The notes under the pieces are model-generated. The model was not told where the DNA came from. It searched no databases and saw only the letters and a program-made list of their open reading frames with translations. Shown piece by piece: positions 1-34,159 of a DNA stretch of 34,159 nt. The stretch covers positions 1 to 34,159 of IMG/VR virus record IMGVR_UViG_3300033420_000024. The stretch is one strand, 5' to 3'. The position numbers and the translations under genes were made by a program. Numbering within the stretch: the first letter of the stretch is position 1; every line of letters begins with the position of its first letter. The stretch comes from a virus. Lineage: Duplodnaviria > Caudoviricetes.

Positions 1-3
1 AGC

Positions 4-35
4 AAAAAAAAAGGGTCAGCTTTTGACTGACCCTT
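4..35 (-). terminator. Rho-independent terminator after the head-associated genes
   Basis: 9-bp inverted repeat AAGGGTCAG (11-19) / CTGACCCTT (27-35) with A9 at 4-12, read as a U-tract on the minus strand, just past the stop at 62. Confidence 0.85.
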
Positions 36-61
36 CGGCTAATGTATAGGAGCTATGAGTA

Positions 62-514
62 TTAAGGTGGGCTTATTCTTTTAAGTCCGCAGGCGCAATT
101 ATGCCTACAGTCTGTGCTGCCGGTTGTGGGCAATCCGATTTGCTTCCAAATCTTAAACGGTTTCTGTTGTCCGTCTCTCTCAATGCACTGCCTGCATGAC
201 TGAGCGGCATCATTTTTTACCCACTCGTAAATCGCGTCTTCGTCAAAAGTATTGAAAACAGCATTAAACTGTAATCCTTTCATTTTCTGCCATAAGGCTG
301 TGCCTTGTTTGTTTAACATAGAGGATACGGAGCTTGATTGTCCGTAAAATCTATCTTCAAGTGTTTTGTATATTTCATTATCAGACATTCCGGAAAGTTT
401 CCACTGCTTGACCTCAAGAAGTATTGCTCTTGAAAATTCGATTTCTGCTCTTATGGCTTCACTGATGAATATTTCAAGCTGTATTTCCGCGTTATTTTTA
501 TCTATTGCCGGCAT
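62..514 (-). CDS. Short phage head morphogenesis protein (MuF/SPP1 gp7-like)
   Basis: C-terminal W...CxxC...DG...P...HNCxC pattern (SCRQCIERDGQ...DCRHNCAC); lies downstream of the portal. Confidence 0.7.
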   Translation of the reverse strand: MPAIDKNNAEIQLEIFISEAIRAEIEFSRAILLEVKQWKLSGMSDNEIYKTLEDRFYGQSSSVSSMLNKQGTALWQKMKGLQFNAVFNTFDEDAIYEWVKNDAAQSCRQCIERDGQQKPFKIWKQIGLPTTGSTDCRHNCACGLKRISPP

Positions 515-515
515 A

Positions 516-1100
516 TTATTTTACACTATTCATTATTTCATTTATTGCATTTCTTACGATAATTGGAGATAGTTCATTTACCGCTGTTATTCTTAATTCG
601 TCCTTATCCTTTTCAGAGAATCCAAAGAAATTTGCGCCGGGGTTGCTTGATCTTCTAAATCCCTGGTCATATTCTCCCCTTAGATTCCATTTTGCGATAT
701 CCAAATATCTGATATCTTTTTTTTGGGTGCCTGCCCATGCCCTCTTGGAAACACTCTTGCCCGCCTTAAGCCTGCCTAAAACCCGCTCCCTGTTTGCCTC
801 GGATTTCTTAAACTCATGAGGTTGTGTGCTGATATAGAATACTACTTTTTCATCCTCTACGGTTGAGGCAAAGGCATTTTTCATAAAATCATTTGTTGCC
901 CTCATTCTCATGTTGGCATTTCCGGAAATTCCCCCGCCTCTTGCCCTTTTTACCGCCGATGTTACAGGCGATAACCTCGGGAAAGGCGTTCCATCTATTT
1001 CCCTTTGATCCATGATGTGATCCCGCATCATCTGCTTTCCCGCATCGCCGAGCTTCAAGAGAACAGCTCTAAGCTGAGTTGATGATATTAAGCGTCCCAT
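516..1100 (-). CDS. Phage virion morphogenesis protein (Mu gpG / P2 gpS-like)
   Basis: Q..IDGTPFPRLS N-terminal motif and P...FFGFSEKD C-terminal motif typical of the family. Confidence 0.7.
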   Translation of the reverse strand: MGRLISSTQLRAVLLKLGDAGKQMMRDHIMDQREIDGTPFPRLSPVTSAVKRARGGGISGNANMRMRATNDFMKNAFASTVEDEKVVFYISTQPHEFKKSEANRERVLGRLKAGKSVSKRAWAGTQKKDIRYLDIAKWNLRGEYDQGFRRSSNPGANFFGFSEKDKDELRITAVNELSPIIVRNAINEIMNSVK

Positions 1101-1390
1101 TATTCCTCTCCGTTTGCAAGTGAATCAATTCGTTTCTGTGATAAGTTCTCTGCTTTTTTAAGTTCCGTCTTGATTAATCCCTCAAGAACCTCAGCGGGAT
1201 TACCGAAAACCTTTAGCATAAGCTCTTTCTGCTCAGCCGCGGTTAGGCTATCGAATTTATCAAGGTCAATCTTGTCAAAAACCCGCATAAAAGTCTTGAA
1301 TATCTTTTTGTTATCATAAATCTTATTGATTTTTTCTTTTATGATTTTTTTGTTTTCGAATATTTCTTTAGCAAATTCTTTATGGTTCAT
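1100..1390 (-). CDS. Hypothetical protein (96 aa)
   Basis: ORF coupled to both neighbours by ATGA and TAATG overlaps. Confidence 0.7.
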   Translation of the reverse strand: MNHKEFAKEIFENKKIIKEKINKIYDNKKIFKTFMRVFDKIDLDKFDSLTAAEQKELMLKVFGNPAEVLEGLIKTELKKAENLSQKRIDSLANGEE

Positions 1391-2814
1391 AGGTAATTAT
1401 CCATTACTTTTAAAATTTCACTATGCCTATTTACGGTCAACGAATCTGTTAGCTGTAAATTAAATTCATTTGAAAGGCTTTGTATTAGAATTTCTTTTGG
1501 TAATTGTTTTGATTTAATGCCTTTGGCGTATTTGTAGTGATAAGACATGTTAGAGTCCTCACCTACGGCTTTATATCTGTTTTTCACTGTTCTTACAACT
1601 GCGAATAATTTATATTTTTCTCCAAAGTAATCTTTAACCAAATTAGCAAACTCTTCTTTTCCGTGGAACTTCTGAGCCGTGAATAAACCCGATCGGAATT
1701 TCACTGAAACATTATTTTCATCATAATATTCGTGGTAAACTCTTTTGCTTGAAACTCTTTTTAATTTTAGTTTGCTGCTATATTCGTCTTTGAACCGGCA
1801 TGATAAATAAATTGTTCCGTTTGGCTTTAACAGTGCGTTACAGCAATTCAAGACATCGGATTCAATTTCCTTGTTTACTATCGAATTTAAAACCGAATCC
1901 AAAATAATTACATCGTATAATCCATTTTTCTGAATATCTCTGATTACATCATCTATGTTTGCTCTGATTTTATTGACATCGTATTTACTGCCTTTTACTA
2001 TAAAAAACTCTATCCCAAATATTTTATATCCCTCTTTTTTCAGTTTGTTCACATATCCAAACTTTCCGGCGCCAAAATCAAGAATTCTCTGCTTTTTATT
2101 GATTTCCGGTAAAATTAAACCTTCGTAAAGTTTTGAATGGAAATTAAATTCTCCATCAACCATCCTATTCATTTGACACATAAACTGGTTACTGCTTTTC
2201 AGTGGAATATTTTCGTAATTATAATATCCATAATCCTGCTTAAGGTACTTATCTAATAATGGCTTTTTTGAATCACTTATTACGTAAACCATGGGATTTA
2301 GCTTTAGGATATAGCAACAAATGAGATAATTCATCATGGAATATACTTGACCTGTATTAAGGACCAGCGGAGTATCGAATAATCCATATTTAACAAATAA
2401 ATCCAATATATTTTTTCGGTCAACCGCATTCTCGAAAGATCCGATTTTCCCCTTGATTTCAATATCCGAGTATTGGATTTGCTGAAATCCCTCATTACGA
2501 TAAGTCTTTTTTATCCTAACCGGAAATTCCATTAGATCAAGGCTGTTGTGTAAAAGGTTAAACCTAACTTCATCCTTTATGCTAATTTTTTCCGATCTAT
2601 AAACCGCGCAAGTTTCGAAAGTTCCAAGGGAACTCATCGCCTTATGCCTCTGGTGCCCGGCAATCAGAGTATTCCTGTTAAGCAGTAACGGCCTTACTAA
2701 CCCTATCCCCTTGATACTCTCGGCAAGCATTTGAGCGCTTTCGGGTTTTATTTTTCTCGGGTTGTATTCAGCCGGCTTGATTTTCGATATTTCATAGTTT
2801 TCTATAAAATTCAT
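1387..2814 (-). CDS. ParB/Srx-like domain fused to a class I SAM-dependent methyltransferase
   Basis: IKPAEYNPRKI and LIAGHQR (ParB-N); ILDFGAG and YDVIILDSVLN (Rossmann methyltransferase). Confidence 0.8.
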   Translation of the reverse strand: MNFIENYEISKIKPAEYNPRKIKPESAQMLAESIKGIGLVRPLLLNRNTLIAGHQRHKAMSSLGTFETCAVYRSEKISIKDEVRFNLLHNSLDLMEFPVRIKKTYRNEGFQQIQYSDIEIKGKIGSFENAVDRKNILDLFVKYGLFDTPLVLNTGQVYSMMNYLICCYILKLNPMVYVISDSKKPLLDKYLKQDYGYYNYENIPLKSSNQFMCQMNRMVDGEFNFHSKLYEGLILPEINKKQRILDFGAGKFGYVNKLKKEGYKIFGIEFFIVKGSKYDVNKIRANIDDVIRDIQKNGLYDVIILDSVLNSIVNKEIESDVLNCCNALLKPNGTIYLSCRFKDEYSSKLKLKRVSSKRVYHEYYDENNVSVKFRSGLFTAQKFHGKEEFANLVKDYFGEKYKLFAVVRTVKNRYKAVGEDSNMSYHYKYAKGIKSKQLPKEILIQSLSNEFNLQLTDSLTVNRHSEILKVMDNYL

Positions 2815-3464
2815 TGCATCATTTCGCTTTTTACAAATCCGTAAAGAGTCCCGTTATCTTCAAGATATACTTTGATCTTCTTTTCGAAAAACTCCGCCTC
2901 CTCCTCTGTAAGATTTATACGATATCCCTTATACTTTATTGAATCGATTGATGAGTTTTTTGCCCCTTCGATCTGGTCAAATGTATTCTTAATATCTAAA
3001 TCGTCCTTAAGTTCGATTAGTCCCACGTCTAAGCCCACCAATTGCAACTCTTGGTCTAACAACTCAAGGCGATCATCAAGCTGGTATATTTTCAGATGCT
3101 CTCTAAGAGCTTCTTTGTTTGTTTCCGTGAAATGACTAAGATAAACTAATACCAACTCGGCCGCTTCTTGCATATCCTTACAGTCTACCCATACGGCTGA
3201 TAGCTTTTCCGGAACTTTTACGCCCTCATCATGCAGATCCTTCAACACCTCAAAGAATTTGACGCCTTCGAGTAAATAGAGCTTACCTTTATTTTCGTAA
3301 ACATGAATCACCTTAAAAAAGCTATGCCTCAGAAATGCGTTTTTAATCTTTGTGTAACCCCCAGGGATATACTCCTCGAGTTTATCATTCTGTACAGGAA
3401 TAAGTTCTTTCCAGCTTACCTGGTCGTATTTCACAATTTTATTCTTTATGGCTGTTTTTGTCAT
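2811..3464 (-). CDS. Degenerate ParB/Srx-like protein
   Basis: ParB-like layout (IKNAFLRHSF..IHV....LYLLEG) without the GHxR motif; ATGA-coupled to the ParB-methyltransferase. Confidence 0.55.
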   Translation of the reverse strand: MTKTAIKNKIVKYDQVSWKELIPVQNDKLEEYIPGGYTKIKNAFLRHSFFKVIHVYENKGKLYLLEGVKFFEVLKDLHDEGVKVPEKLSAVWVDCKDMQEAAELVLVYLSHFTETNKEALREHLKIYQLDDRLELLDQELQLVGLDVGLIELKDDLDIKNTFDQIEGAKNSSIDSIKYKGYRINLTEEEAEFFEKKIKVYLEDNGTLYGFVKSEMMQ

Positions 3465-3511
3465 TTAGAATCCCTTATAAAAACATTTAACTTTTATTTT
3501 AATTTTGATTT

Positions 3512-3856
3512 TCATTCATTATTTTCTTCTAATTTTTTGATTAAGTCCAAAGTCTCGGCTTCCGATGCATAAAAAAAATAGTTTCTAACTTTAATCCTGT
3601 GCCCATCGATACCATCAAATTTATAGCAAATTATATCGGCTTTTTTTGCGCATATTTTCCACGTGAAGTTATTGAACTCAACATCAAACTTAAAGGATTT
3701 TTTAACTTTTTCATATTCGATCGAATCAATTATTTCGAATATCTCACCGGACTTATCGAATAACTCAAATTTTTGATTTTGAGTGTTTTCTCTCATGAAT
3801 ATTATTGAATCCGGAGAGATATAGGTTATTTCGGAGTATGTGCCTTTGATTCTCAT
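3512..3856 (-). CDS. Hypothetical protein (114 aa)
   Basis: ORF with a GAGGT ribosome-binding site directly after the portal-peptidase gene. Confidence 0.7.
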   Translation of the reverse strand: MRIKGTYSEITYISPDSIIFMRENTQNQKFELFDKSGEIFEIIDSIEYEKVKKSFKFDVEFNNFTWKICAKKADIICYKFDGIDGHRIKVRNYFFYASEAETLDLIKKLEENNE

Positions 3857-3888
3857 GTTGACCTCATTTGTTTGTATTAAATTATGAT

Positions 3889-6000
3889 TTACCCTATCGG
3901 CTCCGTCTTTGTGCTGCTAAAGGTAATCGGCAATCCATAATAAGCTATTCCGATATTGAATAATTTATTCCCCTTGCGATCGACATCATGCCAACGTTTC
4001 TCTAAGTCATCCCATGTGATTTCACGGTTCCTAAGGGAACTCGGATCTTTCAGCTTCACAGCTTCGTTATTATATCCATAAGCAGTAACATAATGGCCAT
4101 CTTCCCACTCATTCGAATAATCGTAATCTTTTACGGTGTCAAAATGCCATGCCTGAATATCCAAAATAACAGGTATGCCTTTATCCAGATATTCCTTTAC
4201 TTCATAAGTTGACATGGATTTTAAGTCAACCGTATAGCCGTATTTTTCTAATACAGTTTTTATGTTTTCCGGCTCAGTGCCCCACTCGGGAGTTGAACCT
4301 AAATCTTTGGCCAGTTCGTCAGGGTTAGGCTCTTCACCTATCATGGCTAAAGCTGTAATTCCAACCGAATCCCCGCAGTCCCAGCAATAAAATTGCCTAT
4401 CAGTCGGCATATCTATATCTCTGCCGGCTCCGGGAACGAATAACTCCGTTTGACCACCCTTTCCCTTGCCGCCTCCGCTTACCTCCGCTACATCATCCGA
4501 CAATATCGAATCGGTTATGTTCCCAAAAACAGATTGGAATTTTTTGTTTATTTTGTAATTCTCATTCAGTCTATCCTGAGCCTCTTCGTCACTTGATATA
4601 TCAGGATTGTCTTCTCTGATTAAATCCAGGTAACTTATTGTATTGTGCTGTAACTTCATATCCCTTTCAGTCTTTGTTTCTTCCATGGTTCGAGGGAATG
4701 AAGGCTCTTTATAGTCGATAAACAGTTCGGCATCATCGGGGATGTCGTCAACATCCGGCTCTTTTTTACCTAATGACCTTACCAGATTAAATAGATCGTT
4801 TTCGAATTTAGCTAATATCGGAATCTGTTCTTTCCTTAATTCCATCAGACCCTGACTTTCGGCAACAATACCGAAACCAGAGGTATATCCCCTTTCGAGT
4901 ACAATCGAATTTAGATCAACTCCGGCATCGCTTAGCGCGTTTTTTGCGTCCCAGTCACTTTCTGTCCTTACTACACTCATATCAGATTTGAGACTTACAA
5001 ATTCGATACTTGCGTCTTTACCACTTATGGTGCTTGGTTTTAGACTCAGCACAAGGTCTGGAGATATTCTTATTCCTTGCCCGGAGTATTGTTCATTCAT
5101 TATTACTTCCTGTCCATCCGAGGCTGTTATTCTATCCCCCGGAAGTTCGGCTCTTTGGTTCCCATTTACCGCTTTACCCAGATCAATATTTTTTGCAACC
5201 AGTATACCCCCAACTGAATAAGGGATAAGATAATTTGCATAGGTGCGATTCGTAGAAGCTGCCAAAAATATCTCAACCATCCATTCAAGACCATATCCCT
5301 GAGAATCGTAATCGTCTTTATTCATTCTTAAGGGCAAGAACGGAATCACCCCATCATAGGGATTTAATCTATTTGGATTGCCTTCAACCGGCATACTAAT
5401 CAACTCTTGATCAATAACGTAGTGATCTTTTTCAGTCCAAACAATTACGGATTTTTTATATTCCTGCGGTGAAACTTCATCGATATTGAGTATCAACAAT
5501 GCGTCTATTCTGTTTTTATCTTTTGCTTTCGGGATGATAAGATACTCGAACGGTAAATAAGTCTTGATGAAAAGCTTCCCTTCCTCAAAGTAAGGTCCAA
5601 CAATTACGGTGTTGTAAAAAGTCGCTAACCTGTGATTTTTTTTCATCTCACCATTAAGATCGACTTCCTTCACAATTTTGTTGTAAGCATCGGTCAAACC
5701 GGGATCTATTTCACATTTTCCGTTTTTGACATATCTTATAGGTGAATCCTTGTATAAGCTGCAAAGCCTGCCTAAGGTCTTTGGGATTTTATTTATGTAA
5801 GGGTAACTTTTTATTTTCCTCTTTATTTCGCGTCTATCATGTATCACTGAACGCCATAAGCGCTCTTGAATCTGAGCCTTTATCGCGTCTTTGTTATTAT
5901 TATACCAGGCATAAGATTCGAGACAGCTATAAATCCTGCTGTCTTTTTTGACATTCAGCAACGTCTTTGCTCTGTCCTTTATTATTTCGTAGTTTGCCAT
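3889..6000 (-). CDS. Portal protein with C-terminal C39-like cysteine peptidase
   Basis: Immediately follows terL; about 500-aa portal-sized N-terminal part with an SPP1-portal-like end. The last ~175 aa carry QxxxxxCG, GT, HYV and DPS motifs. Confidence 0.8.
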   Translation of the reverse strand: MANYEIIKDRAKTLLNVKKDSRIYSCLESYAWYNNNKDAIKAQIQERLWRSVIHDRREIKRKIKSYPYINKIPKTLGRLCSLYKDSPIRYVKNGKCEIDPGLTDAYNKIVKEVDLNGEMKKNHRLATFYNTVIVGPYFEEGKLFIKTYLPFEYLIIPKAKDKNRIDALLILNIDEVSPQEYKKSVIVWTEKDHYVIDQELISMPVEGNPNRLNPYDGVIPFLPLRMNKDDYDSQGYGLEWMVEIFLAASTNRTYANYLIPYSVGGILVAKNIDLGKAVNGNQRAELPGDRITASDGQEVIMNEQYSGQGIRISPDLVLSLKPSTISGKDASIEFVSLKSDMSVVRTESDWDAKNALSDAGVDLNSIVLERGYTSGFGIVAESQGLMELRKEQIPILAKFENDLFNLVRSLGKKEPDVDDIPDDAELFIDYKEPSFPRTMEETKTERDMKLQHNTISYLDLIREDNPDISSDEEAQDRLNENYKINKKFQSVFGNITDSILSDDVAEVSGGGKGKGGQTELFVPGAGRDIDMPTDRQFYCWDCGDSVGITALAMIGEEPNPDELAKDLGSTPEWGTEPENIKTVLEKYGYTVDLKSMSTYEVKEYLDKGIPVILDIQAWHFDTVKDYDYSNEWEDGHYVTAYGYNNEAVKLKDPSSLRNREITWDDLEKRWHDVDRKGNKLFNIGIAYYGLPITFSSTKTEPIG

Positions 6001-6015
6001 GTTTTCCCCCGTGTT

Positions 6016-7293
6016 TTAATAGTAAACCGCACTATCATCATCTTTTTTATAAATCGCATAAGCAGGATAATCTACGCAGTCAGTCCAATGGGTTGCGCGT
6101 TTTGCTGATTTATCCTTGCCTCTACCTTCGTCTTTATCGTATTTGTTGATTGACCACATCGCGCCCTGAACATCTTCAATACAGTCAACTAAAGTTTCCA
6201 CGAATTGAATGTTTCCGTTTTCAAGTTCTTTGTTTACGGTCGGGACTCTTTCCTTCACCAGTGGATTATGATATACTCTGTTTTCGTAGTTTGGATGCCG
6301 CTCAAAAGCCCTATCTATAAGTTCGAAATCAGAATAAGTAGCAGCAGTTGACCTGAGCGATAAGGATGTTGAATCACCGTAAACAATTAATCCGAAATAT
6401 TTTAAATTCCCTCTTGCATCAAGTATTTTAATTCCTAACTCCCTGATCATTAGCTCGGTTCTTGCCGCATCCATGACTACCTGGTCAAAGAATATCATTT
6501 TACCGTCTACTATCTGAAACAACAGCCAAACGCAAGGGTTACGGTTAAAATCACAGCTGATATAAATTGGCAAATTATACTTTGGCTCATATTTTTTTAT
6601 TATGTTCTTTTCTTTGCTAAAACAGTAATAAATCGAATCTTTGTATAGATCGATATAGGCGCCTTCCAGGTATCTTTGCTGTCTCTTTGAATCGTATTTT
6701 GTCTCCGCGTTTTTCGAATACTCTTTTCTTAGAAATGTATTTTCCCGAGTGCTTGCTCTAACGAATAGCTTTAAATCGCTTGACGATGGCGGGAATTCTT
6801 TCTCCAGCCATTTGTAATCCCCAGGTGTGGTTGTTACTCCTATCTGCAGTAGTTTCGCTTTTGGGTCCCTAACCCTTGCCTCTATCTCTAAATAACATTC
6901 GTATGCCATGATCCCGGCTTCATCCAGCAAAGCCCATGCAACGTTAGGCCCGCGTAAAGTATCTGGATTGGCGGCATTAGAAAACCAGATTTCACTATTC
7001 CACTGGGGGAATCTTATGCTTTCTTCTGATTTTAATCTTTCGTGCCTTATCCTGTAAGGCGATATCTGATGTTTCCCGTTGAGTATTTCAAGAAGTGTCC
7101 TTTGAATGATTCTGTGAGACATTTTAAAGGTAGGCGAAACAATAACCCCAACACAATTCTTATTTATTCTTGACATAGCTATAGCCCACATCACCCCGAT
7201 CAGCGTTTTACCGCTTCCCTGACCCCCAATAAACGCTTTGTAAAAGTGCTTTGTATCAAATAACCATAAATGTTGTTTAGGTAGTAGATACAT
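6016..7293 (-). CDS. terL: Terminase large subunit
   Basis: Walker A GGQGSGKT, LRGPN, Walker B ALLDEA, motif III TTTP, nuclease domain with SCDFN and HWTDCVDY. Confidence 0.95.
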   Translation of the reverse strand: MYLLPKQHLWLFDTKHFYKAFIGGQGSGKTLIGVMWAIAMSRINKNCVGVIVSPTFKMSHRIIQRTLLEILNGKHQISPYRIRHERLKSEESIRFPQWNSEIWFSNAANPDTLRGPNVAWALLDEAGIMAYECYLEIEARVRDPKAKLLQIGVTTTPGDYKWLEKEFPPSSSDLKLFVRASTRENTFLRKEYSKNAETKYDSKRQQRYLEGAYIDLYKDSIYYCFSKEKNIIKKYEPKYNLPIYISCDFNRNPCVWLLFQIVDGKMIFFDQVVMDAARTELMIRELGIKILDARGNLKYFGLIVYGDSTSLSLRSTAATYSDFELIDRAFERHPNYENRVYHNPLVKERVPTVNKELENGNIQFVETLVDCIEDVQGAMWSINKYDKDEGRGKDKSAKRATHWTDCVDYPAYAIYKKDDDSAVYY

Positions 7294-7869
7294 CCCCTTC
7301 GTCTTTCTCCCCTGTTTGCTCCCCCTCGGGAATTTCTGTTACTATCTCCGCTTCTTTGAAATCGCTAAAGAATTTATCCTCCTCATCTTTCAGCTTGTCA
7401 TCGTTTGGATTATTTATTTTAGCTTTCTCAATTTGAACCCTCTCAATTTCTGTCTGTGATTTTATCACTAACGATATCCCCTTTATCGCTTCGCTCAGTG
7501 AATCAAAGTCTTTTTTCTCCATAACTTTGTTCACAATCGAATTATTTGCTACGATAAGGATGTTATCAAGGATTCGCATTTTTTGACAATAATCCAACGC
7601 CTGCTTTTCACCGGCTTCGGATGCTTTTTTTTTACAGCTTCTTGAAATGATTCGGCTCTTTTTTGGTCAAAAACGTTAGCCTTCTGTTTACTTGCTGTTA
7701 TTTTGAGGTTGAGCCTTCCAACAGCATAGCTAATTTTTTTGATGTTACAGAACTCTTTGAGCGTTTTTCCCCTGTTCTCAATTTTGAATAAATCAAGTTC
7801 CTCCTGGAGTTTCACCCAATCATGCCGAATCAGTTTCTTTTTCTTTTCTTGTTTTTTCTCTTTTGCCAT
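7277..7869 (-). CDS. Putative terminase small subunit, split into two frames (7549-7869 and 7277-7597) at an A9 run
   Basis: Directly upstream of terL; N-terminal HTH-like part and helical C-terminal part become one 197-aa frame after a -1 shift at 7625-7633. Confidence 0.6.
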
Positions 7870-7937
7870 CAAATCATTATTTTTATTACAAAATAATGAG
7901 AGTGCATAGGACGAATCAAGTATACATCAAAAAAAAG

Positions 7938-8219
7938 CTATTCTTCTACGATATGCTTTTTGATATAATCAATTCTTTCTACTAATTTTACTGTTCGGAA
8001 TTTCTCGTGCCGCATAATTCGTGAGAGTCTGCGGACGTGGTGTGCGTTCAATCCCTTTTTTACGAAGGTGCATAATACGAGGTCAATCATGCAGCTTTCG
8101 GTTTTTCTCCTATCCAGCGATATCTTCTCAACCCATTGGGCAAGTTCCGCTTCACTTGCCCCAAGTTGGGAAAATATACTTTGAATTTCTTCTAATTCGC
8201 TCTTTTCGTTTTCCTTCAT
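7938..8219 (-). CDS. Hypothetical protein (93 aa)
   Basis: ORF with an AGGGGG ribosome-binding site after the integrase. Confidence 0.7.
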   Translation of the reverse strand: MKENEKSELEEIQSIFSQLGASEAELAQWVEKISLDRRKTESCMIDLVLCTFVKKGLNAHHVRRLSRIMRHEKFRTVKLVERIDYIKKHIVEE

Positions 8220-8237
8220 AATCCCCCTTAATGGTTA

Positions 8238-9290
8238 TCAATTCGTGTTATCGAGGAGCAACTTTTCTTTTTCTATGTTTAAATTATTCACAACGCCCTG
8301 CTGGTCATTTGTCCGTAAGTGTGAATATATTTCAGTAGTTTTGGTGTTCGAGTGCCCCAGAAGTTTGGAAACCGTGAAGAATGGGACGTTTTCCATCAGA
8401 AGATTTGAGGCAAAGCTATGTCTTAAGGTGTGAAACGTAATGGAGGTATCTTTCCCGAATACTTTCCTTGCTAATTTTTTGTATACAAGGAATAGGTGCC
8501 CAGTCCACTTTTTGCCCTTATAGGTAAAAACAAACCTGTTTGATTTTTTCAAATACCTGTATTTTAATATTGCTATTACATCATCCGAAAGTGGTATTAC
8601 TCTGATTTCTCCGCTTTTCGTTTGATGTCCTACGTTATTTAATGTTATAATTTTTCTTTCGATATTGACCTTATCCCATGTCAGATTGGTTAACTCACCC
8701 CGCCTCATACCGGTCATAAAGGCAACAATAATGGCATCCTGTAAATCTTTCTCTTTGCAGGCTTTCAGCAACATTAGGAGCTGCTCTTTTGTGAGATACC
8801 CCTTTTCGATTTTTGGAGTCTTTATTTTTATTAACCCGAATGAAAAGTTTTTGTTTATGTAGTTTTTTTCTTTTGCGTACTCGATTGCGTGTTTGATCAT
8901 AATCATTTTTTGCTTTATCGTTCCCGGCTTGTAGTTCCTATTAAAAAGTTCTGAATTGTATTCCTCAACATGTTCCGGCTTAAGTTTGTCCATATTGATA
9001 GAATTGCCTAAGAACTTACCAAAATCCTTTATCAGAGCTTTATAGGATTTTGCAAGACTCTTAGTAAGATACAGCGCTTTGTAAGACGATATCTTGTCTG
9101 CAAGTTCTGATACTGAAATTGATTTCACACTGCCCGAAAACCTGTTTTCAATATCTTTTTTGAATTTAGAATATACCTCATGCGCCTTAACCGAGTTTTT
9201 TGTTTTTGTAGATACTTTTGTCCTCTTGCCGGTTACATGGTGAAGATAGTAAATGTTCCAATAACCATTTTTTTCTTTCCTTAAAAACAT
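8238..9290 (-). CDS. int: Tyrosine integrase with N-terminal arm-binding-like domain
   Basis: TGMRRGE, TKSG, FHTLRHS, LLGH, TEIYSH catalytic set; N-terminal YWNIYY...GKRTKVSTKT beta domain; AGGAGG ribosome-binding site. Confidence 0.95.
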   Translation of the reverse strand: MFLRKEKNGYWNIYYLHHVTGKRTKVSTKTKNSVKAHEVYSKFKKDIENRFSGSVKSISVSELADKISSYKALYLTKSLAKSYKALIKDFGKFLGNSINMDKLKPEHVEEYNSELFNRNYKPGTIKQKMIMIKHAIEYAKEKNYINKNFSFGLIKIKTPKIEKGYLTKEQLLMLLKACKEKDLQDAIIVAFMTGMRRGELTNLTWDKVNIERKIITLNNVGHQTKSGEIRVIPLSDDVIAILKYRYLKKSNRFVFTYKGKKWTGHLFLVYKKLARKVFGKDTSITFHTLRHSFASNLLMENVPFFTVSKLLGHSNTKTTEIYSHLRTNDQQGVVNNLNIEKEKLLLDNTN

Positions 9291-9323
9291 ACGCCCTCCT
9301 TAACCAATTTTTTTTTGCTACCG

Positions 9324-9538
9324 TTTTAATGACCTAATTGGTGACTCAATTGGTGACTCACCCTATAGGATTGAAAACAAAATAATAAAGAAATTGCGAT
9401 TTTGTTTGTCAATACGTGTCAAATTCAGGGGTTATTATGCGATTTTGATTCAATTGCTTTTTTTCCACAAATGCAATGTTTTTGTTTTTAGATCAGAATC
9501 GCCTTTTTTCCTGTTTTTGGTGACTCAATTAGTGACTG
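9324..9538. repeat. attP-like region with arm-type direct repeats (TTGGTGACTCA)
   Basis: AATTGGTGACTC twice in tandem at 9336-9359 (degenerate copy 9324-9335); TTGGTGACTCA 9517-9527 and TTAGTGACTG 9529-9538; same orientation, 12-bp period, flanking an AT-rich ~155-bp centre next to int. Confidence 0.65.
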
Positions 9539-9601
9539 CCTTCTACCTCCTTTTTCTCCGAAAATATACTAATCACTGAAAAAAGTCAATCCAAAAACGC
9601 A

Positions 9602-9622
9602 ATTTGACAGAATATGTCAAAT
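9602..9622. promoter_or_regulatory. Perfect 8-bp inverted repeat, candidate operator
   Basis: ATTTGACA-GAATA-TGTCAAAT; the TGTCAA half-site recurs at 9407-9412 and 9417-9422. Confidence 0.45.
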
Positions 9623-9658
9623 GGTAAACTTTTGGTCAAAGAGGGCTTATGCTATTTT

Positions 9659-10075
9659 TTAAAATGGCAGATCCTCCATTTCGCCGCTTTGGCTTGGACC
9701 CGGAGCGTCCTGCATACTATCGTTACCGCCTGGGTTCTGACCCTCTTTTTTATCAAGCAATACTATCTCTTTCACCCGTATGTTGGTTGTGTATTTCTTT
9801 TCGCCATCTTTTTCGTATTGCTGTGTGTGGATTGAACCCTCTAAATAAACCTTTGATCCTTTCTTTAGATGTTTATTACACATCTCGGCAAGTTTCCCCC
9901 ACGCGGTTATTCTGTGCCATTCTGTTTTTGACTTCCATTCTCCGCTTTCATCTTTGTAGCTCTGATCGGTTGCAAGACTGAATGTTGCAAGAGCGGAATC
10001 ATCTTTTATCTGTCTGAATTCCGGATCATTGCCTAATCTGCCTAATAGCGTTACTTTGTTTACTGAAAATCCCAT
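9659..10075 (-). CDS. ssb: Single-stranded DNA-binding protein
   Basis: SVNKVTLLGRLGNDPE, TEWHRITAWGKLAE, KGSKVYLEG and acidic EDLPF tail. Confidence 0.97.
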   Translation of the reverse strand: MGFSVNKVTLLGRLGNDPEFRQIKDDSALATFSLATDQSYKDESGEWKSKTEWHRITAWGKLAEMCNKHLKKGSKVYLEGSIHTQQYEKDGEKKYTTNIRVKEIVLLDKKEGQNPGGNDSMQDAPGPSQSGEMEDLPF

Positions 10076-10128
10076 AAAATAGTTCCTTTAATTTAGTTTT
10101 GAAATTAGTTTTGATTTTGATGTTGACT

Positions 10129-10437
10129 TCATATAGAGTCTTTGCTGTTTTCCTTATTTAAATTAGACGCCCTTTCCGTGCTTTCGATGGCTTTTTTTAG
10201 AGCCTGCATTTCATTCCAAGACTTATCGGAACTCTTAATAACATCCAACTCGGTTTCCAGTTCCTTGACTTTTTTCTTGAGCGTATCAACTTCTGTTTTC
10301 AGTTGTTCGGTATTTCCGAATATCTGCTTTACCTCTTCCGGTGAATCAAGGAAACGGATATAAAAATCTTCTTTGGAATAAGTAAGTATCTTCCCGATAT
10401 CACTTACACAAATATAATTTCTATCGTCTTGAGCCAA
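10129..10437 (-). CDS. Hypothetical coiled-coil protein; start uncertain (frame open up to 10500)
   Basis: ORF track; heptad-like C-terminal half. Confidence 0.6.
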   Translation of the reverse strand: MAQDDRNYICVSDIGKILTYSKEDFYIRFLDSPEEVKQIFGNTEQLKTEVDTLKKKVKELETELDVIKSSDKSWNEMQALKKAIESTERASNLNKENSKDSI

Positions 10438-10500
10438 GAGAAATATATTACCGATAGTTTGTTTTGGGGTTTCCCATCCGATTTCAACTCTTCTCGTTTT

Positions 10501-10755
10501 TCACATCTTCTTTATTTTTCGTTTGAGTTCAGTAAGAACATGCATGTCATTCTCAACCTCAATACGTTTTTTGTTTGAATCTATCCACTCCAGCAGTTCC
10601 TTTTTCCATGCGTCTTTGTCGGGGTTCTTGCAATCACTGGCAATAGTTAGATTGTCATCAGGTCTTTCATCCGGCAAATGTTGCCCTCGTATCTGGGTAT
10701 AGTCGGGGAGAGGACAACTTGGATGAACAATTCTTTTGTTAGTAATGAGCATCAA
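10501..10755 (-). CDS. Hypothetical protein with CPLPD motif, probably 5'-truncated (frame open up to 10824)
   Basis: The upstream in-frame extension contains two more Cys but no start codon. Confidence 0.5.
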   Translation of the reverse strand: MMLITNKRIVHPSCPLPDYTQIRGQHLPDERPDDNLTIASDCKNPDKDAWKKELLEWIDSNKKRIEVENDMHVLTELKRKIKKM

Positions 10756-10790
10756 ATTAAATGGATCGTGGAAACAACGTTCTGTATCAC

Positions 10791-10946
10791 TTATAACTCC
10801 ATATTGAAATCTACATCCGAAATATCAAACGCATTAGGAGTAAAATCTTCTTTCCCATTGGGCGAAATGCGGACGCTTTGTTTGGTGATCGCTGAATCGT
10901 TTAGATATTTATCAAATATAGCCTTTATTTCATCCGTAATAATCAT
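10791..10946 (-). CDS. Hypothetical protein (51 aa)
   Basis: ATG at 10946 preceded by GAGAGG. Confidence 0.5.
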   Translation of the reverse strand: MIITDEIKAIFDKYLNDSAITKQSVRISPNGKEDFTPNAFDISDVDFNMEL

Positions 10947-10950
10947 GGTT

Positions 10951-11370
10951 TTAGTTCCTCTCAAAATATACATTAGTTAATTGTTTCTGTTTATTCCATA
11001 CTGACCATTTCCCGTGTGTCCCGCGATCTATTCGCAAATCCTCAACCTTACCGAAAAGATCGTAATTACCGCATAAATCAACTATCATTGCATGGTCTTT
11101 TTCCGGATGTGGTCTGATACCCCTGCCGATCATTTGATAATACAGGGCAAGACTTAATGTAGGTCTGGCTAATACGATTGTTTCGAGTTCCGGATAATCA
11201 AAACCGACCTGCAAAACACCAACATTAGAAATAACTTTAATTTTCCCATCTTTGAATCCATTCAATATTCTTTCACGCTCCGCCTCTGCTTCTATACTAA
11301 GATCATCTTGATTAAATATTTTTTCTTTTGCTTGTTTTAAATCGTCCCACGTTATCATGTTATTAGTCAT
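10951..11370 (-). CDS. Stand-alone SF2 helicase C-terminal domain (RadD/YejH-like fragment)
   Basis: Motif V VLQVGFDYP and motif VI QMIGRGIR; no Walker A or DExH domain. Confidence 0.85.
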   Translation of the reverse strand: MTNNMITWDDLKQAKEKIFNQDDLSIEAEAERERILNGFKDGKIKVISNVGVLQVGFDYPELETIVLARPTLSLALYYQMIGRGIRPHPEKDHAMIVDLCGNYDLFGKVEDLRIDRGTHGKWSVWNKQKQLTNVYFERN

Positions 11371-11374
11371 ATCT

Positions 11375-11980
11375 TCACCTAACCAAACTAATAATTACAC
11401 CCACCAACAAACCCGCAAGACCCACAAAAGTAAACCCAAATTTTGGAATTATGGTTTTTATTTTTAACTCCCCTTTGTCAACAAATTCCTGTATTTCGGC
11501 TAATGGTACCTGTGATTTATCTTTCATTTTTTCGGGAAACTCATTAGTCCCTTGAAACTCAATATACCGCCTGTAAAATAACCAAATCGACCATCCCCGC
11601 ATCCAGTAATAATCATCATCCGACATATCGATTCTGAGAAAAACATAATACAAAACATCACATCCACCGAACCACCAGCCGGTAAAACAGGCTAATAACC
11701 CTAACCATCCTGAATGCAGAAATATTAAAATAAAGCTGACAATCATAAAACTATTCTGCATAACTCGGTATGGCTTGGTTATGCTTTCATCATTCCAGCG
11801 TTGCTTTAAGTGAACCGCATTACCCCATCCAAATACGTCATATACGGTAAACAAAAGAATGAACGAAATGAAGGTAAAAATATCTTGGTTATAAACAGCT
11901 GCCAAGATAAAAAATACAATTCCGATTATCAACGCGTGAATTGTGTACTGGGTTTTAAGAATGTTTTTGAAGTAACTCAT
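11375..11980 (-). CDS. Hypothetical integral membrane protein
   Basis: Several long hydrophobic segments. Confidence 0.75.
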   Translation of the reverse strand: MSYFKNILKTQYTIHALIIGIVFFILAAVYNQDIFTFISFILLFTVYDVFGWGNAVHLKQRWNDESITKPYRVMQNSFMIVSFILIFLHSGWLGLLACFTGWWFGGCDVLYYVFLRIDMSDDDYYWMRGWSIWLFYRRYIEFQGTNEFPEKMKDKSQVPLAEIQEFVDKGELKIKTIIPKFGFTFVGLAGLLVGVIISLVR

Positions 11981-12435
11981 AATGCAACTCCCTTGTTATT
12001 TTCGTTGAACTTTTTAATTGAATCCCTAAAAAGATTCCTATGTAATTTTTTCGCTTGACCTTCCAGATATTTCTGATAAGGCGTATTTATACTACCGTAA
12101 AAAATCGGATCCTCTTTTGGTTCGATTTTGATTGCAATATTAGCTAACTCAATCATCTTTGATTTGTTAGGATTTCTCAACCCTAACAGCCTTATGATTT
12201 TTGCAATAGGTACTATGCTTGAATCAAACGGAAGATTTCCTTTTTCGACCTGAGACCAGTATGCCATATCGTCTGCCGACATATTCAAGCCTTCGCAAAA
12301 TCTTCTTATGCTAAAGCTCTTTTCAATCCTTTTTGCTTTCACGTATTGACCGAAAGTAATTTCTTTTTCCGGCATTTTACAGTCATCAAGTTCGACTGAA
12401 ATTACTTTTTCACCTTTGAATGTTTTTTTGGTCAT
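11977..12435 (-). CDS. XRE-family HTH protein
   Basis: TFGQYVKAKRIEKSFSIRRFCEGL...YWSQVEKG pattern. Confidence 0.75.
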   Translation of the reverse strand: MTKKTFKGEKVISVELDDCKMPEKEITFGQYVKAKRIEKSFSIRRFCEGLNMSADDMAYWSQVEKGNLPFDSSIVPIAKIIRLLGLRNPNKSKMIELANIAIKIEPKEDPIFYGSINTPYQKYLEGQAKKLHRNLFRDSIKKFNENNKGVAL

Positions 12436-12478
12436 TGTTACCTCGTTAAAATTTGGGGAGTTTCCTCCCCGTTAAAAG

Positions 12479-12694
12479 TTATTTTTTTACTTCTTCCGGC
12501 AACATCAAGCCGCTTATGTCTATTGTTTTACCCGAAAGTTTCATATATTCAAACTCTGTTTTTATTGTTGAAATATATTTCCCGGTTGCGTTTGTGATCG
12601 CGTTAGCGGATGCGGGTGTAATTTCTTTTGCTTTTACACCCCTGATTACTTCTGTTAAGGTTTCCCTTAATTCATTCATTGTTAAATTAGGCAT
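12479..12694 (-). CDS. Small helical phage protein
   Basis: 71-aa ORF overlapping the upstream stop. Confidence 0.7.
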   Translation of the reverse strand: MPNLTMNELRETLTEVIRGVKAKEITPASANAITNATGKYISTIKTEFEYMKLSGKTIDISGLMLPEEVKK

Positions 12695-13172
12695 TTTTTT
12701 TCTTCCTTGTTTCGTTTGTTATTTTTTTTAGTTGCATCTCTAATTCTCTAATATCTATTAGGATTCCCGGTATTTCTTCGGCCCTAAGAATAGTCCCCTT
12801 GGATAGTTGTTTCGCCAAACGCATACGGATCAAATCTTCTTTGCTAACGGCATTACTCAGCTCCATTAATTTTTCAATATCAATTACGTATGAATTCGAG
12901 TTTCTACCACAACCTCTGCTCAGCCTCTTTAAAATCCCAAACCTTTGCAATCTTCTAAGCGATCTATGTACGCTGTGGTAAAGTAAGCCCCCGCATACCG
13001 GTGAAGATATTTCTTCGATTGTTGCAGTAACGCCTGTATCCAAAGCATTGTTATTCACAATGAGAGAGACCAGTAATAACCTATCCAAATGAGTCACATT
13101 CTTAATACTTAATGCGGCTCTTATCTTATCTAATAAAAATTCGTATCTGTCTTTTGATTTCGTATTAGACAT
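12687..13172 (-). CDS. Winged-HTH domain protein
   Basis: TIEEIS...SVHRSLRRLQRFGILKR...SNSYVI pattern; ATG at 13172. Confidence 0.65.
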   Translation of the reverse strand: MSNTKSKDRYEFLLDKIRAALSIKNVTHLDRLLLVSLIVNNNALDTGVTATIEEISSPVCGGLLYHSVHRSLRRLQRFGILKRLSRGCGRNSNSYVIDIEKLMELSNAVSKEDLIRMRLAKQLSKGTILRAEEIPGILIDIRELEMQLKKITNETRKKKNA

Positions 13173-13252
13173 TTTTCCCTTCACCGCAATATTTACAAAT
13201 TCGAGTTTCCATTTTTATATAAAATTTAGTTATTAAATTAGTTAATAATTTT

Positions 13253-13384
13253 TCACTTCCATAAATCGCTTTTACAGCGTTTTTGTTTCGAGTTTATATA
13301 TTTTATCAAATAAGATTTTTTATATAAACCTTGCCTTGATTCCTTTTGAAATTCCCCTATTTCCGGGTATGAGTTCAACCCCAT
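13253..13384 (-). CDS. Possible 43-aa ORF
   Basis: TGATG overlap with the upstream stop; hand translation MGLNSYPEIG...SDLWK. Confidence 0.3.
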   Translation of the reverse strand: MGLNSYPEIGEFQKESRQGLYKKSYLIKYINSKQKRCKSDLWK

Positions 13385-14349
13385 CAAATCACCTGTTTAG
13401 AATTTTTGAAATCTTCTAAGAATTTTGCAAGTATTTTTTCAACCGGTTCATCTTGATTTTTGATTGTTATGAAATAAGTTTTATTCTGGAATATAACTTT
13501 CTCGAGTGATCCCCTCAGTTCCTCAGGTGTTTCAGATTCCGGATAAATTCCTTTGAGCCTCAGCTCCCGATATAAATCTTCGTTAATCGAATGTATTTTA
13601 GCTTTCTGAATTTCAGGTTCATTCGATAACGGATAAGAAAAAGATTTTAACATCAAACTTAGACTTTCGATATCTCTCAGTTTTTTGATTTCGTTTTCGT
13701 CATCTTTACGAATAACCCATCCCTCTGGGATTTCGCCCCAACTTTCAAACCATGCCCTTGATTCGTTTATTTTTTCGTTATCGATTATGAACCATTTATC
13801 CACAATCTGCTTTTCTTCCGGGAATGGACATTTGCCAAAGTTCTTATCCCAGTAATAAATATCACCGTCCGCGCCTTTGAATCGGATAAAATCAGAATGA
13901 ACCCGCCCGCCATCCGTGCATAGTTTTTGTTTTTTTGATCCCGTGAAACATTTACCTGCGGGAAAAGCTAATATGTCCGGTATAATCCATTTGTCGTAAT
14001 ACGTGATTTTGTTTTTCAAGAAATGCTTCACAGCGTCAACCGCCTGCTTGCACGTCCAATCTTCTTCGATCATAAAATCAAAAAGCAGATCTATTTTTTC
14101 TGAGGATTGTCCTTTCTCGAATGCTTTCTCGAATAATTTTTCACATTCAGCTTTCACGAAATCAAACTGTTCCGGACTTACAGCCGATAGCAACGGATCA
14201 CCTCCTGCATGATATACGGATATTTCACCGTTAATTCCGTGTTGGTTCAGCTGGAACGGCTTTCCGTTCCCGTATGGCTTTATATCTTGCTGCTTTCTGT
14301 TCGATAGTTTCATTAAGGAATTCTTTTGATCCCTGTTTGGTGTTTCCAT
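13384..14349 (-). CDS. Hypothetical replication-module protein (position of a helicase loader); start uncertain
   Basis: Overlaps the 3' end of the initiator gene; no ATPase motif seen. Confidence 0.55.
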   Translation of the reverse strand: METPNRDQKNSLMKLSNRKQQDIKPYGNGKPFQLNQHGINGEISVYHAGGDPLLSAVSPEQFDFVKAECEKLFEKAFEKGQSSEKIDLLFDFMIEEDWTCKQAVDAVKHFLKNKITYYDKWIIPDILAFPAGKCFTGSKKQKLCTDGGRVHSDFIRFKGADGDIYYWDKNFGKCPFPEEKQIVDKWFIIDNEKINESRAWFESWGEIPEGWVIRKDDENEIKKLRDIESLSLMLKSFSYPLSNEPEIQKAKIHSINEDLYRELRLKGIYPESETPEELRGSLEKVIFQNKTYFITIKNQDEPVEKILAKFLEDFKNSKQVI

Positions 14350-15364
14350 CTGGATTCTCCATTTGTGATTTTAGCATTGTGTAATTTTTAAATAACTTTT
14401 CAGGACTCACAATTCGGCTTTGCCAGAATGGGTGAGCCAGCGCCCAAAGCAAGACCTTTTCGATTTCGCTCCTATCCCTGCCGTTGGACATGTAGAAAAT
14501 ATCATTTGCCCATCCCTGAATATTTATTTTCACTCCCGAATCCTTTTTCTTGATTTCCTGAGCAAACTTCGAGGCGATATAATACTCCTCACTTGCGATG
14601 CTGAACATCCTGAAAGTTTGTTTAGGCGGATCCGGAGGTTCTGGGGTTTCCGGAGGGTTTGTATCTTCGATTATTTCCGGAGTGATAATTTCAGGATCAG
14701 GGGTTTCCAAAGTTCCGCTTTGACCAGGTTCCGGATTTTCTTTTTTCGGCTTAATAGAATTAATATCCTTTACTTTACTCTTCTTTTCTTTTATATACCG
14801 CTCAGAATCTGGATTGACTCCGGATTGAATCTGGATTGACTCCGGATTGAATCTGGATTGACTCCGGATTGAATCTGGATTGACTCCGGATTTACCCTGC
14901 AATAAATCAAGTATCAATCTGGATTGAATCTGGATTATTTCTTCACAAGTCATTGTAAACAAAGATTCTTCCGATAATACTTTTATACGGTTTTTTATTT
15001 TATCAAAAAATATATTTTTAATATTCTCTTTGCTTTTGTAAAGTTTCAGTAAATAATCCTTATGATTTAATAGGAAATTTGAACTAAAAAGAATATTCTG
15101 ACTGTGAAGTTCTTTGCTTATAAGTCCCTTTTTAGCCAAATATTCTATTATTTCTTTAATCTGTGCTGAATCCAAATTTAAAGAAGCTGCGAAACCCCTA
15201 AGCCATTGCGGAGTCATGAATACCATATACAGGTTATCCTGTCGCAATGCTAACTCTTCCAGCAAAGAGAACCATACCGCATACCCTACAGCTCCATGTT
15301 TACTTATAAGAAATCCTATCGATTCGTCTGCTCTTGTATTTACCGAGTGCCCAAAATAATTCAT
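14231..15364 (-). CDS. Phage replication initiator (Lin1244/DUF4373-like N-terminus)
   Basis: MNYFGH...HGAVGYAVWFSLLEEL N-terminus, internal iterons, C-terminal FWQSRIVSPEKLFKNY motif of initiator C-domains. Confidence 0.8.
   Translation of the reverse strand: MNYFGHSVNTRADESIGFLISKHGAVGYAVWFSLLEELALRQDNLYMVFMTPQWLRGFAASLNLDSAQIKEIIEYLAKKGLISKELHSQNILFSSNFLLNHKDYLLKLYKSKENIKNIFFDKIKNRIKVLSEESLFTMTCEEIIQIQSRLILDLLQGKSGVNPDSIRSQSRFNPESIQIQSGVNPDSERYIKEKKSKVKDINSIKPKKENPEPGQSGTLETPDPEIITPEIIEDTNPPETPEPPDPPKQTFRMFSIASEEYYIASKFAQEIKKKDSGVKINIQGWANDIFYMSNGRDRSEIEKVLLWALAHPFWQSRIVSPEKLFKNYTMLKSQMENPDGNTKQGSKEFLNETIEQKAARYKAIRERKAVPAEPTRN
14805..14936. repeat. Iteron array, probable replication origin
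   Basis: Four perfect copies of GAATCTGGATTGACTCCGGATT at 14805-14892, plus two 11-mers at 14915-14936, next to an AT-rich tract. Confidence 0.85.
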
Positions 15365-15390
15365 TCTTTCTCTTTCCTTAATTTATAAGT

Positions 15391-15864
15391 TTACTTCACA
15401 ATCCACATTATACACAAATCCATCAGGTTCGAAGCGTCCGCCTTGTTGTGATTTTGTCCGATAGTTGATATTAGCTCCGGATGTTTGGTTTTAGCGCGTC
15501 TAAGGCTTATCTCCTTGCTCATACCGGCGGGGAATTTACCTAACAGTAACCCCTGCCATTTTTGAGGTTCTACTTTTTCGATATGGAAACCGCATGAGTA
15601 AAGAGCCGATAACCAATTACCGTAATTCTCACCGAAACGGAATGTTTTCTCGGCAGCCCACCTGACGCCCTTGCCGCCCTTTTCGCCTCTACCGTGAACC
15701 TTCTCAATTACGGCGTATTTATTCTTTTCTCCGTCTGACAAGAATTTTAACAAGTCAACAATCTTTTCATATGTTTCAGGACATTTGAAGATTTCGGTTC
15801 TACGGTTACTGAATGATGATATTGCTCCGGACCAGCCGGGATCGATTCCTATAAAGATTGACAT
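15391..15864 (-). CDS. RuvC-like Holliday junction resolvase
   Basis: IGIDPG, VIEKV, FGENYG, PQKWQ, ADA motifs; ATG at 15864 after GGAGG. Confidence 0.85.
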   Translation of the reverse strand: MSIFIGIDPGWSGAISSFSNRRTEIFKCPETYEKIVDLLKFLSDGEKNKYAVIEKVHGRGEKGGKGVRWAAEKTFRFGENYGNWLSALYSCGFHIEKVEPQKWQGLLLGKFPAGMSKEISLRRAKTKHPELISTIGQNHNKADASNLMDLCIMWIVK

Positions 15865-15865
15865 T

Positions 15866-16087
15866 CTATTTACTCCCTCCAAATAAATCTAAAACCTTCA
15901 CACTGCTTTGTTCATCTTTTTGAGTTTCTATCAAATCGAAAAAATATCTGTTTTCTTTAATCATTTTTTCAGGCAGCATAACCATAGCGCCTAATACTAA
16001 ATAATTTTTTTCTTTTTCAAGTTCATAGCATCCTTTCTTAAGTGCCATATCGTAATAACAAAAATCATGCTTTATGTGTAGCTTCAC
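15866..16087 (-). CDS. Hypothetical protein (73 aa)
   Basis: GTG start in a GTGA overlap with the upstream stop, preceded by GGAGG. Confidence 0.6.
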   Translation of the reverse strand: MKLHIKHDFCYYDMALKKGCYELEKEKNYLVLGAMVMLPEKMIKENRYFFDLIETQKDEQSSVKVLDLFGGSK

Positions 16088-16353
16088 TTTCCAACCTCCG
16101 TGAATACGTATACAATACCGCCGACCGAAATCATGTAGCAATATTTACCCTGAATTTTTGATCTGTAATATTCTACCATTCTATTTTTATATAATGAGGT
16201 AATGCCTCTACTAAGTCCGGTTGCTTCGTAAATATCTTTTGTTTTTATGAGAGCGATAAATTTATCATATCTCATTTGTCTTTTGTTCCCCATAATTTCC
16301 GATAGTTCGTCTGGGTTTAGTGTTCTGCTTGATCCGTAAAGTTTGTATTTCAT
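16084..16353 (-). CDS. Hypothetical protein (89 aa)
   Basis: ORF track; fits the operon. Confidence 0.65.
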   Translation of the reverse strand: MKYKLYGSSRTLNPDELSEIMGNKRQMRYDKFIALIKTKDIYEATGLSRGITSLYKNRMVEYYRSKIQGKYCYMISVGGIVYVFTEVGK

Positions 16354-16519
16354 TATGTAGTTACCTTGTTTTCGTTTAATTCAGGCGGTCTCATTTGAAA
16401 CCGCCTTTGGTGTTCCATGTAGGTAAAATTAAATTCAAAGATTTTTTTTCTATCATAGTCCTCCGGATATGTTTGTAATTAGTTATTTAATGCCGTTTGA
16501 CTATTTCTTAATTGGTCTA

Positions 16520-17302
16520 TTATCTCATAGGCTCATCTCCGGTTTGATGATTTCCCAGATATTTGTCTTTATCGATTACAATTAAAACAGTTTCTATGTT
16601 TGTACCGCTCTCTTTGAATGTTCCTTTTTCGATTTCTTCAATAAAGCAGTCCTTCCCATCAAGCCAGTTTTTGAAATCAGTCTCTTTTTTATTGCTTGAT
16701 ATTTTCCAGTGCTTAGAGGAAAGCGTTACGATACGTCCACCCGGTTTGGTAACTTCATACATCTTGTAAATATGATCTATGTCTTGGTTTTTTGAGAATG
16801 GCGGGTTAGCGATAACCAAATCGTATTTATCCGTCCTATCACATTCTAAAAAATCATTACCGCATAAAGTTACTCCTGGAATATCTAAAAGCATCATATA
16901 GTTTATATCCATTGCTTCATAGCAATCAACTCTTATGAGCGGTTCAACCTTTTTAATAGCCTTTATAAGCGCGCCTTGACCTGCTGACGGCTCTAAGACT
17001 TTCATCATAGAATTTAAGTTGGAAAGTTCCACCATGTAATCGGCTAATTTTTCAGGGGTTGCGAAAAACTGATATTCTTTTTTTAGATTTGCTTTTTCTC
17101 CGTTTTTTATTTTCTCGAAATAATCAGTTGGGTCATTAGGGAAAACAAAGCCGGATACTTTCCCGCCCTTCCATTTTCCTCCGATTAATTCAAGAGAATT
17201 TTTCACTTCTAAATAAAGGTTTCGATCAAGTTGTGCGTCAGGCAGTTTTAAAATATTTCCATTTATTGTGCATCTTTCAAATACTTCTTCTTTGGTTGTC
17301 AT
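16520..17302 (-). CDS. Orphan amino-type (N6A/N4C) DNA methyltransferase
   Basis: FFATP, motif I VLEPSAGQG, motif IV ANPPF, FKESGT. Confidence 0.85.
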   Translation of the reverse strand: MTTKEEVFERCTINGNILKLPDAQLDRNLYLEVKNSLELIGGKWKGGKVSGFVFPNDPTDYFEKIKNGEKANLKKEYQFFATPEKLADYMVELSNLNSMMKVLEPSAGQGALIKAIKKVEPLIRVDCYEAMDINYMMLLDIPGVTLCGNDFLECDRTDKYDLVIANPPFSKNQDIDHIYKMYEVTKPGGRIVTLSSKHWKISSNKKETDFKNWLDGKDCFIEEIEKGTFKESGTNIETVLIVIDKDKYLGNHQTGDEPMR

Positions 17303-17496
17303 CCATTATTCCTTGTTTGATTAAATGATTTTTGTTTACACGTTACAAAATGAGATACTCTCACATGAACATACCTGCCGGTTGCTTTATCGTATTGAAC
17401 CGAAGGATTGACATTCAAAGGAATCTTTTTATGATTCTGATTGAATACAAATTCGATTTTTTCTCCGCACTTCTTGCAGGTTATGATTGCTCCCAT
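17299..17496 (-). CDS. Small zinc-binding phage protein
   Basis: CKKC...HFVTC. Confidence 0.75.
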   Translation of the reverse strand: MGAIITCKKCGEKIEFVFNQNHKKIPLNVNPSVQYDKATGRYVHVRVSHFVTCKQKSFNQTRNNG

Positions 17497-17500
17497 GATA

Positions 17501-17860
17501 TTACACTAAACTTAATTGTTCAACATCGTTTTTACACTGTTTTGGAATAATAACAGGATTGGTTTCCTCAATGAAATAACCACCTGCTTTTATTCTGTTT
17601 TTTGTGATTTCCAATTCAAAGACGTCTGATTTGAGAACATATATTCCGGTTTGTCTGCAAGGCATTTCATACCTAACAAGACCCTTGAATCTTAATTCTC
17701 TCAAATACCTTAAGCCGTGCTTGAGGGTTACAGGATTGAAATTAACTATATCCTCTTCCCTAAACTGCTTGTTTCTGCTTACCGCAATTGTTGAAAGGAA
17801 ATCAATCACAGTCGGCATATACTCCGACCATTTAATTTTTATTTCAACCCACCTCTGCAT
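17501..17860 (-). CDS. Hypothetical protein, possible winged HTH
   Basis: LRYLRELRFKGLVRY...GIY pattern; TAATG-coupled. Confidence 0.55.
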   Translation of the reverse strand: MQRWVEIKIKWSEYMPTVIDFLSTIAVSRNKQFREEDIVNFNPVTLKHGLRYLRELRFKGLVRYEMPCRQTGIYVLKSDVFELEITKNRIKAGGYFIEETNPVIIPKQCKNDVEQLSLV

Positions 17861-18609
17861 TACGCCGCTTCCTCTGATTTTTCGGTTTTTAGATCCTCAA
17901 GAATCAATTCGAGTTCGGTAATAGATAGTTTGCTCAGCTTTTCCATTTCTTCTTTTCTATCACCGAAAATAATTTGATCTTTTTCGATTTTAGCTGTTAT
18001 TATTTTACTAATCAGATCGCTTTGATACTTTTTAGGAGTGTTTTTTGATTTGAATTTTCTCTGACTGATTTTCCGGTCAATTTCTTTGTTTAATCCTTCT
18101 TCCGGATTTTCGTTAAGAGTTTTCAGTAAATCTTGCAACTCTTTTATTGAGTTCTTTTGTAGGTTGCTTTCAAGGTCAACCGTAAAAGTTTCAGGTTCAT
18201 TAAGTTCATACCAGTCGATGATTGATTGAATAAGCTCGGCTTTTTCTCTCATTGCGGGCGTGGTTACCTCGATTGTGAGATCGCCTTCGTGAAGCACTTT
18301 TTTTAGTTCACTTACCGCTTGATTTACTCCACCATAAGGGAAATCCCTTACCAGCGCTTCGCCTTTTGCAAATAAATCTCTTTCTGATTCAAACAGTCCC
18401 GGCTGCATAATTTTTTCGCTAAATTCAGAAATATCGTAAACAAACTTTCCAATACGTTTTTTTAACGCTTGTTTTAATATCTCGACATTTTCAGATTCAA
18501 GAATGATATCATCGGCTTCTTTTAGAGCATACTGCCTATCTGCGGGATTCCAGTTTTCACCGTCTTTTAATGCGATACCAATCGCCTCAATAAATTTTGT
18601 ATCTTCCAT
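17860..18609 (-). CDS. Hypothetical protein (249 aa)
   Basis: Long ORF with AAGGTG ribosome-binding site. Confidence 0.75.
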   Translation of the reverse strand: MEDTKFIEAIGIALKDGENWNPADRQYALKEADDIILESENVEILKQALKKRIGKFVYDISEFSEKIMQPGLFESERDLFAKGEALVRDFPYGGVNQAVSELKKVLHEGDLTIEVTTPAMREKAELIQSIIDWYELNEPETFTVDLESNLQKNSIKELQDLLKTLNENPEEGLNKEIDRKISQRKFKSKNTPKKYQSDLISKIITAKIEKDQIIFGDRKEEMEKLSKLSITELELILEDLKTEKSEEAA

Positions 18610-18635
18610 TTTTTACACCTTTAAAATAATTTTAT

Positions 18636-19016
18636 TTAACAGTTAGTTTTTAATTCCAAAAAATGTTTTAATAGATTTTGAACGTGCCTATACTCCGCAA
18701 TGATTGACTTATCCTTTACGAAAGGCATAGTTTCATCAATTCGCTTTAGGTGATTTTTGATTTTTTCAGGGTCAAACTTACCCTTGAAGCTCTGAAAGTC
18801 CTTGTAATGCAGGACGTTTCTTGTCTCAAGGTTGTTGTTTAGTGTAGTTATATCGATAAGGTTATCGAATAGTTTTTTATATAGATTTGCCTTCATTCCA
18901 AGATTCATTTGCATTTGCAGAATCTCGGAATATCTTATTTGTGAAAGAGCTAATAATAAATTTTGCTCTTTGTTTTCGTCGAGTTGAATTGAATCGAATA
19001 ATTTAGTATTTACCAT
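18636..19016 (-). CDS. Hypothetical protein (126 aa)
   Basis: ORF with GAGGG ribosome-binding site. Confidence 0.7.
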   Translation of the reverse strand: MVNTKLFDSIQLDENKEQNLLLALSQIRYSEILQMQMNLGMKANLYKKLFDNLIDITTLNNNLETRNVLHYKDFQSFKGKFDPEKIKNHLKRIDETMPFVKDKSIIAEYRHVQNLLKHFLELKTNC

Positions 19017-19040
19017 ACTTCCCTCACTTTTTCTTAAGTT

Positions 19041-19079
19041 AAAAATAACTTTCCGGCTACACTAAAAAGAGAGCCGGAA
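19041..19079 (-). terminator. Possible intrinsic terminator
   Basis: TTCCGGCT / AGCCGGAA stem followed on the minus strand by AGTTATTTTT. Confidence 0.45.
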
Positions 19080-19088
19080 TTTTCCTGT

Positions 19089-19529
19089 TTAGTGTACTTT
19101 AGAAAAAGCAAGAGAAGTCGGGGACTTGCCCCATGCTCTCCGCTTATAATTCGTTTTACGGATATTAGAACTTTTTCGATTAAGATTCAATAGCAAATTG
19201 TTTTCTATCCTGCTTTCAAGCTGCTTTGCAAGATTTTTACAGAACAGATCTGCCAGCTTTACGGAATCGAATTTGAGATCGGTAATTTTACATGTGCTCA
19301 TTTTCGGGGATATCGATTCCGGTTCTGACAACCCTATTTCTTTTCTTAACCACGCTAAAGCGTCCTGGAATCTCTCGGCTTTTTCGATTTCATTTAGGTT
19401 TGTCCATGTTTCGCGGTATATCTCACCATACTCAAGAATCAGTTTCTGTGAGGTATTGGATTCTCCGTCAATCGTAATAAAATATGTTCTGTTTGCCGAT
19501 GTTCCGTATGTTATTTTTAAGCTAATCAT
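19089..19529 (-). CDS. Hypothetical protein (146 aa)
   Basis: ORF with AAGGA ribosome-binding site. Confidence 0.7.
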   Translation of the reverse strand: MISLKITYGTSANRTYFITIDGESNTSQKLILEYGEIYRETWTNLNEIEKAERFQDALAWLRKEIGLSEPESISPKMSTCKITDLKFDSVKLADLFCKNLAKQLESRIENNLLLNLNRKSSNIRKTNYKRRAWGKSPTSLAFSKVH

Positions 19530-19603
19530 TTTTATCCTTTCCTTTTGTGTTTAGTATACCCCCACCTGTAACACTACCAGGCGGGGATACGTGAGGGCAA
19601 ATA

Positions 19604-20875
19604 CTAATTCTTTTCCGGTAATGCCAGTTTCTCGGCTGAAGCTAATTCCGGTATTGCTCCACCGGCAATTAGTTTTACATCGTTATGAACTCCATAGAGG
19701 TTCTTAAGCATTGAATCAAGCTCTTTGTCTCTTTCTTTGAATCTTAACTCTGCATTTCTGAAATCTCTCTGATTAGAGCTTTTCTGATTGAAGATTGATT
19801 TTAAAGTCCGCTCCATCCTTGCCTTGAAGTCATTTCCGGTCATATAATCATATAGAGCGGTCATCTTTTCATCTTTACCGTTATTCGATTCAAATACAGA
19901 AGCTAATGAGATGGCGTGTTCTCGGAGTAGGGGAACTACTTTCTTAACTGATCTGAAATCCGTTACCCATATGCCTTCCACAATGCCAAACCCTTCAATT
20001 TCTTTTGGAAGTGTTTGAGTAACCAGAACCATCATTCCGGCTTTGGCAATTATGGCGTCATCTTTGAGCTTTGTAGGCCATGCCTTATTGAACTCTTTTG
20101 TATTCTTTGATTCAAAGATTATTTTACCGCATTCTTTGCCGTCCTGGTTCATTACAACCTGAATGCAATCGGCTCCATTAACACCCTTTGGAACTTCAAG
20201 AATTTTATCAGAGGGGAATAAATCTTTTAGTAATCTTTCCAGCATTATTTCCTGAGCTTCACCCTGCGATTGCTGAGAACCGAGTTCCAGCTTTCTTTGC
20301 ATCTCAAAAATCTGTTTTTTGAGTTCCAGTGAGGAACTTTCCAGCTCTAAAACCTTCATATCTTTTTGAGAAAGTTTTGTTTCGTAAGAAGCATTCAGCT
20401 GATCGGAAAATTCCTTAACTTTTGCGTTTACTTCATTCTGCTTTTCGATCTCTTTCAGTCTCAGCTGGTTTTCAAGATTCAAGGCTTTTGTTTGATTTTC
20501 ACTTATACTGATATTTAGGTTTTCGATAGTGCTTTGGAGCGTGCTTATGGTCCGGTTTAAAACGGAGTTTTGTTCCTCCGCTTTTTTACGTTCATCGTCG
20601 ATTCTTTGAGAATACATTTTTTCTGTATTCTCTTTGAATTTCAGGATTTCGCTTTCAGAATCTTTTTTCATTTTTTCAATTTCTGCTTGCTTTTCAACTT
20701 CAACTTTATTTTGCATTTCAGCTTGTTTGGCTGCAAGCTCGGCTTCAAACTTTGCTTTTGCATTGCTCTCGATCTCCTGAGATTTTTCAGCTAATACTTT
20801 CTGCTCAATATCACTCCTAACGGCGTCATCAAGAGAAAATTCAGTTTGGCAATTTGGACATTTAATTTTGTTCAT
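19604..20875 (-). CDS. DUF2130-like coiled-coil protein with C-terminal PD-(D/E)xK-like domain
   Basis: N-terminal CPNC, long coiled coil, QQSQGEAQE...FPSD...GADC...IIFESK...W..KLKDD. Confidence 0.8.
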   Translation of the reverse strand: MNKIKCPNCQTEFSLDDAVRSDIEQKVLAEKSQEIESNAKAKFEAELAAKQAEMQNKVEVEKQAEIEKMKKDSESEILKFKENTEKMYSQRIDDERKKAEEQNSVLNRTISTLQSTIENLNISISENQTKALNLENQLRLKEIEKQNEVNAKVKEFSDQLNASYETKLSQKDMKVLELESSSLELKKQIFEMQRKLELGSQQSQGEAQEIMLERLLKDLFPSDKILEVPKGVNGADCIQVVMNQDGKECGKIIFESKNTKEFNKAWPTKLKDDAIIAKAGMMVLVTQTLPKEIEGFGIVEGIWVTDFRSVKKVVPLLREHAISLASVFESNNGKDEKMTALYDYMTGNDFKARMERTLKSIFNQKSSNQRDFRNAELRFKERDKELDSMLKNLYGVHNDVKLIAGGAIPELASAEKLALPEKN

Positions 20876-20877
20876 GG

Positions 20878-21912
20878 TTAGTTCCCCATCTTTTTAATTG
20901 AAACTTTCTCATACGAATACCCCTCACCGTAAGGCGCTTTTACTTCTTTAGGAATATTGTATTTTGTTGAATTAACGGTTGCAACTTTTATTTCGAAGTT
21001 ATCAAGAATAAGGAATTGTGAGCCGGTTTGCTGTTTGTATTCCTTTAGGGTCTCTTTTACTTCTTCGTCAAGCTCTTCCCATCTATCATGATGATCTTTG
21101 AGGATATCCCGCTCAATCAGCTTCTCAGTTAGGTCTGCATTGTCAATGAATCTTGCTCCGTCATTCTGGAAGTTGTTAGCATCGCATATATGATTGAAGG
21201 GGCAATCATCACAAACTCCCTCGATATACTCAGCGTCCGGAATTTCATTGTTATTTACATACCGATTAATTCTTTCACATTTGCGTAAAATCTCGGTTTC
21301 AATAAATTCATCATCACGGTAAAACTTGATAGCTTTCAACATACCGGTTGACTTATTACACAAAATCAGATAAGCGTACTCTTCAAACTCTTGTTTCTCG
21401 AACGAGGCTAAATAAAGATATGCCTGTAATTGAGTATAATAATTACGATAAAAGAATTTTTTTGAGTTTAGGAAATCTTCCGGAGTGTTATACTTCTTGA
21501 ACTCCAATCCTGAGAATGATTTGATTTCAGCGATAACCCATCTATGCGATATTGCCTTATGTCTGATCTTTGCATCGATTTTACCGGAAAGGTTAAACTG
21601 GTAATCCTTCAAAGGTCTTTGAGATTCAGCTACCTCGAAACGGTTATCAGTGAGTTTCTGAATAACATATCTTTCGATAGCATTTCCAAGATCGAAAATA
21701 TTTTGTAGTGTTACGGAATGCTTCTGAGCGTCCGCGCTTCTTAATCTTTTGTATACTAAAAAGCGATCGCAAGAATGTCCGAGATTCGAGGGAGTATTTG
21801 AACTTGAAGGATATACCGTTATCCTTCTTTCTGTGTCGACATCAAACAGTTTGTTTATGTCGATTGGCGCTTCTTGCTCAGTTATTGCCTGAGCGCTATC
21901 AAAGTCTATCAT
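20878..21912 (-). CDS. Cas4/RecB-like PD-(D/E)xK exonuclease with four conserved Cys
   Basis: SCDR, GKIDA, EIKS, QLQAY, CDDCPFNHIC; ATG at 21912 after GAGGA. Confidence 0.85.
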   Translation of the reverse strand: MIDFDSAQAITEQEAPIDINKLFDVDTERRITVYPSSSNTPSNLGHSCDRFLVYKRLRSADAQKHSVTLQNIFDLGNAIERYVIQKLTDNRFEVAESQRPLKDYQFNLSGKIDAKIRHKAISHRWVIAEIKSFSGLEFKKYNTPEDFLNSKKFFYRNYYTQLQAYLYLASFEKQEFEEYAYLILCNKSTGMLKAIKFYRDDEFIETEILRKCERINRYVNNNEIPDAEYIEGVCDDCPFNHICDANNFQNDGARFIDNADLTEKLIERDILKDHHDRWEELDEEVKETLKEYKQQTGSQFLILDNFEIKVATVNSTKYNIPKEVKAPYGEGYSYEKVSIKKMGN

Positions 21913-22005
21913 ATTTTTCCTCAAAATATAATTTGTTAATTATTTATTTTTTAATTATATTTGAGGGCTATAGTGAAAATTATAGCCCTGTATTCACAAA
22001 TCAGA

Positions 22006-23088
22006 TCAGTTAACTTTGGTCGGTGCGCTGGTCTGGTTTGCTTTTTCTTCTATTTTTTCTTCTAAGGTTTCCTTAAACTCTTTTAGTTTGCCAACATCTC
22101 TTATTGCTTTCAGCTGCTCAGCTGTGATTGTAAACTCTTCTAAGGTTAATACAAACGCTTTCTTGTCGGCTTCACTAAGCACGCCGATTGCTTTCATAAT
22201 CGAAAGGCATTCTTTGTCATTTGCCGACTGTTTCTTTTTCTTTTCGGCATTCAGTAGGTTTTCTACTTTCGGGACCAAGATATCAAGTGCTTTCTCAGAT
22301 AGGTTTGCAGGTCTGGTTTTACCTTTTACCGGATTTCCGTCCTTGCCTTTAAATGAGGTCAATTCAGAGCAAAGATTTTCAGCTTCCTTCGTGTTCCCGT
22401 TACAGATTTCAAGTAGTTTATTCCATACCTCGTTGGCTTTTTCGGAATCGGCTTTGGTTGTTGTCCCAAAACTTACAGACTTACAATCTTCTTTTTTGAC
22501 ATGACTTAGATCATCCCAAGTTAAGCCATCCAATCCGAGAAGTTTTTTCGTGCCTCTTGCTCTCCAGTTAGCTTTTGCCTTCTTGAGCCAAAAGAAAAAA
22601 TTGTCTTTTGTCTTTTCGTTATTCATATCTTCCATTGAAGCTCCGCCTTCAAAAGAAGCCTGAATACCAAGCGTTTTGGAGTGTAATTGACCGGAAATAA
22701 AGAACGCCTTTATGATCCCTTGTAAAGAATCGGATTCTGTTATGTTCTTTTTAGTTCCGTTTTCATAGACAACTTCAATTTTCACGTTTGATTCGCCTAT
22801 CCCAAATACTGCCATAAACTGGTTCATTGCGCTTTCTCCAAGATAGGGGTTGTCTTGCCAGTTTATTACATTATTTTTGTTAAGTCTGGCAATACAGAAC
22901 TCCCTCATTTTGTTGAGATAGGTAAATGATTTTTCAAGGTCAGCAAGTTTCTTATCAAGATCAATTTCCTGCGATACGTGCAGAATCATGCTCTCTTGCT
23001 CTAAAGGTCTATCATCCGCCTTGATTTCCTCAACCTGTGCCTCGAATAGGTCAGGAGCTTCGTTGTTTACTTTTTTCTGGTTTTCCAT
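22006..23088 (-). CDS. Hypothetical protein, putative single-strand annealing/recombination partner
   Basis: Position directly upstream of the exonuclease; family not recognised with certainty. Confidence 0.5.
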   Translation of the reverse strand: MENQKKVNNEAPDLFEAQVEEIKADDRPLEQESMILHVSQEIDLDKKLADLEKSFTYLNKMREFCIARLNKNNVINWQDNPYLGESAMNQFMAVFGIGESNVKIEVVYENGTKKNITESDSLQGIIKAFFISGQLHSKTLGIQASFEGGASMEDMNNEKTKDNFFFWLKKAKANWRARGTKKLLGLDGLTWDDLSHVKKEDCKSVSFGTTTKADSEKANEVWNKLLEICNGNTKEAENLCSELTSFKGKDGNPVKGKTRPANLSEKALDILVPKVENLLNAEKKKKQSANDKECLSIMKAIGVLSEADKKAFVLTLEEFTITAEQLKAIRDVGKLKEFKETLEEKIEEKANQTSAPTKVN

Positions 23089-23109
23089 TTTTTTCTTTAC
23101 CCTCACTGG

Positions 23110-23325
23110 TTAGTTATTAAAATATTTCTCATATTCGTTACGAATACGATTCACAAATTTGAAACTCTTTTCTTTTATCTTGTTTTCGTATTCTCTGCCT
23201 TTGCCTTTTTCCCATGCTACACTACCAACTGTTACAGAATAGGCTCTCTTGCCTTCCTCTTGAATACTTACTCTCAGTTTTCGGGTATTGGTTACAAATA
23301 CCCTTATGTATACAAATTTATCCAT
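23110..23325 (-). CDS. Hypothetical protein (71 aa)
   Basis: Overlaps the upstream stop; early-operon context. Confidence 0.65.
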   Translation of the reverse strand: MDKFVYIRVFVTNTRKLRVSIQEEGKRAYSVTVGSVAWEKGKGREYENKIKEKSFKFVNRIRNEYEKYFNN

Positions 23326-23599
23326 TTGCTTTCACACCGAGAATGTTTGTAAATGCTATTGTGTTGGCTTTGTTGAAATACATTACAACAAAATCGTTGT
23401 TTGATAGGTGTCTTTTTACTATATCGTTTGCGGTTTCGACCGGGATTCTGCCTTTGGCGTGTGTGATTAGAGGTTTACTTATGCTTTTAGATGTTATACT
23501 TGACGAATAATAATTATCAATTAACTCATATACTTCGTCAACATGGCTTCCATCTTCGATTTTTTCGATTATGATTTTTTTGTAGTATTTGATTTCCAT
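23318..23599 (-). CDS. Hypothetical protein (93 aa)
   Basis: ORF with AGGA ribosome-binding site. Confidence 0.65.
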   Translation of the reverse strand: MEIKYYKKIIIEKIEDGSHVDEVYELIDNYYSSSITSKSISKPLITHAKGRIPVETANDIVKRHLSNNDFVVMYFNKANTIAFTNILGVKANG

Positions 23600-23678
23600 G
23601 ACTGTAATTCCTAATTACTTTTAGTTCAAATATAATTCATGATTTTTGATTTTGTTAGTCATCATTTGTCAAATGACC

Positions 23679-23849
23679 CTAATTCTTTGAAAATTTTAAT
23701 ACGATACCCTGCCTTACAGCGTCAATTTCTTGACTGTTTAGGCGTCTAAGGGTTAAACCGTTTTTTAGTTTGATTGCTCTTTGTGGGTTGTGTGCCGGTA
23801 TTCTTACTGTGTAAATCCCCGCTTGATATTTGCCTGCTAAATTTCTCAT
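23679..23849 (-). CDS. First gene of the leftward early operon, 56-aa basic protein (not in the ORF track)
   Basis: GAGGG site then MRNLAGKYQAGIYTVRIPAHNPQRAIKLKNGLTLRRLNSQEIDAVRQGIVLKFSKN. Confidence 0.6.
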   Translation of the reverse strand: MRNLAGKYQAGIYTVRIPAHNPQRAIKLKNGLTLRRLNSQEIDAVRQGIVLKFSKN

Positions 23850-23883
23850 TTTGCCCTCTGATTTATGTTATTGTTACATGTGC

Positions 23884-23912
23884 AACATAATTATATTGTT
23901 GTAGTATTACAA
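23884..23912 (-). promoter_or_regulatory. Leftward sigma70-like promoter
   Basis: TTGTAA-17 bp-TATGTT on the minus strand upstream of 23849. Confidence 0.5.
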
Positions 23913-23978
23913 GGTAGAATATAATCCTTGAATAATATTTACCCTTTATTATGACTTGTTGTATTGTTATATTGTTGT
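23891..23978. promoter_or_regulatory. Two copies of TTATATTGTTGT (candidate operators) and a rightward extended -10
   Basis: Exact 12-mers at 23891-23902 and 23967-23978; TGtTATATT at 23965-23973, 7 nt before ATG 23980. Confidence 0.5.
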
Positions 23979-23979
23979 C

Positions 23980-24354
23980 ATGAAATCATATAAGAAAATA
24001 GGCGTTAGACTCGATGAGGTTTCTTTCAGAAAAGTCAAAGAATACTCCATAATGAACGATATCAGTATGTCGGAAATTATTTGCACTTTGTTGAATAAAA
24101 CCCCCCTAATCCTTAAGACAAGGCAAATTGGAGAAGTGATAAATGAAGCTAAAGAGAAAGGCAATGTTAATATCAAAATGCTTGCCTTATTCCCCAGCGA
24201 TAAAATTATTTTGAAACTTAAAAATATGTGTCTAAAAAATAACACCTCATTCTCCGAAATAGTCCGCAACTTAATCCATGAGGCTAATTTCAGTGAATTT
24301 GATTTTAAGACCAAGGGTCAGAAAATCACAGAGAGTAAGAAAAAGAAGAAATAA
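23980..24354 (+). CDS. Tandem ribbon-helix-helix regulator, candidate repressor
   Basis: Two RHH-like units: IGVRLDEVSFRKVKEYSIMNDISMSEIICTLL and LALFPSDKIILKLKNMCLKNNTSFSEIVRNLI; divergent from the early operon. Confidence 0.7.
   Translation: MKSYKKIGVRLDEVSFRKVKEYSIMNDISMSEIICTLLNKTPLILKTRQIGEVINEAKEKGNVNIKMLALFPSDKIILKLKNMCLKNNTSFSEIVRNLIHEANFSEFDFKTKGQKITESKKKKK
24270..24354 (+). repeat. Direct repeat copy 1 (3' end of the RHH gene)
   Basis: 24270-24341 is identical to 25118-25189 (72 bp); similarity continues to the stop codon. Confidence 0.95.
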
Positions 24355-24413
24355 TATTTACAAAGAAGCGAAACTTAGAAAGTAAATTTTAATAAAATAA
24401 ATTCGGGGCAAAG

Positions 24414-25106
24414 GTGAAACGAGCGATTTATCCGTTGATATTTATCTTAATCTTGTTGTGTGCTTCATGTAGTAAAGATAGCAACCCTGTTGAATCAACC
24501 CCAAAAAGCGATGGCACAGTAACCGATATTGACGGCAATATTTATAATTATATTACCATAGGCAATCAAACGTGGATGCAAGAAAATTTAAAAACAACAA
24601 AATATAGAAACGGCGATGCGTTACCAAACGTAACTACGAATGGGGATTGGATAGTGCTTAAAACCGGCACATACTGTGATTACAACAACAATCCTACAAA
24701 CGCTGAAATATATGGAAGGCTATACAACTGGTATGCGGTGAATGATACGAGAGGTCTTGCCCCTCTTGGTTGGCATGTAGCAAGCGATTCTGAGTGGACA
24801 AAGCTAATTAATTATTTGGGTGGTGAGTCAGTAGCAGGAAGCAAATTAAAAAAGCTTCATAATTCTTACTGGCAAACTTCCGATATAGTTGTGAGTAACA
24901 GTAGCGGGTTCGAGGCTATACCCAGCGGTTTTCGTAATATCGACGGTTCTTTTGTGTGGCTTGGCTATACTACCTATTGGTGGACTTCGACAGTAGATAA
25001 CTTTAGTGCGGCATGGAATAGGCATTTGCATTACGATTTTGAAAAAATATTCAGGGATAGTAATGAAAAAAACGGTGGTTTTTCGGTTCGATGTATAAAG
25101 GATTAG
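24414..25106 (+). CDS. Fibrobacter succinogenes major paralogous domain (Fib_succ_major) lipoprotein
   Basis: Lipobox-like CASC; VTDIDGNIY..ITIGNQTWMQENL, YGRLYNWYA, PLGWHV..DSEW, GFSVRCIKD. Confidence 0.93.
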   Translation: MKRAIYPLIFILILLCASCSKDSNPVESTPKSDGTVTDIDGNIYNYITIGNQTWMQENLKTTKYRNGDALPNVTTNGDWIVLKTGTYCDYNNNPTNAEIYGRLYNWYAVNDTRGLAPLGWHVASDSEWTKLINYLGGESVAGSKLKKLHNSYWQTSDIVVSNSSGFEAIPSGFRNIDGSFVWLGYTTYWWTSTVDNFSAAWNRHLHYDFEKIFRDSNEKNGGFSVRCIKD

Positions 25107-25117
25107 ATTACATTACG

Positions 25118-25202
25118 CTTAATCCATGAGGCTAATTTCAGTGAATTTGATTTTAAGACCAAGGGTCAGAAAATCACAGAGAGTAAGAAGAAACAGAAGT
25201 AA
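25118..25202 (+). repeat. Direct repeat copy 2 (orphan alternative RHH C-terminus)
   Basis: Encodes LIHEANFSEFDFKTKGQKITESKKKQK-stop, against ...ESKKKKK-stop in copy 1. Confidence 0.95.
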
Positions 25203-25271
25203 CGGCTCACCCAGATAGCCTCAGAGTGAAAAAATAAGGAGTTCTTATCTTTCAGTGTATTCAATAATTAT

Positions 25272-25300
25272 TTGAATTTTTCATGAATTATACTTATCTT
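25272..25300 (+). promoter_or_regulatory. Candidate promoter for the dinD-like gene
   Basis: TTGAAT-17 bp-TATCTT, followed by a GAGGGT site and ATG 25323. Confidence 0.45.
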
Positions 25301-25322
25301 CAAATAATAACGAGGGTAAAAT

Positions 25323-26144
25323 ATGAATAACGAAATAAATCAAAAAGCATTGACCTTGTCATTCGAGGATTTCAAAAAAGAAAATGGAATGACTTATTGG
25401 TGGGCAAGCGATCTGTTAAGAATGCTTGGCTACAAAGATTTGAAGAGTTTTCAGGGCGCAATCGATAGAGCAATAAAAGCCTGCCTAACCCTAAAAATAT
25501 CCCACGATTCTAATTTTTTGACTGAATATCGAGGCGAAAATAAAATAAAAGATTACAAGCTAACCCGCTTCGCCTGTTATCTTACCGTTATGAATGCCGA
25601 TCCCAAAAAGCCGGAAGTTGCAAAGGCTCAGGTTTATTTCGCAGAACAAACAAGAAAATTCGAGTTGTATCTTGAAAGCACTGAAGAGTTCGACCGGTTA
25701 CTAGTCAGAGATGAACTCAAAGAAGGCAATAAAGCTCTTTTTTCGGTTGCTCAAAAAGCAGGCATTGAGGATTTTGCGAAATTCAATAATGCAGGGTATC
25801 TGGGATTATATAATATGTTTAATGTAACCTTGGCAAAGGAAAGGAATATCGATAGCAAAGAATTATTTGAATATATGGGTAGAACCGAACTTGCGGCAAA
25901 TCTTTTTAGAACCACTCAAACAGAAGAAAGAATCAAGAATCAAAGAATAACCGGTCAAGAAAACCTTGAAAATACTCACAAAGAAGTTGGCGCAGAAATT
26001 AGAGACATGATGAAGAAAAATACAGGCGTCAATCCCGAAGATTTGCCTATTGAGCGAAAAATCCATGATGTTCAAAAAGAGATTAAACAGGGTTACAGAA
26101 AAATGCTGAAAGAAGATAATACCAAGAAGAAAAAAAAGACATAA
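25323..26144 (+). CDS. dinD: DNA damage-inducible protein D-like (Bro-N) protein
   Basis: DYKLTRFACYLTVMNADPKKPEVAKAQVYFAEQTR, AGYLGLY, MGRTELAANLFRTTQTEE, PEDLP. Confidence 0.9.
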   Translation: MNNEINQKALTLSFEDFKKENGMTYWWASDLLRMLGYKDLKSFQGAIDRAIKACLTLKISHDSNFLTEYRGENKIKDYKLTRFACYLTVMNADPKKPEVAKAQVYFAEQTRKFELYLESTEEFDRLLVRDELKEGNKALFSVAQKAGIEDFAKFNNAGYLGLYNMFNVTLAKERNIDSKELFEYMGRTELAANLFRTTQTEERIKNQRITGQENLENTHKEVGAEIRDMMKKNTGVNPEDLPIERKIHDVQKEIKQGYRKMLKEDNTKKKKKT

Positions 26145-26161
26145 CTTATTATAAATAATCA

Positions 26162-26177
26162 AGGGGCTTGCGCCCCT
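26162..26177. terminator. Hairpin between convergent genes
   Basis: AGGGGC-TTGC-GCCCCT between the stops at 26144 (+) and 26186 (-). Confidence 0.6.
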
Positions 26178-26185
26178 CCTTAATT

Positions 26186-26434
26186 TTACTCTTTTTTTAA
26201 CATTCTCATAGCCTGCCTTTCTGAAATCTTAATTCCATATTTTTCTTCCAATTCCAAGACAAGCATTGAGTAAATATCCATCAAAAAATACTTTCCCTCC
26301 GCTTTTAGGTTTACAAAAATAGTTTGCATTAATTGGTTTCTCTCATAATTATCTAACTGATCTTTTTCTCTTCTTTTCCGTGATACTTTTTCGCCTTCAA
26401 AATAAATCTCCGTAATAACAACAAATTTACTCAT
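26186..26434 (-). CDS. Small protein with C-terminal HTH (Mor-like)
   Basis: ERNQ...LEEKYGIKISERQAMRML. Confidence 0.5.
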   Translation of the reverse strand: MSKFVVITEIYFEGEKVSRKRREKDQLDNYERNQLMQTIFVNLKAEGKYFLMDIYSMLVLELEEKYGIKISERQAMRMLKKE

Positions 26435-26619
26435 AATTTTGACCCTTAAAAATGATTATAAAGATAGTTTTTTCTTATGAGTGTAGGGTATTGGTATTAT
26501 CGGAATGGTATATAATAATATAACCGGTTGTTAGTGAGTGGATACGCTGTTTTTTTTATTTTACTTTTCACAAAAAATGATTATATTCCCTGAGCGATTA
26601 TTTAAAAAAGTGAGAAGAA

Positions 26620-27447
26620 ATGAAGAAACATTTATTGTTATATTTAGCCTCAGCGTTCTTTCTGATCGCCTGCTCAGCTTCACACGAGCCAAATGGAGGC
26701 GATAAAATCCCAGAGGCGATTCAGGATACTACCCTTCCCTACAATAGCGTTCATTTATCGTTAGGGTTACCGGTTGATGCCGATTCAACCGATGAATATG
26801 TTTTAGTACGCCCTCAGTATGCCCTTTCTTATAATAAAAATCTGAATGTTTCCAACTGGGTGTCATGGGAGTTGAACAGTAATTGGTTTGGTGATGTTGA
26901 TCGATATTCAGGTAATTTCATTCAGGACCCACTATTGCCGGAAGGATATTATAGGGTAACTCACAATGATTATACAAATAGCGGTTATGACCGCGGACAT
27001 ATGGTCCGGAGTGAAGAGAGAACCAGAACAGACGAAGATAATAAAAGCACTTTCTATACAACAAACATATTACCACAAATGCCGGATCTAAATCAAGGGG
27101 TTTGGCTTAATTTGGAATATCATTGTGAAGACCTTTGCAAACAGCAAAATAAAGAATTATTTGTTTTAGCTGGCGGAGTGTTTTACACAAAAAATAAATT
27201 AAAAAACGTTGTAACGGTTCCGGATTCCTGCTGGAAAATAATTATAATTTTGAATAAAGGTCAAGGAATAGGTGATATTAACGGCAATACGGAAGTTATC
27301 GCCGTGATGATGCCGAATATTGCGGGAATCCGGAAAGATACTTGGGATAAATACAAAACAACTATCCGAAGGATCGAAGGATCGACCGGATATAATTTCT
27401 TATCAAGAGTGAGTAAGTCAATTCAAGACGTGATAGAGAATAAATAA
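26620..27447 (+). CDS. DNA/RNA non-specific endonuclease lipoprotein (NucA/Serratia family)
   Basis: Lipobox LIAC; YALSYN, NWVSW, SGYDRGH, TNILPQ..DLNQGVW..LE; candidate promoter TTTACT-17-TATATT upstream. Confidence 0.93.
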   Translation: MKKHLLLYLASAFFLIACSASHEPNGGDKIPEAIQDTTLPYNSVHLSLGLPVDADSTDEYVLVRPQYALSYNKNLNVSNWVSWELNSNWFGDVDRYSGNFIQDPLLPEGYYRVTHNDYTNSGYDRGHMVRSEERTRTDEDNKSTFYTTNILPQMPDLNQGVWLNLEYHCEDLCKQQNKELFVLAGGVFYTKNKLKNVVTVPDSCWKIIIILNKGQGIGDINGNTEVIAVMMPNIAGIRKDTWDKYKTTIRRIEGSTGYNFLSRVSKSIQDVIENK

Positions 27448-27448
27448 A

Positions 27449-27479
27449 ACAACCCCGCCTCGAACTAAAACAGGGTTGT
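27449..27479. terminator. Weak hairpin between convergent nuclease and lysis genes
   Basis: ACAACCC...GGGTTGT with a long loop; T-run follows on the minus strand. Confidence 0.4.
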
Positions 27480-27505
27480 GATTAAGGAAGTGATTTAAGA
27501 AGAAA

Positions 27506-27760
27506 TTACTTTGTTCCGATTTTGTAGTTCTCTTTTGTCAGAGCCATATTCTTTGCCATAGCCCCCTGTATAACACCGGCAGCTGTTAATATGCCCAGTG
27601 CTATATTTGCCCCAAATGAAACCCAGGGGTTTATGGTCCCTACAAGCGGACTTGCTGCAGCATTGAGTAGGACTAACCCTATGCCTCCCAAAACCTCTTT
27701 ACGCTTCCACCAAGTTTTAGGCTTAGGCACTGGCGGGTTCTGTTGTGTTTGTTCCGGCAT
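27506..27760 (-). CDS. Putative holin
   Basis: 84 aa, KTWWKRK followed by two hydrophobic segments, near the endolysin. Confidence 0.55.
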   Translation of the reverse strand: MPEQTQQNPPVPKPKTWWKRKEVLGGIGLVLLNAAASPLVGTINPWVSFGANIALGILTAAGVIQGAMAKNMALTKENYKIGTK

Positions 27761-28271
27761 CCGATACCTTGCTTTTTACAAAATATTTAAAGAAATAGTT
27801 CTTTAGTTCGACAGCTAATTTAAAGCCGTCAATTGACATTTCGAGAGTTTTCCCTTCATCTAATCCCGTGCCTCTTAGAGCCGAAATAATCTCGTTCCTT
27901 TCATCATCGGTGATGGTATCCTTAAACTCACTCGGTAAGTGAGGGATTGAACCAATGAAACCAGGTAAATTGATCACGGGTTTTAAAAAGTTTCCTGCAT
28001 CGGCAAAGTTGACCTTACCGTCATTCTTTAGCGATTCCTCAATAGCATCTCCTATGCTTCCAAGAAATTCAACCGCCTTAATAATGTTCTCCACTCCGAA
28101 TTCGTTTTTATCCGGCATAATGACCCCCTGTAATTTGTTTGGTATATTGTTAATTTGTTTTTTACTTTTGTTTGTTTGGAGAAATTCCATTTTCGGATTT
28201 ACCTTTTGGAGTTCCTCTTTTTCCTGCTCAATATTATCCTCAATTTCCTGCAAGTTGCATAATTCACACAT
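27723..28271 (-). CDS. Hypothetical lysis-region protein; second in-frame start at 28118
   Basis: GGAGGT before ATG 28271 and AGGGGG before ATG 28118 (MPDKNEFG). Confidence 0.65.
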   Translation of the reverse strand: MCELCNLQEIEDNIEQEKEELQKVNPKMEFLQTNKSKKQINNIPNKLQGVIMPDKNEFGVENIIKAVEFLGSIGDAIEESLKNDGKVNFADAGNFLKPVINLPGFIGSIPHLPSEFKDTITDDERNEIISALRGTGLDEGKTLEMSIDGFKLAVELKNYFFKYFVKSKVSDAGTNTTEPASA

Positions 28272-28272
28272 A

Positions 28273-28545
28273 TTATTTTTTTACCTCCGTTTTCTGATAA
28301 AAACAACCTGTGATATAATCAATTGAGATAAACACAATAGCGGACGCCATACCCGCGGGCGTTGCGGTTACTATCCGTATTGTGATTCCGGTTGCAATAT
28401 TTCCTACTATTGCAAGCCAGTTTACTTTTTCTTTTTCCCTCTCGGTTTCCGGCAGTTCGCCATCTTTGAGAGAATAATAAGCAGTCCCGCAATTGAACGT
28501 GGTTGCCATAATAATAATTAGGGCAAACATTTTGATAAATTTCAT
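28273..28545 (-). CDS. Putative lipoprotein with hydrophobic C-terminal segments
   Basis: Signal-like N-terminus ending TFNCG; ATGA-coupled to the endolysin. Confidence 0.6.
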   Translation of the reverse strand: MKFIKMFALIIIMATTFNCGTAYYSLKDGELPETEREKEKVNWLAIVGNIATGITIRIVTATPAGMASAIVFISIDYITGCFYQKTEVKK

Positions 28546-29027
28546 TTTGTTATTACCGGTTTAGTGAATAATTTATATTCTTTCCTTCGTCTGAATAGAA
28601 GTCCGTTCAATACTTTTAGCAGTAATGTTTTTGGGTCTCTTGCTTTGCTGTATTGCTCCCAGTAGGCTTGTCTCCATTCCGGATCTGTTACTCTAATCCC
28701 GTCATTTATATTTTTTATTAATCCAAGATTCTCAAAGTTTCTAATATTGAAGGCAAGGCTTACAAGAGCGGAGAATTGATTTTCATTTAATTCGACCTTC
28801 ACAGCTTTTCGGACTTTATTCTCAGCGTCTTTGCAGTCATTCCTTAAGATATCCAATGCCGCGCTTTCGGTGATACCCTGCATTAGGTACTCTTCACCGA
28901 GTAAAATATTATGACCGAAACCGATGAAATAACCCCCACCCTCAAGGCGTCTTTTCGGCTTCAAGGTTAGTCCTTCACGTTCTTTGATTATTTCTAAGCC
29001 TTCGTTATTTATTCTGTAATCGTTCAT
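28542..29027 (-). CDS. GH24-family lysozyme (endolysin)
   Basis: GLEIIKEREG, IGFGH, LNENQFSALVSLAFNI, LNGLLFRRRKEYKLF. Confidence 0.9.
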   Translation of the reverse strand: MNDYRINNEGLEIIKEREGLTLKPKRRLEGGGYFIGFGHNILLGEEYLMQGITESAALDILRNDCKDAENKVRKAVKVELNENQFSALVSLAFNIRNFENLGLIKNINDGIRVTDPEWRQAYWEQYSKARDPKTLLLKVLNGLLFRRRKEYKLFTKPVITK

Positions 29028-29110
29028 CTTTTACCTTTGAATATTTTTGCAATCCACTTAAAAAGCGGGATTAAATTAATTACTATTGGTTTAGGAATTA
29101 AGTTTTTCAT
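29024..29110 (-). CDS. 28-aa cationic amphipathic peptide (not in the ORF track)
   Basis: MKNLIPKPIVINLIPLFKWIAKIFKGKR; ATGA overlaps at both ends. Confidence 0.55.
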   Translation of the reverse strand: MKNLIPKPIVINLIPLFKWIAKIFKGKR

Positions 29111-29144
29111 TTTTGATTGATCTTTTTGATAGGATTCATTTTAT

Positions 29145-29336
29145 TTACTCCTCTATCTTTTTTGATTTCTGCAAATACCTCAGCCCATCCTCACTAATAA
29201 TAATCCTCATTGAGGCGTCTTTTCCAAGCGGGATTATAGCCTCATAATGATACTCGTAGAAATGGGTAAAAGAATGCGGAGGGATTTCTGATAATTCCGT
29301 TTCGGCAGGAATTACAACTTCATTGCTAAACTTCAT
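29145..29336 (-). CDS. Hypothetical protein (63 aa)
   Basis: AGGGG site and ATGA coupling. Confidence 0.65.
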   Translation of the reverse strand: MKFSNEVVIPAETELSEIPPHSFTHFYEYHYEAIIPLGKDASMRIIISEDGLRYLQKSKKIEE

Positions 29337-29506
29337 TTCGATTCCCCTTTAAATTCTTTCCACCTCTTTAATGCTTGCTCAAATTTGAGCTTTGCGATTT
29401 CAAGATTTTCAATTGCAAGATCATCTCCGCCTATACGTTCTTTTCTGATAATCGAATTTAGTAACTCAATATGTGATTCCAGCGTTTCGATTCTCTGATT
29501 GCTCAT
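29333..29506 (-). CDS. 57-aa helical protein (not in the ORF track)
   Basis: GGAGG site; ATGA overlaps on both sides; MSNQRIETLESH...FKGESK. Confidence 0.65.
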   Translation of the reverse strand: MSNQRIETLESHIELLNSIIRKERIGGDDLAIENLEIAKLKFEQALKRWKEFKGESK

Positions 29507-29727
29507 TTTCCCTCCGAATATTCAATTGAATCTAATACAAACTTGCGGGACGAATCAAGTACACAAATGAGCCTTGTATTCTTTGTAATTAGCACTTGCC
29601 CGCCGGTATATTTTATTTTCCGGTTCTGGCTCATAGAGCTTTGAATCGCAAACATTACAATAATAATGCAGGCGATTAAATAAATCGCCGGGACTAAACA
29701 GCCCGGATAACCATGATATTTTTTCAT
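29503..29727 (-). CDS. Small protein with N-terminal membrane segment
   Basis: AGGAGG site; hydrophobic residues ~11-28. Confidence 0.65.
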   Translation of the reverse strand: MKKYHGYPGCLVPAIYLIACIIIVMFAIQSSMSQNRKIKYTGGQVLITKNTRLICVLDSSRKFVLDSIEYSEGK

Positions 29728-30189
29728 TTATCCTCCTACTGAAACATCTATTTTTGGATCGCTAACCTGATCCCTGAGAGATTGCTTATAAACCAAATGC
29801 TCAATAAATTTGGCTCTATCCATTTTAATTTTATCTTTTGGGATAGCACCCTCTTTGTCCATTTCTAACTGCTCAAAATATCTTAGCGTTTTATAGTCAA
29901 GGCTTGCGATTTCCTGCCTTAACTGTTCATCTTTTATTTTTGTTTCTTCCTCGGCTTTTTCGGCGGCAAGTATCTGGTCTTTGTTTGCATCTTCGGTTAT
30001 TTTGTCATCCAAAATTACTACAAACCTACTGCCGGATATTTTTTCAGGTGTATTATTTCTTATCCAGTCCTGATAAGGTTTGTAATTTTGCGGGTCATCG
30101 ATAAACCTTGCAAATATTCCAAGCCCATTATATTCGTATACCCTGTAAGTATTTTGTGAAGTATAATAGTGTTTATAAATTTCATTCAT
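29728..30189 (-). CDS. Putative tail-fibre assembly/chaperone-like protein
   Basis: YKPYQDW..NNTP and EIASLDYKTLR...KQSLRDQ resemble fibre-assembly proteins; follows the fibre genes. Confidence 0.5.
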   Translation of the reverse strand: MNEIYKHYYTSQNTYRVYEYNGLGIFARFIDDPQNYKPYQDWIRNNTPEKISGSRFVVILDDKITEDANKDQILAAEKAEEETKIKDEQLRQEIASLDYKTLRYFEQLEMDKEGAIPKDKIKMDRAKFIEHLVYKQSLRDQVSDPKIDVSVGG

Positions 30190-30218
30190 AAATTCCTCTT
30201 ATTATAATATTTTTTCTA

Positions 30219-30350
30219 CTAAGCATAATAACTGTCTTCTTCTACATCGTTAAAAGATTGCCCGTCTCTAAATAATATTATTTTTTCAACTTCTATATTA
30301 TCGGTATCACTAATAGAGCTATTATCTGGTAAATCTTTTTCACTAATCAT
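30219..30350 (-). CDS. 43-aa acidic protein (not in the ORF track)
   Basis: AGGAG site; MISEKDLPDNSSISDTDNIEVEKIILFRDGQSFNDVEEDSYYA. Confidence 0.5.
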   Translation of the reverse strand: MISEKDLPDNSSISDTDNIEVEKIILFRDGQSFNDVEEDSYYA

Positions 30351-30361
30351 TTTTAATTCTC

Positions 30362-31093
30362 CTAATATGGTTTGTTTGGTGGTCTAAAATTACTGGTCCA
30401 GCGGGCTATGCCTTTAGAAATACGAAGTTCTTGCATATAACAATTCGACCAATTAGAATAAGCTGATCTACCACCTATCTGAGACACAAAAGAAGTATCA
30501 TATGCTAGAGAAGTTGAACTATAAGAAGAAGTGTAGCTTAGAGAGCCTCCAATATAAATTTTAAAATATCCCGATTCTCTAATTATGGCAACATGGTACC
30601 ATTGTCCTACGGACAAACTCCCAGCAGAACCACCATTGACAATATCCCAAGATACATCATTAGACGAACTATAAAAATTCGTTGCTCCCGTAGTTGCACT
30701 TGTATAAAATATTAAAGCAGATATACCCTGATTATTAAGTAAAGATACAATCATATTTAATGCAGATAGACTATTTAAATACACCAAAAAGTCTACTGTG
30801 AGATCACCTGTACCAAAATTAAACAAACTGTTCATAGATATATTAAAATAATCATTAGAGCCGTCAAAATATATACTACTGTTGCTAAATTTTTGTTGTG
30901 TAGTAGATATAGCAGCACCGTTATACGCTGTTATCGTATTTGTGTAATAACTTATATCGGGGATTGCTGTTGACCCGCTTTGACCGTTTCCTCTTATGTG
31001 TAATACAGTATATCTATCCGGCAAACTTCTCTGAAACTTAAACTGCCCAGAAAGAGAGATAGAAGCCAACAATAATATTAGTAGTTTCTTCAT
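30362..31093 (-). CDS. LamG/ConA-like lectin domain protein with Sec signal peptide
   Basis: KFSNSSIYFDGSNDY, FGTGDLTVDF, QWYHVAIIR, ELRISKGIARWTSNF; N-terminus MKKLLILLLASISLSG-Q. Confidence 0.88.
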   Translation of the reverse strand: MKKLLILLLASISLSGQFKFQRSLPDRYTVLHIRGNGQSGSTAIPDISYYTNTITAYNGAAISTTQQKFSNSSIYFDGSNDYFNISMNSLFNFGTGDLTVDFLVYLNSLSALNMIVSLLNNQGISALIFYTSATTGATNFYSSSNDVSWDIVNGGSAGSLSVGQWYHVAIIRESGYFKIYIGGSLSYTSSYSSTSLAYDTSFVSQIGGRSAYSNWSNCYMQELRISKGIARWTSNFRPPNKPY

Positions 31094-31096
31094 ATA

Positions 31097-33028
31097 TTAC
31101 TCCAACACAAACCAAAATGATAAAGTTAAGTTTCTTGCATCAGGTGTTGTATCTGCCCTATCTACACGCAAATCAATTCCATTTCCATAAGAAACTTTGT
31201 AATTAATCGGATTGATATAATAGGCAGAGCTATACATCCAAGTACCATTTCCGGAAGTCATATTTAGCCCCTTGTAGCCGATTAGAGTTTCAGCACTTTT
31301 CCAGATGTTTAGCTTCGTTCCTGCTGTAACATCTATCACCCTGGTAACCGTGGCAAATTGAACCAAATAGGCATCCGAGTTACCCCATTTAAACTCTGCT
31401 CCGGCGTGTAGGTATATCAAGGAATCAAAAAAACCTCCGCTTGTTGGATAGTTACTCCAATACTCTGTAAGTCCGAAATCTGCCTTTACAACGTTCTCGG
31501 CGGGACCAAGAAACAAGGAATCCACACCGGAATAAAAAGCCGCTCCACTCAAAATGCAGGTGTCATTTGTTACTCCAGTTTTTACCTGTGTTATTAAGGC
31601 ATATCTAAAAACAGAATCCACATCTTTGTATTTTACAGGTAATCCCGCCCTGAATCCGGTATTATGAGCAACAAAAACTAATGTATCAGATAACCGAGTT
31701 GAAGCATAGTAAGTCCAAGGCGAATAAGAAGAGCCAGTTCCGCCAGTGCCATTTGCAACGGATGTTATCCGTCCATCTGTGCCAACTGTTATATTAGAAT
31801 TTGTATAACTCCCTGCGGTTGCGGTGTTCTTTTTTGCAAGGGTGGAAGTAGTATCAGCAATTCCCCATTTTCCATTTATCCTTGCGGCGATTGTATTCGT
31901 ATCAGAAGGTATCAAATAAGTTCCAGAAGCCTGTTTGCCATTAGTAAGCGTTCTAACTTGTTGAAGTGAATCTTGCGCCCCAGTGATACCCGAAAAAAGA
32001 TGTCCGTGTGTTCTTTGAGCTTTCGCCAAAAGTGAATCGCTTAAATTTGTAATTGTTGACTGAGCTTGATTGTGAGATATAGGCGCATAAGCCCCTAACT
32101 CCCAAGGCATAACAACGCTTCCAGAATCGGTTTTTTTGTCAATTCTATTCGACAAAGTAATCGTATCTGATCTTGTCAATTTCAAAGTTTGCCAGCTTAA
32201 ATCATCCGGCAAATTATGAGTATTATTCGTGTCTGAGGGTATCAGATAAGTTCCGGCTCTCTGAAAATTATTGATAGAATCTTTGAAGGTTATTGCAGTT
32301 ATATATTTTGTGTTGCTATCTGCGATACTTATCTTTGTATCAATTCTGTTTGATAGGGAGGTCGTATCTATCCCACCCCCACCGGTTAAGTCTGCTGCCC
32401 ATTGCTGAGTTGTCCCTACCATTTTCCACACATAACCATCAGTGCCATTAGCCATCTTAGGTTGATATTTTATATCAGAATAAGTCCTGACATTTCCTGT
32501 GTCCGAAGCTATCAGATACGAACCCTTTGCTTGATACAAATTATTACTATATGTTCTGGCATTCGTTGTGTCAGTCCCATAAACCGATTTATCTAATTTA
32601 GTATTTATCAAAGTCCATTTGCCTGTGGTATCAGAGGCTATAAGGTATGTCCCTTTTGCCTGATACAATCCATTAGAATAATATCGAGCATTGGCAGTAT
32701 CGCTATAATACTTCCACAAAGTTAGCCTGTTTGCTTTTACAGTGTCTAATCTATAAAGAGTTGCAAACTTTGTGCTATCGGCAGAGCTGCCTGAACCAGC
32801 ATTAGCCAATACAGTACTGTCTACGTAATGCTTGCTTGCTACTCCGGGTTTGGAAGTAGTGTCTATTGCTCCAGCTGTAATCCCAGACACCGCGCCCGTA
32901 ACATAGTTTATCACAAAAGGTTTAGTTGCGAGCTTTGTCAGCGTGTCTATATCAACCCACTGTACTCTTTGCACTGTTTGAGAAAAAGCGAAACTTGTAA
33001 AAAACAATAATATCAGTATTTTTTTCAT
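31097..33028 (-). CDS. Tail-fibre-like repetitive protein with Sec signal peptide
   Basis: Thr/Ser/Gly-rich; repeated G(T/S)YLI(A/P)SDT; TAGSYTNSNITVGTDGRITS fibre-like motif; N-terminus MKKILILLFFTSFAFS-Q. Confidence 0.7.
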   Translation of the reverse strand: MKKILILLFFTSFAFSQTVQRVQWVDIDTLTKLATKPFVINYVTGAVSGITAGAIDTTSKPGVASKHYVDSTVLANAGSGSSADSTKFATLYRLDTVKANRLTLWKYYSDTANARYYSNGLYQAKGTYLIASDTTGKWTLINTKLDKSVYGTDTTNARTYSNNLYQAKGSYLIASDTGNVRTYSDIKYQPKMANGTDGYVWKMVGTTQQWAADLTGGGGIDTTSLSNRIDTKISIADSNTKYITAITFKDSINNFQRAGTYLIPSDTNNTHNLPDDLSWQTLKLTRSDTITLSNRIDKKTDSGSVVMPWELGAYAPISHNQAQSTITNLSDSLLAKAQRTHGHLFSGITGAQDSLQQVRTLTNGKQASGTYLIPSDTNTIAARINGKWGIADTTSTLAKKNTATAGSYTNSNITVGTDGRITSVANGTGGTGSSYSPWTYYASTRLSDTLVFVAHNTGFRAGLPVKYKDVDSVFRYALITQVKTGVTNDTCILSGAAFYSGVDSLFLGPAENVVKADFGLTEYWSNYPTSGGFFDSLIYLHAGAEFKWGNSDAYLVQFATVTRVIDVTAGTKLNIWKSAETLIGYKGLNMTSGNGTWMYSSAYYINPINYKVSYGNGIDLRVDRADTTPDARNLTLSFWFVLE

Positions 33029-33469
33029 TTAATTCTCCCAACTGTAACGGATAACATTGCTTGTGTCTTTGATTGAGCCGATGACATATATCCAATTTGT
33101 ATTGGAACATTTTACCTTGTAAATATCACCTGCCTTCATAGGAAATCCGTTTTCTTTTGTTGTACCCGCAACCCCCACGTATACAGTCCCCCAATATTGA
33201 GGCATAACCGTAATTGTTAATCTTTTGCAGGTGTTGCTTGCTAATTGAACCGCCGAAGTATCAATTGCCATCGAGCCATTTCCGGCTATTGAGTCCATAG
33301 CCATTTCGTCAGCTTCTATATTAGCCATTTCGCTTCTTAATGTCTCGGCAAGTGCAGTTAAATCCGTGTTAGTCGCAAATGCAGAATAATCCGGTATCGT
33401 TACAACCAACTTTTTACTTTGTCCAAAAACAAAAAGAGGCAAAAATAAAAACAAAATTATTTTCTTCAT
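33029..33469 (-). CDS. Secreted small beta-rich protein
   Basis: MKKIILFLFLPLFVFG-Q; C-terminal domain ending IRYSWEN. Confidence 0.75.
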   Translation of the reverse strand: MKKIILFLFLPLFVFGQSKKLVVTIPDYSAFATNTDLTALAETLRSEMANIEADEMAMDSIAGNGSMAIDTSAVQLASNTCKRLTITVMPQYWGTVYVGVAGTTKENGFPMKAGDIYKVKCSNTNWIYVIGSIKDTSNVIRYSWEN

Positions 33470-33532
33470 AAAGATAAATCACATTTTTTAAATTGTTCTC
33501 TTGTCAAAATATTTATTACGTGTTTTAAAGTT

Positions 33533-33883
33533 TTAGCGTTCCCAAAAATATCTATAGATATATCCCGTTGCATGCGAACTTATTCTTATACCGGAAACAT
33601 TATCGCAAGGTACCCTCAAACTTTGACTTTTTAAAATCCACATTCCAGTTGTACGCGGATAGTTGTTTGTTGAGATATACAAGGTATCAGTTCCGAGACC
33701 TGCGTCCCCAATCACGGTTATAAATCTTGCGTTAACGTTTTCGGGTAATCTGATAACAGAATCGGCTTTTAGGTATCTTTTCACAGAATCGGGAAAGATT
33801 GTCCTTGTTGGATTCCACATAGTTTGTGAAAACGCGGATACGCCAACAAATGCAAGTAGTAAAAATAATAATGTCTTTTTCAT
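33533..33883 (-). CDS. Secreted small beta-rich protein, probable paralogue of 33029-33469
   Basis: MKKTLLFLLLAFVGVSAFS-Q; ends YRYFWER. Confidence 0.75.
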   Translation of the reverse strand: MKKTLLFLLLAFVGVSAFSQTMWNPTRTIFPDSVKRYLKADSVIRLPENVNARFITVIGDAGLGTDTLYISTNNYPRTTGMWILKSQSLRVPCDNVSGIRISSHATGYIYRYFWER

Positions 33884-33895
33884 AGTTTCCCCCTG

Positions 33896-34159
33896 TTATT
33901 CTTTTTCTTCGTTAATATGTTTTTCTAACTTCTTATTTAGCTCTTTCATTGAGATTCCCAGATTCTCTATTTTTTCAAGAATAGTTTCCAAATCCTTTTT
34001 AAATCCGATGAACTCCTCAGTCATTTTATCAACTTTAGCGGTTTCTGCTTTTGCCATTTCTATCTCTGATATTTTTTTTTCGTTATTCTTTTCTATGTCG
34101 GATATTTTTCTATCGTAGCATTCTTTTAAATCGGATATTTTCTTCTCAAATTCCAACAC
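33896..34159 (-). CDS. Partial coiled-coil protein (5' end outside the window)
   Basis: Frame runs off the window edge; heptad pattern. Confidence 0.65.
   Translation of the reverse strand: MLEFEKKISDLKECYDRKISDIEKNNEKKISEIEMAKAETAKVDKMTEEFIGFKKDLETILEKIENLGISMKELNKKLEKHINEEKE

Follow-up and report, generated by a model that had tools for sequence, protein, structure and literature searches.

Effector domains fused to portal or MuF proteins have already been published as parts of polyvalent proteins (PMC5512222, PMC9503650), and the architectural idea of mounting an effector on either carrier is thus established. The portal passengers described among polyvalent proteins are PBECR, 2H, InPase, Nudix, ART and lysozyme domains. 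The main text of PMC5512222 names four other peptidase superfamilies and contains the words 'C39', 'papain' and 'cysteine' 0 times, and its supplements may list such a domain. MuF polymorphic toxins, which include the papain-like MuF-Tox-PL1 (PMC3482391, PMC5576092), are C-terminal cargoes of a portal-vertex protein in temperate phages. Phage T4 uses capsid-targeting leaders to bring proteins into its head, from where they are delivered (PMC9026906, PMC3012670). As for C39 peptidases, the closest known relatives are those of the AMS/PCAT transporters (ComA, LahT, PCAT1) and PeiR of the provirus phi-mru (PDB 8z4h), a C39-family enzyme that cuts a pseudomurein cross-link (PMC6189367). PeiR processes no leaders; it is equipped with pseudomurein-binding repeats and acts from outside to lyse cells.

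The locus described here lies in a 34,159-nucleotide stretch of tailed-phage DNA (IMG/VR record IMGVR_UViG_3300033420_000024; Caudoviricetes), which we call the window, and encodes a portal fused to a C39-like peptidase domain. As in the polyvalent proteins, an enzyme that is shared with InPase, 2H and Nudix proteins is mounted on a portal or MuF protein and is predicted to be packaged in the head, but here the passenger is a C39 domain. Like the MuF toxins, it is a C-terminal cargo on a portal-vertex protein of a probably temperate phage, and the same C39 domain also occurs on MuF proteins (loci L045 and L046). Unlike those polymorphic toxins, however, it is a conserved domain, it is anchored to a protein that is essential, the portal, and no constant immunity gene follows it. 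Free phage copies of the peptidase subfamily share the leader spacing of the T4 internal proteins and are found in similarly tagged gene arrays, whereas this phage has neither such leaders nor a gp21-type protease in the genes seen and uses a covalent portal fusion instead. The domain has the fold and the Gln-Cys-His-Asp set of the AMS/PCAT peptidases, but it is C-terminal, comes with no ABC transporter and no conserved GG leader, and belongs to a subfamily apart, marked by conserved Trp-rich motifs that the transporter domains lack. PeiR is likewise a phage-encoded member of the C39 family, but its binding repeats have no counterpart here. No description of a portal-C39 fusion was found in the literature searched, which consisted mostly of papers available without subscription and included PMC7824862. 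What is new in the present analysis is that it refutes a GG leader, ties the domain to free copies that bear leaders, shows that it occurs together with canonical head proteases and offers a lead in the form of a G-[K/R]-G motif.

A portal gene that continues into a peptidase domain

The features of the fusion gene and of its neighbourhood in the window are listed below.

3889..6000, minus strand: portal-C39 fusion gene of 703 aa; one ORF, with the same frame in contig L001 and with fused relatives
4534..6000, minus strand: SPP1/80alpha-type portal domain, residues 1-489 (AlphaFold2, Foldseek, Atlas)
4534..4686, minus strand: three C-terminal helices, residues 439-489, predicted crown toward the capsid interior (from the model, by presumed equivalence)
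4408..4545, minus strand: variable linker, residues 486-531 (19-80 aa among relatives)
4471..4506, minus strand: double-glycine-leader-like stretch, seen here only and not conserved
4456..4470, minus strand: G-K-G-K-G, residues 511-515, with the recurrent G-[K/R]-G, a candidate release site
3892..4407, minus strand: C39-like papain-fold domain, residues 532-703 (Pfam PF13529/PF03412; PeiR; Atlas)
4393..4395, minus strand: Gln536, predicted oxyanion residue, present in 18/18 fusions
4375..4377, minus strand: Cys542, predicted nucleophile, present in 17/18 fusions (Gly in P0017)
4093..4095, minus strand: His636, predicted catalytic, present in 18/18 fusions
4045..4047, minus strand: Asp652, predicted catalytic, present in 18/18 fusions
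6016..7293, minus strand: large terminase (phrog_2, E 4e-33; Pfam)
7549..7872, minus strand: small terminase candidate (phrog_370, E 0.005, weak)
3512..3856, minus strand: ORF of 114 aa in the variable slot that follows the portal, with no counterpart seen in the slots of relatives
1100-1390, minus strand: conserved gene of ~95 aa (same order in L003, L005, L028, L030 and L035)
516-1100, minus strand: neck-1-like gene (phrog_26; same order in the same five loci)
62..514, minus strand: Cys-motif minor head protein, possibly MuF-like (weak; TIGR01641, E 0.039)

The earlier note on this DNA had described a gene after terL that runs from a portal-sized region into a peptidase domain. It is a single ORF of 703 aa (6000-3889) that starts 15 nt past terL, and both the four catalytic residues and the 12 linker residues at 4506-4471 read as that note had placed them. 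The fusion is real. A second contig, L001, which is 99.93% identical to the window over 16 kb, contains the identical 703-aa frame, with 3 nt differences within the gene; contigs from two further studies span the linker, and portal relatives at 24-62% portal identity are likewise fused. Together, these three lines rule out an assembly artefact as the source of the fusion. Among the phage records, none from a cultured or annotated phage was found to encode this portal, and the peptidase had matches in just 3 of them, all unannotated and from huge phages.

Beyond the window, at 16840-18650 of L001, a coiled-coil scaffold-like gene (16840-17586) is followed by the major capsid gene (17628-18650; phrog_247, E 2.5e-34), with tail genes further on. 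The terminase precedes the portal gene and the scaffold and capsid genes follow it, as for SPP1-like portals. For the product of 62-514, the MuF profile comparison reached only 1.8%. An integrase gene at 8238-9290 of the window suggests that the phage is temperate. We also observed that the capsid protein of the related locus L035 falls into one cluster with Candidatus Kapabacteria proteins from metagenome-assembled genomes.

On its own, the N-terminal half matches no sequence in PDB and no Pfam or PHROG family, and the Pfam scan of the window protein gave no match to PF05133; among its relatives, P0022 is above the gathering cut-off of that family and P0012 and P0098 are below it. We found 390 portal relatives among 1.84 billion representatives and used the best 150 of the 390. 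An AlphaFold2 model of the portal half, built with a 134-row alignment, has a pLDDT of 91.7 and a pTM of 0.87. All Foldseek matches listed for this model are portal or portal-tail entries, headed by the SaPI1/80alpha portal (E 2e-13) and including SPP1 gp6 (E 2e-11, TM 0.57), and PF05133-type clusters of the Atlas match the portal half at TM 0.71-0.76. The portal identity proposed earlier is thus borne out by the model and both structure searches: as modelled, the N-terminal half is a portal of the SPP1 type, with wing, stem, clip and crown.

In the portal, which is a dodecamer, the C-terminal crown is directed toward the capsid interior. In 80alpha, a three-helix crown faces the DNA within the capsid (PMC10541612), and the T4 crown is likewise inside (PMC9958956). 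Since the model ends in three helices and these two crowns are inside the capsid, the peptidase most likely hangs in the head lumen, by analogy with both phages.

In the C-terminal half, residues 542-653 match Pfam Peptidase_C39_2 with 47.4 bits (cut-off 24) and Peptidase_C39 with 28.1 bits (cut-off 22), and the domain reaches a TM of about 0.9 to C39_2 clusters of the Atlas. Among solved sequences, PeiR comes first (E 7e-13), with ComA, LahT and PCAT1 ranking behind it (3e-10 to 2e-7). With the predicted Gln-Cys-His-Asp set present and both cut-offs passed, the intact catalytic set proposed in the earlier note stands. Judged from its sequence, the C-terminal domain is an intact C39-like cysteine peptidase fold with a predicted catalytic set.

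Carriers of the peptidase and the head proteases beside them

A viral scan for the peptidase subfamily gave 24 loci. The same subfamily is found on HK97-type portals (L038/L040, L042), on MuF proteins (L045, L046) and on an InPase polyvalent protein (L047/L048). A search for longer peptidase-bearing proteins gave 46 matches, among them long proteins that also harbour 2H, Nudix or GNAT domains, as in P0178, P0180, P0183 and P0191, or a topoisomerase-I domain. In a quick tree, a single clade of portal-borne copies (9 rows versus 21) was rejected at p-AU 1e-53. In another tree, the domain of L042 groups with MuF-borne copies (SH-aLRT 97). The occurrence of one subfamily on MuF, portal and polyvalent carriers strengthens the analogy to MuF-fused head cargo that had been drawn before.

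Stand-alone copies in large phages sit in arrays of genes with shared N-termini. T4 IPII and IPIII begin with MKTYQEFIAE (NC_000866), and a leader pattern with the T4 spacing was found in 10/11 stand-alone phage copies as against 0/40 short cellular copies, bearing in mind that the pattern was written after the leaders had been viewed and that the 10 matches amount to about five lineages (four are close kin). Its background is 2/142 ORFs in the portal- and MuF-fusion loci and 15/75 ORFs in the array loci. By this analogy, the free phage copies look like T4 internal proteins. No conserved neighbourhood of the stand-alone copies was detected among 652 neighbours in 102 loci.

A genome scan covering 80 of 165 loci returned peptidase-only matches throughout. 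In these 80 loci, cellular members are either short proteins that lack a leader, in Patescibacteria and DPANN archaea, or proteins with N-termini that by eye resemble signal peptides, in Obscuribacterales and others. Cellular fusion partners are N-formylglutamate amidohydrolase (PF05013), M28/M20 and M14, and phage copies lie beside, or are fused to, an M14-like deacetylase in L007, L043, P0189 and P0190. With PeiR as the nearest solved relative and amidohydrolase, exopeptidase and M14 domains as partners, a small peptide or isopeptide is suggested as the substrate.

Canonical head proteases of the S78 or ClpP type, with visible catalytic motifs, are encoded downstream of the domain in L038, L042, L045 and L046, that is, in 4/4 of the non-SPP1-type head modules that carry the domain and have downstream DNA. 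Since a canonical protease is also encoded, the domain does not replace the head protease in these four. In the SPP1-type loci with scaffold and capsid genes (L001, L005, L030, L035), no other head protease was recognised, selected ORFs having been scanned in L005, L030 and L035. The absence of a recognised second protease suits a maturation role, and it also leaves none to free the domain. Proheads of the SPP1 type do not require a protease. The domain of the window is papain-like and does not have an assemblin or ClpP serine-protease fold. Small ORFs follow the fusion in 9/13 loci and differ between lineages; there are none in L030, L042, L045 and L046.

We favour, at about an even chance of being right, the reading that the peptidase is an accessory head-loaded cargo of the portal that is released and acts early in infection. 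Head loading is proposed because other phages attach the same domain to different head proteins, and accessory status because the other modules keep a head protease in 4/4 cases and relatives have lost or inactivated the domain (see below). The portal would serve as the anchor that loads the C39-like enzyme into the phage head, possibly with up to 12 copies per head. A cut in the variable linker would then free the domain, G-[K/R]-G being the candidate site in about half of the lineages. The freed domain might be ejected into the host and could act there, early in infection, on a peptide or isopeptide target.

The maturation-protease role raised in the earlier note is weakened by the four modules with a canonical protease, and keeps in its favour the four SPP1-type loci where none was recognised. 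In such a role, the crown-tethered domain would trim scaffold or internal proteins during prohead maturation. The predicted luminal position and the strong conservation of the peptidase agree with in-head processing, as does the lack of a recognised separate protease in L001, L005, L030 and L035. Nevertheless, we consider it unlikely: canonical proteases coexist with the domain wherever the other modules could be followed (4/4), portal, scaffold and capsid suffice for functional SPP1 proheads (PMC6316719), the domain is lost or inactivated in relatives, and G-[K/R]-G, taken as a scaffold site, is absent from 4/4 scaffolds.

Linker, clade history and selection

In an alignment of 18 fusions with the window's protein as the reference, G-[K/R]-G occurs in 8/18 linkers versus 1.1 expected from shuffles. 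Counting one linker per lineage, it occurs in 6/12, and no tripeptide reached 6 in 5,000 shuffles; these shuffles take no account of local clusters of Gly and Lys, and the relatives counted are not independent. By comparison, the motif is present in 3/111 tails of unfused portals (3.1 expected), and its background excess in 1,507 phage windows is 1.33. It also lies ahead of the separately gained domain of P0047. However, G-[K/R]-G is missing from 10/18 linkers, from five further short-linker sequences and from the stretch before the domain in 16/17 other fusions checked. Because it is missing from these linkers and from most other fusions, it is no universal release site; because it recurs above chance, self-release is conceivable. 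We therefore take G-[K/R]-G as a lead, namely a candidate release site limited to some lineages. An internal ribosome-binding site was considered as the reason for the motif and rejected: its codons vary, and there is no downstream in-frame start with a good Shine-Dalgarno sequence in the five DNA-backed linkers that contain the motif.

In its boldest form, which we consider improbable, self-release would make the domain a counter-defence enzyme with three loading routes that severs its linker in the prohead at G-[K/R]-G, is ejected and removes a peptide or isopeptide mark of the host. We are similarly doubtful that the domain is never released and, being cytoplasmic during assembly, acts as a tethered guard that cuts host sensors or strips host-added tags off the portal or prohead. 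Such a guard could do without any cleavage site, in agreement with linkers that vary from 19 to 80 aa and share no universal motif. A host sensor does bind portals (Avs4-portal structure 8dgf), and head-linked enzymes may counter immunity against portal or terminase (PMC9503650). Nevertheless, permanent tethering leaves the free copies with their capsid-targeting-like leaders unexplained, and we found no publication that ties Avs4, portal and protease together.

In a portal tree of 67 rows, one clade (support 100/100) comprises 20 rows, 18 with the domain and two without; among the 18 domain-bearing rows, two are the same sequence and L033 is split by a stop. The same tree indicates that P0047 gained the domain separately, on an SPP1-type portal. 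Altogether, four changes are needed to account for the gains and losses of the domain. P0013 and P0157 are devoid of it, and a cluster-mate of P0013 is on a 10.8-kb contig. P0013 is the sister of P0017, which keeps the domain and has lost the Cys. The loss in P0010 rests on a 1,031-nt contig, and L033 has an in-frame stop at the portal-peptidase junction. No genomic contexts were found for the unfused or separately fused portal relatives. Based on these sequence comparisons, the fusion is old and selected and sets apart a deep clade of siphophage-like phages that are uncultured.

Compared with the window's protein, the aligned fusions are 24-62% identical in the portal and 33-70% in the peptidase, the peptidase being the more conserved half in 17/17 comparisons with the window's protein and in 134/136 pairs. 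Its dN/dS is 0.08-0.11 in 5/7 pairs, with one pair identical and one saturated, which shows purifying selection on the domain. Conservation of this strength is more in keeping with a substrate that stays the same than with an arms race. It also bears on a quite improbable alternative, in which the domain would be a non-proteolytic or near-neutral passenger, i.e. a binding module, another kind of hydrolase or a hitch-hiking domain. The repeated losses, the domain of P0017 that persists without its Cys and the glycosidase activity described for one C39-like archaeal protein (PMC13642728) are in line with this alternative. They are set against the conservation of the Cys in 17/18 fusions and of Gln, His and Asp in 18/18, a Cys motif that is kept in all 20 further phage copies checked, a dN/dS of about 0.1 and an intein inserted directly past the catalytic His motif of P0169/P0192.

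Portal and peptidase may have partly separate histories within the clade. Between L033 and L034, dS is 0.05 in the portal and 1.42 in the C39 domain, and between L034 and L035 it is 0.72 and 0, respectively. The switch point between L033 and L034 falls in a 44-nt identical stretch, after which comes the stop of L033. A strain from another study differs from the window at 27/404 nt in the peptidase and at 9/714 nt in three other pieces. The peptidase may thus be exchanged as a cassette between portals, although assembly chimeras at the 44-nt stretch could mimic such mosaics.

The earlier note had proposed that the linker contains a double-glycine leader of the kind cut by C39 peptidases. The spacing itself is there, with a hydrophobic residue at each of -4, -7 and -12 and an acidic one at -8, but the published consensus, Leu(-12), Glu(-8) and Leu(-7) before Gly-Gly (PMC6363468), is reached only through the conservative substitutes Ile, Asp and Val. 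A relaxed leader pattern was found in 1/18 aligned fusions and in 1/27 of a wider set, and a strict one in 0/27 of that set, for which the patterns were run on the 110 residues preceding the domain. Plain GG occurs in 7/18 linkers versus 7.6 in shuffles, which is chance level. One subgroup of fusions has linkers of 19-23 aa with no GG, and the peptidases of relatives without GG are still 63-70% identical to that of the window. The relaxed pattern, which was written post hoc, arises in 915/200,000 shuffles of the window linker (0.5%). The NCBIfam leader models gave no match to the linker at E values up to 5, and no ABC domain was detected among the 40 window ORFs scanned. The proposal had been made to depend on conservation of the GG motif in fused homologues, where it is in fact not conserved. 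It is hence very improbable that the domain recognises a bacteriocin-type leader and cuts itself off after Gly510, despite the rarity of the spacing in shuffles of its own linker and its true family link to the ComA, LahT and PCAT1 domains.

Implications for phage heads and the start of infection

The natural portals of this clade tolerate a C-terminal domain of ~20 kDa, potentially on all 12 subunits; in T4, portal-GFP fusions have been shown to occupy as many as roughly half of the positions (PMC9958956). The peptidase subfamily has been placed on head-loading carriers repeatedly, namely twice on SPP1-type portals, and on HK97-type portals, MuF proteins, polyvalent proteins and proteins with T4-like leaders. 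This repeated placement points to a recurring, so far undescribed job inside the head or as infection begins, and with a domain of 175 aa and of known fold, that job is directly testable. If the domain does release itself and remove a host mark, it would be a widespread counter-defence enzyme, carried into the heads of unrelated tailed phages by the portal, the MuF-polyvalent and the T4-type-leader routes, and it would point to a host mechanism that has so far not been described.

Sequence variation in the portal-C39 gene and at a relative's junction

Residues 538, 539, 546 and 547 of the C39 domain in the window's portal-C39 fusion (4361-4388, minus strand), which adjoin the catalytic Cys, depart from the family. 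Protein P0001, 99% identical to the window's protein, carries family-type letters at these residues, and a strain in sequencing run X2 differs from the window at the same bases, amid a dense substitution patch. Judged from these sequences, 4361-4388 looks like a recombined patch.

In L033, an SPP1-type portal/C39 relative, an in-frame stop (3944-3946) is located exactly where the portal meets the peptidase. The peptidase frame 3' of the stop is intact and under purifying selection. The stop might represent a split gene, read-through or a sequence error.

Other genes in the window and in related head modules

The following genes were found in the window:
1387-3464, minus: ParB-N + methyltransferase gene (475 aa) and 217-aa partner, interrupting the head module
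3512-3856, minus: 114-aa ORF after the portal, weak Cas12a NUC domain matches
24414-25106, plus: Fib_succ_major domain gene
25323-26144, plus: Bro-N protein gene
26620-27447, plus: non-specific endonuclease gene

Neither Cas12a NUC match of the 114-aa ORF (PF18510, E 3.6e-4; TIGR04330, E 1e-3) reaches cut-off. The last three genes (24414-27447), on the strand opposite to the head genes, are moron-like. Within the replication-initiator gene, an imperfect ~44-nt tandem repeat (14805-14936; 84% over 88 nt) is origin-like.

In all four SPP1-type loci with visible scaffold and capsid genes, the major capsid gene is followed by a gene of 148-191 aa whose product begins with a hydrophobic stretch resembling a signal peptide:
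L001:18566-19141
L005:10276-10725
L030:4998-5465
L035:6126-6572

Locus L003 (8234-10142) harbours a MuF-like gene with a ~280-aa C-terminal extension, which had no match in family searches, followed by a 195-aa gene. This arrangement is toxin-immunity-like.

Inteins, partners and cellular members of the C39 subfamily

P0169 and P0192, phage C39 proteins with a T4-like capsid-targeting leader, contain an intein with a LAGLIDADG domain directly 3' of the catalytic His motif, and the MuF of L045, a MuF-fused C39 locus, also has an intein. The C39 of L141 neighbours a C45-like hydrolase, both with the same leader. In probable phage DNA, an M14-like 'N-acetyl-ornithine deacetylase' (NF052223, score under cut-off) adjoins or is fused to C39:
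L007:858-1586
L043:8506-9330
proteins P0189 and P0190

Patescibacteria, DPANN archaea and Obscuribacterales contribute strikingly many of the cellular C39-subfamily members (L051-L130, the best 80 of 165 loci) in raw locus counts, not normalised for genome numbers.

What the first reader, a model, noticed from the sequence alone, without database searches (positions are those of the whole stretch)
30362..33883. Four consecutive tail-region genes all carry Sec signal peptides followed by Gln
Seen: MKKTLLFLLLAFVGVSAFS|Q, MKKIILFLFLPLFVFG|Q, MKKILILLFFTSFAFS|Q and MKKLLILLLASISLSG|Q. The products look like a fibre, a LamG tip and two small beta proteins, and sit where tail fibres normally sit, upstream of a chaperone-like gene and lysis. 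Established: tailed virions assemble in the cytoplasm, and Gln at +1 is typical of Bacteroidota signal peptidase I substrates (pyroglutamate formation). Inference: this is an exported fibre module, either added to virions in the periplasm or at lysis, or displayed by the lysogen as an adhesin or receptor decoy.
Basis: partly seen in the sequence, partly recalled or inferred. Interest (0 to 1): 0.8.

Follow-up and report, generated by a model that had tools for sequence, protein, structure and literature searches.

The report
Exported, sugar-tagged phage fibre kit
An uncultured long-tailed phage begins its fibre, a lectin-like tip and several small partner proteins with predicted bacterial export signals, and the fibre carries five times the chance number of the Bacteroidota sugar-attachment motif, so these virus parts are likely finished and sugar-coated outside the cytoplasm and would join the particle only when the cell bursts.

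Summary
Observation confirmed and extended. The four genes carry Sec-type leaders ending at Gln (judged by eye and a home-made rule; no SignalP). So do a fifth gene (29503-29727) and a sixth wedged between major capsid and head-tail genes on an overlapping contig, which shows a long-tailed phage.

The fibre has 19 Bacteroidota O-glycosylation motifs D(S/T)(A/L/V/I/M/T) against 3.9 expected. All 25 aligned D-S/T sites are kept in a 71%-identical relative, with 5 S/T swaps. The six head sites are nearly absent from 48 signal-less homologues, some of them ordinary tail fibres. Core virion genes show no excess.

A terminally repeated relative with no integrase found has leaders on all its fibre-like genes. 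Leader-bearing proteins of cultured phage phi18:3 are annotated as virion proteins by MS/MS.

Best reading (0.6): a periplasm-matured, host-glycosylated appendage added at lysis. Glycosylation and virion binding are inferred, not shown; part of the tail region is unsequenced. Ten literature searches found no such route for tailed phages. This scan noted the phenomenon before on other DNA (22 findings).

The parts
33533..33883 (-). Small exported beta-sandwich protein, 116 aa; predicted leader 33827-33883 (19 aa) then Gln; 3 O-glycosylation motifs vs 0.39 expected
   Evidence: low-confidence model (pLDDT 53) matches jelly-rolls: STIV A223 Z 7.9, Ena 7a02 Z 7.1; nearest Atlas clusters viral
33029..33469 (-). 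Small exported protein, 146 aa: predicted leader 33422-33469 (16 aa), Gln, short helix, C-terminal jelly-roll; candidate fibre adaptor or cement
   Evidence: model pLDDT 79.5, core about 95; PM2 spike P1 Z 8.8, Ena 7a02 Z 7.7; Foldseek top hit Ena3A E 2.5e-3; 37 viral-protein matches at E<=1e-3, uncharacterised or unnamed; family with conserved leader+Gln
31097..33028 (-). Fibre, 643 aa: predicted leader 32981-33028 (16 aa), Gln, repeat-rich shaft, C-terminal head (about residues 435-643); 19 D(S/T)(A/L/V/I/M/T) motifs vs 3.9 expected
30362..31093 (-). LamG/concanavalin-A-like protein, 243 aa; predicted leader 31046-31093 (16 aa) then Gln; no O-glycosylation motif; first 29 residues nearly fixed, lectin domain variable; candidate binding tip
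   Evidence: PF13385; PHROG baseplate/structural LamG hits; 26 of first 29 residues identical to L002 homologue vs 39% overall; 312 phage records match
29728..30189 (-). 153-aa leader-less protein that travels with the module; role unknown (candidate cytoplasmic docking partner; chaperone label unsupported)
   Evidence: counterpart at the same place in L010; no family hit
29503..29727 (-).
   Evidence: same-slot gene in L010 4079-4309 also has leader+Gln and 2 motifs vs 0.1 expected; only the leader regions align
28542..29027 (-). Endolysin; lysis cassette (about 27506-29027) lies directly downstream on the same strand
   Evidence: PF00959, phrog_7
33896..34159 (-). 5'-truncated coiled-coil gene upstream of the module; a small N-terminally hydrophobic coiled-coil gene holds the same slot in L011

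Best explanation
The genes encode a fibre, a LamG tip and small jelly-roll partners that are likely exported by the host Sec system, likely O-glycosylated in the periplasm, and would dock on finished virions at lysis. Steps: (1) co-transcription with late and lysis genes (inferred from shared strand and 0-3 nt gene spacing); (2) export and signal peptidase I cleavage before Gln, then pyroglutamate formation (predicted from leaders and PMC5837995); (3) glycan transfer to D-S/T sites by the Bacteroidota general O-glycosylation system (motif excess and conservation shown; glycan inferred); (4) folding and storage as soluble periplasmic proteins, as no anchor or onward secretion signal was found (inferred); (5) binding to heads or tails when holin and endolysin mix the compartments, with the jelly-rolls as adaptors and LamG as an unglycosylated binding tip (inferred). 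The same route would serve the leader-bearing 161-aa protein encoded right after the major capsid gene.
For: MOTIF EXCESS: fibre 19 vs 3.9 (0 of 2000 shuffles), 26 of 42 Asp followed by Ser/Thr. Head alone 5 vs 0.9 (p 0.0004). E-, N- and reversed-motif controls are flat. Six late leader proteins 28 vs 6.4, and 9 vs 2.4 without the fibre; nine core virion proteins 6 vs 8.3; three opposite-strand exported morons 2 vs 2.1. CONSERVATION: 25 of 25 aligned D-S/T sites kept in the L002 fibre, with 5 S/T swaps, against 83 of 114 other S/T and 11 of 15 other Asp. LINK TO THE LEADER: among 150 fibre homologues, 29 leader-positive have 222 vs 82 motifs, 121 leader-negative 386 vs 391 (Mann-Whitney p 5e-6). 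The six head sites occur in 3,0,0,0,2,0 of 48 signal-less heads, so the fold does not need them. VIRION ROLE: signal-less head homologues include PHROG tail fibres and minor tail proteins and a gene in a tail module. A leader+Gln gene with 4 motifs vs 0.6 sits 5 nt after the major capsid gene. Relative G002 (terminal repeats, no PF00589 or PF07508 match) has seven leader genes (46 vs 13.5 motifs), two of them between capsid and adaptor genes, and leader-less core genes. phi18:3 gp085-087 have leader+Gln and are annotated as structural by MS/MS. PATHWAY: the motif is modified only in non-cytoplasmic proteins (PMC12871550).
Against: No protein, glycan or virion was observed. The window phage has an integrase and exported morons, one with leader+Gln inside the tail region on the opposite strand. 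Only about 42 kb is in hand and the distal tail region is missing, so an ordinary leader-less fibre may exist there. The motif also runs above chance in the other 50 window ORFs (31 vs 19.2). In 228 kb of a Kapaibacterium genome the excess was weak: 55 vs 37.7 in leader proteins, 94 vs 75.9 in others. Glycosylation in that lineage is not shown, and the host is only hinted at by one moron. The head sites are kept only by four close kin (58-77% identity); more distant leader-bearing heads lack them, so this may be one evolutionary event. Shaft motifs sit in repeats and could be helix caps. The phi18:3 proteins are not motif-rich (1 vs about 3 each) and not homologous. CheckV rates G002 only 55% complete.
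Confidence: 0.6

Rival explanations
1. The module is exported and glycosylated but never joins the virion: it works for the lysogen or infected cell as a periplasmic or released decoy, adhesin or superinfection blocker derived from a tail fibre.
For: Integrase and exported morons in this phage. The module is shared (fibre 71% identical) with B1/L010, whose flanking genes differ and look short-tailed, while the terminase finds no match there, so it moves as a cassette. No tail-attachment domain in the fibre N-terminus.
Against: The morons here lie on the opposite strand and have no motif excess; the module is in line with late and lysis genes. No lipobox, anchor or T9SS-type hit. G002 has the related fibre and no integrase match. 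The leader recurs in the slot after the major capsid gene in two unlike phages.
Confidence: 0.18
2. The proteins are exported virion parts, but D-S/T is a structural motif (helix cap or turn in the shaft repeats) and is not glycosylated; export serves folding or timing only.
For: Many sites recur inside shaft repeats. phi18:3 leader-bearing virion proteins lack the excess. The excess is weak in the sampled candidate host lineage.
Against: The excess holds in the non-repetitive head, where 48 signal-less homologues do without the sites. N-S/T and reversed controls are flat. S/T swaps keep the hydroxyl. The excess extends to the small proteins.
Confidence: 0.12
3. The small jelly-rolls polymerise into a free pilus-like filament tipped by the fibre and LamG, like Bacillus endospore appendages (L-ENA: ring subunit, anchor, trimeric tip).
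For: Ena proteins rank high for both small proteins (7a02 Z 7.1 and 7.7; Ena3A is the top Foldseek hit, E 2.5e-3; profile hit to 8pdz, E 0.28). L-ENA is a three-gene self-assembling kit (PMC11362473 abstract).
Against: These Z-scores are at the level of a common fold and tie with viral spike, turret and cupin hits. Much stronger matches are viral proteins (E to 1.7e-7). L-ENA fibres are disulfide cross-linked (section heading); these subunits have only 1-2 Cys.
Confidence: 0.07
4. The leaders are not functional, or shorter leader-less forms are made from internal starts and assemble in the cytoplasm as usual.
For: Database gene calls P0002 and P0003 start at internal Met in the two small genes. 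The 146-aa start lacks a Shine-Dalgarno-like motif.
Against: Leaders of unrelated sequence are kept across homologues. The fibre has no internal Met before residue 192. The motif excess tracks the leader.
Confidence: 0.03

Closest known systems
Ordinary tail fibres and minor tail proteins of Caudoviricetes (PHROG 6518/36601/5510; vir525 gp29; crAss001 gp22 and head fibres gp21/gp29, PMC10172136)
   Same: The same C-terminal head domain occurs on signal-less fibres; position beside tail and lysis genes; LamG partner common in phages.
   Different: Leader+Gln replaces any detectable N-terminal attachment domain; dense D-S/T motifs; the crAss001 paper has 0 occurrences of 'signal peptide' or 'glycosyl' in its main text.
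Cellulophaga phage phi18:3 gp085-gp087 (GenBank KC821620)
   Same: Three adjacent leader+Gln proteins upstream of a lysis-type gene, annotated as structural by MS/MS.
   Different: No sequence similarity to any protein here and no motif excess; the annotation lines seen do not mention export; the source paper was not read.
Bacteroidota general protein O-glycosylation and Q-rule substrates (PMC12871550, PMC5837995)
   Same: Leader, Gln at +1, motif D(S/T)(A/L/V/I/M/T) in a non-cytoplasmic protein.
   Different: The substrates here are phage late proteins; 'phage' occurs 0 times in either main text; motif density far above the sampled host background.
Single jelly-roll spike, turret and cement proteins (PM2 P1, STIV A223, PRD1 P5 N-terminus, KHP40 cement) and Bacillus Ena pilins
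   Same: Predicted fold of both small proteins.
   Different: Z 6-9 only, identity under 20%; exported; family membership not shown.
Modified virions of mycobacteriophages (phage-encoded glycosyltransferases, PMC11256854 listing; host MepM methylation of a tail protein, PMC13445384)
   Same: Post-translational modification of tailed-phage structural proteins, in one case by a host enzyme.
   Different: No export route appears in what I read of them; no glycosyltransferase was found among the 51 window ORFs scanned.
Filamentous phage coat proteins (recalled; PMC4823517 listing)
   Same: Phage structural proteins that use host Sec export.
   Different: Those virions assemble at the membrane without lysis; this phage has an HK97-type head, terminase, tape measure and endolysin.

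Membership tests
Sec/SPase I substrate obeying the Bacteroidota Q-rule | Basic n-region, hydrophobic core, small residue at -1, Gln at +1 | tested here: met
   home-made rule and inspection, no SignalP
Sec/SPase I substrate obeying the Bacteroidota Q-rule | Leader conserved across homologues | tested here: met
   (fibre, LamG, 146-aa family); the 116-aa protein has no independent homologue
Sec/SPase I substrate obeying the Bacteroidota Q-rule | Actual cleavage and pyroglutamate | not testable with these tools
   needs N-terminal proteomics
Bacteroidota general O-glycoprotein | D(S/T)(A/L/V/I/M/T) motif in an exported protein, above chance and conserved | tested here: met
   (fibre, 116-aa, post-capsid protein); LamG has none
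Bacteroidota general O-glycoprotein | Host has the glycosylation system | tested here: inconclusive
   host hint Kapaibacterium/Ignavibacteriae from one moron, 11 loci; weak excess in 228 kb
Bacteroidota general O-glycoprotein | Glycan detected | not testable with these tools
   needs glycoproteomics
Phage tail or head fibre | C-terminal domain shared with annotated tail fibres | tested here: met
   (P0025, P0086, P0045, P0056, P0062, P0068 of 26 scanned)
Phage tail or head fibre | N-terminal virion-attachment domain | tested here: inconclusive
   no PHROG hit on the fibre; Pfam only a weak tail repeat PF12789, E 0.002
Phage tail or head fibre | Trimeric fibre present in virions | not testable with these tools
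LamG / concanavalin-A-like lectin domain | PF13385 above cut-off | tested here: met
   58 bits vs 27.6
Ena pilin (DUF3992) or capsid cement | Jelly-roll core | tested here: met
Ena pilin (DUF3992) or capsid cement | Family-level sequence or clearly top-ranked structural match | tested here: inconclusive
   E 0.28 profile; Foldseek E 2.5e-3; Z tied with unrelated folds
Lysogenic-conversion surface protein (lipoprotein, autotransporter, T9SS cargo) | Lipobox, membrane anchor or C-terminal sorting domain | tested here: not met
   no Cys after the leader, no second hydrophobic segment, no Pfam or NCBIfam hit
Tail fibre assembly chaperone (PF16778) for 29728-30189 | Profile match | tested here: not met
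   no match at E<=1 in own genome

The most novel reading that the evidence does not exclude
Tailed phages of Bacteroidota-type hosts run a second, periplasmic assembly line: capsid decorations, fibre adaptors, fibres and lectin tips are Sec-exported, glycosylated by the host's general O-glycosylation system, and snapped onto long- or short-tailed virions at lysis, giving a virion dressed in the glycan of its last host. Here the motifs were gained on a fibre head that elsewhere is made in the cytoplasm.
Probability: 0.5. Interest if true: 0.88.

Novelty: categorically new. Interest (0 to 1): 0.72.

Why it matters
Tailed-phage particles are held to be built wholly in the cytoplasm (recalled textbook view). 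A fibre and capsid-side proteins routed through Sec and shaped by selection for periplasmic glycosylation would add an assembly stage at lysis. It would also add a host-imprinted glycan coat that could change stability, adsorption and host range from one host to the next. Glycosylation and glutaminyl-cyclase genes would become host factors for phage infectivity, and annotation pipelines may be misfiling such genes as morons. The parts are of known kinds; the route is what I could not find in print. It is directly testable in cultured phi18:3 for export and in a glycosylating Bacteroidota lab strain for the glycan.

Tried and rejected
(1) Extending the window to the right to see the distal tail: an exact pattern scan of viral contigs found nothing. 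The metagenome scan returned the window's own contig and two relatives. A contig in run X1 runs 974 nt beyond the end but its letters are not given. The genome-contig scan with the fibre alignment found no relative.

(2) Reading the head genes of B1: L010 is not held as a record and the window terminase does not match B1. Its short tail is therefore inferred only from three ejection-like genes without family hits.

(3) Homotrimer prediction of the 146-aa protein: no verdict (score 0.28).

(4) No RNA holder listed, so there are no expression data.

(5) The fibre head profile has no PDB sequence match at E<=5; the fibre and the post-capsid protein were not folded.

(6) The 116-aa and 146-aa proteins do not align beyond their leaders. 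The post-capsid protein does not match its slot-mate in L004 or any cultured phage. The 146-aa protein has no match in the phage collection, in viral contigs or in G002-G004.

(7) Terminase and capsid searches of the genome index gave no aligned match. Cluster look-ups for 10 fibre homologues gave no organism names.

(8) Promoter scan: 26 sites vs 28 expected, uninformative.

(9) A diversifying fibre head was considered from alleles in run X1 but not supported: 19 synonymous vs 5 non-synonymous codons, none altering a D-S/T site, from a partial list.

(10) Ten paper searches gave no report of Sec-exported or host-O-glycosylated structural proteins of tailed phages, judged from listings. The library lacks most subscription papers, and no supplements were read.
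Full report
OBSERVATION. The window is a 34,159-base linear virus record, G+C 36.8%. On the minus strand its right end reads: truncated coiled-coil gene, 116 aa, 146 aa, 643 aa, 243 aa, 153 aa, 74 aa, two short ORFs, endolysin and holin/spanin-like genes. The four leaders are as quoted. The 146-aa, fibre and LamG genes are 0 and 3 nt apart. A home-made rule (net positive charge in the first 7 residues, hydrophobic 8-mer) flags 8 of 55 ORFs and none of the packaging or replication genes. No trained predictor was available.

MORE LEADERS. The 74-aa gene at 29503-29727 also has a leader ending at Gln, as does its slot-mate in relative L010. Locus L006 overlaps the window over 16,000 bases with 11 differences and continues it: scaffold-like gene, major capsid protein (phrog_247, E 2e-34), then 5 nt later a 161-aa gene with leader+Gln, then genes I read by position and size as adaptor, terminator, tail tube and chaperone (no family hits), and a tape measure (PF20155, E 1e-5, below the curated cut-off). 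With phrog_26 this makes a long-tailed phage. About 42 kb is in hand; the distal tail is missing.

RELATIVES. B1/L010 carries the module in the same order (small beta protein, fibre 71% identical, LamG 39%, 149-aa leader-less gene, small leader gene, lysis), followed by three ejection-like genes, so it is probably short-tailed (inference). L011 shows coiled-coil gene, small leader protein, leader fibre. The fibre leaders differ in sequence but end at Gln. Of 18 fetched homologues of the 146-aa protein, 12 begin with leader+Gln, 2 from an internal Met, 1 is truncated and 3 lack one. L003-L005 share only shaft repeats and also sit among leader-bearing fibre-like genes.

WHY EXPORT: THE GLYCOSYLATION MOTIF. 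I noted this, before consulting earlier findings. Bacteroidota O-glycosylate non-cytoplasmic proteins at D-S/T followed by A/L/V/I/M/T (PMC12871550, passages and section 7). The fibre has 19 such motifs against 3.9 (0 of 2000 shuffles), and 26 of its 42 Asp precede Ser/Thr; the B1 fibre has 26 vs 4.4. The non-repetitive head has 5 vs 0.9, while Glu-, Asn- and reversed-motif controls are flat. All 25 alignable D-S/T sites (of 26) are kept in B1, five through S/T swaps, against 83 of 114 other Ser/Thr and 11 of 15 other Asp. Pooled, the six late leader proteins have 28 vs 6.4 (9 vs 2.4 without the fibre), nine core virion proteins 6 vs 8.3, and three exported opposite-strand morons 2 vs 2.1. LamG has none, which is not significant alone.

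NATURAL EXPERIMENT. The best 150 of 243 homologues split by the same rule into 29 with a leader (222 vs 82 motifs; 17 of 29 at least twofold) and 121 without (386 vs 391; 9 of 121), p 5e-6. The second group still holds truncated members of the exported lineage and a few missed leaders. For the 59 hits that I picked by hand as matching the head, I set 11 aside as leader-bearing or close kin. The six head sites occur in 3, 0, 0, 0, 2, 0 of the other 48, and in 4, 3, 5, 4, 6, 4 of the 11, mainly the four closest. The fold therefore does not need the sites, but their gain may be a single event, and distant leader-bearing heads lack them.

ARE THESE VIRION PARTS? Six of 24 signal-less head homologues scanned have PHROG tail hits, P0025 with a tail-fibre N-terminus at E 5e-19; another lies in the tail module of vir525. 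G002, a 43.9-kb record with terminal repeats and terminase next to portal across the junction, has seven leader genes (46 vs 13.5 motifs): two between capsid and adaptor genes, three before the nozzle-like gene and two before lysis. Its nine core genes have no leader (19 vs 15.0). No tyrosine integrase or serine recombinase was found, and I saw no leader-less fibre-like gene among ATG-started ORFs of 80 aa or more. CheckV calls it 55% complete, and an ORF crossing the 40-kb cut was not examined. Following a lead from earlier findings, I checked Cellulophaga phage phi18:3: 3 of 11 MS/MS-annotated structural proteins translated (gp085-087) carry leader+Gln, but they are motif-poor and unrelated to ours. 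So leader-bearing proteins do co-purify with a cultured tailed phage; glycosylation is a separate claim.

FOLDS. The 146-aa protein (22-row alignment, pLDDT 79.5) is a helix plus jelly-roll. Its best matches are PM2 spike P1 (Z 8.8, rmsd 2.4, 81 aligned), Ena 7a02 (Z 7.7) and Ena3A (Foldseek E 2.5e-3), and 37 viral proteins, uncharacterised or unnamed, match at E<=1e-3. The 116-aa single-sequence model is weak (pLDDT 53) and matches STIV A223 (Z 7.9) and Ena (Z 7.1). These show a common fold, not a family. The LamG protein keeps 26 of its first 29 residues while the domain drifts, which suggests a docking stub on an exchangeable tip (inference).

HOST. The best relatives of the moron nuclease are Ca. 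Kapaibacterium and Ignavibacteriae (61-67%), then others including Chloroherpeton. Ignavibacterium album has a Q-value of 77% (PMC5837995, passages). In 228 kb of one Kapaibacterium genome, 13 of 30 leader proteins had Gln at +1, but the motif excess was weak (1.46-fold vs 1.24-fold). Host and host glycosylation remain inferred.

MECHANISM. Shown: leaders, their conservation, motif excess and conservation, gene slots, folds. Inferred: export, cleavage, glycosylation, periplasmic storage, docking at lysis. Spontaneous docking on finished particles has precedent in P22 tailspike, lambda gpD and T4 Hoc/Soc (recalled, no call). Because the kit is shared by a long-tailed and a probably short-tailed phage, lacks a known tail-attachment domain and comes with jelly-roll partners, a head or collar site is as plausible as the tail tip. 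The leader-less 153-aa companion is unexplained and could be the cytoplasmic docking site.

AGAINST. No direct protein data; a temperate-looking phage with exported morons, one of them with leader+Gln inside the tail region; a 1.6-fold background of the motif in other window ORFs; missing distal tail; phi18:3 proteins not motif-rich.

LITERATURE AND NOVELTY. Seen: passages of PMC12871550, PMC5837995, PMC10172136 and PMC13445384; abstract and outline of PMC11362473; search listings for the rest; no supplements, which for virion proteomes could bear on the claim. Ten searches showed no description of this route for tailed phages. Filamentous phages use Sec, and mycobacteriophage virions are modified by phage or host enzymes. 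This scan has recorded the phenomenon on other DNA (22 findings hold all the search words; capsid-slot cases) but nothing on this genome or sequence. This locus adds a long-tailed phage with leaders on both capsid-slot and fibre genes, and site-level evidence that the motifs were gained on a head domain otherwise made without a leader.

VERDICT. Real feature; export very likely; host glycosylation likely; virion attachment at lysis about 0.6. Interest 0.72.

Noticed in passing
L006 18656-19141 (+), outside the window: 161-aa gene 5 nt after the major capsid gene with leader+Gln and 4 glycosylation motifs vs 0.6 expected; candidate exported capsid decoration; no family hit, not folded.
   Followed up: partly
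window 3889-6000 (-): 703-aa gene in the portal slot after the terminase, with a C-terminal Peptidase C39-like domain (PF13529, E 4e-12): an apparent portal-peptidase fusion; the portal part has no family hit.
   Followed up: no
window 1387-3464 (-): ParB-N plus methyltransferase gene (475 aa) and a 217-aa partner sit between portal and head-morphogenesis genes; possible DNA-modification cassette.
   Followed up: no
window 8238-9290 (-): Tyrosine integrase lies between SSB and the terminase genes, in line with them, not beside the repressor-like gene at 23956-24354.
   Followed up: no
window 24414-25106, 26620-27447 (+) and L008 1888-2391: Three exported morons on the opposite strand: a FISUMP lipoprotein, a non-specific nuclease lipoprotein closest to Kapaibacterium/Ignavibacteriae, and a leader+Gln protein between tail chaperone and tape measure; none is motif-rich.
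   Followed up: partly
window 30148-31466, run X1: Contig depth drops over LamG (11.4 vs 17-20) and second alleles appear in the fibre head and at the fibre-LamG junction, as if a second LamG variant circulates in the population.
   Followed up: partly
G002 (L038-L040): 43.9-kb terminally repeated phage with seven leader genes in three clusters and no integrase match; a cleaner model for the route.
   Followed up: yes
L003 7513-20287, L005 8261-20522: Larger phages with at least four consecutive leader-bearing fibre-like genes of 800-1300 aa; the first two are motif-rich (20-22 vs about 6; 14 vs 5.5).
   Followed up: no
L010 5800-12743: In B1 the lysis genes sit between the exported module and three ejection-like genes; the contig is binned in a genome that a source labels Actinomycetota, which fits poorly with Gln-rule leaders.
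   Followed up: partly
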